Assembly: GCA_965230295.1 (NCBI GenBank)
Contig: OZ246001.1
Coordinates: 1,056,001 to 1,120,000, forward strand
Direction of reading: 5' to 3'
Source of the DNA: Marinicella sp.
Lineage (GTDB): Bacteria > Pseudomonadota > Gammaproteobacteria > Xanthomonadales > Marinicellaceae
Length of the DNA: 64,000 nucleotides
Under the pieces are notes generated by a model. The model did not search any database. It saw only the letters and a program-made list of their open reading frames with translations, and was not told where the DNA came from. The position numbers and the translations under genes are program-made. This document shows, piece by piece, positions 1-64,000 of the stretch; the stretch's first letter is position 1; each line of letters begins with the position of its first letter.

Positions 1-1
1 A

Positions 2-880
2 AATAAAAACAACCTCAACAATTTCTTCATCGTTTCTTTCACCTTATTAATATTGGTTTCAGTGGTGGTCTTCGAAGCAGCACAACAACTGTATTACATC
101 CGCCGCTTTCAGATTTCTGAAGATGCCTATTTCACGCCTTTGCTATTGGGCCACACCAGAAAGTGGATCATTTGGATCATTTATGCCATACCGTTGTGGT
201 TCTATCTGAAAAGATTGGCTCAAGTCGAATGGATCTCAATCAAACACATCGCCCAGAGCATCGCATTGATCACGTTGTTGCTGTTCATGGTTTTACTCAC
301 CATGTGTGCGGTTGAAATACCACTGGGTGGCAACCCGATTGGTTCATTGCGTATGTGGCAAGAGTTCATGGTTTTTTACGCCTTTCAAAAAACCCCCATC
401 TACACCTTTGGTTATATCTTTTTGTCTCTGGTATTTTATTTATACCACAAAAATAACGAGCTCATCATTCAGGTGCTTAAGCTCAATCAGTTGAATCGTG
501 ATGATTTGAATTTGTTTTTTAAGAACAAGGTCAACCAAGATCAGAACACATCTGTTTTGAAGATAAAAGTGGGCAACAAATTCAAAATCATATCAATCGA
601 AGACATTGATTGGATTGAAGCGGATGATTATTGTGTCAACATCCACAGCCGCAACAGTGACGCCGTCTATTCCATGCGGGCCACGCTGAAATACTTAGAA
701 TCCATCTTGCCCGGTTCATTTTTACGGGTACACCGCAGTGCCATTGTCAACATGGATGGTGTAGAAGAATACAAAACCCAAGGATCAGGTTTGATCACCA
801 TGAAATCCGGAGATGAGATTGCTGTGGCTCAAAGCAAACTGAAAATGATCAATGACTTTTTCAGTCAGGAAAGTGGCTGA
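2..880 (+). CDS. Membrane-anchored LytTR-family transcriptional regulator (probably 5'-truncated by the window edge)
   Basis: About 4 N-terminal hydrophobic segments, then a C-terminal LytTR domain (IDWIEADDYCVNIH, FLRVHRSAIVN). No receiver domain. The frame is open from position 2, upstream of the called TTG at 53. Confidence 0.85.
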   Translation, partial: NKNNLNNFFIVSFTLLILVSVVVFEAAQQLYYIRRFQISEDAYFTPLLLGHTRKWIIWIIYAIPLWFYLKRLAQVEWISIKHIAQSIALITLLLFMVLLTMCAVEIPLGGNPIGSLRMWQEFMVFYAFQKTPIYTFGYIFLSLVFYLYHKNNELIIQVLKLNQLNRDDLNLFFKNKVNQDQNTSVLKIKVGNKFKIISIEDIDWIEADDYCVNIHSRNSDAVYSMRATLKYLESILPGSFLRVHRSAIVNMDGVEEYKTQGSGLITMKSGDEIAVAQSKLKMINDFFSQESG

Positions 881-917
881 CAGGATAAATATTCATCTTT
901 GACAAAAGCAAAATAAC

Positions 918-2273
918 TTATTGAGTGTCCAACAATTCACAGTTGATGTCCGGAGTGATGCGCTGTAAATCGATTTGACCAGCCTTTTCCTCTGGTTCAG
1001 TAAACACATAATCCAAAGTGGCGGCAAAACAACTGGAAAAGGTCAATACCACCGTCCCAACAGCTACTGAATCAACGGTGGCCGGATCATAGAACACCCC
1101 ACCTGAGGACCTGATAATGGGCATGGTGACTGATCCACCTTCTACTGGTCCTACACCAATAAACCAGCGGCTTTGGGTGGAACCAAACCCCAAAATTTCC
1201 GTAGCTGCATCGGCAGGTTGATCATTGTAGGTGAACCAAAACATCACCGCATCAAACCGATCATCACCTAAGGCAAAATCTAACACCATACCCTGTCCAT
1301 CCTGATTGGGGTCATACCAGGACCCCATTAATCCCGGGTTGATGTTGAATGTGGGTTCATCAACATCTAAATCGATGGCACGCAATGTGTTGGGATTCAA
1401 GTTGACCAACGCCGGTGGCCCAACAGCCACTGTTTCATTGACATAAAGTGTCCTGCCATCTGGACTGAGCCCAATGCCATTCAAAGCCGTAAATGTGGCA
1501 CTCAATGCTTCACCGTCCAAATGCCCTTGAGCCCCAGAACCAGCCAACACCTTCAATTCGCCATCCAGGCTCAGTTCAAACACCTGACGTTGACCATGAC
1601 TGGTGAAATACAGCCGGTCATTGCCATAAACGATGTGACCATTGCCACCGCCGGAATTGGCAAACAAACTGGCATTGCCTTGTGGATCCATTTTAATCAC
1701 GGAACCATTGTTGAAATTGACGGTATACAAGTTATCATCAGCATCAGCAACCAATCCATTGGGACACTGGAACAGCGGGCCGCTGGAAAATGTCACGCCC
1801 ACTCCATTGTCGATTCTACTGATGGTGTTGTTTCCACAATTGGCCACAAAAATCTGTCCAGCAGAATTCACAGCCACACCCACCGGGGCAGTGAAACCCT
1901 GGCTGGCAATGGTAGTGACCGTTCCCGAAGGTGTTACACGGCTGATGAAGTTACCTCTGATGTTGGCTTGAATGATGTTACCGGCACTGTCTATCGCCAT
2001 GCCTGATGCACCTTGAAAACCCGATGCAAATTGACTGACCTGTCCATTCGGTGTGATTCTGACTATGGTGGAGCCATTGGCATTGTTGAGCCTTAATCCA
2101 AAGTTGGCATTGAGTACATCACCGTTGGCTGCCACCAACAAATCGCCGCTGCCATTAAAACCAGTTGCAACCGTTCTGACTGTTGCCGCGTTTGCAGACA
2201 CCAGAAAGCCCATCATGACCATTAAAACCCAACCTCTTTTTTTGATTTTCATCTTCTGGTCTCCTTCATTCAC
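918..2273 (-). CDS. Secreted NHL/SMP-30-like beta-propeller protein with a ~140-aa C-terminal accessory domain
   Basis: Signal peptide (…VSANA), repeated PxGxAxDxxGNxY(V) blades, LAGSGAQGHLDG NHL motif and a C-terminal GSWYDPNQDGQG domain. The true start may be the downstream MKIKK. Confidence 0.8.
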   Translation of the reverse strand: MNEGDQKMKIKKRGWVLMVMMGFLVSANAATVRTVATGFNGSGDLLVAANGDVLNANFGLRLNNANGSTIVRITPNGQVSQFASGFQGASGMAIDSAGNIIQANIRGNFISRVTPSGTVTTIASQGFTAPVGVAVNSAGQIFVANCGNNTISRIDNGVGVTFSSGPLFQCPNGLVADADDNLYTVNFNNGSVIKMDPQGNASLFANSGGGNGHIVYGNDRLYFTSHGQRQVFELSLDGELKVLAGSGAQGHLDGEALSATFTALNGIGLSPDGRTLYVNETVAVGPPALVNLNPNTLRAIDLDVDEPTFNINPGLMGSWYDPNQDGQGMVLDFALGDDRFDAVMFWFTYNDQPADAATEILGFGSTQSRWFIGVGPVEGGSVTMPIIRSSGGVFYDPATVDSVAVGTVVLTFSSCFAATLDYVFTEPEEKAGQIDLQRITPDINCELLDTQ

Positions 2274-3633
2274 TCAGCAATGCTTCACACCAAATATCAG
2301 GTGTAATCCGTTGCAAAGCAATGGTTCCCGATTGCACTTCAGGCTCAGTAAACTCAAACGTCAACAAGGCTTCAAAGCAACTGAAAAATTCCACTTCAGC
2401 GGTACCAACCACCGCTGCGGATACGGCTGTGGGATCATTAAAAACACCACTGGCTGTACGAATCACTGACATTTCTACAGTGGCACCCTGGACAGGGCCA
2501 ATGGCTGTGAACCAACGGCTTTGGGTTGAGCCAAAGCCTGTCAGTTCCGTTTCCGGGTCTGCCGGCTCATCGTTGTAGGTAAACCAATACATCACCGCAT
2601 CAAACCGATCTGTACCCACCGCAAAATCAAACACCACACCTTGACCGTCCTGACTGGGGTCAAACCATGAACCTGCCAGACCATAATTGATTTCAAAATC
2701 ATTTGGATTGCCTGATGTTTCTAAGGCTATTTTTCTGATTGGAATTTGGTTCAAATTAAAATCTGATGAACCGGTGGCATACACTGCACCGGTGTTGTGA
2801 TCCAAACCCAAGCCATTGGGCCGCGAAATGGTGGCCACATCTGCAGGCCCATCTTCGTTGCCATCAACGCCTGTCCCGGCATAGGTTTCTATCTGTCCAT
2901 TCACATCGATGCGATACACTTTATTGGTTGTCCGACCACTGACATAATAAAATCCATCCAGGTACTCCAAATGAGATCCAGCACCTGGTATGTCTGCGAA
3001 CAATGAACTGTTGCCGGCATTATCAACCCGAAAGATCTGTCCGTTTTGCCACATCAACACGTAAAAAGCATTGTCATGGCCGATGATGAGCCCATTGGCA
3101 CAAGTGATGCCAGGTAAGGTCGCGATGGTTTGCCTGCTGCCATTGACCAGTTGGCTTAACCGATTGGCACTGCATTCAACCACGTATAAATTATCACTGG
3201 TATCAACCGTTAACCCCACGGGCCCAGATAATCCACTGTTGATGATGGTTTGGTTACCGTTGGGTGCAATTCTGTACACATCTCCTCCAGAAAACGTGGC
3301 CACATATAAATTACCATTGGAATCCATGGTCACTCCTGATGGCGCAGCTGATAAGCCAGAAGAAAAAACCGAAGCATTGCCCTCAGCGGTAATTTTCACT
3401 ACGGTGGAACCATTGGCAAAACTCGGGTTACCAAAATCAGTGATATAAACATCTCCATTATCAGCCACGTAAATATCACCATTGGCCCGAACTTCAGCAA
3501 TGGTTGATACCACCAATTCCTGGCTTTCCTGAGCATGAACCAAGCCACTGCAGAACACCCACAACAGCCAGCTGTGTTTCAGACCAGTTGATATTATTTT
3601 GAGTTGTTTAGCGACAACACTCCACTTTTTCAT
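2266..3633 (-). CDS. Secreted NHL/SMP-30-like beta-propeller protein, tandem paralog of 918..2273
   Basis: Signal peptide (…LVHA), PSGVTMDSNGNLYV and PVGLTVDTSDNLYV blades, YAGTGVDGNEDG and the same C-terminal domain. Overlaps the next gene by 8 nt. Confidence 0.8.
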   Translation of the reverse strand: MKKWSVVAKQLKIISTGLKHSWLLWVFCSGLVHAQESQELVVSTIAEVRANGDIYVADNGDVYITDFGNPSFANGSTVVKITAEGNASVFSSGLSAAPSGVTMDSNGNLYVATFSGGDVYRIAPNGNQTIINSGLSGPVGLTVDTSDNLYVVECSANRLSQLVNGSRQTIATLPGITCANGLIIGHDNAFYVLMWQNGQIFRVDNAGNSSLFADIPGAGSHLEYLDGFYYVSGRTTNKVYRIDVNGQIETYAGTGVDGNEDGPADVATISRPNGLGLDHNTGAVYATGSSDFNLNQIPIRKIALETSGNPNDFEINYGLAGSWFDPSQDGQGVVFDFAVGTDRFDAVMYWFTYNDEPADPETELTGFGSTQSRWFTAIGPVQGATVEMSVIRTASGVFNDPTAVSAAVVGTAEVEFFSCFEALLTFEFTEPEVQSGTIALQRITPDIWCEALLSE

Positions 3634-3698
3634 TGATCACCTTATTTGATTGGAACTTCCCATAACATAGCAAAGACTACGAGTTTTTGGGTGCGCTA

Positions 3699-3769
3699 TG
3701 CAGCGGAAGGATTGACTGTTGCAGGCAGTTTAATAAAGTTACGTCGAATGACTGTTATTTTGCAGTGAA
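3699..3769 (-). promoter_or_regulatory. Candidate LytTR-type operator: four ~21-bp-phased imperfect 9-mers upstream of the NHL operon
   Basis: TGCAGCGGA (3699), TGCAGGCAG (3720), TACGTCGAA (3740), TGCAGTGAA (3761). A minus-strand -10-like TATGTT lies at 3669-3664. Confidence 0.35.
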
Positions 3770-3773
3770 CAAA

Positions 3774-4319
3774 TCATGTGGTCTTAGGATTTTTAATTTT
3801 GTCTGTGTTGTGCAGGTATTTAGATTGCACCTTTAACATGTCAAGTGCCAAATCAAAAGCCATTGAACCACCTTTCAGTAATGCAGGCTTTGCTGCATTG
3901 TGGTATTCGCTGAGGTGGCTGATCTCGGCATCCAACTGTTTTTTGAGGTTACTCAATAGCAGAGCTTGTTGCCCTTTGCTCAATAAATCTAAAAACGACA
4001 ACTTCACCAATATGATCGATGGGCTATTGATTAACTGACTGCTTTCAATGTCACCCATCATCCATGCAATTAAAACTTGCCTGCCTGACTCATGGATTTT
4101 GAATACTTTTTTGTTTCTGACATGTTTGGATTGTTCAATCGCTTCAATGTATCCCAACTTTGCTAATTTATTGATGGCAGGATAAATCGAACCTGGTGAA
4201 TGGCTTAACAAAGACATGGGGGTATGTTGTATCACCTGGCACAGGTCATATCGTGATTGGGGTTTGTTATTGATCAGGCCAAGCAGCAAGTAATTCAAAT
4301 GTGTTAATTGGTTTGACAT
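3774..4319 (-). CDS. PadR-family transcriptional regulator
   Basis: LLLGLI…YDL…SPGSIYPAINKL…KKVFKIHESGRQ winged HTH plus C-terminal helices. Divergent from a DoxX gene. Confidence 0.85.
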   Translation of the reverse strand: MSNQLTHLNYLLLGLINNKPQSRYDLCQVIQHTPMSLLSHSPGSIYPAINKLAKLGYIEAIEQSKHVRNKKVFKIHESGRQVLIAWMMGDIESSQLINSPSIILVKLSFLDLLSKGQQALLLSNLKKQLDAEISHLSEYHNAAKPALLKGGSMAFDLALDMLKVQSKYLHNTDKIKNPKTT

Positions 4320-4374
4320 TACGATTCGTAATATAGTAAATTAGTATCAACTGATGAGTATATAAGATTTTCTG

Positions 4375-4752
4375 ATGCATAATACATATAAAAACGTCAT
4401 AGGCTGGATCATCTCCGCATTGTTGGCATTAAGCTTTCTATTTGCCGGATACCATAAAATTCCACCTGGCACAGGGATGGTCAAAAGGTTTGAAGCATGG
4501 GGCTATTCTGCGGACTTCGCTTTATTGATTGGGGTTCTAGAACTGATATCTGGCATGTTGGTTCTGGTTCCAAAATTAGCAGCTTATGGTGGGTTCTTTA
4601 TTGTGGTATTGATGGCCGGGGCCACCTACACCCACATGAGCACAGGAATTGGCTCACCGATGTTTGCCATCATATACTTGGTTTTGGCATTGGTATTGAT
4701 TTATCTGCGCAAGGAACAAACCTTATTTTTGAGCGGGTTGTTTAAAAAATAA
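4375..4752 (+). CDS. DoxX-family membrane protein
   Basis: Four TM segments; FLFAGYHK…F..WGY…IGVLELISG…MAGATYTH pattern. Confidence 0.85.
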   Translation: MHNTYKNVIGWIISALLALSFLFAGYHKIPPGTGMVKRFEAWGYSADFALLIGVLELISGMLVLVPKLAAYGGFFIVVLMAGATYTHMSTGIGSPMFAIIYLVLALVLIYLRKEQTLFLSGLFKK

Positions 4753-4817
4753 AGCATGACCTGTACAAAGATATGCTTAAAATGCAGATAATGATCTCAT
4801 GGAATGCCTGATACGTG

Positions 4818-5528
4818 TCACAAGCGATCCAGGTAGGCCTGACCGCCTAATTGTTTGATTTGCCTTTGAATCCATTGCGCCCGTTGTCGCATGTAATCAG
4901 AAGGTGGTTGGATGACATAAGATTTTGGCGCTGGCAAACGAGCAGCCAACAAAGCCGATTGGTAGGCATTCAATGCCTCAGCAGGCACGCCAAAGATACT
5001 TTGTGCGGCCGCTTCAGCCCCATAAACACCATCACCAAATTCAACCACATTCAAATACAATTCTAAAATTCGACGTTTTGGAATCAGAGTCTCGATGGCA
5101 GCAGTGAAATAAACTTCAAGTCCTTTACGAACCCAGCTTCGCCCGGACCATAAGAACAGGTTCTTGGCCAACTGCTGACTGATGGTGCTGGCCCCTCGCA
5201 TTTTTTTACCGGCTTTGCTCTCCTCAATCACTTGTTGAATCGCGGCCACATCAAAGCCCCAGTGGTCAGCAAACTTTTGATCCTCAGAAGCGATCACTGA
5301 CATCGACAAGTGAGGTGAGATAATCGCCATATCACGCCATACGTACTGTACCTCCATGTGTTCATTGGCAGTCTGATAACGGTGTTGAACCATGAATGCT
5401 GTGGTGGGCGGGTTAAACCAACGCAATGCCAATACTGCAGTTAAAGTCACGACGAACCACAGCAAGGAAAGCAACAAAATCCAACGCCTTATCCTGGCAA
5501 AAAAAGTACGTTTCTTTTTTTTAGTCAT
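4818..5528 (-). CDS. mtgA: Monofunctional peptidoglycan transglycosylase
   Basis: GT51 motifs SEDQKFADHWGFD, GASTISQQLAKNLFL, RKGLE and YLNVVEFG; N-terminal TM. Confidence 0.95.
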   Translation of the reverse strand: MTKKKKRTFFARIRRWILLLSLLWFVVTLTAVLALRWFNPPTTAFMVQHRYQTANEHMEVQYVWRDMAIISPHLSMSVIASEDQKFADHWGFDVAAIQQVIEESKAGKKMRGASTISQQLAKNLFLWSGRSWVRKGLEVYFTAAIETLIPKRRILELYLNVVEFGDGVYGAEAAAQSIFGVPAEALNAYQSALLAARLPAPKSYVIQPPSDYMRQRAQWIQRQIKQLGGQAYLDRL

Positions 5529-5557
5529 TGCCTCAAGCTGATTTTGGACTCAGTCAG

Positions 5558-6376
5558 TTATGGCTTTTCAGGAATGATCAATTGAGGATCCAGACGCAAA
5601 GATGTACCAATGTTCAGTCGCCAATCCAAATGTGGTCCTGTGGCACGACCTGTGGCGCCGATTTCACCAATCTTCTGCCCTTGTTCCAACACCTGTCCTT
5701 CTTCCACATTGACTTGAGACAAATGTAAGTACGTGGTGTTCAAACCATAACCATGGTCAATGATGATGGTTCCTCCGGTATAGTAGTGATCCGTGACTGC
5801 CATGGTGACAACACCACTGGCCGGTGCCATGACTGGCGTACCGGTGACATTGGCGATGTCCATGCCGTAGTGCGGTCGTTTCGGTTCTCCATTGAGGATG
5901 CGCCTGGAACCATAAACACCACTGACTCGACCCTCTGCAGGCCAGATAAATGATTCGAGGAAAGCCTCCTGTTCCGTCCACACAGCACGAGCGGCTTTGA
6001 CTTGAGCCGTTTCTTTGGCAATGCGGGCCAAACGATCTGCCGGCGGGTTCACTTTGGATGGAGGCAGTCCGTCTATGCGTTCGGTGGGAAATGATCGGGC
6101 TTTTACCGGCACCGTGGTTTTATAAGTGGTGCCTTGGTGGGTGATGTCCAAAACCTTGTCTTTATCGTCAAAACGCCCAAAGCCAAATATAAAATAACCC
6201 TCTGCGGTCACAGCCACAGGTTGTTGGTTTATTTTAACCAATGAGCCCGGGTTGGTTTTTCCAATCAACAAAGCACCCTGAACAGGCTTGCCTTTGAGGT
6301 TCAAATAATACGCTTCAGACCAAACCGAACTGGTCCAACACAGACAGACAAAAATCACATATTTCATGGCTTTCAT
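5558..6376 (-). CDS. M23-family metallopeptidase
   Basis: HYGMDIA (HxxxD), YLHLS and GPHLDW motifs; signal peptide. Confidence 0.9.
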   Translation of the reverse strand: MKAMKYVIFVCLCWTSSVWSEAYYLNLKGKPVQGALLIGKTNPGSLVKINQQPVAVTAEGYFIFGFGRFDDKDKVLDITHQGTTYKTTVPVKARSFPTERIDGLPPSKVNPPADRLARIAKETAQVKAARAVWTEQEAFLESFIWPAEGRVSGVYGSRRILNGEPKRPHYGMDIANVTGTPVMAPASGVVTMAVTDHYYTGGTIIIDHGYGLNTTYLHLSQVNVEEGQVLEQGQKIGEIGATGRATGPHLDWRLNIGTSLRLDPQLIIPEKP

Positions 6377-6422
6377 TTATAATAAAAATCATATTCTAAC
6401 ACCGAAGCGAACAGACAAAGTC

Positions 6423-7073
6423 ATGAATTTGATTGCCATAGAAACCGCCACCGAAAACTGCTCAGTGGCCCTTTTACACGCGGACCAAATCACCCATCGA
6501 TCTGTCGTGGCGCCACAAAAACATGCTGAGTTGGTATTGGGGTACTTAGATGAGTTACTGGCTGAACAAAACCTCAAAAAGTCACAACTTGATGGCATTG
6601 TCTTTGGTCAAGGCCCGGGTGCTTTTACTGGCGTGCGCATCGCCATGTCTATTGTGCAAGGCCTGGCGCTGGCTTGGGAAGTGCCGGTGATGGCGGTCTC
6701 TACTTTAGAAAACATGGCTCAGCATATCTTCTTAACAACAACACATGATACCTGCAAATTGTTGGTTGCCAATGATGCCAGGATGGGTGAAGTCTATTGG
6801 GCGACTTTTCAAATCAAAGACGGCGTGATTAACCGCTTATCTGAAGATGCACTGGCGGCACCTGAGGCCATTGACACTTCAGACTTCGACGTGTGTGCTG
6901 GCAGTGCCTTTAAGTCAATGGTGACGGCCCACTCGGAGGCAACAATTATGGCCGATGTATTGCCTGAGGCCACCACTTTGCTAACAATGGCAGAACATAA
7001 CTTCTCTCAGATGGCTAAAGACATCAACGAGATCAAACCCTCATACATCCGGGAAAAAGTTGTTTTCAACTGA
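6423..7073 (+). CDS. tsaB: tRNA threonylcarbamoyladenosine biosynthesis protein TsaB
   Basis: MNLIAIETAT…GPGAFTGVRI…DARMGEVY. Start reassigned to the ATG at 6423. Confidence 0.93.
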   Translation: MNLIAIETATENCSVALLHADQITHRSVVAPQKHAELVLGYLDELLAEQNLKKSQLDGIVFGQGPGAFTGVRIAMSIVQGLALAWEVPVMAVSTLENMAQHIFLTTTHDTCKLLVANDARMGEVYWATFQIKDGVINRLSEDALAAPEAIDTSDFDVCAGSAFKSMVTAHSEATIMADVLPEATTLLTMAEHNFSQMAKDINEIKPSYIREKVVFN

Positions 7074-7090
7074 ACAATGACAGCTGTCAA

Positions 7091-8452
7091 TCAATTGATC
7101 AGCAACCAGGTTCCAAAGGCCAAGAAAGACACATAACCGACAATGTCAGTGACCGTGGTCAGGACCACACCACCTGCAATGGCTGGATCAATACTCATGC
7201 GTCTGAGAATTACGGGAATCACCACACCTGCCAAAGCGCCAGCCACCAGGTTCACTGCCAAAGCCATCGCAATCACAATACTGATGTCCCAATTCTTGAA
7301 CCACAAAGCCGTCAACCCGGCCAATACAGCCGCCCACAGAAAACTGTTGATCACCCCAATCATGAACTCTCGACTGAGTAAATCTTTGATGTTACCACTG
7401 CCCACTTGGCCGGTGGCCATACCACGAATCATCAGGGTCAGGGTTTGTGATCCGGCGATGCCACCCATGGACGCCACCACTGGCATCAATATGGCCAATG
7501 CCGTTACTTGTTGTAAAGTGTCCTCGAAAAAGCCAATCGCAAAGGCCGCCAATAACACAGTCAGTAAATTAATACCTAACCAAATGGCTCGGCGTTTTGA
7601 TGATGTCAGAATGGGTGCAAACATGTCACCTTCTTCATTCAATCCAGCCATACGCATCACCGAACGCTCGGCTTCGTCCCTGATCACATCAACGATGTCA
7701 TCAATGGTGATGCGTCCAATCAAAATGTTCTTGTCATCGACCACAGGTGCTGAAATCCAGTCATTGTGTTCAAAGTCCTGTGCCACTTCACTGGCTGGTG
7801 TTTTATCCAGGATCGCAGGAGCGTCTTCATCTATGATGTCTTTGATCGGTGTTTTTGGATCGCTGGTGAGCATCAGTTCCAAAGGTACACGCCCTTTGTA
7901 ATGACCTTTACGACCCACCACAAACAAATCGCCAATCGGTTCCGGGATGGCATCACGAAATTGCATGTAACGCATCACCACTTCAATACTGACATCTGAA
8001 CGAACCGTCAGCACATCGGGATTCATTAAACCACCAGCAGAATCCTCATCATAAGACAGCACACGCTTGAGCAATTCCCTGGAAGCTTTGTCCATCGATA
8101 ACACGAGTTGGTTGGATGCTTCTTCAGGTAAATCGACAATGATGTCAGCCATGTCGTCAAGATCAAGGTCTCGAGTGGCCTCCACCAGCTGTTCAGTATC
8201 CATACTTTCGATCAGGTTGTCACGAACCTCATCATGCAGTGAAACCAAGACTTCACCTTGGGTGGCTTCATCAACCAATTCCCACACCGCTCGTCGCTTG
8301 TCTCCTGGTAGGGATTCCAAGAACAAAGCCACCTCTGCACCCGGGATGCCATTAACAATGCGCGACACGGCATTCATGCGCTCGTCATTCAAAGCGTCAG
8401 TCAGTGCCGAGATGTCTTTTTCTGTGGCTTCATTGGGTACTGATTCAACCAT
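7091..8452 (-). CDS. mgtE: Magnesium transporter MgtE
   Basis: Acidic N-domain, CBS pair (SAGGLM…GRITIDD), TM domain with MGGIAGSQ and DPAIAGGVVLTTVTD. Confidence 0.95.
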   Translation of the reverse strand: MVESVPNEATEKDISALTDALNDERMNAVSRIVNGIPGAEVALFLESLPGDKRRAVWELVDEATQGEVLVSLHDEVRDNLIESMDTEQLVEATRDLDLDDMADIIVDLPEEASNQLVLSMDKASRELLKRVLSYDEDSAGGLMNPDVLTVRSDVSIEVVMRYMQFRDAIPEPIGDLFVVGRKGHYKGRVPLELMLTSDPKTPIKDIIDEDAPAILDKTPASEVAQDFEHNDWISAPVVDDKNILIGRITIDDIVDVIRDEAERSVMRMAGLNEEGDMFAPILTSSKRRAIWLGINLLTVLLAAFAIGFFEDTLQQVTALAILMPVVASMGGIAGSQTLTLMIRGMATGQVGSGNIKDLLSREFMIGVINSFLWAAVLAGLTALWFKNWDISIVIAMALAVNLVAGALAGVVIPVILRRMSIDPAIAGGVVLTTVTDIVGYVSFLAFGTWLLIN

Positions 8453-8570
8453 GTGAAATCCTGATTACCATTCGGAGTTAACAAAAATCTGATTTTATTG
8501 TAAAGGAATGCGGCAGCTTAAGTAAAACGAATACCCAAACTTTAGAGAAATTTTACCTTATTTTTATATG

Positions 8571-10277
8571 TTATTGATTTTTTTGCAGTAATTGGATCAC
8601 TTCATCGCGTTGAGTCAGGGATAAAATCAGTAACACATCACCACTTCTGGCCCAATCCAAGGCCTTCTTGGTTCCTTCCAAAGGCGAATCTGCCTGAATG
8701 ATCTGACTCTTTTTCATGCCCAGTTCAAGTGCAAACTGTTCAATCAATACCGGTACTTCACCGGGTTTTCTGCCACGCAGGTAATCTCTCAACTCACAAA
8801 TCACCAGGCAATCAGGATCTGCCATCAGGCCAGATTTCACCAAGCCTTTGATCAAGGCATCATCACGGTCACCAGCTTGGCCAATGAGCAACAACCTCCT
8901 GTTGGCCGGCATGTTTTTTAAAGTGGTCGCCATGGCTGCCAAACCGTGCTCATTATGAGCAAAATCAACCAGCACCTTGAAATCATTGTAAGTGAATAAA
9001 TTACCACGGCCAGGATTGTTTTCAGGACTGGAAGCGAATGTCTTCAAACCGGATTGGATCACTCCAACCTCAATGCCCATGGCAAACATCATAGCCACCA
9101 CCGCCAGTGCATTGTGAACGTTGTGTTTGGCTGCCCCTGACATGGTGATCGGAATGTCTTCCACCGCAATGATCTTAATGGTCGGCTGATCAGCGGCTGG
9201 GTCATGATAATGAATCACTCCATCCTCCACATAAGTGGCTTTACCACCCTTGGAAATATGCTGCAGAACCACTGGGTTGTCGACATCCCAACTGAACCAA
9301 ACCAGTTGGTTGGGCAGCGTCGCTGCCATTTTGACCACCCCTTGATCATCGGCATTCAAGATTAAATCCTGATGGTTATTCAATGCTTGTCGCACCACAA
9401 ATTTGGCTTCGATCATGTCATCGACCGTGTCTATACCATAATCCCCTAAGTGGTCAGCTGCCACATTGGTGATGGCAGCGCACAGGGCTTGATTCACACC
9501 CAGGCCACGTCTGAGCATCCCGCCACGAGCCACTTCCAACAATGCCATTTCTGTCTCAGGGTGACGTAACAGAGTCCTGGCACCACCTGGACCAGAGTAA
9601 TCACCAGTGTCTAATATCTGTTCATCAATGCGGATGTAATCAGTCGATGTGATGCCACACTTGATACCAGCAGTTTTGATCACGTGGGCTGCCAATCGAA
9701 CTGTTGTTGATTTGCCGTTGGTGCCAGTGACCAAAGCCAATGGCACTGAAGCGATGCTTGTCCAGTCGATGTGACTGGCATCAGGAATGTTGTTGACAGG
9801 GAACACTTGGCAACCTGCACCATAGCCAATGGAAACATGGTCATCGTCACTGAGAAAACGCACATCATGGGTTTTGGCGGCTGCTTGCAAAGCCAATAAA
9901 GCTGGATTGGCCTCTTCTTTCACCATCACAAGCAGTTTTTCAACTTGCGGCTCCAAGGGTTCCTGAGGTTCATTGTTGAAATGATTGACCGTGCGTTGCC
10001 AGGCCACTTCATTCACTTCTGTGGCGGCGTACAAAACATCAATCGGTGCGGTAAATCCTAAAGAGGCTCCAGCTGCATACTGACGATGAAAGTCACGTTC
10101 CGACTGCCATCCAAGCAATGTAAGTAACCTTCTTAATTCTTGTTGCCAACAGTTAATTACGGTTTGTTTGTCAAAACCATCGATCAAAACATCGATGATG
10201 GCTCCCGCATCCGGGCCAAACATATTAGGCCCCGTTAATCGCCTGGAATCTTCCAGCAGCAGTTGTTGTTCAGTCAT
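8571..10277 (-). CDS. Cyanophycin-synthetase-like Mur ligase protein lacking the ATP-grasp (G) domain
   Basis: N-terminal RRLTGPN resembles the CphA N-domain. Mur ligase P-loop VTGTNGKSTT, LEVARGG, NVAADHLG, PGR and DFAHN are present. The ATG at 10277 overlaps the cphA stop. Confidence 0.8.
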   Translation of the reverse strand: MTEQQLLLEDSRRLTGPNMFGPDAGAIIDVLIDGFDKQTVINCWQQELRRLLTLLGWQSERDFHRQYAAGASLGFTAPIDVLYAATEVNEVAWQRTVNHFNNEPQEPLEPQVEKLLVMVKEEANPALLALQAAAKTHDVRFLSDDDHVSIGYGAGCQVFPVNNIPDASHIDWTSIASVPLALVTGTNGKSTTVRLAAHVIKTAGIKCGITSTDYIRIDEQILDTGDYSGPGGARTLLRHPETEMALLEVARGGMLRRGLGVNQALCAAITNVAADHLGDYGIDTVDDMIEAKFVVRQALNNHQDLILNADDQGVVKMAATLPNQLVWFSWDVDNPVVLQHISKGGKATYVEDGVIHYHDPAADQPTIKIIAVEDIPITMSGAAKHNVHNALAVVAMMFAMGIEVGVIQSGLKTFASSPENNPGRGNLFTYNDFKVLVDFAHNEHGLAAMATTLKNMPANRRLLLIGQAGDRDDALIKGLVKSGLMADPDCLVICELRDYLRGRKPGEVPVLIEQFALELGMKKSQIIQADSPLEGTKKALDWARSGDVLLILSLTQRDEVIQLLQKNQ

Positions 10278-13071
10278 TGTCTTCTTGTCTGGCCAAACGC
10301 ACACCACGATCGTCCTTGATCACTTCAAAATCACCCATATCCAAATCCTGTTTAGTCTGAATCACATTGGAAACCACAGGGCCAGTGCTTGAACTGGTCT
10401 GACTTTCAAAGTCCGCATTGAAGTTGATGATTTGTTTCCAACATCGGGTGATGTCATCGCCGAATATCAGCAACAAATCACCTTCTCGGGCCATTTTCAA
10501 GGCGGCGTCAACCGCTTCGGTTTCATCAGCAATGACTTCAATTTGGTTGTCCTGAACACCTTTTTCCATCAACTGTTTGCGCAACATCAAGGGCACTTCT
10601 TTTTGATCCCTGCCACGGCGGTTGTCATCGGCTTTTAAAATGTAATGGTCAAAATGTCCCGCTGCCTCATCAGCGATGGCAAAAATGTCTTCATCTCGGC
10701 GGTCTCCCGGCGCAGCCAAGGTACATATCTTGCGGCCACTGATCTCAAAGCGATCAATGGTTTGACACACCATACTGATGGCTGCGGCATTGTGTCCATA
10801 ATCAAGAATCACCTTAAAGGGGTGCTCGTCATATTGATTCATGCGACCTGGTGCCTGGAAGAAAGAAGTATCAAAAGTGCGCAAGCCGTGTCTGATTTGT
10901 TCCAGCTCAATGTCCATCGCAAAAGACATCGCACTGGCAAACATGGCATTTTGTACATTATGAACCGCTTTGCCTTCAATGGTGGCCGGAATCAAGTGGG
11001 TCCACAGCAAAGGAATGTGGCTGTGGTTGTCATAAATGGTGATCATGTCTCCATTGATGCCTTGCTCTAACACCACTGCGGTGCCACCTTGTTTGATGTG
11101 CTCTTTGACCAAATTATGTCCCGGATTCATGGTCACATAACACAATTTTTTGGCCTGGGTGTAATCGGCCATTTGTAAACAAAAAGGGTCATCGGCATTC
11201 AGCACGGCCGTGTCCTCGGCCACTTCAACCACCACACGTTTGATTTCTGCCAATTGCTCCAGGGTATCGATGCCTTTCAAACCCAAATGATCTGAATCGA
11301 TGTTCAAACATGCCGAAACATTGGCGTAGTTATAACCCAAACCTGCCCGCAAGATACCACCTCGGGCCGTTTCCATCACCGCCACATCAACCGTAGGATC
11401 ACGCAGCACAATGTTGGCGGCCATGGGACCTGTCATGTCACCTTTGACCGACAAATGGCCATCAATATAGACCCCATCGGTTGAAGTTGAGCCGACGGTG
11501 TGACCTGCAATTTTTAAAATATGTGACAGCATCCTGGAAGTGGTGGTCTTGCCGTTGGTTCCGGTGATTGCCGCAATCGGTATGCGGCTGGGTGTACTGG
11601 GTGGGAACAACATGTCCATCACTTTTCCAGCCACATCTCGTGGTTGTCCTTCTGACGGCGCCACGTGCATGCGAAAACCGGGTGCAGCATTGACTTCAAC
11701 AATGGCGCCACCGATTTCTTTGTAAGATTGGCTGATGTCCTGGGTCAAGAAATCCACTCCACCCACATCCAATCCGACTGCCATCACGGCACGTACCGCC
11801 ATGGCACGGTTATCAGGATGCACTTCATCGGTTAAATCTATCGCAGTACCGCCGGTTGACAAATTGGCTGTTGAACGCAGAAAGAAGACCTGATCTTTGT
11901 CGAGCACCGAATCAGTGGTATAACCTGCTGCATCCATCAACTTCTCAGCTTGTCGATCCAATTCCAACATGGTCAAAACTTTTTCGTGACCCACACCACG
12001 TCTGGGGTCTTGGTTCACCACTTCAACCAATTCAGCAATGGTGCTTTTCCCATCACCGACAACATGGCCTGGAACGCGTTTAGCAACCGCCACCAATTCG
12101 CCATTGACCACCAACATGCGGTGATCAAAGCCCAAGATCAATGACTCAATCAATACACCTCTTGAAGTGCCTTTTTCACGGGCAAAACGAAACGCCGCCT
12201 CCACTTCTTCATCGGTGCTGATGTCAATGGTGATACCCCGGCCGTGGTTGGCATTCAGAGGCTTGACCACCACTGGATAACCCATGCGTTTGGCAGCCCG
12301 CACCGCCTGCCGTTCAGAATAAACCAAATCCTGACTGGGTAATGGCAAGCCCAAATCACGCAGTAAATTATGGGTGTCTTCTTTGTCACAAGAAATTTCC
12401 ACGGCTATGTTGGTGGTCTTACTGGTGATGGTGGCCTGAATCCTTTGTTGGTATTTACCATGACCAAATTGCACCAATGAGTATTCATTCAATCGCAACC
12501 AAGGTATATTGCGTTCTTCTGCAGCACGCACGATGGAAGCGGTGGATGGACCCAGCTCTTTGCGTTGGGCAAAGCGGATGAAATCAGTCAACTCTTCGTT
12601 GAAATCAAAATCATCTTCAATGAAGTCTTTCAGTTGGGCCTGTACTTCTGCCGGCATCAAGCTGAACAACAGCTGTCGACCCAACTTGGCAGCAGCCAGT
12701 CCCACATCTCGTTGTTTGTATTCGAAAACCATGTTGTAACACCCAGGTTGACCTTCAATGGAACGGGTTTTGCCAAATGTGACGTCAGAGCCTGCCATGC
12801 ACTGCAGTTCGATCACCGTGTGCTCTAACACATGACCCATCCAAGTGCCTTCGTCTTCTTTCAAGCGCCGAATGAACCCACCTGGTTCGCCATAGGAACA
12901 GCCATGTTCTTGCAAACCCGGTAAGGCTACCAGGTAGTTATTGATGAAATCTTCACCCAGTTTTGCCGACGGCCACTGCTCCAATATCCCCAAATCCAAT
13001 TGCTGTCTGATGACTGGAAAGTGAGCGTACAAATTTGGCCCGACATAAACATTGGTGGTTAATATTCTCAT
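10270..13071 (-). CDS. cphA: Cyanophycin synthetase CphA1
   Basis: N-domain (GPN; C…HVLEH), ATP-grasp domain (VVKPLNANHGRG, ANLSTGG, EVNAAPGFRMH) and Mur ligase domain (ITGTNGKTTT, ETARGG, DYGHN). Confidence 0.96.
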   Translation of the reverse strand: MRILTTNVYVGPNLYAHFPVIRQQLDLGILEQWPSAKLGEDFINNYLVALPGLQEHGCSYGEPGGFIRRLKEDEGTWMGHVLEHTVIELQCMAGSDVTFGKTRSIEGQPGCYNMVFEYKQRDVGLAAAKLGRQLLFSLMPAEVQAQLKDFIEDDFDFNEELTDFIRFAQRKELGPSTASIVRAAEERNIPWLRLNEYSLVQFGHGKYQQRIQATITSKTTNIAVEISCDKEDTHNLLRDLGLPLPSQDLVYSERQAVRAAKRMGYPVVVKPLNANHGRGITIDISTDEEVEAAFRFAREKGTSRGVLIESLILGFDHRMLVVNGELVAVAKRVPGHVVGDGKSTIAELVEVVNQDPRRGVGHEKVLTMLELDRQAEKLMDAAGYTTDSVLDKDQVFFLRSTANLSTGGTAIDLTDEVHPDNRAMAVRAVMAVGLDVGGVDFLTQDISQSYKEIGGAIVEVNAAPGFRMHVAPSEGQPRDVAGKVMDMLFPPSTPSRIPIAAITGTNGKTTTSRMLSHILKIAGHTVGSTSTDGVYIDGHLSVKGDMTGPMAANIVLRDPTVDVAVMETARGGILRAGLGYNYANVSACLNIDSDHLGLKGIDTLEQLAEIKRVVVEVAEDTAVLNADDPFCLQMADYTQAKKLCYVTMNPGHNLVKEHIKQGGTAVVLEQGINGDMITIYDNHSHIPLLWTHLIPATIEGKAVHNVQNAMFASAMSFAMDIELEQIRHGLRTFDTSFFQAPGRMNQYDEHPFKVILDYGHNAAAISMVCQTIDRFEISGRKICTLAAPGDRRDEDIFAIADEAAGHFDHYILKADDNRRGRDQKEVPLMLRKQLMEKGVQDNQIEVIADETEAVDAALKMAREGDLLLIFGDDITRCWKQIINFNADFESQTSSSTGPVVSNVIQTKQDLDMGDFEVIKDDRGVRLARQEDND

Positions 13072-13201
13072 GATTTCCTCTATTAGTTATTCTTATTTAT
13101 ATGACTTGCACACGGTCACTGCCACAAGCCCAACCGGAATGGTTATTTATATCACAAATTGAATGTTTTGCTAAGTAGGCTATACAGCACAATGCAAAGA
13201 T

Positions 13202-14014
13202 TTATTCGAAAGCTTCTCGCGTATCAATGTTATACCTGGCACCGGTGGCCAATACATGTAGTTTCATTCCAATCAAGGTGATGCAGTCACGGTGCCTGGC
13301 ATCATGCATGGAAGAGTGTGACAGTTCTGCAGGATCCACCACAGTGATGGCACCCGAACCCACCACCTCAAAAACACCATCCGGACCAATGAAAGCTGCG
13401 GTGTCTTCATCTATACCAATGCCTGAAACAAACGGGTTGTATGACAACGCGGTCATCAAGCGGCCGATGCGGTCTCTTTGCCTGAAATGTTGATCGATGA
13501 TCACTTTGTTGGTCAATCCCAGCCCCGGAGCCATGGTGGCACCGTCTTCTGTCGGCGTAGGCCCGGTACGCCCGCCGGCGATCATGTGTTCTGACATGAT
13601 CGCAGCTCCGGCCGAAGTACCGGCCACATGCACCCCAGCAGCATTCATAGAGCGAATCATTTTGGCCACAGGTGTGCCACCCAAAATGGTCGACAAGCGT
13701 AACTGATTACCGCCTGTGATAAAAATACCCGTGGCTTTTGATAAAGAATCCTGGATTTCTTCTTTGAAACAATCTTCTCTTTCATCCACAGCAATGAATT
13801 TAGACTTGGCTCCCATGTTTTCAAAGATTTCAACATATCGGGGACCAGTGTCTTCGAGTTCCGAAGCGGTTGGTATCACCAGAATTTTGCCATCTGCTCC
13901 TCCTGACAGTTGACAAAATTTTTCTAAAATTATCGGTTCGTTGACTTTTTCTTCAGCACCACCGATGGGTATAACAAAACCGCGTTCGACTTGATCAATA
14001 TTGGGTGAGGGCAT
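13202..14014 (-). CDS. cphB: Cyanophycinase (S51 serine peptidase), intracellular
   Basis: IGGAEEK, TGGNQLRL, GTSAGA (Ser), DQHF (His) and GIDEDT (Glu). No signal peptide; adjacent to cphA. Confidence 0.95.
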   Translation of the reverse strand: MPSPNIDQVERGFVIPIGGAEEKVNEPIILEKFCQLSGGADGKILVIPTASELEDTGPRYVEIFENMGAKSKFIAVDEREDCFKEEIQDSLSKATGIFITGGNQLRLSTILGGTPVAKMIRSMNAAGVHVAGTSAGAAIMSEHMIAGGRTGPTPTEDGATMAPGLGLTNKVIIDQHFRQRDRIGRLMTALSYNPFVSGIGIDEDTAAFIGPDGVFEVVGSGAITVVDPAELSHSSMHDARHRDCITLIGMKLHVLATGARYNIDTREAFE

Positions 14015-14023
14015 AATGATTCC

Positions 14024-15196
14024 TTAATTATTGTTGTGTTCGAATCCACCAAATATCAAAGTTTGGTGATCTTTTTGATGCCATTGGCCCATGGCCATGA
14101 CGTCTTGTATGTTGTGCTGTTGATCCAGAACCACCAAGTCAGCATCAAACCCGACTTCGATTTGACCTTTGCTTTTGAGACGCAACAGTTCTGCCACATT
14201 TTGAGTGAACGCTGGCAACACTTGATGCGCTGGCAGACCCTCAGCCAACAAAGTTTGTAAGGTCTGGCTCAAGGCTTCACAGCGACCAATATCCATGTGC
14301 AACATTTCACCTTGCTCGTTGAAATGTGGCAAACAGCCACCACCATCAGATGAAATGGTGAATCGGTCCATAGGACAACCAGCTGCTTGGAACAACTTGA
14401 AAGCATCTGCTGCAGTCCAGGCATCTTCATCATCAGCCACTGGGAAAGCGGTGACATCAATGTAACTACCTCGGCGGCTCAGTTCGCAAGCTTGTTCAAA
14501 CAGGGCTTTGTTGCGGTTACAGTGGGTTGGGTTCAACACCCTGGCAGGAATTTCAGTTTGATCCAATAATGCATTGATCAAATCCAATCCTCGACGGCCA
14601 TCACCCAAATGAAAATGAACCACCCCAGCTTTGCGGGTCATCAAACCTGCCACATGGGCATCGCCGGCTATCCGTGCCACTTCATCGAAAGTGGGCTGGC
14701 TGGAACGGTGATCCGAGATGGCCAATTCGCCCACGCCCAAGATGGGTTCAATGTGAACAATGTCACTCTTGGCTGAACCCGTTAAGGTGGTCAATGGCAC
14801 ATGATATCCTCCGGTATAACAGAAGGCACTGATGCCGGCTTCTCGCAACGCATAGACTTGTGCCAACAAAGAAGACGTGCTGCGGGTTAAGTCATCGGTT
14901 CCCAACAAGCCCACCACTGTGGTCACACCAGCACGGGTGTAGTCACTCAAATGAACGGCTGGCACTTTACTGGCAAACCCATCTTCCCCGCCTCCACCAG
15001 TGATGTGGGCATGCCCATCAATCAAACCCGGAATCAAACGAGCGCCTTGATAGTCGGTATCTGTGGCCAATAAGTCTGCAGCAATTTCTGGCAAGCTTGG
15101 ACCCATGTAAACAACCTTTCCAGCCGCAACCAACACATGACAGACACCTAAATCTGCCGGTGCATATACGTGAACATTTCTTAATAAATGGATCAT
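14024..15196 (-). CDS. iadA: Isoaspartyl dipeptidase (beta-aspartyl peptidase)
   Basis: DGHAHITGGGGE, GVTTVVGLLGTD, AISDHRSS, HFHLGDG, PTH and SSDGGG motifs. Confidence 0.95.
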   Translation of the reverse strand: MIHLLRNVHVYAPADLGVCHVLVAAGKVVYMGPSLPEIAADLLATDTDYQGARLIPGLIDGHAHITGGGGEDGFASKVPAVHLSDYTRAGVTTVVGLLGTDDLTRSTSSLLAQVYALREAGISAFCYTGGYHVPLTTLTGSAKSDIVHIEPILGVGELAISDHRSSQPTFDEVARIAGDAHVAGLMTRKAGVVHFHLGDGRRGLDLINALLDQTEIPARVLNPTHCNRNKALFEQACELSRRGSYIDVTAFPVADDEDAWTAADAFKLFQAAGCPMDRFTISSDGGGCLPHFNEQGEMLHMDIGRCEALSQTLQTLLAEGLPAHQVLPAFTQNVAELLRLKSKGQIEVGFDADLVVLDQQHNIQDVMAMGQWHQKDHQTLIFGGFEHNNN

Positions 15197-15366
15197 CCGA
15201 ACTCTAAAACATCATTCTAAACAGGTCGACGAAACACCTGCAAATCATGCCATACATGGCCAAACGGGGTATGGTAACCGATTGTTCATATATTGACCAC
15301 CATTCCACCCATTTTTCAGTGCTCGCTGCAGTTGTTTATCAAGGCTGTAGGGCACATACTTGAAAC

Positions 15367-15894
15367 ATGTATAATCAAATTCATTGGATCGATACCTCAG
15401 ATGAATCAATGACTTTAAAAGCCCAACTTGAATTTGCCCAATTTAAGGACAATGATTTACCTCAAATCATGCCCATTGAAAATCAAATTTACCCCAACCC
15501 TTGGTCTGAAAAAGTCATGAGAGACTGCATCAAGGCAGGTTACCAATGCATCAAGGGCATTGATCCCAGGCAAACTGATGACATCATGTGCTATGCAGTG
15601 ATGATGGTTGGTTATCAAGAAACCAATTTACTGAACATTGGCGTCAATCCGGCATTCAAGAAAATGGGTTTGGGCAGCCAGTTATTACATCGTTTGTTGT
15701 TAATCAGTCGGATCAACCACGCCAAACAAATGTGGCTTGAAGTACGCGCCAGTAATCAAGCTGCGCTGAACCTGTATCAAAAGTTCGGTTTCAAAGAGGT
15801 GGGCTTGAGAAAGAATTACTACCAATACCAAGACCCAACAGGAAAGAACATCAAAGAACATGCCATTTTGATGTCCAGGAAAGTCATGAAATGA
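15367..15894 (+). CDS. rimI: Ribosomal protein S18 alanine N-acetyltransferase (GNAT)
   Basis: IENQIYPNPWS, LLNIGV…GLG, WLEVRASN…LYQKFGF…RKNYY. Start may be the ATG at 15409. Confidence 0.9.
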   Translation: MYNQIHWIDTSDESMTLKAQLEFAQFKDNDLPQIMPIENQIYPNPWSEKVMRDCIKAGYQCIKGIDPRQTDDIMCYAVMMVGYQETNLLNIGVNPAFKKMGLGSQLLHRLLLISRINHAKQMWLEVRASNQAALNLYQKFGFKEVGLRKNYYQYQDPTGKNIKEHAILMSRKVMK

Positions 15895-15912
15895 TCAGGG
15901 TTGGATTGATAT

Positions 15913-15943
15913 AAAAAAAGCCCACCTTAAAAGTGGGCTTTTT
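15913..15943. terminator. Bidirectional intrinsic terminator
   Basis: AAAAAAAGCCCAC-cttaaaa-GTGGGCTTTTT between convergent rimI and the nuclease gene. Confidence 0.85.
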
Positions 15944-15967
15944 ACTGGGATTTCAATCAGTCTGGAT

Positions 15968-18900
15968 TTAATCAAAACCATCTTTGAAGATGAGATCAAA
16001 ATCGAAAGTTACAAACAACACAAAACCATCATGATCAGTCGATCGCAATGACGTGGTGTCATCGTCTTCAAAATTCACATTGGCATCTGCTTGTCCACGC
16101 ACAAACTGCATTTCATTCAGATTCATCAAACCGGCATCGTTCATGATGACGTTGTCTAATGACTGTGCAGAACCTCTGAAAATGAACGAATACTGCTGAT
16201 CTGCAGGCAAGGTCTGAATGCCTTGGGTTAATGGATCGGCAGAAAATTCAGGCTCTGACCACAACAAATTATCCGCATCAACTGCCGTACCGGTGATTTG
16301 ACCAATCACATCGACATAGCCATCAGTAAATTCAAATGCATTGAAGTCACCAATCACATACAAAGACACATCAGGATCTTCGTCGATGATTGAACGGGCC
16401 ATTAAAGCCACTGAATTGGCCTGTTGTAGTCGTTTACTGCGCACCCGATCTCCATCGACGGCATCATCGATACTGCTTCTGGATCGCTGGTGCACTGTCA
16501 ACACATTGATTGGCAATGTACCTCCCGGTAATGTCACATCGGCTTGTAAGCGCAAGGGCGGGCGGTCGTGCAGTAATGAACCATCAAAAGTATTGATGTC
16601 AGCCGCACCCAATTGAGTGATCGTGACATTACTCAATAAATCGGCGCGGTACAAATAGGCCACATTGATGCCACCTTGATCATTGCCTGCAATCAATTCG
16701 GCGGTATAGGTTGGACCACCTGCTGTGGTGATGGCATTGATCAAATCAAACAGTACAGTGATTCGCTCAATTTCTTGCAAGCCAATGATGGTTGGAGACT
16801 TCATGTCATTGACAAAGTAATTACCCAGTTTTTGTAACCTGGCAGCGTATTCCGCCGGGTCAGCAATTTGGTCATCATCTTCAGGCTCAGGGTCATTGAT
16901 GTCATTGAACAACCTGAATAAATTGGCAGAGCCAATGGTGAATTCCGTAGGCAAGGCATCACGTACCGCACCTGGAATCACATTTTCATTGATGATTGTG
17001 AGCACCGAAGGTTGCAACTCATAATCACCAAAACCGTAACTCAGAACGCCTTGGGCCGAAAACTCGGTCCCTGCTGACAATGCTTGGAATGGCAAGCCCA
17101 AAGCTTCCACACTCATTTCAATCAACTCAGGATTACCATCAAATACAGGTAAATTTGGTAAGCCGGGGAAATCAATGCCTGGTTCCCTGAATGCCCTGGA
17201 AGAGCCCGCTTTGATCACTGCATCATCACGGTCATTCCCAAAGAACCCAGCCGATGCTGCACTGACAAAGGCTTGTGGCATATTAAAATGCATGCCTTCA
17301 TAACACTCAAAACCCAGTGACTCACTGCCACAAGGGAACATGGTTGGGTCCGTTGACGGGAAAGTGTCATCCAAAACGATTACCTCAGGTAATGGATTTC
17401 CTGAAGAATCAACGGTCACCACAAGGCTGCCAGGGTTGGCAAATTCTGTGAGGTCAAAGAACTCTACAATGTCTCCAGTGACATCAACCTGATCTCCCAC
17501 TGCCACCATTGGTGCGCCACCAGTAAACACAAAAATCCCACTTGAAGTTAATGGGTCTACATCATTACGCCCATCAGGGGTTTGCATATAAAAACCATTG
17601 GTGTCTAACGCCGTAACGATGTTATCCAAAGTAGTGACTGCCTGACCAGCATAAGGAGAAGCCAATCCATTGCCTTGGATTTCAAAAATTTCTACCTCAG
17701 GGAATCCAGCGCCAAATTGCATCACGAAATTATCACCGCCTGTGCCATCACCGTTGCCATCAAGTTGATCTACTGAACCATCCAAATCGGTGACCTCTGC
17801 AGCCAATAAAGTCAGGGTACAGGTGGTGCCATTAGGCAAGTCCGCATCCGGGTTCAAGACCACTTGTGTGGCGTTGGACACTGGTAAACCAGTAAAAGTG
17901 ATTGGAGCGGCATCACAGGTCAACGTGGCTGCACCAGCACTTGCGTCAACAGCTTCAGAAAAATTGATGGTGATGTCCGTGTCTAAAGCCACCCCTGAAT
18001 CATTATCTGCTGGTGTGGTTGTATTCACACTGGGTGGCAAGTCACCCATGCCCAAGCAACCACCAAAGGAACTTCCATCCGTCAATGTACCTGGTGAAAA
18101 CAAGGTACCTCCACTGCCGGCAGCTAAGCTGTGTTCAACGTATGCGACACCTGTGATGTCCGGTTCCAGATTCAATGACTGATTGTTACCACCCTCTGCT
18201 CCGTAAGTGTGTGTGGCCACATCACTGACTCCGTCATTGATAGTGATCGTGTCTCCACCATTGTTCAAGCCAATAAAGCCACCACTGGCAATTTGCACCA
18301 CAGAATTGCCAAATAAACCAGTGGGTGTACCACCACCAAAGACGACCACACTACAGTCTGAGGGTATGACTGTTGCGGCAGGAAATGTATGCCTGACCTG
18401 TACAGCATCTGATAAAGTCCAGCCTGAAACATCTAAATCTGCACCAGAATTGTTGTAAATTTCAACAAACTCGTCATCTGATCCATCACGGACTCCATCG
18501 CCATTGGCGTCACCTGACAAGCCACTGGCAGGATCGGCTTGAAACTCGTTGATGATGACTGGCTGGGTGGCTGATTCAACGTTAAAACTGAAGTTAACAT
18601 CGGCTGTCATGTTATCTGGCATGCCGTCCTGATCAGTCACCTCAGCTGCCACCACAACAACGTCACAGCTGCCATCAAATGGCAGGTCTGCATCCGGAGT
18701 AATGACCACTGAATTGCCCGATGCAGGTAAGCCTGTGAAGGTTTGTGTCATCGCATCACAAGTCAAAGTAACCGCATCAATGGTGGCATCAACTGACTCA
18801 TCAAAGTTGATCGTTATCTGTGTATCAACTGCGACATTGGTTGCACTGTCAGCAGGATCAGTGGATGTCACAGCTGGCGCTGTATCACCACCTCCTGAAC

Positions 18901-19462
18901 AGCCACCGAAACTGGTGCCGTCAATGCCGGTACCAGGAGAAAATAAACTGCCACCTGAACCAGTGGCTGTGCTGTGTTCAGTGAAAGTACCAGTGATGTC
19001 AGGATCTCTGGTCACTGATTGATTGTTGCCACCTTCACTGCCATAAATGTGCGAGGCCTGATCAACTAAACCGTCGTTGACAGTTATGGTATCACCACCA
19101 TTGGTTAATCCAAGGCCTCCTGTAGAAGCCGTTTGCACCACTGCATCACCGAAGGTGCCAGTAGGTGTTCCACCACCAAAAACCACCAAAGAACAACCAG
19201 CAGGGATCACGCTTGATGCCGGAAATGTATGCCTAACCAGTGCCGCATCTGACAAAGTCCACCCAGACACATCCAAAGCCGAGCCTGTGTCGTTATAAAG
19301 TTCAATGAACTCATCTTCAGTCGCATCCCTCACGCCATCACCATTGGCATCGCCGGTGATGTCTCCGGCAGGATCGGCTTGAAACTCATTGATAACTATG
19401 GAATTGCCCGCTTGTGAAATTATGCTGGTAAAAACCAGCACCAACATGGATAAGATCCTCAT
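15968..19462 (-). CDS. Secreted ExeM/NucH-like nuclease: 2x (lamin-tail + Ig-like Big_5) + OB-fold + EEP domain, ending in DLIFKDGFD
   Basis: Signal peptide; duplicated IINEFQADPA…DEFIE(L/I)YN lamin-tail domains; TDPADSATNV Ig-like repeats; IFEIQG…SPYAGQ OB-fold; EEP motifs LQEIE, GDFNA and TDHD. Confidence 0.85.
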   Translation of the reverse strand: MRILSMLVLVFTSIISQAGNSIVINEFQADPAGDITGDANGDGVRDATEDEFIELYNDTGSALDVSGWTLSDAALVRHTFPASSVIPAGCSLVVFGGGTPTGTFGDAVVQTASTGGLGLTNGGDTITVNDGLVDQASHIYGSEGGNNQSVTRDPDITGTFTEHSTATGSGGSLFSPGTGIDGTSFGGCSGGGDTAPAVTSTDPADSATNVAVDTQITINFDESVDATIDAVTLTCDAMTQTFTGLPASGNSVVITPDADLPFDGSCDVVVVAAEVTDQDGMPDNMTADVNFSFNVESATQPVIINEFQADPASGLSGDANGDGVRDGSDDEFVEIYNNSGADLDVSGWTLSDAVQVRHTFPAATVIPSDCSVVVFGGGTPTGLFGNSVVQIASGGFIGLNNGGDTITINDGVSDVATHTYGAEGGNNQSLNLEPDITGVAYVEHSLAAGSGGTLFSPGTLTDGSSFGGCLGMGDLPPSVNTTTPADNDSGVALDTDITINFSEAVDASAGAATLTCDAAPITFTGLPVSNATQVVLNPDADLPNGTTCTLTLLAAEVTDLDGSVDQLDGNGDGTGGDNFVMQFGAGFPEVEIFEIQGNGLASPYAGQAVTTLDNIVTALDTNGFYMQTPDGRNDVDPLTSSGIFVFTGGAPMVAVGDQVDVTGDIVEFFDLTEFANPGSLVVTVDSSGNPLPEVIVLDDTFPSTDPTMFPCGSESLGFECYEGMHFNMPQAFVSAASAGFFGNDRDDAVIKAGSSRAFREPGIDFPGLPNLPVFDGNPELIEMSVEALGLPFQALSAGTEFSAQGVLSYGFGDYELQPSVLTIINENVIPGAVRDALPTEFTIGSANLFRLFNDINDPEPEDDDQIADPAEYAARLQKLGNYFVNDMKSPTIIGLQEIERITVLFDLINAITTAGGPTYTAELIAGNDQGGINVAYLYRADLLSNVTITQLGAADINTFDGSLLHDRPPLRLQADVTLPGGTLPINVLTVHQRSRSSIDDAVDGDRVRSKRLQQANSVALMARSIIDEDPDVSLYVIGDFNAFEFTDGYVDVIGQITGTAVDADNLLWSEPEFSADPLTQGIQTLPADQQYSFIFRGSAQSLDNVIMNDAGLMNLNEMQFVRGQADANVNFEDDDTTSLRSTDHDGFVLFVTFDFDLIFKDGFD

Positions 19463-19585
19463 ATTTTTACTCTCTCAACTCTTAATTTAGCCAGTCATTT
19501 TAGCAGTAAAAATATGACAATTGAGTTGCAAATGTCATATTTTTCAAGGGTTTGAGCAAGATCGTTGTTTCAGCTTTTTTGGTGC

Positions 19586-19615
19586 AAAAAAAAGGCCTCG
19601 ATGAATCAAGACCTT
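19586..19615 (-). terminator. Intrinsic terminator of pckG
   Basis: Minus strand AAGGTCTTGA-TTCA-TCGAGGCC followed by T8 (stem contains G-U pairs), just after the stop. Confidence 0.7.
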
Positions 19616-19644
19616 CTTAACAAATCATAAAGTAATTTATTAAC

Positions 19645-21393
19645 TCATGACAATTTCGATTGTAAAGTCATCAATTCGTCAAACAACGCTTGCGGCACTC
19701 GATCACCGAATGCAGAAAGGAAATCTGCCACAGAGTCTGCCTCTTGTTGCCATCCAGCGGCATCAACTGTTAGCAGCTGATCCAACACTTGCATGTCCAT
19801 ATTCAAATCCTGCGTATTCAAATCACTGGCTGCCGGCAAATGACCGATGGCGGTCTCATGGGCACCGACTTGATCCTGGCAACGGGCAATGATCCATTCC
19901 AGCACGCGCATGTTCTCACCAAAACCAGGCCACATGAATTTACCTTGCTCGTCTTTTCTGAACCAATTGACTGTGAACACTTTAGGTAGCTGGTTGGCTT
20001 TGTCTTTCATACCGACCCAATGCCCCCAATAATCACCAAAATGGTAACCACAGAATGGTTTCATCGCCATGGGATCACGACGCACCACACCCACTTCACC
20101 AGTGGCTGCTGCGGTGGTTTCAGAGGCCACAGTGGCACCCATCAACACCCCATGGTCCCAACTGCGGGCTTCAGCCACCAGTGGGATCAAACTGGCACGT
20201 CGACCACCAAATACGATCGCATCAATCGGCACACCAGCAGCGGCCTCTGACTCTGGCGAGTAGCTGGGGCAGCGCTTGGCCGATACAGTAAATCTTGAGT
20301 TCGGGTGAGCCGCAGGGCCATTGGCTGGATCATAAGGTCGACCTTGCCAATCGGTTTTCGGCGTGCGATCATCCAAACCTTCCCACCATGGCTGGCCGTC
20401 TTCAGTTTCAGCCACATTGGTAAAAATGGTGTCTTGATACAACATCTTCAGGGCATTGGGGTTGGTCTCTTTGGCGGTGCCTGGTGCCACACCGAAGAAG
20501 CCTGCTTCCGGGTTGATCGCCCACAATCGGCCGTCTTCACCTGGACGCATCCAACAAATGTCATCCCCGACCGTACTGATTTCCCAACCGTCTTTGACAT
20601 AGCCTTCCGGCGGAATCAACATTGCCAAGTTGGTTTTACCACAAGCCGATGGGAAGGCTGCCGCTATGTGGTGTTGTTTTCCGGCTGGGGTTTTGATTCC
20701 CAAAATCAACATGTGCTCAGCCAACCAGCCTTCGGTTTTGGCTTGGTATGAAGCGATTCTTAAGGCATGGCACTTTTTGCCCAGCAATGCGTTACCACCA
20801 TAGCCAGAGCCATAGCTTTGGATACTCAACTCCTCAGGGAAGTGCATGATAAAACGACGATCGGGATCCAATTCACCGGTTGAGTGTAAGCCTTTGACAA
20901 ATCCACCCTCACGTTCGATGCGGGCCAAAGCGCTTTGACCCATGCGGGTCATCAGTCGCATATTTTGTACCACATAAGCACTGTCAGTGATCTCGACACC
21001 ACAACGGGCAATCGGCGAATCAATCGGGCCCATACAATATGGGATCACGTACATGGTCCGACCTTGCATACAACCAGCAAACAAATCATCCATCTTGGCA
21101 TGCGCATCTGCAGGGGCCATCCAATGGTTGTTGGGACCTGCATCGGTTTCTTTTTCTGTACAGATGAATGTCAGGTGCTCAACTCGAGCCACATCTTGTG
21201 GGTCTGACAAGTGTAAAAAACAATTGGGGTGGGTGTCTTCATTGAGTTTTTTATAGGTGCCATCTGCCAGCAGCATTTGGTTGAATTTTTGTTCTTCGGC
21301 TTCGGTGCCGTCACACCAATAAATTTGGTCAGGTTGAGTCAGTTCTGCAACTTGTTTGACCCAATCGGCCAAGGCTTGGTTCGTTGTGCTCAT
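19645..21393 (-). CDS. pckG: Phosphoenolpyruvate carboxykinase (GTP)
   Basis: GSGYGGNALLGKKC, FPSACGKTNLAM, VGDDI, HPNSRF and WPGFGENMRVL motifs. Confidence 0.96.
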   Translation of the reverse strand: MSTTNQALADWVKQVAELTQPDQIYWCDGTEAEEQKFNQMLLADGTYKKLNEDTHPNCFLHLSDPQDVARVEHLTFICTEKETDAGPNNHWMAPADAHAKMDDLFAGCMQGRTMYVIPYCMGPIDSPIARCGVEITDSAYVVQNMRLMTRMGQSALARIEREGGFVKGLHSTGELDPDRRFIMHFPEELSIQSYGSGYGGNALLGKKCHALRIASYQAKTEGWLAEHMLILGIKTPAGKQHHIAAAFPSACGKTNLAMLIPPEGYVKDGWEISTVGDDICWMRPGEDGRLWAINPEAGFFGVAPGTAKETNPNALKMLYQDTIFTNVAETEDGQPWWEGLDDRTPKTDWQGRPYDPANGPAAHPNSRFTVSAKRCPSYSPESEAAAGVPIDAIVFGGRRASLIPLVAEARSWDHGVLMGATVASETTAAATGEVGVVRRDPMAMKPFCGYHFGDYWGHWVGMKDKANQLPKVFTVNWFRKDEQGKFMWPGFGENMRVLEWIIARCQDQVGAHETAIGHLPAASDLNTQDLNMDMQVLDQLLTVDAAGWQQEADSVADFLSAFGDRVPQALFDELMTLQSKLS

Positions 21394-21510
21394 GTTAATT
21401 TTTATTCAAGTCAAAAATTGGTGGCAAACCTTAACCGCTCATGCCTAGAAAATCAAGAAAAAGCCATAAAGATGCGGCTATTTTGAAACAAATTTTAATC
21501 TAAGGAGTGT

Positions 21511-21640
21511 TGATTGCCAGCTCGACCTGTTTCCTTGATTGGCGCAGCGTAGCTGGCCGCTTCCGCTCCATGCTCACACGACAGACCTACATCCATGTAG
21601 GCCGGCCAGAAAGGAAACACATGAAACAGAGGCATGATCG
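21511..21640. other. GC-rich nested inverted-repeat element (sRNA or REP/MITE-derived; identity unknown)
   Basis: Nested pairs TGTTTCCTT (21528)/AAGGAAACA (21611) and CTGGCCG (21553)/CGGCCAG (21603), plus hairpin CCTACAT-CC-ATGTAGG (21586-21601). Confidence 0.45.
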
Positions 21641-21650
21641 CCGCGGACGC

Positions 21651-21681
21651 TTTCATTTATTGTGACAGACAATAAATGAAA
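21651..21681. terminator. Perfect 13-bp AT-rich hairpin downstream of parB (terminator or binding site)
   Basis: TTTCATTTATTGT-gacag-ACAATAAATGAAA. Confidence 0.5.
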
Positions 21682-21700
21682 AAAGCCCCAAGATCATACG

Positions 21701-22633
21701 CTATTTGATGCGTTTCAAGATCCCGTCCAATTCATCAGAACCGTGGTAATGAATGACCAATTTACCGTTGCCTTTGCTGCTGTGTTGAATTTCCACTTGA
21801 GCACATAATTTCTCGGTGAGGTTTTGTTCCAAGTGCTTGATGTCTGCACTCTTCTCAATGGTTTTGGCTTTGGCTTTAGGTGCCGGGTTTTTCAAGGCTT
21901 TGACCAAGGCTTCAGCCTGCCTTACAGACATTTTCTTGGCTATGACTTGTTGGGCTGCTGGCAACTGCTGTTTGTCATCCAGAGCCAGTAAACAACGGGC
22001 ATGGCCCATTTCTAACAAACCATCATTGAGCATGGCCTTGACTTGTTTCGATAAATCCAACAGGCGCAATAAATTACTGACGGCCACCCGAGAACGGCCC
22101 ACAGCTTCCGCAGCCTGGGCATGGGTGATGTCAAATTCATCAATCAAACGTTGTAATGCCAAGGCCTCTTCTAATGGATTGAGGTCCTCTCGCTGGATGT
22201 TTTCAATCAAAGCCATGGCAATGGTTTGTTGATCATCCACCTGTTTGACCAACACCGGCACTTCAGACAGCTTGGCTAACTGCGCAGCCCGCCATCGACG
22301 TTCACCGGCTATGATTTCATACTTGTTGGCGGTCAGCTTTCTGACCACGATGGGTTGAACGATGCCTTGTGCTTCTATTGAATCAGCCAATTCTTGTAGC
22401 TTGGTTTGGTCCATGATGCTGCGAGGCTGGTACTGACCTGGTTGCAGTTGTTCGATACCCAAAGTCTGCAATTCACTGCTGGCACCTCCCTCTTGCGCAG
22501 CATCAGAGGCTACCTGGTCACGACTGCCTAACAAGGCATCCAGGCCGCGGCCCAGACCTGTCTTTCTGGCTGGTTTTTTGCTGGCTTTTTTCTTGGTGAG
22601 TTTTTTAGGCATGATTCCTCCGCAACAATTCAC
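21701..22633 (-). CDS. parB: Chromosome partitioning protein ParB
   Basis: GLGRGLDALL, YQPR, GIVQPI, IIAGERRWRAA, ENIQREDLNPLEEA and HTH motifs. Start is probably MPKK (22612). Confidence 0.96.
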   Translation of the reverse strand: MNCCGGIMPKKLTKKKASKKPARKTGLGRGLDALLGSRDQVASDAAQEGGASSELQTLGIEQLQPGQYQPRSIMDQTKLQELADSIEAQGIVQPIVVRKLTANKYEIIAGERRWRAAQLAKLSEVPVLVKQVDDQQTIAMALIENIQREDLNPLEEALALQRLIDEFDITHAQAAEAVGRSRVAVSNLLRLLDLSKQVKAMLNDGLLEMGHARCLLALDDKQQLPAAQQVIAKKMSVRQAEALVKALKNPAPKAKAKTIEKSADIKHLEQNLTEKLCAQVEIQHSSKGNGKLVIHYHGSDELDGILKRIK

Positions 22634-23378
22634 TGGCCAAGCCTTTGTAAGCCACAGCCCCTCGTGACAAATGATCGTATTCTATGGCTGACTGTCCAAA
22701 ACTGGGGGCTTCAGCCACTTTTACATTCCTGGGCACCACTGTCATGAAGACTTTTGAGCCAAAGTGTTCGCTGATCTGTGCCGCCACATCATTGGCCAAA
22801 TTATTGCGGCCATCAAACATGGTTCGCAACAAGCCTTCAATCTCAAGCTGGGGGTTCACATTTTGTTTGACCCGATCAATGGTGTCTAACAACGAGGTTA
22901 AGCCTTCTAAGGCATAATACTCACATTGCATGGGAATCAAGACGCTGTGTGCTGCTGCCAAGGCATTGATGGTTAGGATACTCAATGAAGGTGGACAATC
23001 AATCAACACAAAGTCGTAGTCTTGAACCACAGGCTCCAGTTGTTGTTTGAGAATGGTTTGTGGCTCTTCATATTCCATCAGCTGCAGCTCAGCTGCCGTT
23101 AAATCGGTGTTTGACCCGATGACATGCAATAAATCAAACTCCATGATGGCATCTGTGGCTTGACATTCATCCATCAACAGTTCACAGGCTGACAAGGACA
23201 AATCTCTTGAGTCTGCACCACAAGCCATGGTGGCATTGCCTTGCGGATCCAGATCAATTAACAGGACTTTTTTACCGAGCTGCGACAAGCCCACGGCTAA
23301 ATTGACCGTGGTGGTGGTCTTACCCACGCCACCTTTTTGATTAGCCACTGCTATGATTTTGTGTTTGTTCATAGTCAT
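22605..23378 (-). CDS. parA: Chromosome partitioning ATPase ParA/Soj
   Basis: NQKGGVGKTTT, DLDPQGN, DCPPSL, QCEYYALEG and AEAPSFG motifs. Confidence 0.96.
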   Translation of the reverse strand: MTMNKHKIIAVANQKGGVGKTTTTVNLAVGLSQLGKKVLLIDLDPQGNATMACGADSRDLSLSACELLMDECQATDAIMEFDLLHVIGSNTDLTAAELQLMEYEEPQTILKQQLEPVVQDYDFVLIDCPPSLSILTINALAAAHSVLIPMQCEYYALEGLTSLLDTIDRVKQNVNPQLEIEGLLRTMFDGRNNLANDVAAQISEHFGSKVFMTVVPRNVKVAEAPSFGQSAIEYDHLSRGAVAYKGLASELLRRNHA

Positions 23379-23399
23379 CTCAATACATGCATCTGTTTT

Positions 23400-24047
23400 T
23401 TACCGCTTGATGAATTGGTACAACTTGCGTTGTTCAGTCATAAATGGCACTTCAATTTCCCACACCGCCGTTTGCTTAAAGGGCATTTCAGCATCCAGAG
23501 GCTCCGGTTTGGGGCCTTTCATGGCCAAGAACTGACAATTCTCATGACCCAAGTGGGCCGTCATGGTTAAAAATTGATTCGTTTCTGAAAAAGCACGTGA
23601 TGTTACCACATCAAATTTTTCATCAGGAAAATAATTTTCCACTCTGGCATGAACAATTTCAACATTTTGCAAGCCTAATTCACGCTTAACTTGGCGCATG
23701 AAGCGGGCTTTTTTACCCACCGCATCCAACAAAACCAATTGTTTATCAGGACACATAATGGCCAAGATAAAACCGGGAATGCCGCCACCTGTACCTACAT
23801 CTATCACACGATGCCCCTGATAGTGGTTAACCACCGCCAGTGCATCCAAAGCATGGTGAGTGAGCATTTGTTCTAAGCGATCAATGGCTGTCAGGTTATA
23901 TGTTTTGTTCCACTTTTGTAACAACAGCAAATAGTCCATGATCTTTGAGGCATGGGTGCTTGCCATTTCCAGGATGGACATCCCCTCAATCAGCTTATTT
24001 GTTTGTAACTTTATTAAATTGGCTTCGTTCATTGGTGAAAGTATCAT
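23400..24047 (-). CDS. rsmG: 16S rRNA m7G527 methyltransferase
   Basis: WNKTYNLTA, H..D.L, DVGTGGGIPG, SRAF and AMKG motifs; upstream of parA. Confidence 0.95.
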   Translation of the reverse strand: MILSPMNEANLIKLQTNKLIEGMSILEMASTHASKIMDYLLLLQKWNKTYNLTAIDRLEQMLTHHALDALAVVNHYQGHRVIDVGTGGGIPGFILAIMCPDKQLVLLDAVGKKARFMRQVKRELGLQNVEIVHARVENYFPDEKFDVVTSRAFSETNQFLTMTAHLGHENCQFLAMKGPKPEPLDAEMPFKQTAVWEIEVPFMTEQRKLYQFIKR

Positions 24048-24169
24048 AAAATGTGACTTTTAACCCATGATATGGCACTAATAATCAGTAAGCTAATAAT
24101 ACACAGCACTGAGGCTGACAAACACAGGGATCAGACAGCCACATCATAACAAAAAAGGCGAATTATTAC

Positions 24170-24808
24170 ATGAATTTTGATAAAGCGAGACACAACATGG
24201 TCACCCAGCAAGTACGCTCATGGGATGTGATCAATAAAGACATTTTGAATGCCATGCTGAATGTACAAAGGGAAGAATTTGTTCAAGTTCCTCAACGGAA
24301 GTTGGCCTTTGCTGATTTGGCGCTGCCCATTGGTCACGATCAAAGCATGATGAAACCAGTGATTGAAGGACGTATGCTACAAGCACTTGATCTTGAGGCA
24401 TCGCATTTGGTTTTGGAAATAGGCACTGGCAGTGCCTATGTGACTGCATTGATCAGTCAATTGGTCAGCCATGTGCATTCGGTTGAGCTGTATGATGACT
24501 TTACCGCCGCAGCCAAGCAAAAACTCAAAGAGAATCACATTGAAAACGTCACCTGTGAAACGGATGACTTTTTTACATTTAAGCCAGTGCAAAAATATGA
24601 CCGGGTGGTCATTACCGGCGCGTTGGAGGATATACCAAGTCATGTATTTGATTGGTTGAAAAAAGATGGCAAAGTTTTTGCCATCATTGGTCAGGAACCC
24701 ATCATGGAAGCCAGGGTCTATGATTCCACAGGTGAATATACATCTCATTTTGACACGGTTGTAGCCAAATTGGTGCAACCGGATCAACAACAAACATTTA
24801 AACTCTAG
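24170..24808 (+). CDS. pcm: Protein-L-isoaspartate O-methyltransferase family protein
   Basis: ARHNMVTQQVR…REEFV…VLEIGTGSAY. The pcm-tolC arrangement is common in Proteobacteria. Confidence 0.8.
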   Translation: MNFDKARHNMVTQQVRSWDVINKDILNAMLNVQREEFVQVPQRKLAFADLALPIGHDQSMMKPVIEGRMLQALDLEASHLVLEIGTGSAYVTALISQLVSHVHSVELYDDFTAAAKQKLKENHIENVTCETDDFFTFKPVQKYDRVVITGALEDIPSHVFDWLKKDGKVFAIIGQEPIMEARVYDSTGEYTSHFDTVVAKLVQPDQQQTFKL

Positions 24809-24814
24809 GATCTT

Positions 24815-26167
24815 ATGAAAAAAATCATTTTATTAGGCGCATTGGTTGCTGGCCCTGCTTCAGCAGAAGACTTGCTGGACATCATGAATGCCGCATTGGA
24901 CAATGACCCGCAACTGAGGGCAGCTCAGTATACCCAAGAGGCCTCATTAGAGACCCGCAAACAAGCGATGGCTAATTTTTTGCCACAAGTAGATGGGTCT
25001 TGGTCAAAGTCTGAGTCTGACTCAAAAACAGATTACAGCGATGGCACCAGCTCTGACCCAGATAAATCTGAATCAGATGGCTGGACAATCAGTTTGAACC
25101 AAACGGTTTATGATCACAAGAACTTCTTGTCCTTGCGTGAAGCTGATTTGGAAAAAGCCAAAGGCCTGGCCCAATATGATGTGGCTCAACAAGAATTCCT
25201 GATCCGTTTATCGGTCAGCTATTTTGATGTACTGACTAACATAGACGCGGTCAAGTTTGCTGAGTCAGAAGAAAAAGCCATTCAAAGACAGTTAGAACAA
25301 GCTGAGCAACGATATGAAGTGGGCTTGGCTGCCATCACAGATGTGCATGAAGCCAGGGCACAATATGACGGCGCTCGTGCCAGTGTCATCAGTGCCAAAA
25401 ACACCCTGGATGACAAGAAGGAAGCCTTGTTTGAAATCACCCAAGCCTATTATGCACAATTGAATGCCTTACCGGACAACATCGAAGCAGTCGAGTTGAG
25501 AGATACCGAACTGGCTACATGGGAACAATTGGCTTTGGCCAACAACCCTGATTTAGGCATTGCCAAAATCGACGCAGAACTGGCCGAATACGCCATCAAG
25601 CAACAACAGGCAGGTCACTATCCGACTGTGGGCTTGTCCGCCAGCTTATCAAGTGAAAACTCCAAGGGCAGCAGCTTCTTACAACCACAGCCGGATGGCT
25701 CTGTAGAACTCAGGGAGTTTCCTGACAGTTCCAGAGACTCCAATTCCATATCATTGAATGTCAATGTCCCTATTTTTTCTGGCGGCAGAACCTCTTCCTT
25801 GACTCGTCAAGCCAGGCTTCGCTACAAAGCCAGCATGGAAAACTTAGACCAAACCACTTTCTCAACAGTCAGGAACATCCGCAATGCTTTACACAATGTT
25901 GAGTCGGGCTGGAGCTCTGTTCAAGCCCGTCAATTGGCCGTTGTCTCTGCCAAGAGCGCTGAAGAAGCGACTGCTGCCGGCTTTGAAGTGGGAACCAGAA
26001 ACATTGTAGAAGTGCTGAATTCGCAACGTACCTTATACCAGGCACAACGTGATTACTCCAGCGCCAAGCATGAGTACTTACTGAATATTTTGCGCCTGAA
26101 ACGAGCGGCAGGTATTTTAGAACAAGCTGATGTTGAACAGATTAATTCGCTGCTAACTGTTCAATAA
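24815..26167 (+). CDS. tolC: TolC-family outer membrane channel
   Basis: Signal peptide, two OEP repeats (YFDVL…RYEVGLAAITDV; VPIFSGG…GFEVGTRNIVEVL). Confidence 0.92.
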   Translation: MKKIILLGALVAGPASAEDLLDIMNAALDNDPQLRAAQYTQEASLETRKQAMANFLPQVDGSWSKSESDSKTDYSDGTSSDPDKSESDGWTISLNQTVYDHKNFLSLREADLEKAKGLAQYDVAQQEFLIRLSVSYFDVLTNIDAVKFAESEEKAIQRQLEQAEQRYEVGLAAITDVHEARAQYDGARASVISAKNTLDDKKEALFEITQAYYAQLNALPDNIEAVELRDTELATWEQLALANNPDLGIAKIDAELAEYAIKQQQAGHYPTVGLSASLSSENSKGSSFLQPQPDGSVELREFPDSSRDSNSISLNVNVPIFSGGRTSSLTRQARLRYKASMENLDQTTFSTVRNIRNALHNVESGWSSVQARQLAVVSAKSAEEATAAGFEVGTRNIVEVLNSQRTLYQAQRDYSSAKHEYLLNILRLKRAAGILEQADVEQINSLLTVQ

Positions 26168-26474
26168 ATTGATTCAAGGTGGTTTGATCTTCATTTGAAA
26201 TATCAATGATTTGAAAACCACCAAATATCAAACCACTGGTTTGTAAGTCAGCCCAAATACATTCAGCACCCACGTTGATGTGGATTTTTTCTTTGTCGGC
26301 AATGATGAGCTCCAACTGAAAAATCATCCCAGGCTTGATGATCTCTCGTCCAGCAAGCAAAAATCCACTGGCTGATATATCAACAATTCTCCCCACTTTT
26401 GCTTGATTCAATTGATTAACAACCAAAGATCCTTCTGGGGGATTTACTCGGATGTTTTCTCTTTTCTCATACAT
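26142..26474 (-). CDS. PilZ-domain c-di-GMP receptor
   Basis: RxxxR (RENIR) and DxSxxG (DISASG) motifs are intact. Confidence 0.85.
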   Translation of the reverse strand: MYEKRENIRVNPPEGSLVVNQLNQAKVGRIVDISASGFLLAGREIIKPGMIFQLELIIADKEKIHINVGAECIWADLQTSGLIFGGFQIIDISNEDQTTLNQFIEQLAAN

Positions 26475-26498
26475 GATTTTGTCCTGTGATTTACCTGG

Positions 26499-28763
26499 TT
26501 AAGCGGCCATTTTCTTTAACCTGTTCATGATTTTACTCAACGCATTTCTGAAATACCCCCCTTCAGGTAAATCCACTTTTATTATGTTCTTCCGTTGAAT
26601 ATCAATGGCCAGTCTTGGCAATTTCATTTTATGTGGGTGTCTGCCTACCAAGTCAACAAACAACACAGTTTCACTCATGGTACTAACCCAACTGAGCTTC
26701 CTTCTTAACATATCCTTTTGTTGATTCACCACAAAGTCAAACAAGGATCCATATGGCATGTTAATCACTTTTTCCATGATCAACCTTTCTTCGTCATTCA
26801 GCTCTCTGATTTCTTCAATTTTTTTGTTGGCAGTTTCAACTTCTTGACTTTTCACTGCTTCATCAATAGACAACACCTTTTTCAGAACAGGTGGTTTGGC
26901 TTCCTTATCCTCCTCATCGCTCTCTTGCCAACCCAAACAGGTGTGGATGTTGTCTTTGGTTGAGATTCGGTCACGTTTTGAAAAACCCAATTCATCCATG
27001 GTTTGGTCTAAATGATGCATGGCCGCTAATTTATCCGGTCCACTGAGCTTCATGAATTCTTTTTTATTGCCAATTTGCGAAATGATCTTGGCGGATTGGG
27101 TTTTCTTTTCCCACTGCTCAGATTCTTTACCTTCACGCAGTAAAGTTAAGGTCAAAGAATCTTTCCATACGTGGTGAATGATGTCTTTAATGAATTTGAC
27201 ATCACACCCTTCCAGTATTTTTTCCAAATGCGCTTCAACTTGCGATTTGGTGACCTCCATTTTTTCTTTGCCCTGCGCAGCACTGATCCATTTTTGTTCG
27301 GCTTTTTGTGCACGGTTCTCAGTAACCTCGAGGTATTGAGACAATTCTTTAAGCGCATTAACGAATGAATGGGTGGACCCATCAAAAGATTTAGCGGCTG
27401 AATCACTGTACTGGTGGATTTTTTTGATGACATTGGTACCATGCCATTTTTGCGATGACTCCACCAACAACTCCATGAACTTACGTGCAGGATGGGCGGC
27501 ATCAGTGAAGAAGTTTTCATCGTTGACTGCCATGCGAAGCAAAGGCACATTGATGGCATTGAAGGAAGATCTGATGTGTGAATCGATGCTTTCATCTTGC
27601 TCGATCTCATCATAGACCATACCCATTAAATCCAAGGTCTTGTTTTGTTTGGGTGACAACTCTGGGTAGTAATTTCCGGTGTTGTTTTTCACCTGATCAG
27701 CCAACATTTCCTTTAAGTTGTGGATATTTTTACTGGTGGCCACCACACCAGATTCCTGGGAAATTTGTGCCAAAGCCTGATCAAAATCGTTATCGGCAAT
27801 ACTCTGTGCCGGGTTGCCTTGCGCGTTCTGTCCAGCTTGAGCACTTTGCACGGCAGATCCTCTTGGCGGAGACAACAGATCAAATATAGACTCCACCAGT
27901 TGTTTGGTTTGGGGATCGAACTGCCTGGTTTGAGGCTGGTAATCACCCGCTGCGATGCCTGCTTGTTGGCCGCCCTGTGGATGAGCCGCAGCACCGCCAG
28001 CACCACCAGCCTGACCTGCCGGGCCAGGAGCAAAGCCACCCGCATCTCCTGGAACTCCAGGATCCTGTTGTGCTTGATCAGCTTCCACTGCACTTTCATC
28101 AGGAGCACCTACAGGTTTGGGTGCAGCTTGACTTCTTTGTGGCTTACTGACTTCTGGTTGGATGTTGGGCAAGATGCCTGCATCAATAAACACTTGGTTT
28201 ATTTCATGGTAGGCTTGGTTGATGTTGCGGCTGAATTCTTTGGTGACAAAATCAATGATCATGGTTTTGACCTGCACCGCAAACTCAATCGATTTGAAAG
28301 CATGACTGAACAACCAAACGATTGAAGCTGGAGAAAATGGCATGTTGGTTTTGTCAATCTGCTCATTGCCAAAAATCACATTCATGCGTTTTTCCAAGGT
28401 ATAAAGCTCGCCATGACTCACCACCTCTAAAGTTGAGTCCAATTGTGTCAGCGACAATGAGATTGACAACTCTTCGTCTTCAACCAATGACAAAGACATT
28501 TTCTTGTCTGATTTATTGACTTCTGCTGAAATGAATTCTGGCATCGATTTGATTTTGGTGCGCATCACCTGGGAAAAGGCTTTGGCACCATTTTTTAATT
28601 GCCGGTATTGATTGAACAGCTCCTGTTCATCTTGATTGGAAGTGGCATTTTCTGCCAGATGAAATAACTTCTTCAAAGTTAAGCCCATGGCCTCTTTCAA
28701 GTTCACCTGAAGATGCTTATCGAAGATGACAATACATTCACTTAATATCTTATTTTTATTCAT
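26499..28763 (-). CDS. DUF1631-family protein
   Basis: LSLVEDEELS, NMPFSP, FIDAGILP, VPLLRMAVNDENFF…HPAR and KLSWVS…LFV motifs, with an Ala/Gly/Gln linker. Confidence 0.8.
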   Translation of the reverse strand: MNKNKILSECIVIFDKHLQVNLKEAMGLTLKKLFHLAENATSNQDEQELFNQYRQLKNGAKAFSQVMRTKIKSMPEFISAEVNKSDKKMSLSLVEDEELSISLSLTQLDSTLEVVSHGELYTLEKRMNVIFGNEQIDKTNMPFSPASIVWLFSHAFKSIEFAVQVKTMIIDFVTKEFSRNINQAYHEINQVFIDAGILPNIQPEVSKPQRSQAAPKPVGAPDESAVEADQAQQDPGVPGDAGGFAPGPAGQAGGAGGAAAHPQGGQQAGIAAGDYQPQTRQFDPQTKQLVESIFDLLSPPRGSAVQSAQAGQNAQGNPAQSIADNDFDQALAQISQESGVVATSKNIHNLKEMLADQVKNNTGNYYPELSPKQNKTLDLMGMVYDEIEQDESIDSHIRSSFNAINVPLLRMAVNDENFFTDAAHPARKFMELLVESSQKWHGTNVIKKIHQYSDSAAKSFDGSTHSFVNALKELSQYLEVTENRAQKAEQKWISAAQGKEKMEVTKSQVEAHLEKILEGCDVKFIKDIIHHVWKDSLTLTLLREGKESEQWEKKTQSAKIISQIGNKKEFMKLSGPDKLAAMHHLDQTMDELGFSKRDRISTKDNIHTCLGWQESDEEDKEAKPPVLKKVLSIDEAVKSQEVETANKKIEEIRELNDEERLIMEKVINMPYGSLFDFVVNQQKDMLRRKLSWVSTMSETVLFVDLVGRHPHKMKLPRLAIDIQRKNIIKVDLPEGGYFRNALSKIMNRLKKMAA

Positions 28764-28963
28764 GATCCCAGCTTTTTTTATTTTTACATCATCTGTTTTT
28801 GCATCCTTTGACCCGTTGTCTGCTCGGTCAAAATGTACATCAACTAGACAACATACTTACACACAACCCTAATAAATAAAGTACAAGATAGCTCTTGGAT
28901 TTGCAAGAAATATCACAACCAGAAAGGACTTCCGGTTGTGACACATCGAATGAAAATTGAAAA

Positions 28964-29563
28964 TTATCGTTTGAAAAAGCCGCTGAGTAAGCCAGAGCCT
29001 TGTTTCAGTATGTCTGACAAATCGACATCACCGTCTCCATCACCATCCAACGCTTTTTCTAAAAAGCCCAAGTTGGGTTGTTGCTTCTTGATGGTTTTGC
29101 GCTCATTACTCAACAAATCCTGCAAGCCTGAAACACCCAGATTATTATCCCGCTTGGCTTTACCCACAGCACCCAACACCACAGGGGCCAAATTGGCCAA
29201 AATTTTGGTGACATCGCCGCTACCTAAACCGGTGGCTTTCCCCAACTGATTGGAGACATTGTTTTGACGCTGCCCTAAGACATGTCCCAGTATTTTTTCA
29301 CCCATAGATTGGTTTTGAGCACCACCCAACAAGGATCCCAGGTTACCCAGGATGCTGCCATCATGTCCTTTGTCTAGGGCATTGGCCAATGATTGTGCAC
29401 CTTGTTCTGATTGGGCATTCTTTTGTAATGCTGACAACAACATAGGTACAGCTGCTGCGATGGCCCTTTGTGTGGCTTGCGAATTACCGCCCACTTGACG
29501 AGAAACTTGCTCAACCGCTTGTTGACCCAAACTGCCTTTAATTAAATCTAAAATTCCTGACAT
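28964..29563 (-). CDS. DUF937-family protein
   Basis: AAAVPMLLSAL…HDGSILGNL…GEKILGHVLG and C-terminal LDGDGDGDVDLSD. Start reassigned to MSGILD at 29563. Confidence 0.85.
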   Translation of the reverse strand: MSGILDLIKGSLGQQAVEQVSRQVGGNSQATQRAIAAAVPMLLSALQKNAQSEQGAQSLANALDKGHDGSILGNLGSLLGGAQNQSMGEKILGHVLGQRQNNVSNQLGKATGLGSGDVTKILANLAPVVLGAVGKAKRDNNLGVSGLQDLLSNERKTIKKQQPNLGFLEKALDGDGDGDVDLSDILKQGSGLLSGFFKR

Positions 29564-29764
29564 ATTTTTTCCTGTATAAATTAATGATGGATTTAAAATA
29601 AACCGAATCATGCATTTAAGCAAGCTGGGATTTGTCAACAATCTTTAAATTTACAGTATGCTGTCAAGAATGTCTTAAACATTTTCGCAATGACCTTTCA
29701 AGCGGTGTTTTTTTACACCTGTTCTGATTGAACACATGTGCCAAAAAGTGTCACCCTCTTAATT

Positions 29765-29791
29765 AAAAAAGGCAGCTGATGGCTGCCTTTT
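29765..29791 (-). terminator. Intrinsic terminator after gap
   Basis: AAAAAAGGCAGC-tgatg-GCTGCCTTTT. Confidence 0.8.
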
Positions 29792-29818
29792 GATTTCATG
29801 CTTGGATAAGTAACCTGA

Positions 29819-31291
29819 TCAGCTGTTTGGGTAAGTTGGCCAACGGACACCAGCAAATTTTTCTAAACAACGAACCACTTGACATGAATAACCAAATTCA
29901 TTGTCATACCAACAATACAACACCACATGATTGCCTTCTACAATGGTCGCTTGTGAATCAATCACACAAGCTTGTCTGGAACCAACAAAGTCAGTTGAGA
30001 CCGCTTCAGTTGAAATGGTGTAACCAATTTGTTGTTGCAATCTGGAGTGCAGTGACTTGCGACGCAAGAATTCATTAAGCTCAGCCAAGTCAGTGTCCTT
30101 ACCCAATTGAATGTTCAATATCGCCATTGAGACATTTGGGGTGGGCACTCGAATGGCATTCCCTGTTAATTTACCAGCCAACTCAGGCAATACTTTGGCC
30201 ACAGCTTTGGCCGCACCAGTGGATGTAAGTACCATGTTCAAAGCAGCACTGCGTCCACGTCGATCCTTGTTGTGGTAGTTATCAATCAAATTCTGATCAT
30301 TGGTATATGCATGCACTGTTTCAATATGACCATGGCTGATGCCGTACTCCTCATTCAAGCACTTGAGCACTGGCACGATGGCATTGGTGGTGCATGATGC
30401 CGCACAAATCACATCTTTATCTTCTGTGATCAAGTCATGATTGATGCCGTATACGATGTTTGGAATGTCACCTTTGGCCGGTGCTGTTAACAACACCTTA
30501 GATGCACCTGGCCTCAAGTGACCACGTAAACCAGCTTCATCTTTCCATACGCCAGTGTTATCAACAATCAACGCATTGTTGATACCGTGCTCAGTGTAAT
30601 CAATGTCCTGTGGCGAATTGGCATAAATGATCTGCACTTCATTACCGTTGATGACCAATTTATTCTGCTCATGCAACACACGGATGGTGCCGTTGAATTT
30701 ACCGTGCACAGAATCTTTTCGCAACAAAGCTGCACGTTTTTCCAGGTCATTGTCTGCCTTGCTTTTTCGAATCACAATGGCTTTAAGTACCAGTACATCA
30801 CCGCCACCAGTTTTATCAACCAACAAGCGGGCAATCAGACGCCCGATTCGACCGAAGCCATAAAGAACGACATCCTGGGGTTTTTCCAAAGGTTTGGCAT
30901 CAGAATCAATCAAGTGTGACAATTCTTGTTTCACATAGGCATCAACATCTGATTGTTCAATGTCATCGTAACTGTTGGTTTTGAAATAACGATAGACCAT
31001 TTTACCCACATCAATGTGGGCTGGGCCCAATGGCAACTCAGAAATCGCTTTGATAAAAGGAAACGTTTCATACTCGCTGAGTTCACTGGCCTCAACTTGA
31101 CGAACAAAACGGTGGGCTTTCATCAAATCAGTCACTGATTGATTGATCATGCGTTTGCCATACATATACAAAGAAACATTGCGGCGACGGTACATGCGGC
31201 CAATCAAAGGAATCATGCCTTCAGCCAAGGCTTCTCTTTCTTTCCAATCTGCAAAAAATTCAGTTGGTAACGGTCTATTTTCTTCAGTCAT
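29819..31291 (-). CDS. gap: Glyceraldehyde-3-phosphate dehydrogenase, long form with an N-terminal extension
   Basis: GFGRIGR, ASCTTN (catalytic Cys), STGAAKA and WYDNEFGY motifs, with ~135 extra N-terminal residues. Confidence 0.93.
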   Translation of the reverse strand: MTEENRPLPTEFFADWKEREALAEGMIPLIGRMYRRRNVSLYMYGKRMINQSVTDLMKAHRFVRQVEASELSEYETFPFIKAISELPLGPAHIDVGKMVYRYFKTNSYDDIEQSDVDAYVKQELSHLIDSDAKPLEKPQDVVLYGFGRIGRLIARLLVDKTGGGDVLVLKAIVIRKSKADNDLEKRAALLRKDSVHGKFNGTIRVLHEQNKLVINGNEVQIIYANSPQDIDYTEHGINNALIVDNTGVWKDEAGLRGHLRPGASKVLLTAPAKGDIPNIVYGINHDLITEDKDVICAASCTTNAIVPVLKCLNEEYGISHGHIETVHAYTNDQNLIDNYHNKDRRGRSAALNMVLTSTGAAKAVAKVLPELAGKLTGNAIRVPTPNVSMAILNIQLGKDTDLAELNEFLRRKSLHSRLQQQIGYTISTEAVSTDFVGSRQACVIDSQATIVEGNHVVLYCWYDNEFGYSCQVVRCLEKFAGVRWPTYPNS

Positions 31292-31350
31292 TACTTCTCC
31301 AGCACTCAGCTATCAGTGAAATTCAAAGGGTGGCTTATAATTGGGCGCAT

Positions 31351-31359
31351 ATTCTACCA
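31351..31359 (-). promoter_or_regulatory. Extended -10 promoter element for gap
   Basis: Minus strand TGGTAGAAT followed by ATGCGCCC. Confidence 0.45.
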
Positions 31360-31435
31360 TTTAAAGTTCTTTCTGTGCAGGCTGCATATATTTAATTTGA
31401 TGAACAAAAAACTACCCAAAAATATTTTTTTATAT

Positions 31436-31447
31436 TAGAATGCGCGC
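31436..31447 (+). promoter_or_regulatory. -10 box plus GC-rich discriminator of the tRNA promoter
   Basis: TAGAAT-GCGCGC about 30 nt before the tRNA, typical of stringently controlled stable-RNA promoters. Confidence 0.55.
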
Positions 31448-31477
31448 TCTCGATTCATTGAGTTGAACCACCTATTC

Positions 31478-31554
31478 GGAGCGGTAGTTCAGTTGGTTAG
31501 AATACCGGCCTGTCACGCCGGGGGTCGCGGGTTCGAGTCCCGTCCGCTCCGCCA
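31478..31554 (+). tRNA. tRNA-Asp (GTC)
   Basis: GGAGCGG…CCGCTCC acceptor stem, anticodon loop CTGTCAC, TTCGAG T-loop and encoded CCA; 77 nt. Confidence 0.98.
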
Positions 31555-31641
31555 TTCATCAAGCACACAGAAAACACCCTTAAGAACGGTTGAATTTCAG
31601 CTGTATTCAGTTAATATAACGTTTTGAAAATTTTAAGTGTT

Positions 31642-33540
31642 ATGAGACTGATCCTACTTTCATTTGTTTTCCTCTGCAGCTGTGCCAATCAAGACTATGC
31701 CAACACCAAACCCAACAAAATAGTTGAGCAACAATCGCAATCCCGACCAGACCCCCACTCATTTGCGATGCCCAACGCAGTCAAAGTCAAACACCTTGAA
31801 CTGGATTTAGAAGTGCATTTTAAACAGCAAATTTTAGATGGATTTGTTGTTTTACACTATGATGTTTTGGATGAAAACGCCAAGCAACTGAAACTTGACA
31901 CCAGAGATTTGAAAATCAAACGAGTGGAAGTCATGAACAACAATAAAAACCGAAAATTGTTGTGGCGCAAAGGGCAAAGTGCCACAGGACTTGGCACTGA
32001 ACTGACCGTGGACCTGCCTCAAGACCATGCACCCATAAAAATTGTTTACCAAACCATGCCTCAAGCATCCGGCTTACAGTGGCTATCACCTGAGCAAACC
32101 AGTGGGCAGCAGCAACCATTCATGTTTTCCCAATCACAAGCCATTCACGCCAGGAGTTGGATACCGCTACAAGACACGCCTTCAGTCAGGGTGACATACA
32201 ACGCCACCATCAGGACCAAACCAGAAGCCAGGGCTGTATTGAGTGCCGACAACAACAACCAAGCCACCACAGATGGCGTTCATCATTTCACCATGGACCA
32301 AGCCATTCCGGCTTACTTGATTGCCATCGCTGTTGGCGATTTGGAGTTCAATCCCATCAGTGAGCATGTGACCGTGTATGCAGAACAAGAGGTTTTGGCT
32401 GCTGCTGCCTATGAATTTGCGGCCACCGAAGACATGATCACAGCCACAGAAGCCTTGTATGGCCCATACCGTTGGGGTCAATATGATTTGTTGGTGTTGC
32501 CACCCAGTTTTCCTTTTGGCGGTATGGAAAATCCCAAATTGTCTCACATCACCCCAACCATCATTGCCGGTGACCGATCACTTGATTCTCTGATTGCTCA
32601 TGAATTGGCGCACTCCTGGTCAGGAAATTTGGTCACCAATGCCTTGTGGCAGGATGCCTGGCTGAACGAAGGATTCACCACGTACATCGAATCCAGGATC
32701 ACCGAAGCGGTGCACGGACGTGAGCGCATGGTCATGGAAGGTGCTTTGTCATACCAAGCACTGGTGGCATCAATGCAAGACATGAGCGAACAACAGCAAA
32801 TGTTGGTGGGGTTGACACCAAGCGAAGATCCAGATGACCATTTCACCTCAGTCACATATGACAAAGGCCGATTCTTTCTGGAATGGATGGAACAACAAGT
32901 GGGCAGAAATGCATTCGATGAATTCCTCAACAAGTATTTCAATCACTTTGCTTTTCAAAGCATCAGTACCACAGACTTTTTAGACTTTTTCAGCCAACAT
33001 TTGTTGCAGGATCAATCTGATAAAATCACCATGAGCCAAGTGAAAGCCTGGTTGTTTGAACCTGGCATCCCTGAATTCTTCACGCCACCAACCACCGAAA
33101 GGTTTGCGAAAATTGATACCGTGGTGAAGGCTTGGCAACAAGGCGTCATAGAGACCGATCAAATCAACAGCCAACAATGGACCACCCAAGAATGGTTACA
33201 TTTTTTACGGGCATTACCAGATCAGTTGTCACAGCAGCAACTGCAAAGCCTTGACCAAACATTCGGCTTTACCCAAAGACAGAACAGTGAAATCGCCCAT
33301 GATTGGCTGTTGATCAGTATCAACAACCAATACCAGGCAGCCTACCCAAGACTGATTGAATACCTGAATGGCATAGGTCGTGTGAAATTAATCAAACCCC
33401 TTTATGAAGCCATGATGGATCATGAAGACTTACACAACTTTGCCAGACAGATTTATCACAAGGCCAGACCGGGGTACCACAACATTGCAACCGCTCAAAT
33501 CGATTTGATTGTGAAATATAACGGCAGTGCGATGCAATGA
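31642..33540 (+). CDS. M1-family aminopeptidase (LTA4H-like), predicted lipoprotein
   Basis: GGMEN and HELAH-x18-E motifs; lipobox-like LCSC after MRLILLSFVF. Confidence 0.92.
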   Translation: MRLILLSFVFLCSCANQDYANTKPNKIVEQQSQSRPDPHSFAMPNAVKVKHLELDLEVHFKQQILDGFVVLHYDVLDENAKQLKLDTRDLKIKRVEVMNNNKNRKLLWRKGQSATGLGTELTVDLPQDHAPIKIVYQTMPQASGLQWLSPEQTSGQQQPFMFSQSQAIHARSWIPLQDTPSVRVTYNATIRTKPEARAVLSADNNNQATTDGVHHFTMDQAIPAYLIAIAVGDLEFNPISEHVTVYAEQEVLAAAAYEFAATEDMITATEALYGPYRWGQYDLLVLPPSFPFGGMENPKLSHITPTIIAGDRSLDSLIAHELAHSWSGNLVTNALWQDAWLNEGFTTYIESRITEAVHGRERMVMEGALSYQALVASMQDMSEQQQMLVGLTPSEDPDDHFTSVTYDKGRFFLEWMEQQVGRNAFDEFLNKYFNHFAFQSISTTDFLDFFSQHLLQDQSDKITMSQVKAWLFEPGIPEFFTPPTTERFAKIDTVVKAWQQGVIETDQINSQQWTTQEWLHFLRALPDQLSQQQLQSLDQTFGFTQRQNSEIAHDWLLISINNQYQAAYPRLIEYLNGIGRVKLIKPLYEAMMDHEDLHNFARQIYHKARPGYHNIATAQIDLIVKYNGSAMQ

Positions 33541-33652
33541 TTGAGTTCAAGACTCGATCGCTTGCTAGAAGTGCATCAGGTTTATCGGATCATTAACAGT
33601 GTGGTCATTCAGCAACCAGCTAATTGATTACATTTAATATCGGCTTTGTTGA

Positions 33653-35893
33653 TCAGCTGTTCAACATTTCTTTAAGCTGGTCTTTGATTGGCAGTCGCCT
33701 GATGCGTACGCCACTGGCAGCAAAAATAGCGTTGGTTAATGCCGGAGCCACTGGTGGTAATGGAATTTCACCCACACCCGCTGGCTCATCGCCGTAATTA
33801 ACAATGTGTACTTCCAATTGTTCAGGCATATCCTGTTGGCGCAACAAAGGGTAATCATGAAAATTACTCTGAACCACTTTGCCATTTTTGACAGTAATTT
33901 CCAGATTCAATGCCGTGCTCAAAGCATCGATGGTCCCTCCTTGCATCTGAGCTTCGACGCCTCTGGGATTAACTGCAAACCCACAATCAATGGCCCCTAT
34001 AATGCGGTGAATGGTCAACCCTCCTGTGGCCGACACACTGACCTCACATGCGTGGGCTGCATAACCTCCAAAAGTAAAATGAGTGGCAATACCAACACCA
34101 CGTCCCTGGGGTCTTGGTTGATTGAAATTAATTTTTTCTGCCACCAATTTCAACAAGGTAGATAAACGGCCCGGATTAAAAACGGGCCCACCATGATTTT
34201 CATAGGGAATGTCTCTGGATTCACCAAGTAAACTCAATTGAAAATCCAACGGATTCTGTTTGGTTTCATGGGCCAATTCATCAATAAAACTTTGAATCAC
34301 GAAGCCGTTGGCCGTGTGTGCCGGTGCACGCCATGACCCCCTGGGCATACCAGATTTAGCAGAGTGGTATTCAACATGGTAATCCTTAATGATGTTGGCA
34401 GGATAATCATCTTTATATAATTCGGCGTTGGCATAATCAGTTTCTGGCACATTGGCCCGGCGATAATACTTGCTGGCTGATGCCAACCGGTGTTGCCAAG
34501 CCACCAGTTGTCCATTTTTATTGAGCCCTGCATGCATTTCATGAATGCCAGAAGGTCGATAAAAATCATGTTTGATGTCATCTTCCCGAGACCACTGCAA
34601 CTTAATTGGCAGGCCAGTAGCCTTAGAAATAATGCAGGCTTCTGCCACATAATCATTGGTTAAACGGCGACCAAAACCGCCGCCCACTCGCGTCATCTCA
34701 ACTTTGATCATCAACCGATCAATGCCTGTTTCTGCTGCTGCCGCACGGGATGCCCCACTGGGCATTTGCGTAGGAACAATGATGTGTGCCTGGTTATCTT
34801 GAACATGGGCAAAACAATTTTGCGGTTCCAATGGTGCATGAGACACGAAAGGAACCTCGTATTGATGACTGATTCGTGTGGCGGATTGTTTATACGCGCT
34901 TGGAAAATCTCCATCATTGCGAATGGTTTGACCAGTGGTTTTAAGCAACGCTTGTAAATGAGCTCGAAATGACTCTGTTGATTCTTGTTGGAACGGGCCT
35001 GGTTCCCACTCAACCTCCAGAGCTGCCACTCCTTGCATCGCTGCCCATGTGTTTTCTGCCACAACCGCCACACCGCTGGCCAAAATGTTATATGGCGCTC
35101 CTGAAGCGGGACCATCCACCCGCAAAGTCCTGATCACACCTGGCACCTCAAGACATTTACTGTCATCATATGACTTCACACGCCCATCCAATTCAGGCGA
35201 TCTTTTAATCATGGCCACTTTCATGCCTTCAACAAATGTATCAATACCGTATTTGGCCTCACCTTTGACAACATCTCTGACTGAAAGGGCGTTTTGCGGT
35301 TTGCCCAAAATGCGAAAGTTTTTAGGGTCTTTCAGCTTAATCTTCTCATCTGACACGGGTTGTTTAGACGCCAGTGATATCAAATCAGCATAGCTGGATT
35401 TTTGTGCTGTATCTGGACCATAAACATGACCGGTTTCTGTGCGGCACTGTGCTGGTTCGATTTGCCACAACTTGGCTGCTGCAGCTATGAACTGCTGCCT
35501 GGCCTGGGCGCCCACTTCCCGCATGAACATCCAGTTGCCACTGGTGCCAGTGCTGCCACCGACGCCTTGGCCACCATATTTCCAAGTAAAACCATCGTTA
35601 GTTTTCAAAATTCCTAAAGGCATTTGTCTGACTTCAACTTGGGACCAACTCAAATCCAACTCTTCTGCCACCATCATGGGTAACACCGTTCGCACGCCTT
35701 GCCCGATTTCCGGTTGGTTACTGCCTATGACAACTTGATTGTTGGCCTTGACCTCAATGAAAAATCCCAATTTGTTATCAGCACCTTTAGACCCACTTGC
35801 GAATGCCGGGACACCAAACAACAACCCACCTGAAGCGGTCATACCTGTAATGAGGAACTGTCTTCGAGTCAACCCTGAAAATGATTTTTTCAT
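33653..35893 (-). CDS. iorB: Isoquinoline 1-oxidoreductase beta-subunit-like molybdoenzyme (xanthine dehydrogenase family)
   Basis: Tat-like [30 protein letters not shown] and GVGEIPLPP motifs. Confidence 0.88.
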
Positions 35894-36360
35894 GATTCAC
35901 CTCGCTCTTGCATGATTTTGGCTGCATGATGGATGGCTTGGGAAACCCTCACATAAGTGCCACAGCGGCACAAGTTTGTCATCGCGGCCTTGATGTCTGT
36001 GTCTGTTGGATTGGGGTTCTTGCTCAGCAAATCTGTGGCGGCCATGATTTGTCCTGATTGACAATATCCACATTGTGGCACATCATGTTCTATCCAGGCT
36101 TGTTGGACTGGTGTCAGTTTTTCACCTTCGGCAAGCCCTTCAATAGTGGTTACAGCTTTATCTTTGATCCCGCCAACGGCTGTCACACAAGACCGGATCA
36201 ACTGCCCATCCAAGTGCACCGAGCATGCACCACATTGTCCTATACCACAGCCAAATTTAGTGCCGGTCATTTGTAACTCATCTCGAATGACCCACAACAA
36301 GGGTGTTTGGGGATCGCCCTCAAATTGAACCGACTGCCCGTTTACTTTGAAATGAATCAT
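35890..36360 (-). CDS. iorA: 2x[2Fe-2S] small subunit (IorA-like)
   Basis: [22 protein letters not shown] and CRCGTY motifs. Confidence 0.92.
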
Positions 36361-36435
36361 AGCTACACCTGATTTGAAGTTTTATAATTATAGTAAGTGG
36401 TTCAACCAGATTGATGTAACTATAGTCATGTATTA

Positions 36436-36702
36436 GGGCCTGTTAACACTAAATAAATGACGATTGTTATGACTGAAAACATCACTATCAAGGCGCGAAT
36501 CGCGTGATTTGGCATGCCAATTGAGTGATGAGCAACGCAGGGTGTGGTGTTTTCAGCCTTAACCCATCGGGCTGGACCGGATTTTCCACCCACCGGCCTT
36601 AGCCAATCGTTCATGTGGAGTAACCACATATCACGATGGGTGGCGTTGTTGGCTGAAAAATACGGTTTCAGCAGTGGCCATTTATTTAGTATTAACAGGC
36701 CC
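36436..36702. mobile_element. MITE, 267 bp, with ~24-bp terminal inverted repeats and TA flanks
   Basis: TA|GGGCCTGTTAACACTAAATAAATG … CATTTATTTAGTATTAACAGGCCC|TA (1 mismatch). No transposase inside. Confidence 0.85.
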
Positions 36703-36813
36703 TAGCACCAATCACCCAATTTTGGCTCCAAGGTGTTTATAATAATGACCATTGCCAATTTTTCACGGGTTACCATTTAACACTGAAATCACGCTTTATA
36801 AACCTAAAATCAT

Positions 36814-37788
36814 ATGCTTGAACAAATCAGTTCCTTGTGGGACATTTTTTTACAAAAAAAATCAGCGGGACAACCGCTGGTATTAGGGACTTTGGTTAAA
36901 ACCACAGGGTCGAGTTATAAAAAAGCTGGCGCCATGATGTTGATTGAAGCAGATCGGACCACCCATGGCCTACTCAGCGGTGGCTGCCTGGAAGCTGATT
37001 TGGCAGAACATGCTGAGGCTGTCTTTAACAACCACCAACCCATCTCACTTGAGTATGACATGAGCGATGAGTCTATATTTGGTTTGGGTGCAGGCTGTGA
37101 TGGCACATTGCGGGTGGTTTTACAACTGATTGACGGAGACTATTTACCCTTCAGTGCTTTAGACCCTCGACCAGACCAAGCCACAGCAACCCAATTGTTC
37201 ATCAATTCAGATGCAAACAATGGTTCTCCAATCGGCAGTTTTTGGCTAAAGCAGCAGCAACATGTCATTGAATCAAAAACCAGAGTTCAGCGCGATGACC
37301 TACAACAAAACCAAATCCTGCATTACTTGCCACCACCCAAAGTGGTTGTTTGTGGCGCTGGCATCGATGTCACACCTTTGCTTGAAATGATGCACATTTT
37401 GCAGTGGCATGTTTATCTGGTAGATCATCGGCCAGGACGATTGAATGCTGATATACACCCCAAAGGGACACATTTGATCAAGGCAGAAAACCTGCTCAAA
37501 TCGACTGATACAAGTCATCTGACATTTGACGCAGCCATCATAATGACTCACAACCTGAAAAGGGACACTGAGTACCTTCAACATTTCTACCAGACCACCA
37601 CGCCTTGGATAGGGATGCTGGGCCCACCGCAAAGGCGCGATAAGGTGTTGGCAAGGACTCAACTGGAGATTGATGCCTTGTCAGACCGTTTACATGCACC
37701 CATCGGGCTAAATATTGGTGGCCACATGCCAGAACATATAGCGGTTTCCATCGTGGCTCAACTGCAAGAGTTCTTCAACCAATCATGA
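36814..37788 (+). CDS. XdhC/CoxI-family molybdenum cofactor insertion chaperone
   Basis: GSSYKKAGAMM, LSGGCLE, GAGCDG, MTHN, GMLGP and APIGL motifs. Confidence 0.9.
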   Translation: MLEQISSLWDIFLQKKSAGQPLVLGTLVKTTGSSYKKAGAMMLIEADRTTHGLLSGGCLEADLAEHAEAVFNNHQPISLEYDMSDESIFGLGAGCDGTLRVVLQLIDGDYLPFSALDPRPDQATATQLFINSDANNGSPIGSFWLKQQQHVIESKTRVQRDDLQQNQILHYLPPPKVVVCGAGIDVTPLLEMMHILQWHVYLVDHRPGRLNADIHPKGTHLIKAENLLKSTDTSHLTFDAAIIMTHNLKRDTEYLQHFYQTTTPWIGMLGPPQRRDKVLARTQLEIDALSDRLHAPIGLNIGGHMPEHIAVSIVAQLQEFFNQS

Positions 37789-38345
37789 GGATCAATGGCA
37801 TCATTCTGGCCGCTGGACAATCCAGTCGCTTGGGCCATGACAAGCAATTGGTCAATTTTCAAGGCAACAGCCTGATACGACATACCGAACAACTGATCCA
37901 ACCCTTGGTCAATCAATTGTATGTGATCTTGGGTTTCAACCATGAAAACATACAGAAGGAACTGAAAACAGCAACCTGTTTGGTCAATAAGAATTGGCAA
38001 CTGGGCATGGGCAACTCATTGTCTTTTGGTATTGCGGCAGCCAAAAAAAATGCCGATGGCATCCTGATTGCCTTGTGTGACCAACCACGCATACCACAAT
38101 CACATTACATCAATATGATCACGGCTGCTAAACGGCATAACAACCACATCATCACCACAGCTTACGCTGGAATCAATGGGGTCCCGACTGTTTTCCCCAA
38201 ACATCATTTCAATGAACTGACCTCGCTGACAGGATCCCAGGGCGCTCGTGAGATCATCGAAAGGCATGCCAAGCAGGTCATCGCCCTGAACTGTGAGCAT
38301 GCAGAGTTTGATGTAGACAGCAACAACCATGTGGAGCAACTGTGA
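37785..38345 (+). CDS. MocA-like molybdenum cofactor cytidylyltransferase
   Basis: ILAAGQSSRLG..KQL, GMGNSL, LCDQP and DVD motifs; coupled to xdhC. Confidence 0.85.
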   Translation: MRINGIILAAGQSSRLGHDKQLVNFQGNSLIRHTEQLIQPLVNQLYVILGFNHENIQKELKTATCLVNKNWQLGMGNSLSFGIAAAKKNADGILIALCDQPRIPQSHYINMITAAKRHNNHIITTAYAGINGVPTVFPKHHFNELTSLTGSQGAREIIERHAKQVIALNCEHAEFDVDSNNHVEQL

Positions 38346-38448
38346 TTGATTTACTGTTATCATTGTTTACATTTTGCGTCATTGTCAGGTTGACAGTGGT
38401 TGTCAGGCTGGGCTTTAATAAGGGGTTTGTTTATGCTGGGAACCAAAG

Positions 38449-40482
38449 TTGTATAACTCAATGTTAGCCACTTTAATATTTCAAACAATCAGCGCACTAT
38501 TGATTGGTTGGTTGCTCTACTATTTTGCCAAAATATACCAGCGCAAATACCTGTTTTATTGGTCATATAGTTTTTATTCATTGACCTTATTCCTGGCTGG
38601 TTCAGCACTTGGAATTTGGTTGATATTGAATCAGTTTGACCCATCATCATTGATACGACTGACCAACTTATTCCTGCTTTCAACGGCCGGTTACATGCAG
38701 ATTGCATTTTTGATGATTGGCACCGTCTCATTGGTCAATGGGACTGAAATCAATCAAAAGACCTTTGTCAGGATTTTGATTGTTTGTATGTTGATTGCCT
38801 TGGGCATCACTTTGTTTAAAAACTGGTCGGTGGAAGAATCCACTTTGCGTTATTTCACCCGTGTTGGTTTGCGCTATTTCACGGCGGGGCTGGCCTGTTT
38901 AGGCACAGCCATATACATCTTACGCAATGACCCCAATCCATTGATAGGCAAGAAAGTGGTGACCATAGGCTTTTTTGTTTATGGTTTTGAGATGTCCTTT
39001 TTGGGTTGGCTGACCTTTGAAAATCACTTTCTTAATGGCAGTCGTCTTTTAACCAGCTTAATTCCCTATCATGGCATGTTTGAGTTGATTTTATATCCCA
39101 TGATTGGTGTTGGACTCATCATATGGTTGTTGGAAGCTGAACGCATGCGGGGCAAGAAAGCAGAAGAAAAACTCCAACACATCAATTTAACGGATGGCTT
39201 GACTGGATTACCCAACCAACAAGCTTTGAAGAAATATTTAAGCCAGTGGGTGAAAATTGCCAGGCCCAAAGAGCACATGACAATGGTCTTGTTCGATATC
39301 GATAAAATGGGTCGCATCAATGATGGAGAAGGCATCAACAAAGGAGATCAATTGTTGATAGCCATGAGTAAGAGACTGGACGTATTATCGACCGGTCAAC
39401 CGTTTTATGGCCGCATGTTTGGTGATGTGTTTGTCTTGTTGCTGAACGGTTATGGCCATTCACAATTGAATAAAATTGAAACACTGAGGAAAAATTTATC
39501 ACGTCCATTCAAACTGAACAGCCAGACCATCCACGTTGACATGAGTGCGGGGGCAACCGCCATCACCACAGATTTAGATCACGAAACCATTTTCAGGCAA
39601 GCCAATTTGGCATTACAAGCGGCCAAAATGAATGGCGGAAAACAAAGCCAGAACTTCAGTAACGAGCTGAAGTCGCCGTCTAATACCGACATCAGCTTTG
39701 AAAACGAGCTGCGCACTGCTTTTAAACAAAATCAATTCGAAGTTTATTATCAACCCATATGGTCAGATAAAAGAAACATCATGTGTTTTGAGGCCTTGAT
39801 TCGTTGGAAACATCCTCAAAGAGGGCTCTTGTCACCGGCCACATTCTTGTATTTGGTGCAACAGCTGGGGTTAATGACAGAATTGGACTACTGGGTCACA
39901 GAACAAGCATTCATTCAAATAAAAAAATGGCGCGCCATAAACCCTGACTCAGCCAAAATAACCATCAATTTATCTGCCGATACCATACAACATGGAGGCA
40001 TCGTAGAATACATCAAACAATGTTCACTGAAGCACAAAGTCACCACCCAACACATCACCGCTGAGATTACCGAGAACACTGCCATGCACAACATCGAAAG
40101 CGGTATGGATACCTTGCAAAAATTAAGAAAATTAGGCATTAAGATTGCCATCGATGACTTTGGTACGGGGTACTCATCATTGAATTACCTGCGCTCTTTC
40201 CCTTCAGATGTGATTAAATTTGACCGCTCTTTTGTTTCCGATGAAAAAAGCCATGATATCAACCACGAAATCCTCAAGGCTTTGGTGCCTTTGTGCCACG
40301 AGTTAAATAAAAAGGTCATCATTGAGGGGATTGAAAGTGGTGCTCAATACGAACAAGTGTCACAATTCGATGTGGATGGATTCCAAGGTTACTACCTGTG
40401 CTATCCGCTGCAAGAAAAAGAAGCCACAAAAATGCTGACCATCAGTAAAAAGTCATTACTCAAATCCATGATGAATGCTTAA
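38449..40482 (+). CDS. 7TM membrane GGDEF(degenerate)-EAL protein, probable c-di-GMP phosphodiesterase
   Basis: About 7 TM segments; GGDEF replaced by FGDVF; intact EAL, EITE, DDFGTGYSS, EGIE and QGY motifs. Confidence 0.88.
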   Translation: MYNSMLATLIFQTISALLIGWLLYYFAKIYQRKYLFYWSYSFYSLTLFLAGSALGIWLILNQFDPSSLIRLTNLFLLSTAGYMQIAFLMIGTVSLVNGTEINQKTFVRILIVCMLIALGITLFKNWSVEESTLRYFTRVGLRYFTAGLACLGTAIYILRNDPNPLIGKKVVTIGFFVYGFEMSFLGWLTFENHFLNGSRLLTSLIPYHGMFELILYPMIGVGLIIWLLEAERMRGKKAEEKLQHINLTDGLTGLPNQQALKKYLSQWVKIARPKEHMTMVLFDIDKMGRINDGEGINKGDQLLIAMSKRLDVLSTGQPFYGRMFGDVFVLLLNGYGHSQLNKIETLRKNLSRPFKLNSQTIHVDMSAGATAITTDLDHETIFRQANLALQAAKMNGGKQSQNFSNELKSPSNTDISFENELRTAFKQNQFEVYYQPIWSDKRNIMCFEALIRWKHPQRGLLSPATFLYLVQQLGLMTELDYWVTEQAFIQIKKWRAINPDSAKITINLSADTIQHGGIVEYIKQCSLKHKVTTQHITAEITENTAMHNIESGMDTLQKLRKLGIKIAIDDFGTGYSSLNYLRSFPSDVIKFDRSFVSDEKSHDINHEILKALVPLCHELNKKVIIEGIESGAQYEQVSQFDVDGFQGYYLCYPLQEKEATKMLTISKKSLLKSMMNA

Positions 40483-41702
40483 GGATTGGTTATTTTTTCA
40501 TCCATATCCACTTGTTTTCTGAACATCAGAAACAAGACCATTGCCAGTAAGGATGTGATGAAAAAACCCAACATGATGGGCGTAACCGTTGCTTCCAATT
40601 GTTGAGATATGATGATTCCTAATGTGGCTGCTATCAGAGCCGAGACCACACCTATCACCGAAGCTCCCATTCCAGCATGCGCTCCCAAAGGTAACATGGC
40701 AATGGCCATGACGTTACCAAACACCATACCAATACAGATGTTGATGACCCCTAAGTTCAGAATCAACATCCACATCGGTGGCAAACCATCAAAAGCATAG
40801 ACCAACAACAAACCCAATGTATTGGCCAACAGCATCCATAACAAAGCCCAAAAGGTGACTTGCATGGCACCGAATCTCATCACCACTTTGGCATTGAGGA
40901 ACGCCGCCAGACCAAAGAACAAGGCAATGACGCCAAATATGATCGGAAATGCATCTCCTTTGTCATACAGTTGACTGAAGAGTTGTTGAGCACTGTTCAA
41001 ATAGGCCATAAAGCCGCTGAATATCACCCCGCTGATACAGGCAAATGCCATTGATACCGGTTGTTTGACCACCCATTTAAAGGCATCAAAATGGGTTTTA
41101 AACATCAGCGGCTTGCGGTTTTTTTCAGCCAACGATTCTGGCAAACGCCACGAACTCCATACCATGATGATTAGCCCGAAAACCACATAGGTATACAAAA
41201 TGCCATGCCATGGCCCCAGCCACAACAACAAGGATCCCAACGATGGTGCAAACACAGGCACCATGATAAAAATCACCATCACCAAGGAAGTCACTCTGGC
41301 CATTTCATTACCAGAGAAGTGGTCTCGTGTGATGGCATTGACCATGATCCTGGCAGCGGCTGCCCCAATGCCCTGAAATGACCTGGCCAACAAAAACACC
41401 CAATAACTTTCCGCAAACAAACAGGCCACTGATGCCAAGACATAAATACCAACACCAAACAACAGGATGGGTTTGCGACCCAAACTGTCAGAAAGTGGCC
41501 CATAAAAAATCTGAGCTACAGCAAACCCCAGCATATAAGCCGTGATGATCCATTGCTGTTGATTACTGACCACAACACCAAAAGACTCAACAATCAAAGG
41601 CATCGCCGGCAACTGTAAATCAATGGTCAATGCCCCCAAGGAGGTCATCATTGCCATTAAGGTGATCAGCTCACCATAAGAAATACTGGTTTTTTGTTTC
41701 AT
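40479..41702 (-). CDS. Bcr/CflA-family MFS multidrug efflux transporter
   Basis: IDLQLPAMP, GPLSDSLGRKP, ARSFQG and LPESL motifs; 12 TM. Confidence 0.92.
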   Translation of the reverse strand: MKQKTSISYGELITLMAMMTSLGALTIDLQLPAMPLIVESFGVVVSNQQQWIITAYMLGFAVAQIFYGPLSDSLGRKPILLFGVGIYVLASVACLFAESYWVFLLARSFQGIGAAAARIMVNAITRDHFSGNEMARVTSLVMVIFIMVPVFAPSLGSLLLWLGPWHGILYTYVVFGLIIMVWSSWRLPESLAEKNRKPLMFKTHFDAFKWVVKQPVSMAFACISGVIFSGFMAYLNSAQQLFSQLYDKGDAFPIIFGVIALFFGLAAFLNAKVVMRFGAMQVTFWALLWMLLANTLGLLLVYAFDGLPPMWMLILNLGVINICIGMVFGNVMAIAMLPLGAHAGMGASVIGVVSALIAATLGIIISQQLEATVTPIMLGFFITSLLAMVLFLMFRKQVDMDEKITNP

Positions 41703-41747
41703 GGCTAAAGGCCGATTTGGTCTGTCTAGTTAAAACCTGAGAATGGC

Positions 41748-43523
41748 TCAATGATCGGTGGCTATGACCACACAATTACGGCCTCTGCTTTTTGCTGTAT
41801 ACAAGGCTTTATCAGCCTGGTACATGGCTTTTTGCCAACTTGATGTGGTCTCATTGACGACGTGGCTGAGACCGACTGATGCAGTCAATTGGGTTTTCGC
41901 GCTACCCTGTTCTATGACCGTGGCTTTGATAGATTGTAACAGCAAAGATGAAAAATTATCTTTTTCTTCATCACAAATGTCATCTGTGATTAACATAAAC
42001 TCTTCACCACCCCACCGACCAACAAAACGGTCTTTGTTGACCAATGACGATAATGTTTTGGCAATTTCCTGCAAAGCATAATCCCCAAAGTCATGGTCAA
42101 ATTCATCATTCACACTTTTGAATTCATCCAAATCAATCAGCCACATCAGTCTTGATTTTGGCGGCTTGGGCAAACTGTGGCTTGCAGACCACTCTTTGAT
42201 GGCACGGCGATTACCAAGCTGTGTCAAACTGTCGGTCATTGCCATCCAGGTAAGGATTTTCTTGGTACGATGTTGCCACCACAAAAAAGCCAGTAATGCA
42301 GTGAGGATGACCCCGGACAAAATAATGACCAATCTGCGGTCATGCTCTGCTTCTTGAATCCTGATGAGATCATTCGCTCGATTGCTTTTTAACAAAGCCA
42401 ACTCTTCTCGTTGTTGACTGGCATCCAGTCGAACTTGCATTTGCGACATCACCTGCTGATTGAAGGTATCTTGCACCTCTTCATCGGTTTTTCTGGCCAG
42501 TTTATGCATCTCAATGGCCGTCGATAGCAGGCCCAGGCGTTCATAAGTCACAGCCAGGCTGTGCAAGGGATTGGTACTGGCTAAAATGGCTTGCTTGTTT
42601 TTGGGATCGGTATAGTAATCTTTGACTTGATTGGCGTATTGTAATGCCAATTCATTGTCGCCTTGCTTGGACAGTATGGCAGCCAATGTACTTAAAATGT
42701 TGTGGTAATCATTGAACGCATTTTCAGCTTCAAGGTAAATGTTTATCGCCCGTTGCGCATAGTCCTTTGCAGTATCATACGCTCCCAGTCCGGTATGTGC
42801 AGCGGCCAAACCAGAATAGACTTGTGCCACTCGATTGTTTGGCCAGTGCTCGTTGATCATACTTTCAACCTGTTGGAACACTTTCAAGCCTTCTGTGAAT
42901 CGTTGTTGTCCATTCAAGGTGGTGGCTAAATTAAACAGGACGGGCGGTTGGTATCTGTAGTCATTGGTTTCATCCATCAGCTCCAAAGCCTGATAATAAG
43001 TTTTAATGGCTTGTTCATGTTCTCTGATTTCAGAGTTAAGCACACCGAGGTTAACCAACAGTGGAATCTGCTCTTCTTTCAATGACATGGCTGTCGCATC
43101 TGCCATGGCGGCATCATAATTCTCGGTTGCACTGATGCGGTCACCCACACGGTGATAGATACCACCTGCTCGACGCAGTAATTTAATGCTTTGTATGGAC
43201 TCGGGTAAATTCAAAGCCAATTTTTCCAACTGAAAAGCACGCTTTCTGGCTTCTTCTGTCGAATCAATGACGGCCATGGCCCAACCCAAACAACCAAGAA
43301 TTTGGCCATACTGAGGCGTGGTATTTAGAGCCGTCATGGATTCCAGCAACTGTTCTGCCAAAGCGATCGCTTCATTGGGCTTGTTGTCTTCCAAAGCATT
43401 ACACTGCTCAATTTGTTCCGCTATGGGATCGGCACCTTGTTGCGAATTAACGGATACAGAGCAAAACAACAACACAGCTAGGAGTAAGCACAGATGCTTG
43501 ACTAAGATACAGTTGGGCTTCAT
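41748..43523 (-). CDS. Periplasmic-TPR, single-TM diguanylate cyclase
   Basis: Signal peptide, TPR-like helices, TM, then DSLTQLGNRR, DLDEFKSVND, RWGGEEF and ADKALYTAK motifs. Confidence 0.88.
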   Translation of the reverse strand: MKPNCILVKHLCLLLAVLLFCSVSVNSQQGADPIAEQIEQCNALEDNKPNEAIALAEQLLESMTALNTTPQYGQILGCLGWAMAVIDSTEEARKRAFQLEKLALNLPESIQSIKLLRRAGGIYHRVGDRISATENYDAAMADATAMSLKEEQIPLLVNLGVLNSEIREHEQAIKTYYQALELMDETNDYRYQPPVLFNLATTLNGQQRFTEGLKVFQQVESMINEHWPNNRVAQVYSGLAAAHTGLGAYDTAKDYAQRAINIYLEAENAFNDYHNILSTLAAILSKQGDNELALQYANQVKDYYTDPKNKQAILASTNPLHSLAVTYERLGLLSTAIEMHKLARKTDEEVQDTFNQQVMSQMQVRLDASQQREELALLKSNRANDLIRIQEAEHDRRLVIILSGVILTALLAFLWWQHRTKKILTWMAMTDSLTQLGNRRAIKEWSASHSLPKPPKSRLMWLIDLDEFKSVNDEFDHDFGDYALQEIAKTLSSLVNKDRFVGRWGGEEFMLITDDICDEEKDNFSSLLLQSIKATVIEQGSAKTQLTASVGLSHVVNETTSSWQKAMYQADKALYTAKSRGRNCVVIATDH

Positions 43524-43710
43524 AGGCTATTGGTCAAATACACACACAGTATCATGCTAACTGATTATGTCTGTTGTTTCCATCAGATTTATTCAGCTGA
43601 CCCAAAAAGCATCCTTTTTTTTCATTTATGGAAATGGTTTTGATGAAATCCCGGCTTTATTGCAAGAACCAAACAAAGAATGTCAGTTCTCTTTCATTGT
43701 TAATGCTTCG

Positions 43711-44784
43711 TCAACCACAACAACTGTCTTTTTCAGGCTGATCGTCTTCACTATTTTCTCTTTTTGTCATCAATGGCAGAAAAGCCAAAACCAATAACAA
43801 CAAAGCACTGCCAAGGTGAATCACATTCGGCAGCATGGCATGATCCATGTCATGACTGGTTAAAAAAGTCACCTGATCTGCCATCAGGTTGACCACCACA
43901 CCAATCAACAAAGCACTGCTGATGATGCCTGACAGATATAGCCACATGGTGCGTTGTCCCATTTGTTGTTGGACCACACCTAAGGTGGCCATGTTGGTGG
44001 CTGGACCTGCCAACAAATAGACCAAAACCGCTCCAGGAGAAATGCCAGCCATCAAAAACCCTGCAGCGATAGGGGTTGATCCTGTGGCACAGACATACAT
44101 GGGTATACCGACAAACAGCATCACCAACATGGCCAGCCAGCTGTCACCCCACTTCAACAACCAATCTTCTGGCACAAATGCCTGAATGGCGGCAGCAAAC
44201 AACAAGCCAATGACCAACCATTTCAAAATACTTTGGTACAAATCTGTGAAAGCATATTTAACCCCACTGACTGCCTCTGTCATGATGCCCTGCCTGATTT
44301 CTGCTGTCTTGACTGGCTCAGCTTCACCGCCACAGCAAGCACTTAGTTTTTGTTTTTCCACATGGGGACTTTCAGGCACAAACCAATATACCAACAGACC
44401 AGTCACCATTGCAGAGACTAAAGCTGCAAGGGGGCGTATGATTGCCATGAACGGCCCCATCATGGCGTATGTGATGCTGATTGAATCCACACCGGTTTCT
44501 GGCGTTGACACAAGAAACGAAGTGGTGGCAGGTTTTGAAGCTCCTGCTTGGCGCAATCCCATGGCTGCAGGTATGACTCCACAGGAACACAAAGGCAATG
44601 GCACCCCCATCACTGCCGCTTTGAAAATGGATCCCATCCCTGGCTTGGTTAAGTGGCGTTGTAAAAAGGCTTGAGGCATCAAACTTTTGAACAAACCACC
44701 AATCAATAAACCCAACAGTAACCACGGGGCGGCTTCCAACACCAAGTCCCACAATGCAGTCAGATAAGTTAACAGGTATTGCAT
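43711..44784 (-). CDS. SO_0444/ArsP-like metal permease
   Basis: PLPLCSCGVIP, STPETGVDS, PMYVCATGSTP and GPATN motifs; CCG motifs. Confidence 0.85.
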   Translation of the reverse strand: MQYLLTYLTALWDLVLEAAPWLLLGLLIGGLFKSLMPQAFLQRHLTKPGMGSIFKAAVMGVPLPLCSCGVIPAAMGLRQAGASKPATTSFLVSTPETGVDSISITYAMMGPFMAIIRPLAALVSAMVTGLLVYWFVPESPHVEKQKLSACCGGEAEPVKTAEIRQGIMTEAVSGVKYAFTDLYQSILKWLVIGLLFAAAIQAFVPEDWLLKWGDSWLAMLVMLFVGIPMYVCATGSTPIAAGFLMAGISPGAVLVYLLAGPATNMATLGVVQQQMGQRTMWLYLSGIISSALLIGVVVNLMADQVTFLTSHDMDHAMLPNVIHLGSALLLLVLAFLPLMTKRENSEDDQPEKDSCCG

Positions 44785-44820
44785 AAAATTCTATCCAATA
44801 TGATGTTGCTATTATACCTT

Positions 44821-45534
44821 TTATCTGCGTTTTCTGAAGGTCGGATTGTGCGGTGGATGGTAATGCGTTCTGCGCCAAAAATGCTTACCACCCAGTTTGA
44901 GCCACACGGGCAATGACAACAGCAAACCGACAACAAAACCACCAATGTGGGCCCAATAAGCCACGCCGGAACCCGCCACAGTCGTGGATACCCCTGAAAA
45001 CAATTGCATGGCCATCCAACCACCCAGAATCACAAAAGCTGGCAGCGTGATGATGTGGATAAAGACCACCAGGAAGATTAAATAGTCTACTTTGGCTTTG
45101 GGGTATAACAGCATGTAAGCCCCCATGACTCCCGCAATGGCACCAGAGGCACCCACAGTTGGGATCATAGATTCAACGTTGAACAAGACATGGAACAGGT
45201 CAGCCCCCAAACCACTGAACAGATAAAAAAGCAGAAATTTGCCGTGCCCCATCGCATCTTCAACATTGTCACCAAAAATCCACAAGAACAGCATGTTGCC
45301 TGCCAAGTGCATGTAACCTGCATGTAAAAACATGGAAGTGAAGGCAGTATGTAGCTGTTCTCCTTGAACCACTTCCCCAGGTACCATGGCCCAATTGGCA
45401 AAGAAGCCAGACAAGGCATGTGGGTCATCTAAAATTGGCATATAGCTGATAAAGACCAAGACGTTGATGGCCATCAATGTCCACGTTACATAGGGTGTTT
45501 GACTAGACGGGTTGTGGTCGCGGATGGGAATCAA
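44821..45534 (-). CDS. Rhomboid intramembrane serine protease
   Basis: HAGYMHLAGNM, GASGA (Ser) and AHIGG (His) motifs. Confidence 0.93.
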   Translation of the reverse strand: MIPIRDHNPSSQTPYVTWTLMAINVLVFISYMPILDDPHALSGFFANWAMVPGEVVQGEQLHTAFTSMFLHAGYMHLAGNMLFLWIFGDNVEDAMGHGKFLLFYLFSGLGADLFHVLFNVESMIPTVGASGAIAGVMGAYMLLYPKAKVDYLIFLVVFIHIITLPAFVILGGWMAMQLFSGVSTTVAGSGVAYWAHIGGFVVGLLLSLPVWLKLGGKHFWRRTHYHPPHNPTFRKRR

Positions 45535-45558
45535 GGGTGTTTGGTGTGGTTAATCGAG

Positions 45559-46089
45559 TTAAAGCATCGTTGTGGCCCACAACAACACTGGCACCAACAC
45601 CCCCAACAAGGCGAAAAAATAAGCCATCCTTAACAGCCGATATTTCCGCCTGAGGATCAACCCAATTTGATATATGTCGTTGATCAACATGTCTCTGGCT
45701 GCCTCGTTATCAACCAAGGTTCGTTGCATGTAATCATTGTATTGTTGCTGTGAAAACTGGGTAAAAAACCCAAAGAACAAAGGGTTGTTGATGTGCTCAA
45801 TATCGGGTTGTTTTTGACCACTGATGTTTTTCGGAATCAGCACCATGACTGTCAACACCATGGGCACCAATTCCATGGCCATAAACACAGCCAGCACGAT
45901 GAGCAATGAACTTTCTGTTTCTATCAGAGTGATGACTCGGGTGAGTACCACGGTAAACATCAATGCCAAGGTACCAATCAAAATATTGGCCTTTTGATCA
46001 GCCATCAAATTCAACTGCGTCTGATTCTGATGTGCGGTGCGCAAGGTTTGGATCACATCATTATTGGCTGGATTATTGTACTGAGTCAT
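45559..46089 (-). CDS. Pycsar-effector-like (DUF5706) 3-TM membrane protein
   Basis: L..MADQKANILI-TM-TM-P, NPLFFG.F, then DIYQIGLILRRKYRLLRMAY-TM, which matches the family pattern as I recall it. Start is probably the ATG at 46089. Confidence 0.75.
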   Translation of the reverse strand: MTQYNNPANNDVIQTLRTAHQNQTQLNLMADQKANILIGTLALMFTVVLTRVITLIETESSLLIVLAVFMAMELVPMVLTVMVLIPKNISGQKQPDIEHINNPLFFGFFTQFSQQQYNDYMQRTLVDNEAARDMLINDIYQIGLILRRKYRLLRMAYFFALLGVLVPVLLWATTML

Positions 46090-46282
46090 AGTTATTCTGA
46101 GCAACCATATTGATGGCAGTATAACACCTGTGGTTGGTACAACGTCATCAACAAATAACAGTTGATTAACTTTTGCATCATAGATATTGTATAAAATAAT
46201 GTCTTCATTGCATGGTTGTTGTGGGTCATAGCCTTTGACAGGACCATAATATTTTTATCATCTATTTATTGAGAATCAGAAA

Positions 46283-49261
46283 ATGCATATGACTTTTAAG
46301 ACTTTGATGTTGGCTGTTGTGTTGCTGTCTATGACCACAGTTCACAGTGAATCGCTCAACATCCAAACCAAGCATCAGCACAGTAAAAAAGCATTCAATC
46401 ACACACAATTCCCGATGTCTCCATTGACTGACCGACTTGAAATCGCCGCTCAATTACTGAAACATGAAACCGGAACATTGCAACCGTTAACCAGCTGGAA
46501 ACTGTATTCACAGGTAAAAACTCCTGGCGGAATTGAAGTTTTTAAGTTTCAGCACTTGCTCAATGGTTATCCGGTTATGGGGGATTGGGCGATGGTGGTG
46601 TTGAATGCTACAGGTCAACCACTGATCACAGAAACCTCAATGGTCATGGTAGATAAAGAACCTGTTTCATTGCCGTTAGACAATGATCGCTGGTTCCAAG
46701 CCACCCATACCAAAGCCGGGCAACAACAGCACACGGCAACCAAGAACCGTATTTGGTATAAAGACAACAATCAATTGATTCCGGCATTGATCAGCCAAAC
46801 CATCATAAGCCAGGATCAACAGCCCCTGTTGTATGCCTTTATTCATGCTGCCGAGGACGGACAGCTACTACAGAAAACATCGTTAACTCACGCTGTTGCT
46901 TACAACTACAAAGTCTATGCAGATAACAATGGTTTACCAGCTGACAGCGTATATGGGTCTACCCAACCACACCCCACAGGCATCCCTGACGATACACAAC
47001 CCAGCGTATTTGCCGATCAAGTCATCGTCAATGTAGAGGAAATTTCCGTTACTGTGGATGATCCCTGGTTACCAGCTGGCGCCACAGAAACAGTGGGTAA
47101 TAATGTCGACATATTTTTTAATTCATTGTTGTTACCTGATGGCACTTACGACAACAATTTCTCTGATGGTTTGGCTTACGGGCCGGGCTTTCAGCCAATT
47201 GATGGTGATTTCCGGGCACAATTGGGTGCTGGTTCAACCTTCGATTATACTTATAACCCGGCCATCTCCGCCGACGATTTTTATCAGCTATTCAGCGACC
47301 CAGTACCATCAAACCCTTCACCCGATGACCCACAAATCAATGCCAAACTGGTACAAGGTTTCTACATGGCAAACGTCATGCGTGATATATTCTATGACGC
47401 TGGTTTTACAGAAGTTGCTGGCAACGCACAAGAGGATAACTATGGCCGCGGCGGCATAGAAAACGACCGCATGATCATCCATGGGAATTGTTTATCTACC
47501 TTTGTATTCACCCCAGAGGACGGGGTTCAACCGGTGATGTGCTTAGGTCGAAACAGTTCCAGTTCAACCAACAAAGATGCCAGCTTTGATTATTCAATAT
47601 TTGCCCATGAATGGTCACACTATATGTACAAAAGGTTGGTACAAGGCCCAAGCTTGCCATCGGGCAATCAGGGCAGCAGCTTGAACGAGGGCTGGGCTGA
47701 CTTAGTGGGCATATTCATGACATTAGATGCTGCTGACTTCAACGCCCCCACCGCTGCAGGTTTTGACAGTGTTTATACGGTTGGAGGGTATTTTAATACC
47801 GATTACAGCCTCAACTACATTGCATATTTTGACCCCAATGGCACCCCGCCAGATGCGCATTTTTATGGTATCAGAAGGTGGCCTTTTGGCGCATCTAATC
47901 CCCTGACATTTCGCCACATCGAGCACTTGCAAGAACTGCCAAACACCCACCCTTATTTTGACTGGAAGGGCCGCTCAAAATTCAATTCTGAATACCATTC
48001 TGCCGGTGAGATATGGGCCGCCAGCACCTGGGATTGCTTCAGAAATATCCTGGCAGATCGCACTGATCGCACTTTCGCTGAGAACAAGAGTCAACTTGCC
48101 GCCTACATCGTCGGCGGTATGGCTGCCACACCTCCTGATCCAACTTATACCGAAGCCAGAAATGGTTTATTACTGGCCATCAACCAATCAGACCCGACAG
48201 ATTGGCAGACCTGTCGCCAGGCTTTTGCAGATCGGGGTATGGGATCTGGTGCCATTTCACCAGACCGTTTTTCAAAAACACATGCGAATGTGGTTGAGCA
48301 CTTTGCCAATGACGACCTTGAAATGACCGTGGTTTCTGCTAACTTGACTGATGATCTGGTTTCATTTGACAATGATGGAATTCTTGACGAATTCGAAACC
48401 GGAAATCTCAATCTGACCCTAAAAAATACCGGCTTCAAAACCATCGAATTCAGTTCAATCGAATTAATCAGCAGTGCCGATTACAGCTTCCCTGCTGCTG
48501 CCAATGAGTTTTTTGATGTGCCTCCCGGTGGAGAAATCGAAGTACTGTTACCCATCAAATTACTGCATAACAGGCAATTCGATGATACTGAGTTTACCCT
48601 GGTGACCGCCTTGTCAACTGACAATGGCAACACTTCTGGCGGCGGTGATACTGTTTTGAGTTTCAAAACACATTTCAACCAGGCTTCATCTGATGCTGCG
48701 ACAGAAACATTGGACTACGAAGCAGCCATGAATTTATGGGCTGAAGAAACCCTGTATCAATATCCTTTCATCAATCCACATTATGAACGTCGAGAGCTGG
48801 CCGGAAATACAAACGTGGTGTTACAGATTGGCGAAGTTTTCGGTGGCTTTGAAAAAACCCTGACCAGCCCCTGGCTGACTTTGGATCCGTTGAATCCAGA
48901 AGTCAATTTAAGCATTAACCACACTTACCTATTAGGCGATACCGGGCAACAGCTTAATGTTGAATACAGTTTCGATGATGAAAACTGGCTTACCATGAGC
49001 ACCCAAAACAACAACCCTGCCATTTTTCTTGGCGACGACCTGAATTACCCAACACTGGGTTTTGAACCCCTGTCTATTCCGGACCTTGACGGCAACACCC
49101 AGTTTAAAATCCGTTTTTATATCAATGCATTCACTGACTATACACCAACTGAAGCCGTTTGGATGATAGATAACATCAGTTTGGATGGTGTCACGGAGCA
49201 GCCTTTCTTAACTGTCACCAGCCAGAGCTCAAATGACTTGATCTTTGTTGATGGTTTTTAA
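46283..49261 (+). CDS. Secreted M36 (fungalysin-like) metallopeptidase ending in DLIFVDGF
   Basis: Signal peptide and propeptide; GFTEVAGNAQ, HEWSH…EGWAD, YGIRR, H..GEIWA, EARN and FADRGMG motifs; C-terminal beta domains. Confidence 0.85.
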   Translation: MHMTFKTLMLAVVLLSMTTVHSESLNIQTKHQHSKKAFNHTQFPMSPLTDRLEIAAQLLKHETGTLQPLTSWKLYSQVKTPGGIEVFKFQHLLNGYPVMGDWAMVVLNATGQPLITETSMVMVDKEPVSLPLDNDRWFQATHTKAGQQQHTATKNRIWYKDNNQLIPALISQTIISQDQQPLLYAFIHAAEDGQLLQKTSLTHAVAYNYKVYADNNGLPADSVYGSTQPHPTGIPDDTQPSVFADQVIVNVEEISVTVDDPWLPAGATETVGNNVDIFFNSLLLPDGTYDNNFSDGLAYGPGFQPIDGDFRAQLGAGSTFDYTYNPAISADDFYQLFSDPVPSNPSPDDPQINAKLVQGFYMANVMRDIFYDAGFTEVAGNAQEDNYGRGGIENDRMIIHGNCLSTFVFTPEDGVQPVMCLGRNSSSSTNKDASFDYSIFAHEWSHYMYKRLVQGPSLPSGNQGSSLNEGWADLVGIFMTLDAADFNAPTAAGFDSVYTVGGYFNTDYSLNYIAYFDPNGTPPDAHFYGIRRWPFGASNPLTFRHIEHLQELPNTHPYFDWKGRSKFNSEYHSAGEIWAASTWDCFRNILADRTDRTFAENKSQLAAYIVGGMAATPPDPTYTEARNGLLLAINQSDPTDWQTCRQAFADRGMGSGAISPDRFSKTHANVVEHFANDDLEMTVVSANLTDDLVSFDNDGILDEFETGNLNLTLKNTGFKTIEFSSIELISSADYSFPAAANEFFDVPPGGEIEVLLPIKLLHNRQFDDTEFTLVTALSTDNGNTSGGGDTVLSFKTHFNQASSDAATETLDYEAAMNLWAEETLYQYPFINPHYERRELAGNTNVVLQIGEVFGGFEKTLTSPWLTLDPLNPEVNLSINHTYLLGDTGQQLNVEYSFDDENWLTMSTQNNNPAIFLGDDLNYPTLGFEPLSIPDLDGNTQFKIRFYINAFTDYTPTEAVWMIDNISLDGVTEQPFLTVTSQSSNDLIFVDGF

Positions 49262-49353
49262 TTGGTAAACATCAAGGTTGCTAATTTCAGTCGGTTTTTA
49301 CATGACCACTGCTGTTGGTTATAATTATAAGATTGACCATCCCGTAAATAACC

Positions 49354-50133
49354 ATGAAAATCATTAAATACGCCATTGCCTGGTTGGCATCAATACTGAT
49401 ATTTACCCAAGTGAATGCCACTTTTTCTATCGTTACCGTTGACCCGGTTACGGGTCAGATAGGCAGTGCAGGTGCGACCTGTATTGGTGCTGAGGATGGT
49501 GCCATTGTGATCAGCGACATTGTACTTGAAACCGGTGTGATACATACCCAATCGTTCTACCTCCCGAACAATCAGAACAATGCCAGAAATCGCATGATTG
49601 CCGGCGACAGTCCACAACAAATCATGGATTGGTTGTTCAACAATGATGCCAACAACGACCCCAGTGCACGACAATACATCGCAGTGGATTTAAATGATGG
49701 CAGCCCAAGAAGTGCCGGCTTCACCGGTCCTGCCTGTTTCACGGAGTTTATCCATGTTACTGGGCCCAATTATGCCATCGCGGGCAACATCCTGATTTCC
49801 GAAGATGTGGTCACTGATATGGAAACCGCATTTTTGACAGCACAGGGATCCTTGGCCGAACGATTGATGGCCTCCTTACAAGCTGCTAAACGGGTCGGCG
49901 CAGACGAGCGCTGTGAACCTTTTGGCATCAGTTCCGCATCGGCATTTATACGAGTTGCCAGACCCTGTGATAAAGACAGCTCATTGGGCAATTTACCACT
50001 GGATCTGAATGTTTGGGTTGAGGACAGCAACCAAATATTCGAGCCCATTGATGAACTACAAAATCAGTTTGACAGCAGTTTGCCACTTGAAATTTGTGAG
50101 TTCGATTTGATTTTTTACGATGGTTTTGAATGA
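49354..50133 (+). CDS. Secreted DUF1028 (Ntn-hydrolase-like) protein ending in DLIFYDGFE
   Basis: Signal peptide then TFSIV..DP.TGQIG; TQS, RQY, GNIL and GAD.R…SA motifs. Confidence 0.85.
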   Translation: MKIIKYAIAWLASILIFTQVNATFSIVTVDPVTGQIGSAGATCIGAEDGAIVISDIVLETGVIHTQSFYLPNNQNNARNRMIAGDSPQQIMDWLFNNDANNDPSARQYIAVDLNDGSPRSAGFTGPACFTEFIHVTGPNYAIAGNILISEDVVTDMETAFLTAQGSLAERLMASLQAAKRVGADERCEPFGISSASAFIRVARPCDKDSSLGNLPLDLNVWVEDSNQIFEPIDELQNQFDSSLPLEICEFDLIFYDGFE

Positions 50134-50159
50134 GTCAGACTTATTGATTTTTGATGGTG

Positions 50160-50534
50160 CTATTGTGATTGCCGAATAATGACCGAGGCTGCCAAAGCCA
50201 ATGTAACCATTACCAAGCCAATCAGCACAGGTAAACGACTCATCTTTCGCTTCGGTATCGTCACCCTCAAATCGCTTTCTGCAATGACATAAATCGACAC
50301 GAATGTATCCCACATGGTTGCTTTGACTGAATTGAACTTTTCCAACCGGGTTATTTGCACGGATTTTTTACCCAAACTTTTCTTGGTTTGAACCTCTAGC
50401 TTCCCAAGCTGTGTTGAACGCTTTGCTGGCTCAACCATGAATTCATAAGTCATGGGCACGCTGCTGAAACTGCGGCTGAACAATTCGAGTTTTTCACCGG
50501 CCTTGATTTCAATCATTTCTTTGGCTTGACTCAT
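50160..50534 (-). CDS. Hypothetical protein with a C-terminal TM anchor
   Basis: ORF fills the intergenic space and has a hydrophobic C-terminus. No family recognised. Confidence 0.6.
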   Translation of the reverse strand: MSQAKEMIEIKAGEKLELFSRSFSSVPMTYEFMVEPAKRSTQLGKLEVQTKKSLGKKSVQITRLEKFNSVKATMWDTFVSIYVIAESDLRVTIPKRKMSRLPVLIGLVMVTLALAASVIIRQSQ

Positions 50535-50615
50535 TTTTGACTCAGGTATGAATTAAGACCATGATGCCAGCACCACTGCTTTAAATCCTGAAAAACAGAT
50601 GAAATTTACAAAAAA

Positions 50616-51047
50616 TCAATCCACGTCTTGCACAATGACCACTTCCTCATGGAAAGTGATGTTGTGTTGGGCGCACAATGTTTTTAATTGATCAACTGGC
50701 ACATCTTTGAGCTTAACAGGTTCTCCAGTCTTCAAAAACAGTACCGGAAAAGTACCACCATCCTCGTTCCAGACTTCGACTTTTTCTATGTCATGCCAAG
50801 GGTAATTAACCACACTGCGGTTAACTTGAGAATAAGCCGCAAAGCCAAAGGGGGTGATGAACGTCTTGGGGTTTTTGTTGGGGAAAAAGCGCAGTTTGAT
50901 CATGTTGAAAATCAGGATGATGGGAATCAAAATGATCATCAAAAGCAAAATGGGGATCATCACCAACAGGATCAAAATAAACACCACCCAACTGAGCGGG
51001 CTGCGCCCATTGGGCATGTTACTGAGTATGACTTGTGCCAATTTCAT
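50616..51047 (-). CDS. Hypothetical membrane protein
   Basis: Long N-terminal hydrophobic stretch then a small PH-like soluble part; AAGGA RBS; follows the ALDH gene. Confidence 0.6.
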   Translation of the reverse strand: MKLAQVILSNMPNGRSPLSWVVFILILLVMIPILLLMIILIPIILIFNMIKLRFFPNKNPKTFITPFGFAAYSQVNRSVVNYPWHDIEKVEVWNEDGGTFPVLFLKTGEPVKLKDVPVDQLKTLCAQHNITFHEEVVIVQDVD

Positions 51048-51064
51048 GGTATTTCCTTAACTCT

Positions 51065-52504
51065 TTAACCAGCACCCAGCAGGGCTTTGGTTTCTAAAAA
51101 TTCTTCGAAGCCTTGTGGACCCCGTTCACGACCATTGCCAGACTGTTTGTAACCTCCAAATGGGGCCGTGCGGTCCATTTGTGCCCCATTGATGTGGATC
51201 ATGCCAGCTCGCAGTTGATTGGCAACATGGTTAACCCGGTCATTATCAGCTCCTGAAACATAACCGGATAAACCATAGTCATTGTCATTGGCCATCGCTA
51301 TGGCCTGTCGTTCTGTTTCATAGGGCATGAGACACAACACCGGACCGAAAATTTCATGGCGGGCGATTTGCATGTCATTATTGACACGGGTGAAAGCCGT
51401 CGGTTGAACATAATAGCCAGTTTCCAAGCCTTCAGGTTTGCCAACGCCCCCGACCAATATTTCAGCACCTTCATCAATGCCTTGTTGTATCAAAGTTTGG
51501 ATCCGATCCCATTGTAATTGTGACACCACGGGTCCGGCAAAAGTGGATTCCTCATGGGGATCTCCCACTTTGATTTTTTGCATGGTGTTTTTAACGATTG
51601 CTTCGGCTTCAGCCAAGCGTGATGCAGGCACCATCATGCGCGATGGTGCGTTACAGTTCTGACCCGAATTAACACACATGGTTTTAACACCTCCCGCCAC
51701 AGCCTTACCAAAGGCTTCGCTCGACAAATCATCCAGGATGATGTTGGCAGATTTCCCGCCCAACTCTTGGGTCACGCGTTTGATTGATGGTGCGGCATCT
51801 TGTGCCACTGCAATACCGGCCCTGGTTGAACCGGTGAATGAAACCATTTGAATACCCGGGTGTGATGAAATGGCCGATCCAACCACAGGACCATCGCCAT
51901 TGATCATGTTGATCACGCCGCTGGGGACACCGGCAGCGTGTAACACTTCCATCAGTAGATACCCAGAAAATGGTGCCACTTCTGAGGGCTTCCAAACCAC
52001 GGTACATCCGGTCGCCAGTGCCGGGGCCAATTTACAGCCAATCTGGTTCACGGGCCAATTCCAAGGCGTGATGAAGCCACAAACACCGATAGGCTCTTTG
52101 CGGATCAAGGACGACTCTTGTTTGAATTCAAACTCAAAATTATTCAGAACATCTATGGCTGATTTGAAATGCAGGTAGCCAGAAGCCGCTTGATTGGAGC
52201 CACTGAGCCACTGCGGCGCGCCCATTTCTTCGGTGATGGCAGCAGCGATGTCAGCCGATCTTTTTTTGTATTCTGCAGCCACTGATTGCAACAAGTCCAA
52301 ACGCTGTTCCTTGGAAGTTTGGGAAAAGCCTGTAAAAGCGGCTTGGGCTGCTTTAACAGCCGCATCCACATCGGCTGCCGTACCCATTGATATGTGACCA
52401 GCGACTTGTTCTGTGGCCGGGTTGATCACTGCCAATTGCTCGCGGTTTTCTGGCGTCACCCATTGGCCATTGATATAAAATTTTTGATAGTTTCTCATGC
52501 GCAT
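51065..52504 (-). CDS. NAD(P)-dependent aldehyde dehydrogenase
   Basis: ITPWNWP, KPSE, FTGS, ELGGKS, NSGQNC and EIFGPV motifs. Confidence 0.95.
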   Translation of the reverse strand: MRMRNYQKFYINGQWVTPENREQLAVINPATEQVAGHISMGTAADVDAAVKAAQAAFTGFSQTSKEQRLDLLQSVAAEYKKRSADIAAAITEEMGAPQWLSGSNQAASGYLHFKSAIDVLNNFEFEFKQESSLIRKEPIGVCGFITPWNWPVNQIGCKLAPALATGCTVVWKPSEVAPFSGYLLMEVLHAAGVPSGVINMINGDGPVVGSAISSHPGIQMVSFTGSTRAGIAVAQDAAPSIKRVTQELGGKSANIILDDLSSEAFGKAVAGGVKTMCVNSGQNCNAPSRMMVPASRLAEAEAIVKNTMQKIKVGDPHEESTFAGPVVSQLQWDRIQTLIQQGIDEGAEILVGGVGKPEGLETGYYVQPTAFTRVNNDMQIARHEIFGPVLCLMPYETERQAIAMANDNDYGLSGYVSGADNDRVNHVANQLRAGMIHINGAQMDRTAPFGGYKQSGNGRERGPQGFEEFLETKALLGAG

Positions 52505-52516
52505 CTCTACTGGTTG

Positions 52517-54724
52517 TTAGGGCTTCAGGTGTTTGATGAAATAATCAGCGATGGTGCTGTAAACATGGAACTGCGGTTTGCTGCCACTGATGCCATGCTT
52601 GCCACCTGGGTAAATCATGGTGTCAAACAAAATGCCTTCATCTTGCAGGACTTTGATCATCTTGGTTGAGTTCAAAAACAACACGTTGTCATCGGCCATA
52701 CCATGAATCAACAACAATGGTTTGTTGATGTTTTTGGCGTTATCAAAAGTGGCTGTGGTTCGATAGCCATCCGGGTTCAATTGCGGTGTCGACATGTAAC
52801 GTTCTGTGTAGTGGGTGTCATACAGAGCAAAGTCTGTCACCGGTGCCACCGATACGCCCAAAGCGTAATCATCCGGCGCGTTGGTCAACGCCTTCAAGGT
52901 CATAAAACCACCATAACTCCAACCAAAGATACCCACTTTATCGGCATCCACAAAAGGTAAAGATTTCACATGGTTGGTACCCACCAACTGGTCTGCCAAC
53001 TCGGGCGTACCCATTTTTTTGTACAAAGCCGATTCAAATTTCATACCGCGGCGATCACTGCCCCGGTTATCGATCACAAACACCACAAAGCCTTGTTGGG
53101 CCATGTACTGCTCAATCCATCGGCCCCATGATTTGGTTACATACTGTACATGAGGTCCACCATAGACATATTGAAAGACCGGGTATTTTTGTTTCGGATC
53201 AAAGTCCCTGGGTTTGATCATGCGGTAATGCAAAGTGTGCCCGTCTTCAGCTGTTAAGGTACCAAACTCGTTGTCCAGATGATTCTTTGCATAGGGGTAA
53301 TAGGGGTGGTCTCTGTCCACTTTGTTTTCATTCAACCACACCACCCGTTCTCCGGTGGCTTTGTGCAATGAAGTTTGTGGCGGGTGATTGCGATCTGACC
53401 ATTGGTCAATGTAGTGACTGGCAGACCCATCCATGGTGATGGCATGAAAGCCTTCACGTTTTGAAATTTTTTCAGGCGAACCGCCTTGCTGATAATTCAA
53501 ACGGTACAGGTGTTTTTCCAAGGGTGAGGTCAAGCTGCCCGTGAAATAAACCCATTGATTGTCTTCATCAATACCGACCACGTCATCAACCACCCAATCG
53601 CCATCGGTGAGTTGTCGACTTAATTGGCCTTCTGCACCATACAAGTACAGGTGCTTGAATCCACTGCGTTCCGAGGCCCAAATAAACCCACCTTCCTTAA
53701 GGAATTTAAGGTCATGATGCAGATTAATCCAAGTATCACTGGTTTCTTTCACGACCGTTTTGCTGCTGCCTTTGAGGTCAGCAAATTTCAAGGCCAAAGT
53801 CTGTTGGTTCCTGCTTTGGATCTGATAACTGACTTGTTTTGAATCGGGTAACCACCCCACCCTGGCGATATAAATGTCTGGATTCTTGCCCAAGTCCACC
53901 CACTGTGTTTTGCCGGAGGCAACTTCGACCAAACCCAATTTGATGGTGACATTGGCCTCACCGGTGTACGGATACCGCTGTTCAATCACTTCAATGTCAT
54001 CGGCATTGATTTCATAACGCTTGGTCACTGCCACCGGCGCTTCATCAACCTGCAGATAGGCGATGTACTTTTCATCAGGCGACCACCAATAACCCGTATC
54101 TCGATCCATTTCTTCCTGGGCCACAAATTCAGCCATGCCATTTTTAATCAACCCTTCACCGTCGGTGGTTAACTGTTGCTCTTCGCCGGTTCTGGTGTTG
54201 ACCACAAACACATCTTGATCACGGATGAATGACACATGATTGGCTTTGGGTGAAAATTTGGCATCGGTTTCAAAAGACTCGGATGCCGTTAATTGTTTGG
54301 TGTTCTTGTTGGATAACTGATACACATACAAATCACCATTCAAAGGGAACAACAAGGAGTCGCCGTCCTCAGACCAGGCATAATCAATGATGCCTTTGAC
54401 ATCAGCCAGGCGTTGGCGTTCGCGGCGGGCCTTTTCTTCCGCTGACAAGACTTCTTCGCCTTCCAACAAATCATTGGAGTCGACCAACAAACGTTTTTGT
54501 TCATCAGCAATGTGGTATTCCCACAAATCATACTGGTCTTTGTTTTCTGCCTTACCTTGCAAAAAAGTCACCCTCGAGCCATCTGGAGACATCTTCAATG
54601 CCCTTAAGCTGGGGCCGGATAAATCAGGGCTGGCAAAAATACGCTCTAAAGTCAGCGTCCCGGCATTGCTATGTTCTGTTTGGATGGTCATAATTAATGT
54701 AAGTAGTAGACAAGTGAATTTCAT
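52517..54724 (-). CDS. S9B dipeptidyl peptidase IV family protein
   Basis: Beta-propeller with AQEEM; GWSYGG, DDNV and HG catalytic triad. The signal peptide starts at MKFTCLL (54724). Confidence 0.93.
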   Translation of the reverse strand: MKFTCLLLTLIMTIQTEHSNAGTLTLERIFASPDLSGPSLRALKMSPDGSRVTFLQGKAENKDQYDLWEYHIADEQKRLLVDSNDLLEGEEVLSAEEKARRERQRLADVKGIIDYAWSEDGDSLLFPLNGDLYVYQLSNKNTKQLTASESFETDAKFSPKANHVSFIRDQDVFVVNTRTGEEQQLTTDGEGLIKNGMAEFVAQEEMDRDTGYWWSPDEKYIAYLQVDEAPVAVTKRYEINADDIEVIEQRYPYTGEANVTIKLGLVEVASGKTQWVDLGKNPDIYIARVGWLPDSKQVSYQIQSRNQQTLALKFADLKGSSKTVVKETSDTWINLHHDLKFLKEGGFIWASERSGFKHLYLYGAEGQLSRQLTDGDWVVDDVVGIDEDNQWVYFTGSLTSPLEKHLYRLNYQQGGSPEKISKREGFHAITMDGSASHYIDQWSDRNHPPQTSLHKATGERVVWLNENKVDRDHPYYPYAKNHLDNEFGTLTAEDGHTLHYRMIKPRDFDPKQKYPVFQYVYGGPHVQYVTKSWGRWIEQYMAQQGFVVFVIDNRGSDRRGMKFESALYKKMGTPELADQLVGTNHVKSLPFVDADKVGIFGWSYGGFMTLKALTNAPDDYALGVSVAPVTDFALYDTHYTERYMSTPQLNPDGYRTTATFDNAKNINKPLLLIHGMADDNVLFLNSTKMIKVLQDEGILFDTMIYPGGKHGISGSKPQFHVYSTIADYFIKHLKP

Positions 54725-54810
54725 GTTAATTGAGGGTATCAAAGGCCAACAGTTATACCAGAATACAGGGCATAATTCATGTGAAGAAATACCTGAATGA
54801 TCAAAAATAT

Positions 54811-55569
54811 ATGGGACATTTCCACAAAAGCAACAACACGGGTTACCAAGACGCACTGATCAAAGAGGCCGAAGGATTGAACAGCCTCAAACAAGTCTTG
54901 GAATCCAATGACATCAAGATCAAAATTCCAGCCGTTTTTCAGGTCGATGAACAGGTTTTAGAAACTGAACACATCAACCAACTGGCGGGCGCCAAACAAC
55001 AATGGTTTGACCTGGGTGCTTCATTGGCCAGATTTCACACGGTGCAACAAAAGTCATTCGGATGGTCTGCCAACAACTACATTGGCCTCAACCCACAACA
55101 GAATGTGTGGTCAGATGACTGGGGGCGTTTTTTCTGGCAACACCGTTTGGGTTATCAAATACAGTTGATCCGAGATCCGAACATCCAATCCAATTTCGCA
55201 AAAGCATGGCATGACTGCAAAACCAAACTGGTTGCCTTCCTGAACAAGCATTGCAACCACGCCAGTCTGCTGCATGGCGACCTGTGGAATGGCAATGTCT
55301 TGTTCGACAACCAGGATGCATGGCTGATCGATCCAGCGGTGTATTGCGGCGATGCCGAAGCCGATGTGGCCATGACTGAATTGTTCGGCGGCTTCCCTGC
55401 CGCCTTTTACCAAGGCTACCAAAGCACCCAACCACTCAGTGAACACTACCCTCTGAAGAAAGTGATATACAACCTGTATCACCTGTTGAACCACTACAAT
55501 TTGTTTGGTTCAGGGTATTTGGCGGGTTGTGAACGTGGGTTCAGAACCATTGAACAGAGCCTGAAATAA
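54811..55569 (+). CDS. Fructosamine kinase family protein
   Basis: EAEGL, FGW..NNYIG..PQ, LLHGDLWNGN, DPAVY and LYHLLNH motifs. Start is 54811 or 54781. Confidence 0.9.
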   Translation: MGHFHKSNNTGYQDALIKEAEGLNSLKQVLESNDIKIKIPAVFQVDEQVLETEHINQLAGAKQQWFDLGASLARFHTVQQKSFGWSANNYIGLNPQQNVWSDDWGRFFWQHRLGYQIQLIRDPNIQSNFAKAWHDCKTKLVAFLNKHCNHASLLHGDLWNGNVLFDNQDAWLIDPAVYCGDAEADVAMTELFGGFPAAFYQGYQSTQPLSEHYPLKKVIYNLYHLLNHYNLFGSGYLAGCERGFRTIEQSLK

Positions 55570-55972
55570 CAGTCATTCTGAGCGAGTGCAACGAGTCGAA
55601 GAATCTCCTGAGGCTGGCGCACACTTCAATCCCGGAGATAACCAATTGGCTGGGAGATCCCTCGGCTGCGCTCGGGATGACAATGACCAGTCATTCTGAG
55701 CGAGTGTAACGAGCCGAAGAATCTCCTGAAGCTGATAATGACCATCCTAACGTGGACTGAAGCCCACGCTCCATAGAATCGAATTCCCGGCGCAGGCCGG
55801 GATCCAGCGTCTTGGCGTACGATAAACAAATGACAAGTTGGCAATTATACCAGGCACCAATATACACAAGCTTAGCAGGCCAATCCAACGTTGACCGAAG
55901 TCCCCGCTCCGAAAACATTGTGATCCTCGGACTTCCTAAAGGGACCTACTTTTGGCGGCCTGAGGATGACGG
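55570..55972. repeat. Cluster of REP/REPIN-like palindromic repeats from several families
   Basis: CAGTCATTCTGAGCGAGTGyAACGAGyCGAAGAATCTCCTGArGCTG twice (55570, 55688); inverted partner GAGATCCCTCGGCTGCGCTCGGGATGAC (55654); TTCCCGGCGCAGGCCGGGATCCAG (~55784); AACGTkGACyGAAG…CGCTCC twice (55749, 55887). Confidence 0.8.
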
Positions 55973-55997
55973 AAGATGGGGTATTACCTGTTTATAT

Positions 55998-57887
55998 TCA
56001 GCCCGCTTTCTTCAAATACACCAACAGCAGTGAAACTGCAGCTGGGGTCATGCCCTGGATGCGAGCGGCTTGGCCGATGGTTTCGGGTTTGATTTGGTTG
56101 AGTTTTTCGGTCAACTCACCACTGAGGCCTTTGATCACACTGTAATCCAAGTCTAATGGCAAAGGCTTGTTTTCATGGGCTTTGGCTTTGTCAATTTCTT
56201 GCTGTTGGCGATCCAGGTATCCGGCGTACATGGTTTGAATCTCAACCTGTTCCAACACCTTTTCAGCCTGTGAAGGCAGTGTGATCTCATCCAATTCATT
56301 GAGCATGCTGATGTTGACTTCAGGTCGGCGTAACAAATCATAAGCACTGGTTTCTTTGCTCAACACGATGCCCGTTTGGGTCATGAACTTTTTACCCAAG
56401 GCGTTGTTGGGACTTAGAAACATGGTTTTGAGGTGTTCTAATGACCCTTCAACATGGGTTCTTTTTTCACTGAATGCAGTCCAGCGATCGGCGCCAACCA
56501 AACCCAATTCACGGCCTTTTTCGGTCAGGCGAAAATCGGCGTTGTCTTCGCGCAGCATCAAGCGGTACTCGGCCCGCGAAGTGAACATGCGGTAAGGTTC
56601 ATTGGTGCCTTGGGTGATCAAATCATCGATCAGAACACCCATATAGGCTTCATTCCTCGCCGGCGTCCAGGCAGGTTTTCCTGCCACGCTCAGGGCGGCA
56701 TTCATGCCCGCAATCAACCCTTGAGCACCAGCTTCTTCATAGCCTGTGGTGCCATTGATTTGACCCGCGAAATACAGGTTCTCGACATATTTGGTTTCCA
56801 GTGAGGCTTTCAATCCGCGCGGGTCGAAGAAATCGTATTCGATGGCATAACCCGGGCGGGTGATGTGGGCATTTTCAAAGCCTTTGATCGATCGCACCAA
56901 CTTGATCTGTACATCAAACGGCAATGAAGTTGAGATACCATTGGGATACAGCTCATGCGTTCCCAAGCCTTCTGGTTCAACAAATATCTGGTGTGAGTCT
57001 TTATCCGCAAAGCGCATGATCTTGTCTTCGATCGATGGACAATACCGCGGTCCTTTGCCTTCAATAACACCCGAATACATGGGCGAACGGTCCAAACCTG
57101 AGCGGATGTGCTCATGGGTTTGTAAATTGGTGTGGGTGATGTAACAACTGACCTGATCGGGGTGGTCGTCCAAGGAACCCATGTATGAGAAAACCGGGCG
57201 CGGCGTATCACCTGGCTGTTCTTCCATCACGGAAAAATCCACCGTTTTACCATCGATGCGGGGCGGTGTGCCTGTTTTCAATCTGTCCACTTCGAAAGGC
57301 AAGGCCCGTAATTTTTGCGCCAGTACCGTGGCGGGTGGATCACCTGCCCGACCGCCAGAATAATTGGACATACCGATGTGTATTTTACCGGCCAAAAAAG
57401 TACCCACTGTCAGCACCACTGTTTTGGCCATATAGATCAAACCCATTTGGGTCACACAGCCTTTGACCTGATCATTCTCAATGATCAAATCTTCAACACC
57501 CTGTTGGAACATGTACAGGTTTTCCTGGTTTTCCACCACCGACCGAATAAACCCCCGGTATAAAGCACGATCACATTGTGCTCGGGTGGCACGCACTGCA
57601 GCACCCTTCCTTGAGTTCAGCGTACGCCATTGGATGCCGGCATGATCAGTGGCCTCAGCCATCACCCCGCCCAAAGCATCAATTTCTTTGACCAAGTGTC
57701 CTTTTCCAATGCCGCCAATGGCTGGGTTACAGCTCATTTGGCCAATGGTGTCTACATTGTGAGTCAGCAACAGTGTTTTGGCACCGACACGTGCAGCCGC
57801 CAAGGCCGCCTCGGTTCCGGCATGGCCACCGCCAACTACAATCACATCAAATTCTTGGTCGTACTTCATGGGTCTAAATATATTCAA
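55998..57887 (-). CDS. mnmG: tRNA uridine 5-carboxymethylaminomethyl modification enzyme MnmG (GidA)
   Basis: [39 protein letters not shown] and [12 protein letters not shown] motifs. Confidence 0.98.
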
Positions 57888-58033
57888 AGCAACCTGCTAT
57901 TTTACCTTGAGATTGCACATACTCAAGGAAAACCAAGCAATATCAACCTTAATTGAGCTGATAAGCGGAAATTACTGGCAGAATCTAGACATTCTTTAGT
58001 AGGATGGTCAAAGAATGACTTGAGGTTCGAACC

Positions 58034-60253
58034 ATGAAAAATTTATTGTTGCTACTGATTGGTGTCATGCTAAGTTATCAGATTAATGCAAGGGTGCCTG
58101 CAACAGGCCAATGGTTTTCGCCCAACCACAATGGCCATGGCATTGACTTACAAAAAGCAGGACAAGTTTATACAGTCATTTTTTATACCTATGATGAGGA
58201 CAACAACCCAACCTGGTTCCTTGGTGTCGCAAACTGGCAATCAGATGATGAAGTCGCCACCTTAACGGGCGATTTCAATTCATTTAATCACGACCCCGCA
58301 GCAATAAACCCAATCCAATTGGTCGGCAAAGCCGGTGAATTCGAATTGACTTTCGATCAACCACATGCAGCCTGTGAAAGCCTTGAAGCAGCACATCATG
58401 CCCTCTTCACCTGGCGCATCAATGGACAGGAAGGTGCGTGGTGTATGGTCAACGTCCTGGCACAAATCAATGTCAGACAAATGGACTTTACCGGTCATTA
58501 TTACAGCGGAGAAGCAGATACTGGCTGGGGTTTTTCATTGGATTACCAAGGCTATGAAGGCGCCCAAACTGCAGCTGCTTTGGTTTATTATTATGACCAA
58601 TCCGGCTATCCCAGGTGGTCCATCGGCTCGGGGTTGAGTACTTCTGGTGACAGCACTTTAATCATGAATAATGTGATTGGGTATTGTCGCACTTGTACAC
58701 CCACAGACTTACAAGTCAGTCCAATTGGTCATCTGGATGTCAATTTAGATTTCATAGATCACCAAAGAACAGGATCCGCCAGTTTACAACTGACTTATCC
58801 GAACGACACAGACACTTCATGGCAAAGAAGTGATGCGCCTTTGTTCCCGTTAAGCGAACTCGAACCAGGCATCCTGCCACTACCAGAAACCATTGATCAA
58901 AGTACGCTTACAGCTGTTATCGATGTGTCTGTGGTTCCCATGACACCTGGATTCCCAATATGGGAACACCGCAATGTGGTCTTTGAAAATGGTCTTATTA
59001 CAGACATCAATCAAGACCCGCAATTTGCTTCTGAATTCATTGGCACAACAATTGATGGCCGAGGTTTGCACCTGGCTCCGGGTATGTCCGAGATGCACCT
59101 ACACATCACCACTGGAGGCAGGGAGGCGGCTGAACAAGCTGGTTTATTAATGATTGCCAACGGCATCACTACTGCACTCAATGCGGGCAGCACTTTTTCA
59201 ATCAGCGTGCCAGAATTGGCCGATAAATTCGAGCAAGGTGAATTGATTGGCCCCACTTTTTATACCGGACAAGTGGCTTATGGTACCAGAGATGGAGCCG
59301 GGCCGGATCACACGGTTGCATCGGCAGAAGAAGCCACACTGTATGCCGAGTTATTGCATGCTGGTTCGTATGATTTCATTAAAGTATATTGGCAACTCAC
59401 GGTACAAACCATCAACCAGTTTTTTGTTGAAAGTGAACGGTTGAATTTACCCATCATCGGCCATTTACCACGAACACAACTCATGTTTCGGTCCCTGTCT
59501 CAGGGACAAAAACTGGCTGTCCATATTCAAGAGCCCTATGTGACTCACCTGAATGGAGTCAGGGATGAAAGTAAATTCCCCGAAATTTCAGAAATTTTCC
59601 TCGAACATGGTGCTTATTTATCACCGACCCTCGCGGTGTTTGAATCTTATGTGATGATTTCAAATAACCACGTCGCAACATACAATGAATACATCAACCG
59701 CGAGGGTAACCAATACACGCCCCAATCGGTTAAGCAAATTTGGCAAAACTACTTCAATCAACCCTACATACAAGTGGCCGATCGTGAAAATTTACTGGAT
59801 TTGTTTGATTTCTTCATGAAGATGACCAAAGCACTGTATGATTCGGGTGTGCCTTTACTCAGTGGCACCGATGCCACAGGATTTCCGGGGGTGATGGCTG
59901 GCTATGGTGTACATGAGGAACTGCGATTATTGAACGAAGCGGGCATTCCAGTGGATGAAGTTTTCGCCATCACCACCCGCAATGCCGGTCAATTCATTGC
60001 CGACACATTGGATGAACCGGTTAAATTTGGCACCATAGAAATTGGCAACAGAGCTGACATGATCCTGACTACAGAAAATCCCTTAAGCTCATTGGAGACA
60101 ATCAAAAAACCCATGGGGGTGATGGCCAGAGGGCGGTTTTGGTCTCAAGAACACTTACAAGATCTGCTGGACAGTTTACCCCTCAATCAGCAAAAAACCA
60201 TGCCAGCAGAGAACCAGGCGCTGCCCTACTGTAACCACCACAATGTCTTGTGA
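58034..60253 (+). CDS. Secreted amidohydrolase with two N-terminal copies of the GxW…GxG accessory domain
   Basis: Signal peptide; tandem TGQWF…GHG and TGHYY…GWG domains; amidohydrolase motifs EMHLH, IKVY, GHL, GTDA and GNRADM. Confidence 0.85.
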   Translation: MKNLLLLLIGVMLSYQINARVPATGQWFSPNHNGHGIDLQKAGQVYTVIFYTYDEDNNPTWFLGVANWQSDDEVATLTGDFNSFNHDPAAINPIQLVGKAGEFELTFDQPHAACESLEAAHHALFTWRINGQEGAWCMVNVLAQINVRQMDFTGHYYSGEADTGWGFSLDYQGYEGAQTAAALVYYYDQSGYPRWSIGSGLSTSGDSTLIMNNVIGYCRTCTPTDLQVSPIGHLDVNLDFIDHQRTGSASLQLTYPNDTDTSWQRSDAPLFPLSELEPGILPLPETIDQSTLTAVIDVSVVPMTPGFPIWEHRNVVFENGLITDINQDPQFASEFIGTTIDGRGLHLAPGMSEMHLHITTGGREAAEQAGLLMIANGITTALNAGSTFSISVPELADKFEQGELIGPTFYTGQVAYGTRDGAGPDHTVASAEEATLYAELLHAGSYDFIKVYWQLTVQTINQFFVESERLNLPIIGHLPRTQLMFRSLSQGQKLAVHIQEPYVTHLNGVRDESKFPEISEIFLEHGAYLSPTLAVFESYVMISNNHVATYNEYINREGNQYTPQSVKQIWQNYFNQPYIQVADRENLLDLFDFFMKMTKALYDSGVPLLSGTDATGFPGVMAGYGVHEELRLLNEAGIPVDEVFAITTRNAGQFIADTLDEPVKFGTIEIGNRADMILTTENPLSSLETIKKPMGVMARGRFWSQEHLQDLLDSLPLNQQKTMPAENQALPYCNHHNVL

Positions 60254-60367
60254 CGTATTTAACCACCTTTGGGCTTAATAGGCGCAACAAATAAATGACC
60301 TGCCTCAGGGAGCTCTGATGGGTCTAGGGTGAAATTTTGTCTGTTACCGAATAAGAATTTTCTTGTT

Positions 60368-60760
60368 TTAGCTTCTTATGCGATAGCAGACATAAGGTGC
60401 AACCAATATCCAGACCAACACCAGTATCCATACCCGTCCTCTGAATAAGTTATAGTCCATAAATAGCCGCGACCAAGAATGTCCTGCCACAAAATGGCCA
60501 AAAACAAATTCAAAAATGACCGTCATGGTTAACCAAATTCCACCGATCAATAAGGCTTGTTTAACAGATTGAATATTGAAAATACCCGTTAAGAAATATA
60601 TATAGATACCAAACAGGATAATGGCTATCAATGTAGATAATTGGTGAGCAGCCAATTCTGACATGTACTGGGCATATATTTTTTCCCGAATGATGCCATT
60701 GATAATCGCCAGTATGACCATACCAACCCAGGCGAACATGTAAATCAATATTGTTTTCAT
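60368..60760 (-). CDS. Hypothetical 4-TM membrane protein
   Basis: Hydrophobic ORF with NGIIRE, HQLS, FEFVFGH and YNL..GR motifs that look conserved. Confidence 0.7.
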   Translation of the reverse strand: MKTILIYMFAWVGMVILAIINGIIREKIYAQYMSELAAHQLSTLIAIILFGIYIYFLTGIFNIQSVKQALLIGGIWLTMTVIFEFVFGHFVAGHSWSRLFMDYNLFRGRVWILVLVWILVAPYVCYRIRS

Positions 60761-60806
60761 TTTTTCCGATACTTCAGTTCATTTGGTTTAACCGGATTAC
60801 ATCAGC

Positions 60807-61250
60807 TTAATATGAACTGAAATACCAAACGGCCAAACCCAAGTTCAGCACCATCATCACAAAATCAGTGACAAAGATAAACAACAGGGTGCCTTTCAAC
60901 ACCTGCCAAACGCCACCACCTTTTCTGTTTTCTAAGGCAACCGGCAAGTTATAAAAGAACTGGGTGCCATGGGCCACAGCAAATACCAACAACAAAATCG
61001 CCCTTTGTTGATTGGTTGGAAAGGTGTCCAGATTCAACAACAACAGCAAATTACAGATTGCAAAAGCCAGATTAAAACCACCAAGAAATTTACCGGATTC
61101 TGCCAGTACAAAAAACACCGGTGAGTCTCGGTGTTCTTTGGGCACCAGGATTTTGGCAAAGATGTGATTGCGCAAAGAAAACACATTGAATGCCATCGAA
61201 AACCAAATGGTGTTTAAAATCAGCACTGTTTCAATCATCGAACTCACCAA
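60807..61250 (-). CDS. Hypothetical 4-TM membrane protein
   Basis: Hydrophobic ORF co-oriented with its neighbours; start uncertain. Confidence 0.65.
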   Translation of the reverse strand: MVSSMIETVLILNTIWFSMAFNVFSLRNHIFAKILVPKEHRDSPVFFVLAESGKFLGGFNLAFAICNLLLLLNLDTFPTNQQRAILLLVFAVAHGTQFFYNLPVALENRKGGGVWQVLKGTLLFIFVTDFVMMVLNLGLAVWYFSSY

Positions 61251-61296
61251 CTATAATCAGTTTGAATGAGGAGCCAATTTGATACACACATGCCAT

Positions 61297-61665
61297 TCAA
61301 TCAGAATGTCCAACCAAAGGCTTAAACCCGCCATAGGCCATCCGTTCAGGGTCAAAACCCACGTCAACAGATGCCATCAATGTTTCCATCCTTGGGTCAG
61401 CAGCGACTTTTTCATTGGCCTGGTCTCGGGCTTCACGCGATGCAAAGGTCACGTATCCAAACACCACCACTTCATCGGCTGATGCCCCTGTGGCATCAAC
61501 AAAAGATCTTGTGCCAACCAAGGTCATGTCATCACCGACGAATTCCCGATAATCCAATGCCCCATGTTCAACCCATATGGCAGCAATGTCACTGGCGATC
61601 CTTTGGTAATTGCTCAAGTGCTGTTTTGGTATGGGCAAAACGAACCCATCAATGTATTCGGCCAT
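61297..61665 (-). CDS. DUF1428 (YbaA-like) protein
   Basis: YIDGFVLPIP…EHGALDYRE.VGDD…DPRM…FD..RM.YGGF pattern. Confidence 0.9.
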   Translation of the reverse strand: MAEYIDGFVLPIPKQHLSNYQRIASDIAAIWVEHGALDYREFVGDDMTLVGTRSFVDATGASADEVVVFGYVTFASREARDQANEKVAADPRMETLMASVDVGFDPERMAYGGFKPLVGHSD

Positions 61666-61852
61666 GTTGAAACCTCTGTTGTTCCCAATGCCTTGATGTT
61701 AAGGCAAGCAGTCAATCTGTTGCAAGTGGAAACAATGGAATCGGTGCTCCACAGATGTTACATTTCATGGCTTCAAATTATGTTGTTCATCAAGTCAATG
61801 TTCTATTGAGATGAGGCTTTTGAATCCATGACTTTAATTCATCTGACTCATG

Positions 61853-61913
61853 GGTCGACTGAAGTCGACCACCCAATAAAACTGAGAAATTGGGTCGTTG
61901 ACTTCAGTCAACG
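61853..61913. repeat. Inverted pair of REP-like palindromes (REPIN-like)
   Basis: GGTCGACTGAAGTCGACCACCCA (61853) and TGGGTCGTTGACTTCAGTCAACG (61891) are near reverse complements. Confidence 0.75.
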
Positions 61914-61936
61914 CATCAAGTTACTCCAAATGATAT

Positions 61937-63319
61937 TCATGGGTGTTTCACCCACTTCCCTGCTTGCATAATGACTTTTATGTCTGTCAGTAAATTGATG
62001 TTTTTGATCGGGTCGCCTTTAACAGCAATCAAATCCGCTTTCATCCCAGCTTGTAATTGTCCCACTTGTTTTTCTATGCCGATCAATTCAGCGGCCCAAA
62101 TGGTGGCTGAACGTATCGCATCTATGGGTTCCATACCTGCATCAACCATTAACTTAAATTGTTCGGCGTTGCGCCCATGGGGATATATACCGGCATCAGA
62201 TCCAAAAGCCATGCGAATGCCCGCTTGATAAGCCCGATTGAATCGATCGGCATAATCTTCATACATCCCTTGGTTGCCTTGCTCCATATCCTTGTCTGTG
62301 AAATCCTTATTGGTTTCAACCAAATCAAAATGGGCCGCAAGCAGGTCCATCACCACAAACACACCCTGTTTTTTCAATTGTTTGAGGGCGGCATCCCCCA
62401 TCAAAGTATTGTGCTCAATGGACTTCACTCCGGCTGCCACTGCATTCAGGATGCCGGCTTCACCATGGGCATGGGCTGCTACTGCCATGCCACGCTTGGC
62501 GGCTTCATCAACAGCCGCTTGTATTTCTGCTTGAGAATACGTGGCGGCTCCAGGCATGGATCCACTGGTATAGAAGCCTCCAGTGGCTGATAGTTTGATC
62601 AAATCAACCCCATGCAAAATGTGTTTACGAACCGCTTTGCGTACTTCATCAACGCCATCTGCCACCACTTCAGCACTCGTCTCAACCTGATGTTCTGCAA
62701 CCATCCAGTTGCCCCAATCACCATGTCCTCCTGTCATGGTTATCATTTGCCCACTGACATACATCGTGGGCCCTGGGATCCACCCTGCGTTGATGGCATC
62801 ACGCAATGCCACATCTGCATAATAGGGACCAGAAACATCTCTTACTGTGGTGAAGCCAGCCTCCAGCGTCTTTTTCGCATTTTCAACACCAACAATGCCA
62901 AAGCTGGCGGCTGGTAGTGCCCAATGATCAAACTCAGACCCCATATAGGTGTTGTCTGTGAGGTGGGTGTGTACATCCATTAATCCAGGTAACAGGGTGT
63001 ATGCTGTCAAATCGACCCATTCATGTTGCTTGCTTTTTCCTGCAGCTTGATCGATGCTTTTGATCAAGCCATTTTCAATCGAAATCAGTACATCTGACTG
63101 GTAGTTTCCGGTTTTAACATCGAGAACCTGTCCAGCATGTAAATAAATAACAGCATTGCTACGTTCCTCTGCAAGCAAAACAGCGGAACTGAACAATAAT
63201 GAGCAAGCGATCATAGAAATGAACCGGTAAGATGACTTCCTGCTCAATAAAAACCCAAGCTTTTCCCTTAACTTCCCATCATGTTTGAATAATTTTTGCT
63301 TCGGCATAACCAACTCCAC
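61937..63319 (-). CDS. Secreted metal-dependent amidohydrolase (Xaa-Pro dipeptidase-like)
   Basis: LPGLMDVHTH, GFTTVRD, IKL, AHAHG, IEH and GSDAG motifs. Start is probably downstream of 63319. Confidence 0.9.
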   Translation of the reverse strand: MELVMPKQKLFKHDGKLREKLGFLLSRKSSYRFISMIACSLLFSSAVLLAEERSNAVIYLHAGQVLDVKTGNYQSDVLISIENGLIKSIDQAAGKSKQHEWVDLTAYTLLPGLMDVHTHLTDNTYMGSEFDHWALPAASFGIVGVENAKKTLEAGFTTVRDVSGPYYADVALRDAINAGWIPGPTMYVSGQMITMTGGHGDWGNWMVAEHQVETSAEVVADGVDEVRKAVRKHILHGVDLIKLSATGGFYTSGSMPGAATYSQAEIQAAVDEAAKRGMAVAAHAHGEAGILNAVAAGVKSIEHNTLMGDAALKQLKKQGVFVVMDLLAAHFDLVETNKDFTDKDMEQGNQGMYEDYADRFNRAYQAGIRMAFGSDAGIYPHGRNAEQFKLMVDAGMEPIDAIRSATIWAAELIGIEKQVGQLQAGMKADLIAVKGDPIKNINLLTDIKVIMQAGKWVKHP

Positions 63320-63417
63320 TCCAGTCTAACTGTCATTGATTATATCGTATGATCAATGCACTGCGATTCCCGTCATAAGCATGGAAGTCAATTTTGATAA
63401 GATTTGCCGGATCATTC

Positions 63418-63441
63418 GGAGCGTTGACTTCAGTCAACGTT
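63418..63441. repeat. REP-like palindrome, same family as 55749/55887/61853/61891
   Basis: GGAGCGTTGACTTCAGTCAACGTT. Confidence 0.75.
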
Positions 63442-63518
63442 ATGCAGCTGCTTGATCAATGATGCACCAGCAACTCGGAATATCATCGTAAATATAAAAC
63501 TCACCACATGAAACGCAC

Positions 63519-63546
63519 GAGATCCTTCGGCTAAGCTCAGGATGAC
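63519..63546. repeat. REP-like half element, same family as 55654
   Basis: GAGATCCTTCGGCTAAGCTCAGGATGAC versus GAGATCCCTCGGCTGCGCTCGGGATGAC. Confidence 0.7.
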
Positions 63547-63619
63547 AGTTACTTGTCAATCAAACTTTACAAGGCGAAGAACTACAGCACAAACTGTTTA
63601 GAATACCTTGATCGTTTCT

Positions 63620-64000
63620 TTAACCATCATTTTCTAACTGAATTAAACGCCCGTTGTGCCAATAATACCTACAGCATGGCTTCTCAAACAGCTGAAAACC
63701 AATTCCCGGATGAGACAGGGTAATCTGTTCATTCCAATGCCAGTGTTTACCTGCCTCAAGGAGGTATAACCTTCCCCATATTTGTTTTGGACCAAAAAAT
63801 GTTTGTCTGATCAGGTGATGTTGATAACCACTGTTTGCTGAAATAAAAAGAATCGGTGATATTTTTCCTTTTCGAGTATCGAACAGAAAAGCCATGTAGT
63901 CAATGACCCCATCGCCATTGAAATCTGCCTGTAATTGACATTTGGATGACTCATGCCCATAACCTTCAGGGAAATCTAGTTCAGTGGCGACAAAAGGCAA
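63620..64000 (-). CDS. Hypothetical protein (5' end outside the window) with a DFNGDG Ca-binding-like motif
   Basis: The frame is open to the window edge; contains ADFNGDGVIDY. Confidence 0.55.
   Translation of the reverse strand: MPFVATELDFPEGYGHESSKCQLQADFNGDGVIDYMAFLFDTRKGKISPILFISANSGYQHHLIRQTFFGPKQIWGRLYLLEAGKHWHWNEQITLSHPGIGFQLFEKPCCRYYWHNGRLIQLENDG

Follow-up and report, generated by a model that had tools for sequence, protein, structure and literature searches.

A nine-residue C-terminal tail on exported proteins of Marinicella and other Xanthomonadales, a candidate address tag whose abundance follows one type of GspC

Unrelated exported proteins of a Marinicella-like genome end in a nine-residue tail with the consensus D-[VLI]-I-F-x-[DN]-G-F-[ED]-COOH. 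The tail is an appended, C-terminal element that is specific to exported proteins and that takes the place occupied in orthologues by known sorting modules. Across genomes, its abundance follows one type of GspC, the type with an aliphatic loop in its PDZ domain, and not type II secretion systems (T2SS) in general. Because the tail is common almost only in genomes with one T2SS type and lies at the position of the export tags of relatives, it is probably an undescribed address label. Our favored explanation, held with about even confidence, is that it is an address tag on Sec-exported enzymes and adhesin-like proteins, tied to one T2SS with an aliphatic-loop GspC PDZ. No model of Pfam or NCBIfam covers the tail, and no published description of it was found in the literature searched.

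Three genes of the window (the whole stretch of DNA analysed, 64,000 nucleotides) encode the tail:

46283..49261, + strand: M36 (fungalysin-type) metallopeptidase gene, 992 aa, with signal peptide (Pfam PF02128, E 2.5e-42)
49232..49261, + strand: tail of the M36 protein, N-D-L-I-F-V-D-G-F plus stop (translation), GF being the last residues
49354..50133, + strand: DUF1028 (Ntn-hydrolase-type) protein gene, 259 aa, with signal peptide (Pfam PF06267, residues 23-211)
50101..50133, + strand: tail of the DUF1028 protein, F-D-L-I-F-Y-D-G-F-E plus stop (translation)
15968..19462, - strand: LTD/Big_5/ExeM-NucH-type EEP nuclease gene, 1164 aa (ORF; Pfam LTD, Big_5 and Exo_endo_phos_3)
15968..16000, - strand: tail of the nuclease, F-D-L-I-F-K-D-G-F-D plus stop (translation)

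The initial annotation had claimed three ORFs with ends of the form D-L-I-F-x-D-G-F(-D/E), and the ORF list and Pfam confirmed the ORFs, their domains and their tails. The tail strings had been quoted correctly, but the coordinates given for them start at D, one codon short of the strings. All three proteins have signal-peptide-like N-termini. The nuclease shows the architecture of an extracellular nuclease, with a signal peptide, two lamin-tail domains, Big_5 domains and an ExeM/NucH-type endonuclease/exonuclease/phosphatase domain, and scores 103 bits, under the cut-off, against NCBIfam NF033681. Among the 48 genes wholly inside the window (greedy ORF set), the motif lies near the C-terminus of these three exported proteins only, and the cytoplasmic proteins of the window lack it, as had been claimed. 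A rhomboid gene adjoins the M36 gene, with a score of 32 bits against the rhombosortase model, the cut-off of which is 84.

The tail is not peculiar to the window. A search for its core, [ILVMF]F..GF, in the gene set of the genome (3,364 genes, 1.21 million residues) yielded 146 occurrences. The core lay 0-3 residues from the C-terminus in 58 of the approximately 3,364 genes, whereas the internal rate predicts 0.79 such cases; a further 17 occurrences were found at 4-8 residues, and 71 at more than 10 residues, from the end. The reversed motif had no occurrence at C-termini genome-wide. Signal peptides were called by a crude heuristic, which was positive for 44 of the 58 tail genes compared with 913 of all 3,364 (27%; hypergeometric p ~9e-15), and several of the 14 negative tail genes appear by eye to be mis-called starts or truncated ORFs. 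The predicted enrichment of the motif at the C-termini of signal-peptide proteins was thus borne out. According to Pfam, the 58 proteins fall into more than 20 unrelated architectures, among them S8, M36, M12, M10 and trypsin-like peptidases, LamG, FG-GAP (16 proteins), DUF285 (four), beta-helix, arylsulfotransferase, DUF1028, nuclease, MAM and Calx-beta proteins. In six tail proteins, a ‘choice-of-anchor Q’ domain (NCBIfam) scored above its cut-off just before the tail. Many tail carriers belong to tandem paralogues, of FG-GAP proteins at G000:C1 3.79-3.86 Mb and of DUF285 proteins at 3.05-3.06 Mb.

The acidic residues of the tail are conserved: D occupies position -2 in 42 of the 58 proteins, D or N precedes G in 46, and E or D is the usual last residue. 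The distance to the terminus is looser, as G-F is followed by one residue in 37 genes, by none in three and by two or three in 18. Where a single residue follows G-F (the 37 genes), it is E, D or Q, and only three of the 58 proteins end in F. In about 12 further proteins the motif is followed by 4-10 extra residues, and a few copies lie internally or at the N-terminus.

Comparison of homologues revealed that the tail is a replaceable module. Among the 120 best homologues of the DUF1028 protein, all 28 short forms have the tail motif, while 90 of the 92 long forms have PF18962, which begins at the same alignment column as the tail. The alignment places the end of the catalytic fold near residue 236-241, and a variable linker separates it from the tail. 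Within 24 tail-type homologues, F258 is invariant and I253, F254 and G257 are nearly so, whereas the linker varies. In an AF2 model of the DUF1028 protein, residues 253-259 have pLDDT below 50 and no secondary structure, leaving the tail free. These observations uphold the earlier view that the tail is not a strand of the enzyme’s own fold. Flavobacteriaceae orthologues (61-67% identity) have a T9SS CTD starting at the column of the tail, and this is what the initial annotation had suggested looking for in Bacteroidota. In the M36 family, relatives of 99% and 58% identity both keep the tail, and the M36 protein matches, below cut-off, the myxosortase-, rhombosortase- and T9SS-dependent M36 models of NCBIfam, families that are named after their sorting system. 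The original reading of the tail as a secretion or surface sorting tag is supported by these comparisons, all of its computable predictions having held.

Abundant use of the tail is confined to one order, which the names of the hits identify as Xanthomonadales. A DNA pattern of the tail was counted 24 times in this genome and 5-51 times in most of its family and order, while the maximum was three in about 397 genomes of the other orders of the class and reversed-pattern controls gave 0-3. This genome encodes, within a gspC-D-E-F operon, a GspC with a TM segment, an HR domain and a PDZ domain; it has both a T2SS with a PDZ-bearing GspC and tail proteins that are Sec-exported by the signal-peptide heuristic. 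Profiling for co-occurring genes, which the initial annotation had proposed, compared genomes with and without a GspC(HR+PDZ) match among 151 genomes of the order with completeness of at least 90%. Tail load tracks the PDZ-bearing GspC, with at least four tails in 74 of 102 genomes that have it and in three of 49 that do not, although such counts overstate independence because the genomes are related. The independent contrasts between tail and GspC perhaps number 4-6. Two of the three tail-rich genomes without a GspC match are assembly gaps (in G044, gspD is cut by a contig end on the gspC side; G558 is 90% complete), and the third, G543, has five tails and no GspC match. The association is also seen within families. 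In one family (f12), all six GspC-positive genomes have 2-30 tails and all 12 GspC-negative genomes have none; in another (f2), a single genome, G546, has tails (18), and it alone has a close GspC. The tail does not follow a T2SS as such, since GspD scored above its curated cut-off in 10 of 11 tail-free genomes lacking the PDZ-bearing GspC. The tail-rich genomes G546 and G494 have two GspD each, one of which directly follows a PDZ-encoding gspC.

The PDZ of the tail-associated GspC is distinguished by a lengthened loop of aliphatic type, G-x-x-x-G-[VLM]-R-[LV]. On the solved OutC chain, the residue that varies aligns with the Y of L-G-Y-R-L, the GLGF-equivalent loop. Of the sequenced GspCs, 43 of the 50 with an aliphatic loop occur in genomes with at least four tails, compared with none of the 11 with an aromatic loop, which come from three lineages (f6, f7, G522 and G534). 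Where the PDZ loop is of the classical aromatic kind, the genome has 0-3 tails. The aliphatic PDZ type alone is not sufficient for a high tail load: few tails accompany it in genus g5 (1-2), G045 (one), G049 and G059 (three each) and G515 (two), and G480 and G038 have identical aligned PDZ stretches with four and 11 tails, respectively. Three other PDZ proteins of this genome, all outside the housekeeping set (DegP/Q/S, RseP and Prc) and distinct from M61-PDZ and the tricorn-like S41, were profiled as controls and did not track the tail.

From this distribution, the GspC PDZ is the probable candidate for the tail reader, and we infer that it may bind the tail and that the tail may be needed for export. 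Tail proteins would be exported by Sec and fold in the periplasm with the tail left exposed; the GspC PDZ would then capture the tail at the T2SS assembly platform, and the protein would be handed over to the secretin GspD. The PDZ-reader reading is unproven because the register of the tail is loose. A canonical PDZ uses its GLGF-type loop to read a free carboxylate whose register is fixed, and the last residue of the ligand is usually hydrophobic. As PDZ ligands, 37 of the 58 tails share one register, 21 are off by 1-2 residues and about 12 more proteins by 4-10; this variability, the ends that are mostly E or D, and the few internal or N-terminal copies argue against a PDZ reader. Against a linear tail as the signal, the PDZ-dependent signal of V. 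cholerae sits in a folded Ig domain, according to the portion of PMC12369372 available. A bolder form of the explanation is that the tail is the first linear, transplantable T2SS signal, nine residues long, captured by a specialised GspC PDZ, serving about 2% of the proteome across much of the Xanthomonadales and, over evolution, interchangeable in function with the T9SS CTD and with sortase-type tags. We put this form forward tentatively, as something that may well prove too strong.

The looseness of the register and the internal or N-terminal copies would be better accommodated by strand-like docking than by a carboxylate ligand. The tail may act after export: its carriers would leave through the T2SS for other reasons, and the tail would fasten them to LPS, an outer-membrane protein or the matrix, for example by beta-strand addition, with a reader other than GspC. 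Many carriers are surface- or adhesin-like (16 FG-GAP, four DUF285/PARCEL, beta-helix and Calx-beta proteins), and the modules that the tail replaces (T9SS CTD, MYXO-CTERM and GlyGly-CTERM) give surface attachment in their own systems (in part, PMC13393428). We nevertheless regard such a retention role as rather unlikely, since it leaves unexplained the near-absence of tails with an aromatic-loop GspC or with a T2SS without a PDZ-bearing GspC, and it needs a further receptor that happens to share the distribution of this GspC type; no conserved neighbour gene was noticed in neighbourhoods that were viewed unsystematically. An intrinsic element without any reader, such as a small metal-binding or stabilising turn that caps and shields the C-terminus outside the cell, would likewise agree with the internal and N-terminal copies and with acidic residues conserved at three spaced positions plus [DN]-G (the 42 and 46 of 58 given above). 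However, the AF2 model shows neither structure nor packing of the tail, and a cap would not account for the exported-only occurrence, the exchange with the T9SS CTD or the co-distribution with GspC; it is improbable, slightly more so than the periplasmic role considered next.

About 11 ORFs of this genome encode PDZ domains, including Prc, two DegP/Q, a DegS-like protein, RseP, a tricorn-like S41 and an M61-PDZ protein, and PDZ proteases do read C-terminal residues (DegS those of OMPs ending in YxF, Prc non-polar tails). One of these proteases (Prc, DegP/Q, tricorn-like S41 or M61-PDZ) could thus use the tail for processing or quality control, trimming or degrading proteins that are stuck in the periplasm. 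Housekeeping proteases are expected to be universal, but the tail is limited to part of one order, and the three profiled non-housekeeping PDZ proteins do not follow it. A degradation tag on about 2% of genes, at the very site of the export module of orthologues, is also hard to motivate, and we consider this role improbable. Finally, tandem clusters of paralogous carriers (FG-GAP, DUF285) are what would be expected of a functionless 3' cassette spread by recombination or duplication in paralogous families and kept by inertia within the lineage. This is very improbable and already disfavoured: the tail is found on more than 20 unrelated architectures, is nearly invariant beside a variable linker, persists, in different codons, across families that differ greatly in G+C content, and is kept in the M36 relative of 58% identity.

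How the T2SS chooses its folded substrates has long been open; as presented in the accessible parts of PMC7949064 and PMC12369372, no linear signal is known and a structural signal is the prevailing view. The tail described here is short, conserved and easily mutated, it is found on dozens of putative substrates per genome, and tail-rich and tail-free relatives are distinguished by one loop of its candidate reader, the GspC PDZ. If the address-tag reading is correct, the question of T2SS substrate choice would become open to simple experiments, the tail could serve as a portable export tag for Gram-negative hosts, and localisation could be better predicted for thousands of ‘hypothetical’ exported proteins of Xanthomonadales. 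This order includes plant-associated bacteria with T2SS-dependent traits, as stated in the part of 10.1101/2024.05.07.592856 available.

Among known systems, the tail resembles GlyGly-CTERM/rhombosortase, MYXO-CTERM/myxosortase, PEP-CTERM/exosortase and LPXTG/sortase in that numerous unrelated exported proteins within one lineage carry a single short C-terminal tag, with a many-to-one relation to a machine. VesB and other GlyGly-CTERM proteins likewise exit via the T2SS, according to the portion of PMC13393428 available. Unlike these tripartite signals, the tail has no transmembrane helix or basic cluster, as had been noted from the sequence, and ends 0-3 residues after G-F. It was rejected as a PEP-CTERM, GlyGly-CTERM, MYXO-CTERM, LPXTG or IPTL-CTERM signal because it has no hydrophobic stretch; a local scan gave about five proteins with tripartite ends, none of them tail-bearing. 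The T9SS CTD of Bacteroidota (TIGR04183/PF18962) is likewise an export module added to the C-terminus of unrelated enzymes with signal peptides and has the same position in DUF1028 proteins, but it is folded and about 70-80 residues long (about 70-100 under the criterion applied), so the tail, at nine residues and with no predicted structure, is far shorter, as claimed. None of the 58 tail proteins matches PF18962 or TIGR04183, and a six-frame search of the genome gave no CTD match. A Type I secretion signal, which lies in the last ~50 residues of proteins lacking an N-terminal Sec signal peptide and often follows RTX repeats, does not fit either, as 44 of the 58 proteins are signal-peptide positive, most of the others are so by eye, and Pfam detected no RTX repeats. 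An outer-membrane beta-signal, in which a terminal aromatic residue closes a beta-barrel, was rejected on the lack of a barrel domain in all 58 proteins and the rarity of a final F (three). The curated NCBIfam model sort_motif_YLP (NF050076), with only 11 positions, also describes a very short putative C-terminal sorting motif, so ultrashort tags already have a catalogued precedent; its sequence differs from that of the tail, and its three weak matches in this genome (E 0.15-0.65) fell in ORFs of 22-65 aa and not on any tail gene.

Two systems share a periplasmic PDZ with the proposed mechanism. The DegS PDZ reads the C-terminal residues of unassembled outer-membrane proteins, and the likeness lies in a short aromatic C-terminal motif common to many exported proteins. 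The DegS motif, however, ends in an aromatic residue, occurs on beta-barrels and sets off a stress response, not export, whereas the tail proteins have no barrel. The other parallel is with EpsC and its substrate VesB in Vibrio cholerae and with OutC of Dickeya, where a Sec-exported protein is chosen for the T2SS through a PDZ-bearing GspC; a GspC with a PDZ is also encoded here, in the gspC-D-E-F operon. The second domain of GspC varies, being a PDZ in OutC and EpsC and a single helix in Xanthomonas XpsC (PMC11981180, in part). In the available portion of PMC12369372, the EpsC PDZ selects one T2SS substrate, VesB, only some substrates depend on GspC's variable C-terminal domain, and grafting of the signal is possible. 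That known signal lies in a folded Ig-like domain of one substrate, whereas the putative signal here is a nine-residue linear tail on about 2% of the proteome, and the PDZ that may read it has an aliphatic, lengthened loop in place of the classical L-G-Y-R-L.

Three ORFs in the window carry the C-terminal tail, a short motif of the form D-[VLI]-I-F-x-[DN]-G-F-[ED]:

46283-49261, + strand: M36 peptidase, C-terminus NDLIFVDGF
49354-50133, + strand: DUF1028 protein, adjoining the M36 gene, C-terminus FDLIFYDGFE
15968-19462, - strand: large lamin-tail/Big_5/ExeM-NucH-type nuclease, C-terminus FDLIFKDGFD

ORF translation recovered all three with the ends that the initial annotation had claimed. The tail strings it gave were correct, but its tail coordinates, which begin at the D, are shorter than those strings by one codon. 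Its statement that the three proteins are mutually unrelated was confirmed by Pfam and NCBIfam. The M36 protein matched the myxosortase-, rhombosortase- and T9SS-dependent M36 families of NCBIfam, in each case below the cut-off. About 750 bp upstream of the M36 gene, the opposite strand encodes a rhomboid-family protease (44821-45534, - strand). Neither the GlpG nor the rhombosortase model matched it above cut-off, and with 32 bits, where the rhombosortase cut-off is 84, it was rejected as a rhombosortase. Three neighbouring ORFs of 933, 270 and 390 aa (10270-15196, - strand) are presumably, by eye, similar to cyanophycin synthetase, cyanophycinase and isoaspartyl dipeptidase.

The Marinicella genome (G000) is a single contig (C1) of 4.008 Mb with 44% G+C, from which 3,364 greedy non-overlapping ORFs were derived; the window is C1:1056001-1120000. 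The names that homologues bear assign the genome to Marinicella, in the order Xanthomonadales. The core [ILVMF]F..GF occurred 146 times in this ORF set: 58 occurrences were at 0-3 residues from the C-terminus, 17 at 4-8 and 71 at more than 10. The internal rate predicts 0.79 C-terminal cases against the 58 observed, and the reversed motif was found at no C-terminus of the same set. A crude signal-peptide heuristic was positive in 44 of the 58 tail genes versus 913 of the 3,364 genes overall; several of the 14 negative tail genes were, by eye, truncated ORFs or had mis-called starts. The consensus of the 58 tails is D (42/58), [VLPI], I (51/58), F, x, [DN] (46/58), G, F. After G-F there is one residue in 37 genes (E in 21, D in 12, Q in 4), none in three, and two or three in 18.

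In about 12 more proteins, 4-10 residues lie beyond the tail, and a few copies sit inside the protein or at its N-terminus. Among genes outside the window, a 2,340-aa protein (G000:C1:1551084-1558106, - strand) has the motif at its residue 39, right behind the signal peptide, a 1,970-aa protein (G000:C1:3172793-3178705, + strand) has it about 90 residues ahead of its end, and a 427-aa protein (G000:C1:1123089-1124372, - strand) has two tandem copies close to its end. Also outside the window, five tandem FG-GAP genes (L046-L050, G000:C1:3803983-3814879) end in the motif, a Cys and a single further residue (GFECI, GFDCN, GFDCI, GFGCM and GFDCI), which may represent a tail sub-variant with a penultimate Cys. 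A conserved Cys ahead of the tail was considered and dismissed, as 13 of 58 against a background of about 16% is no enrichment.

The 58 tail proteins (L001-L058) have more than 20 unrelated architectures according to Pfam. They include proteases of the S8, M36, M12, M10 and trypsin-like families, LamG, 16 FG-GAP, four DUF285/PARCEL, beta-helix, arylsulfotransferase, DUF1028, nuclease, SdiA-regulated, lactonase, MAM and Calx-beta proteins. Fifteen of the 58 had no Pfam match, and none matched an outer-membrane barrel in Pfam. In six, the NCBIfam "choice-of-anchor Q" domain scored above cut-off immediately ahead of the tail.

The DUF1028 family shows how the tail relates to the enzyme that carries it. 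Among the best 120 homologues, all 28 short forms (243-263 aa) have the motif, 24 of them at the end; in the remaining four, 5-6 residues follow or the motif is a variant. The 92 long forms measure at least 300 aa, and 90 of these contain PF18962, the T9SS C-terminal domain (CTD). No homologue among these 120 ends right at the catalytic domain. In the alignment, the fold is conserved up to about residue 236 and is followed by a variable linker; the column of the Marinicella-type tail is the column where the CTD of the Flavobacteriaceae orthologues (61-67% identity) starts, so the check suggested by the initial annotation, whether Bacteroidetes orthologues bear a T9SS CTD at the tail position, came out positive. 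Across the 24 tail-type sequences the linker varies while the tail is nearly invariant. The rival reading, in which the tail is an integral strand of each enzyme's own fold, is ruled out by this exchange together with two further observations. In an AF2 model of the DUF1028 protein (mean pLDDT 76.8, pTM 0.80), the last helix stops at residue 241, and residues 253-259 have pLDDT below 50 and no secondary structure. In addition, the C-terminal third of the M36 protein found only two matches in a homology search (99% and 58% identity), both of which end in the tail. We consider it very probable that the tail serves extracellular proteins as an appended tag for sorting or export.

An additional pair of Cys residues, C205 and C248 in the protein at 49354-50133, also marks the tail-type DUF1028 proteins and is invariant in the 24 sequences; T9SS-type orthologues lack this pair (S or D, and no Cys). 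This pattern suggests that a C205-C248 disulfide may pin the linker in DUF1028 forms folded in the periplasm. The Marinicella and Flavobacteriaceae enzymes (L060-L064) share 61-76% identity. Because they are far closer than the organisms themselves, the comparison suggests a horizontal transfer of DUF1028 with exchange of the export module.

To follow the tail across genomes, we counted the DNA pattern F-x-[DN]-G-F-[DE]-stop, of which the Marinicella genome has 24 copies. Among the first 61 genomes, family members outside the genus g5 had 5-51 copies, the small genomes of g5 had 1-2, and some families had none; the reversed-pattern control was near zero. Sampling 401 genomes across the class gave about 397 from outside the order, and these had three or fewer, which is not above the control. 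Within the order, 151 evenly sampled genomes that were at least 90% complete were compared, and the pattern matched in 100 of them. Families f1, f3, f4, f5, f9 and f11 were tail-rich, f6, f7 and f8 were poor, and f2 and f12 were split.

A candidate reader of the tail is GspC, a T2SS (type II secretion system) component. The Marinicella genome encodes one GspC (288 aa, with a TM segment, an HR domain and a PDZ domain) at the head of a gspC-D-E-F operon, which lacks pseudopilin and gspL/M genes. The operon is directly followed by ftsE and ftsX (G000:C1:654370-659829, outside the window). A GspC profile built from 36 sequences was run against the 151 order genomes, excluding PDZ-only matches within long ORFs. 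At least four tails were found in 74 of the 102 genomes with a match to GspC having both HR and PDZ domains, versus three of the 49 without. These three exceptions are G044, G558 (90% complete) and G543, which has five tails and stays unexplained. G044, with 19 tails and no GspC, was discarded as a counter-example and is uninformative, because a 7.6-kb contig ends inside its gspD orthologue on the gspC side. Since relatedness inflates these counts, contrasts within families weigh more. In f12, all six GspC-positive genomes have 2-30 tails and all 12 GspC-negative genomes have none. In f2, 18 of 19 genomes have no tail, and G546, with 18 tails, is the sole genome with a close GspC match. Of 11 genomes that have neither tails nor a PDZ-bearing GspC, 10 have a GspD scoring above its curated cut-off, and two GspD occur in each of G546 and G494, one of them directly behind the PDZ-bearing gspC; the tail is not a mere follower of type II secretion. 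When the GspC profile was searched for named organisms, the names returned were only Marinicella and "Xanthomonadales bacterium". Xanthomonas XpsC has a helix in place of the PDZ domain (PMC11981180). The Dyella japonica subtilase IssA is among the known T2SS substrates of the order (10.1101/2024.05.07.592856).

The PDZ domain itself occurs in two types among 61 extracted GspC sequences. In eleven the loop is of the classical aromatic kind (G-[YF]-[RKT]-[VL], with a mostly shorter preceding loop); they come from three lineages (f6, f7 and two f2 genomes), all in genomes with 0-3 tails. The loop of the other 50 is longer and aliphatic (G-x-x-x-G-[VLM]-R-[LV]; G-A-R and G-M-Q occur once each), and 43 of the 50 are in genomes with at least four tails. 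Sequence alignment places the varying residue opposite the Y of L-G-Y-R-L in the OutC chain, whose structure is solved. This loop is the GLGF equivalent, which binds the ligand carboxylate in canonical PDZ domains. From these comparisons the aliphatic type looks necessary for tail abundance. It does not look sufficient, because seven of the 50 are in genomes with fewer than four tails (three small g5 genomes, G045, G049, G059 and G515), and because G480 and G038, whose PDZ stretches are identical as aligned, have 4 and 11 tails.

Other PDZ proteins were weighed as readers. About 11 PDZ ORFs were counted in the Marinicella genome. Besides GspC they comprise the housekeeping proteases (two DegP/Q, a DegS-like protein, RseP and Prc) and five more, among them M61-PDZ and a tricorn-like S41 protein. 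Profiling covered the remaining three of these five. The Asp-protease-PDZ and PDZ-hydrolase proteins were rejected, neither being kept in tail-rich genomes. A periplasmic protein with two PDZ domains (G000:C1:618292-619584) was found with a single query in seven of nine tail-rich and none of 11 tail-poor genomes. It was rejected on its profile, which matched at full length in tail-free genomes (three of f2, about 11 of f8 and two of f12) and had no match in the two tail-bearing f5 genomes. Its gene forms a conserved three-gene unit with genes for an ECF-type sigma factor and an anti-sigma factor (G000:C1:617266-619584, outside the window; L149-L156), the sigma gene being upstream at all seven homologous loci, which come from five families. 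Across the order the unit is widespread irrespective of the tail, and it may be an envelope-stress sensor.

Against a reading of the tail by the GspC PDZ domain stand its loose register relative to the C-terminus and its mostly acidic last residue, neither of which is typical of canonical PDZ ligands. Moreover, the PDZ-dependent T2SS signal of VesB sits in a folded Ig domain (PMC12369372). For these reasons, we regard the T2SS/GspC reading as a whole as evenly balanced, and direct recognition of the tail by the GspC PDZ domain as a tentative proposal that is rather less probable.

Neither Pfam nor NCBIfam has a model for the tail, and full-text literature searches, which did not cover subscription journals, found no description of it. 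The 11-position "ultrashort" motif model NF050076 of NCBIfam did not match the tail proteins. The tail differs from the T9SS CTD in size and in having no model match, and from type I signals in that the tail proteins bear Sec signal peptides. It also differs from the beta-signal of outer-membrane proteins, since the tail proteins have no barrels. Unlike tripartite sortase-type signals, it has neither a TM helix nor a basic cluster. Ends of that tripartite kind (PVPV, hydrophobic helix, basic cluster), which we take to resemble IPTL-CTERM, occur in about five proteins of the Marinicella genome:

G000:C1:3056-3868, 820214-821107, 982792-983415, 2778439-2783760 and 3946541-3948502: tripartite-end proteins, outside the window

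One of them begins 4 bases ahead of the stop of a 110-aa ORF with a GFE tail. Because of these proteins, a second, minor class of putative tag coexists with the tail in this genome. The Marinicella genome provides a marine, low-G+C instance of the tail, and DUF1028 a clean split between tail and T9SS CTD within one enzyme family.
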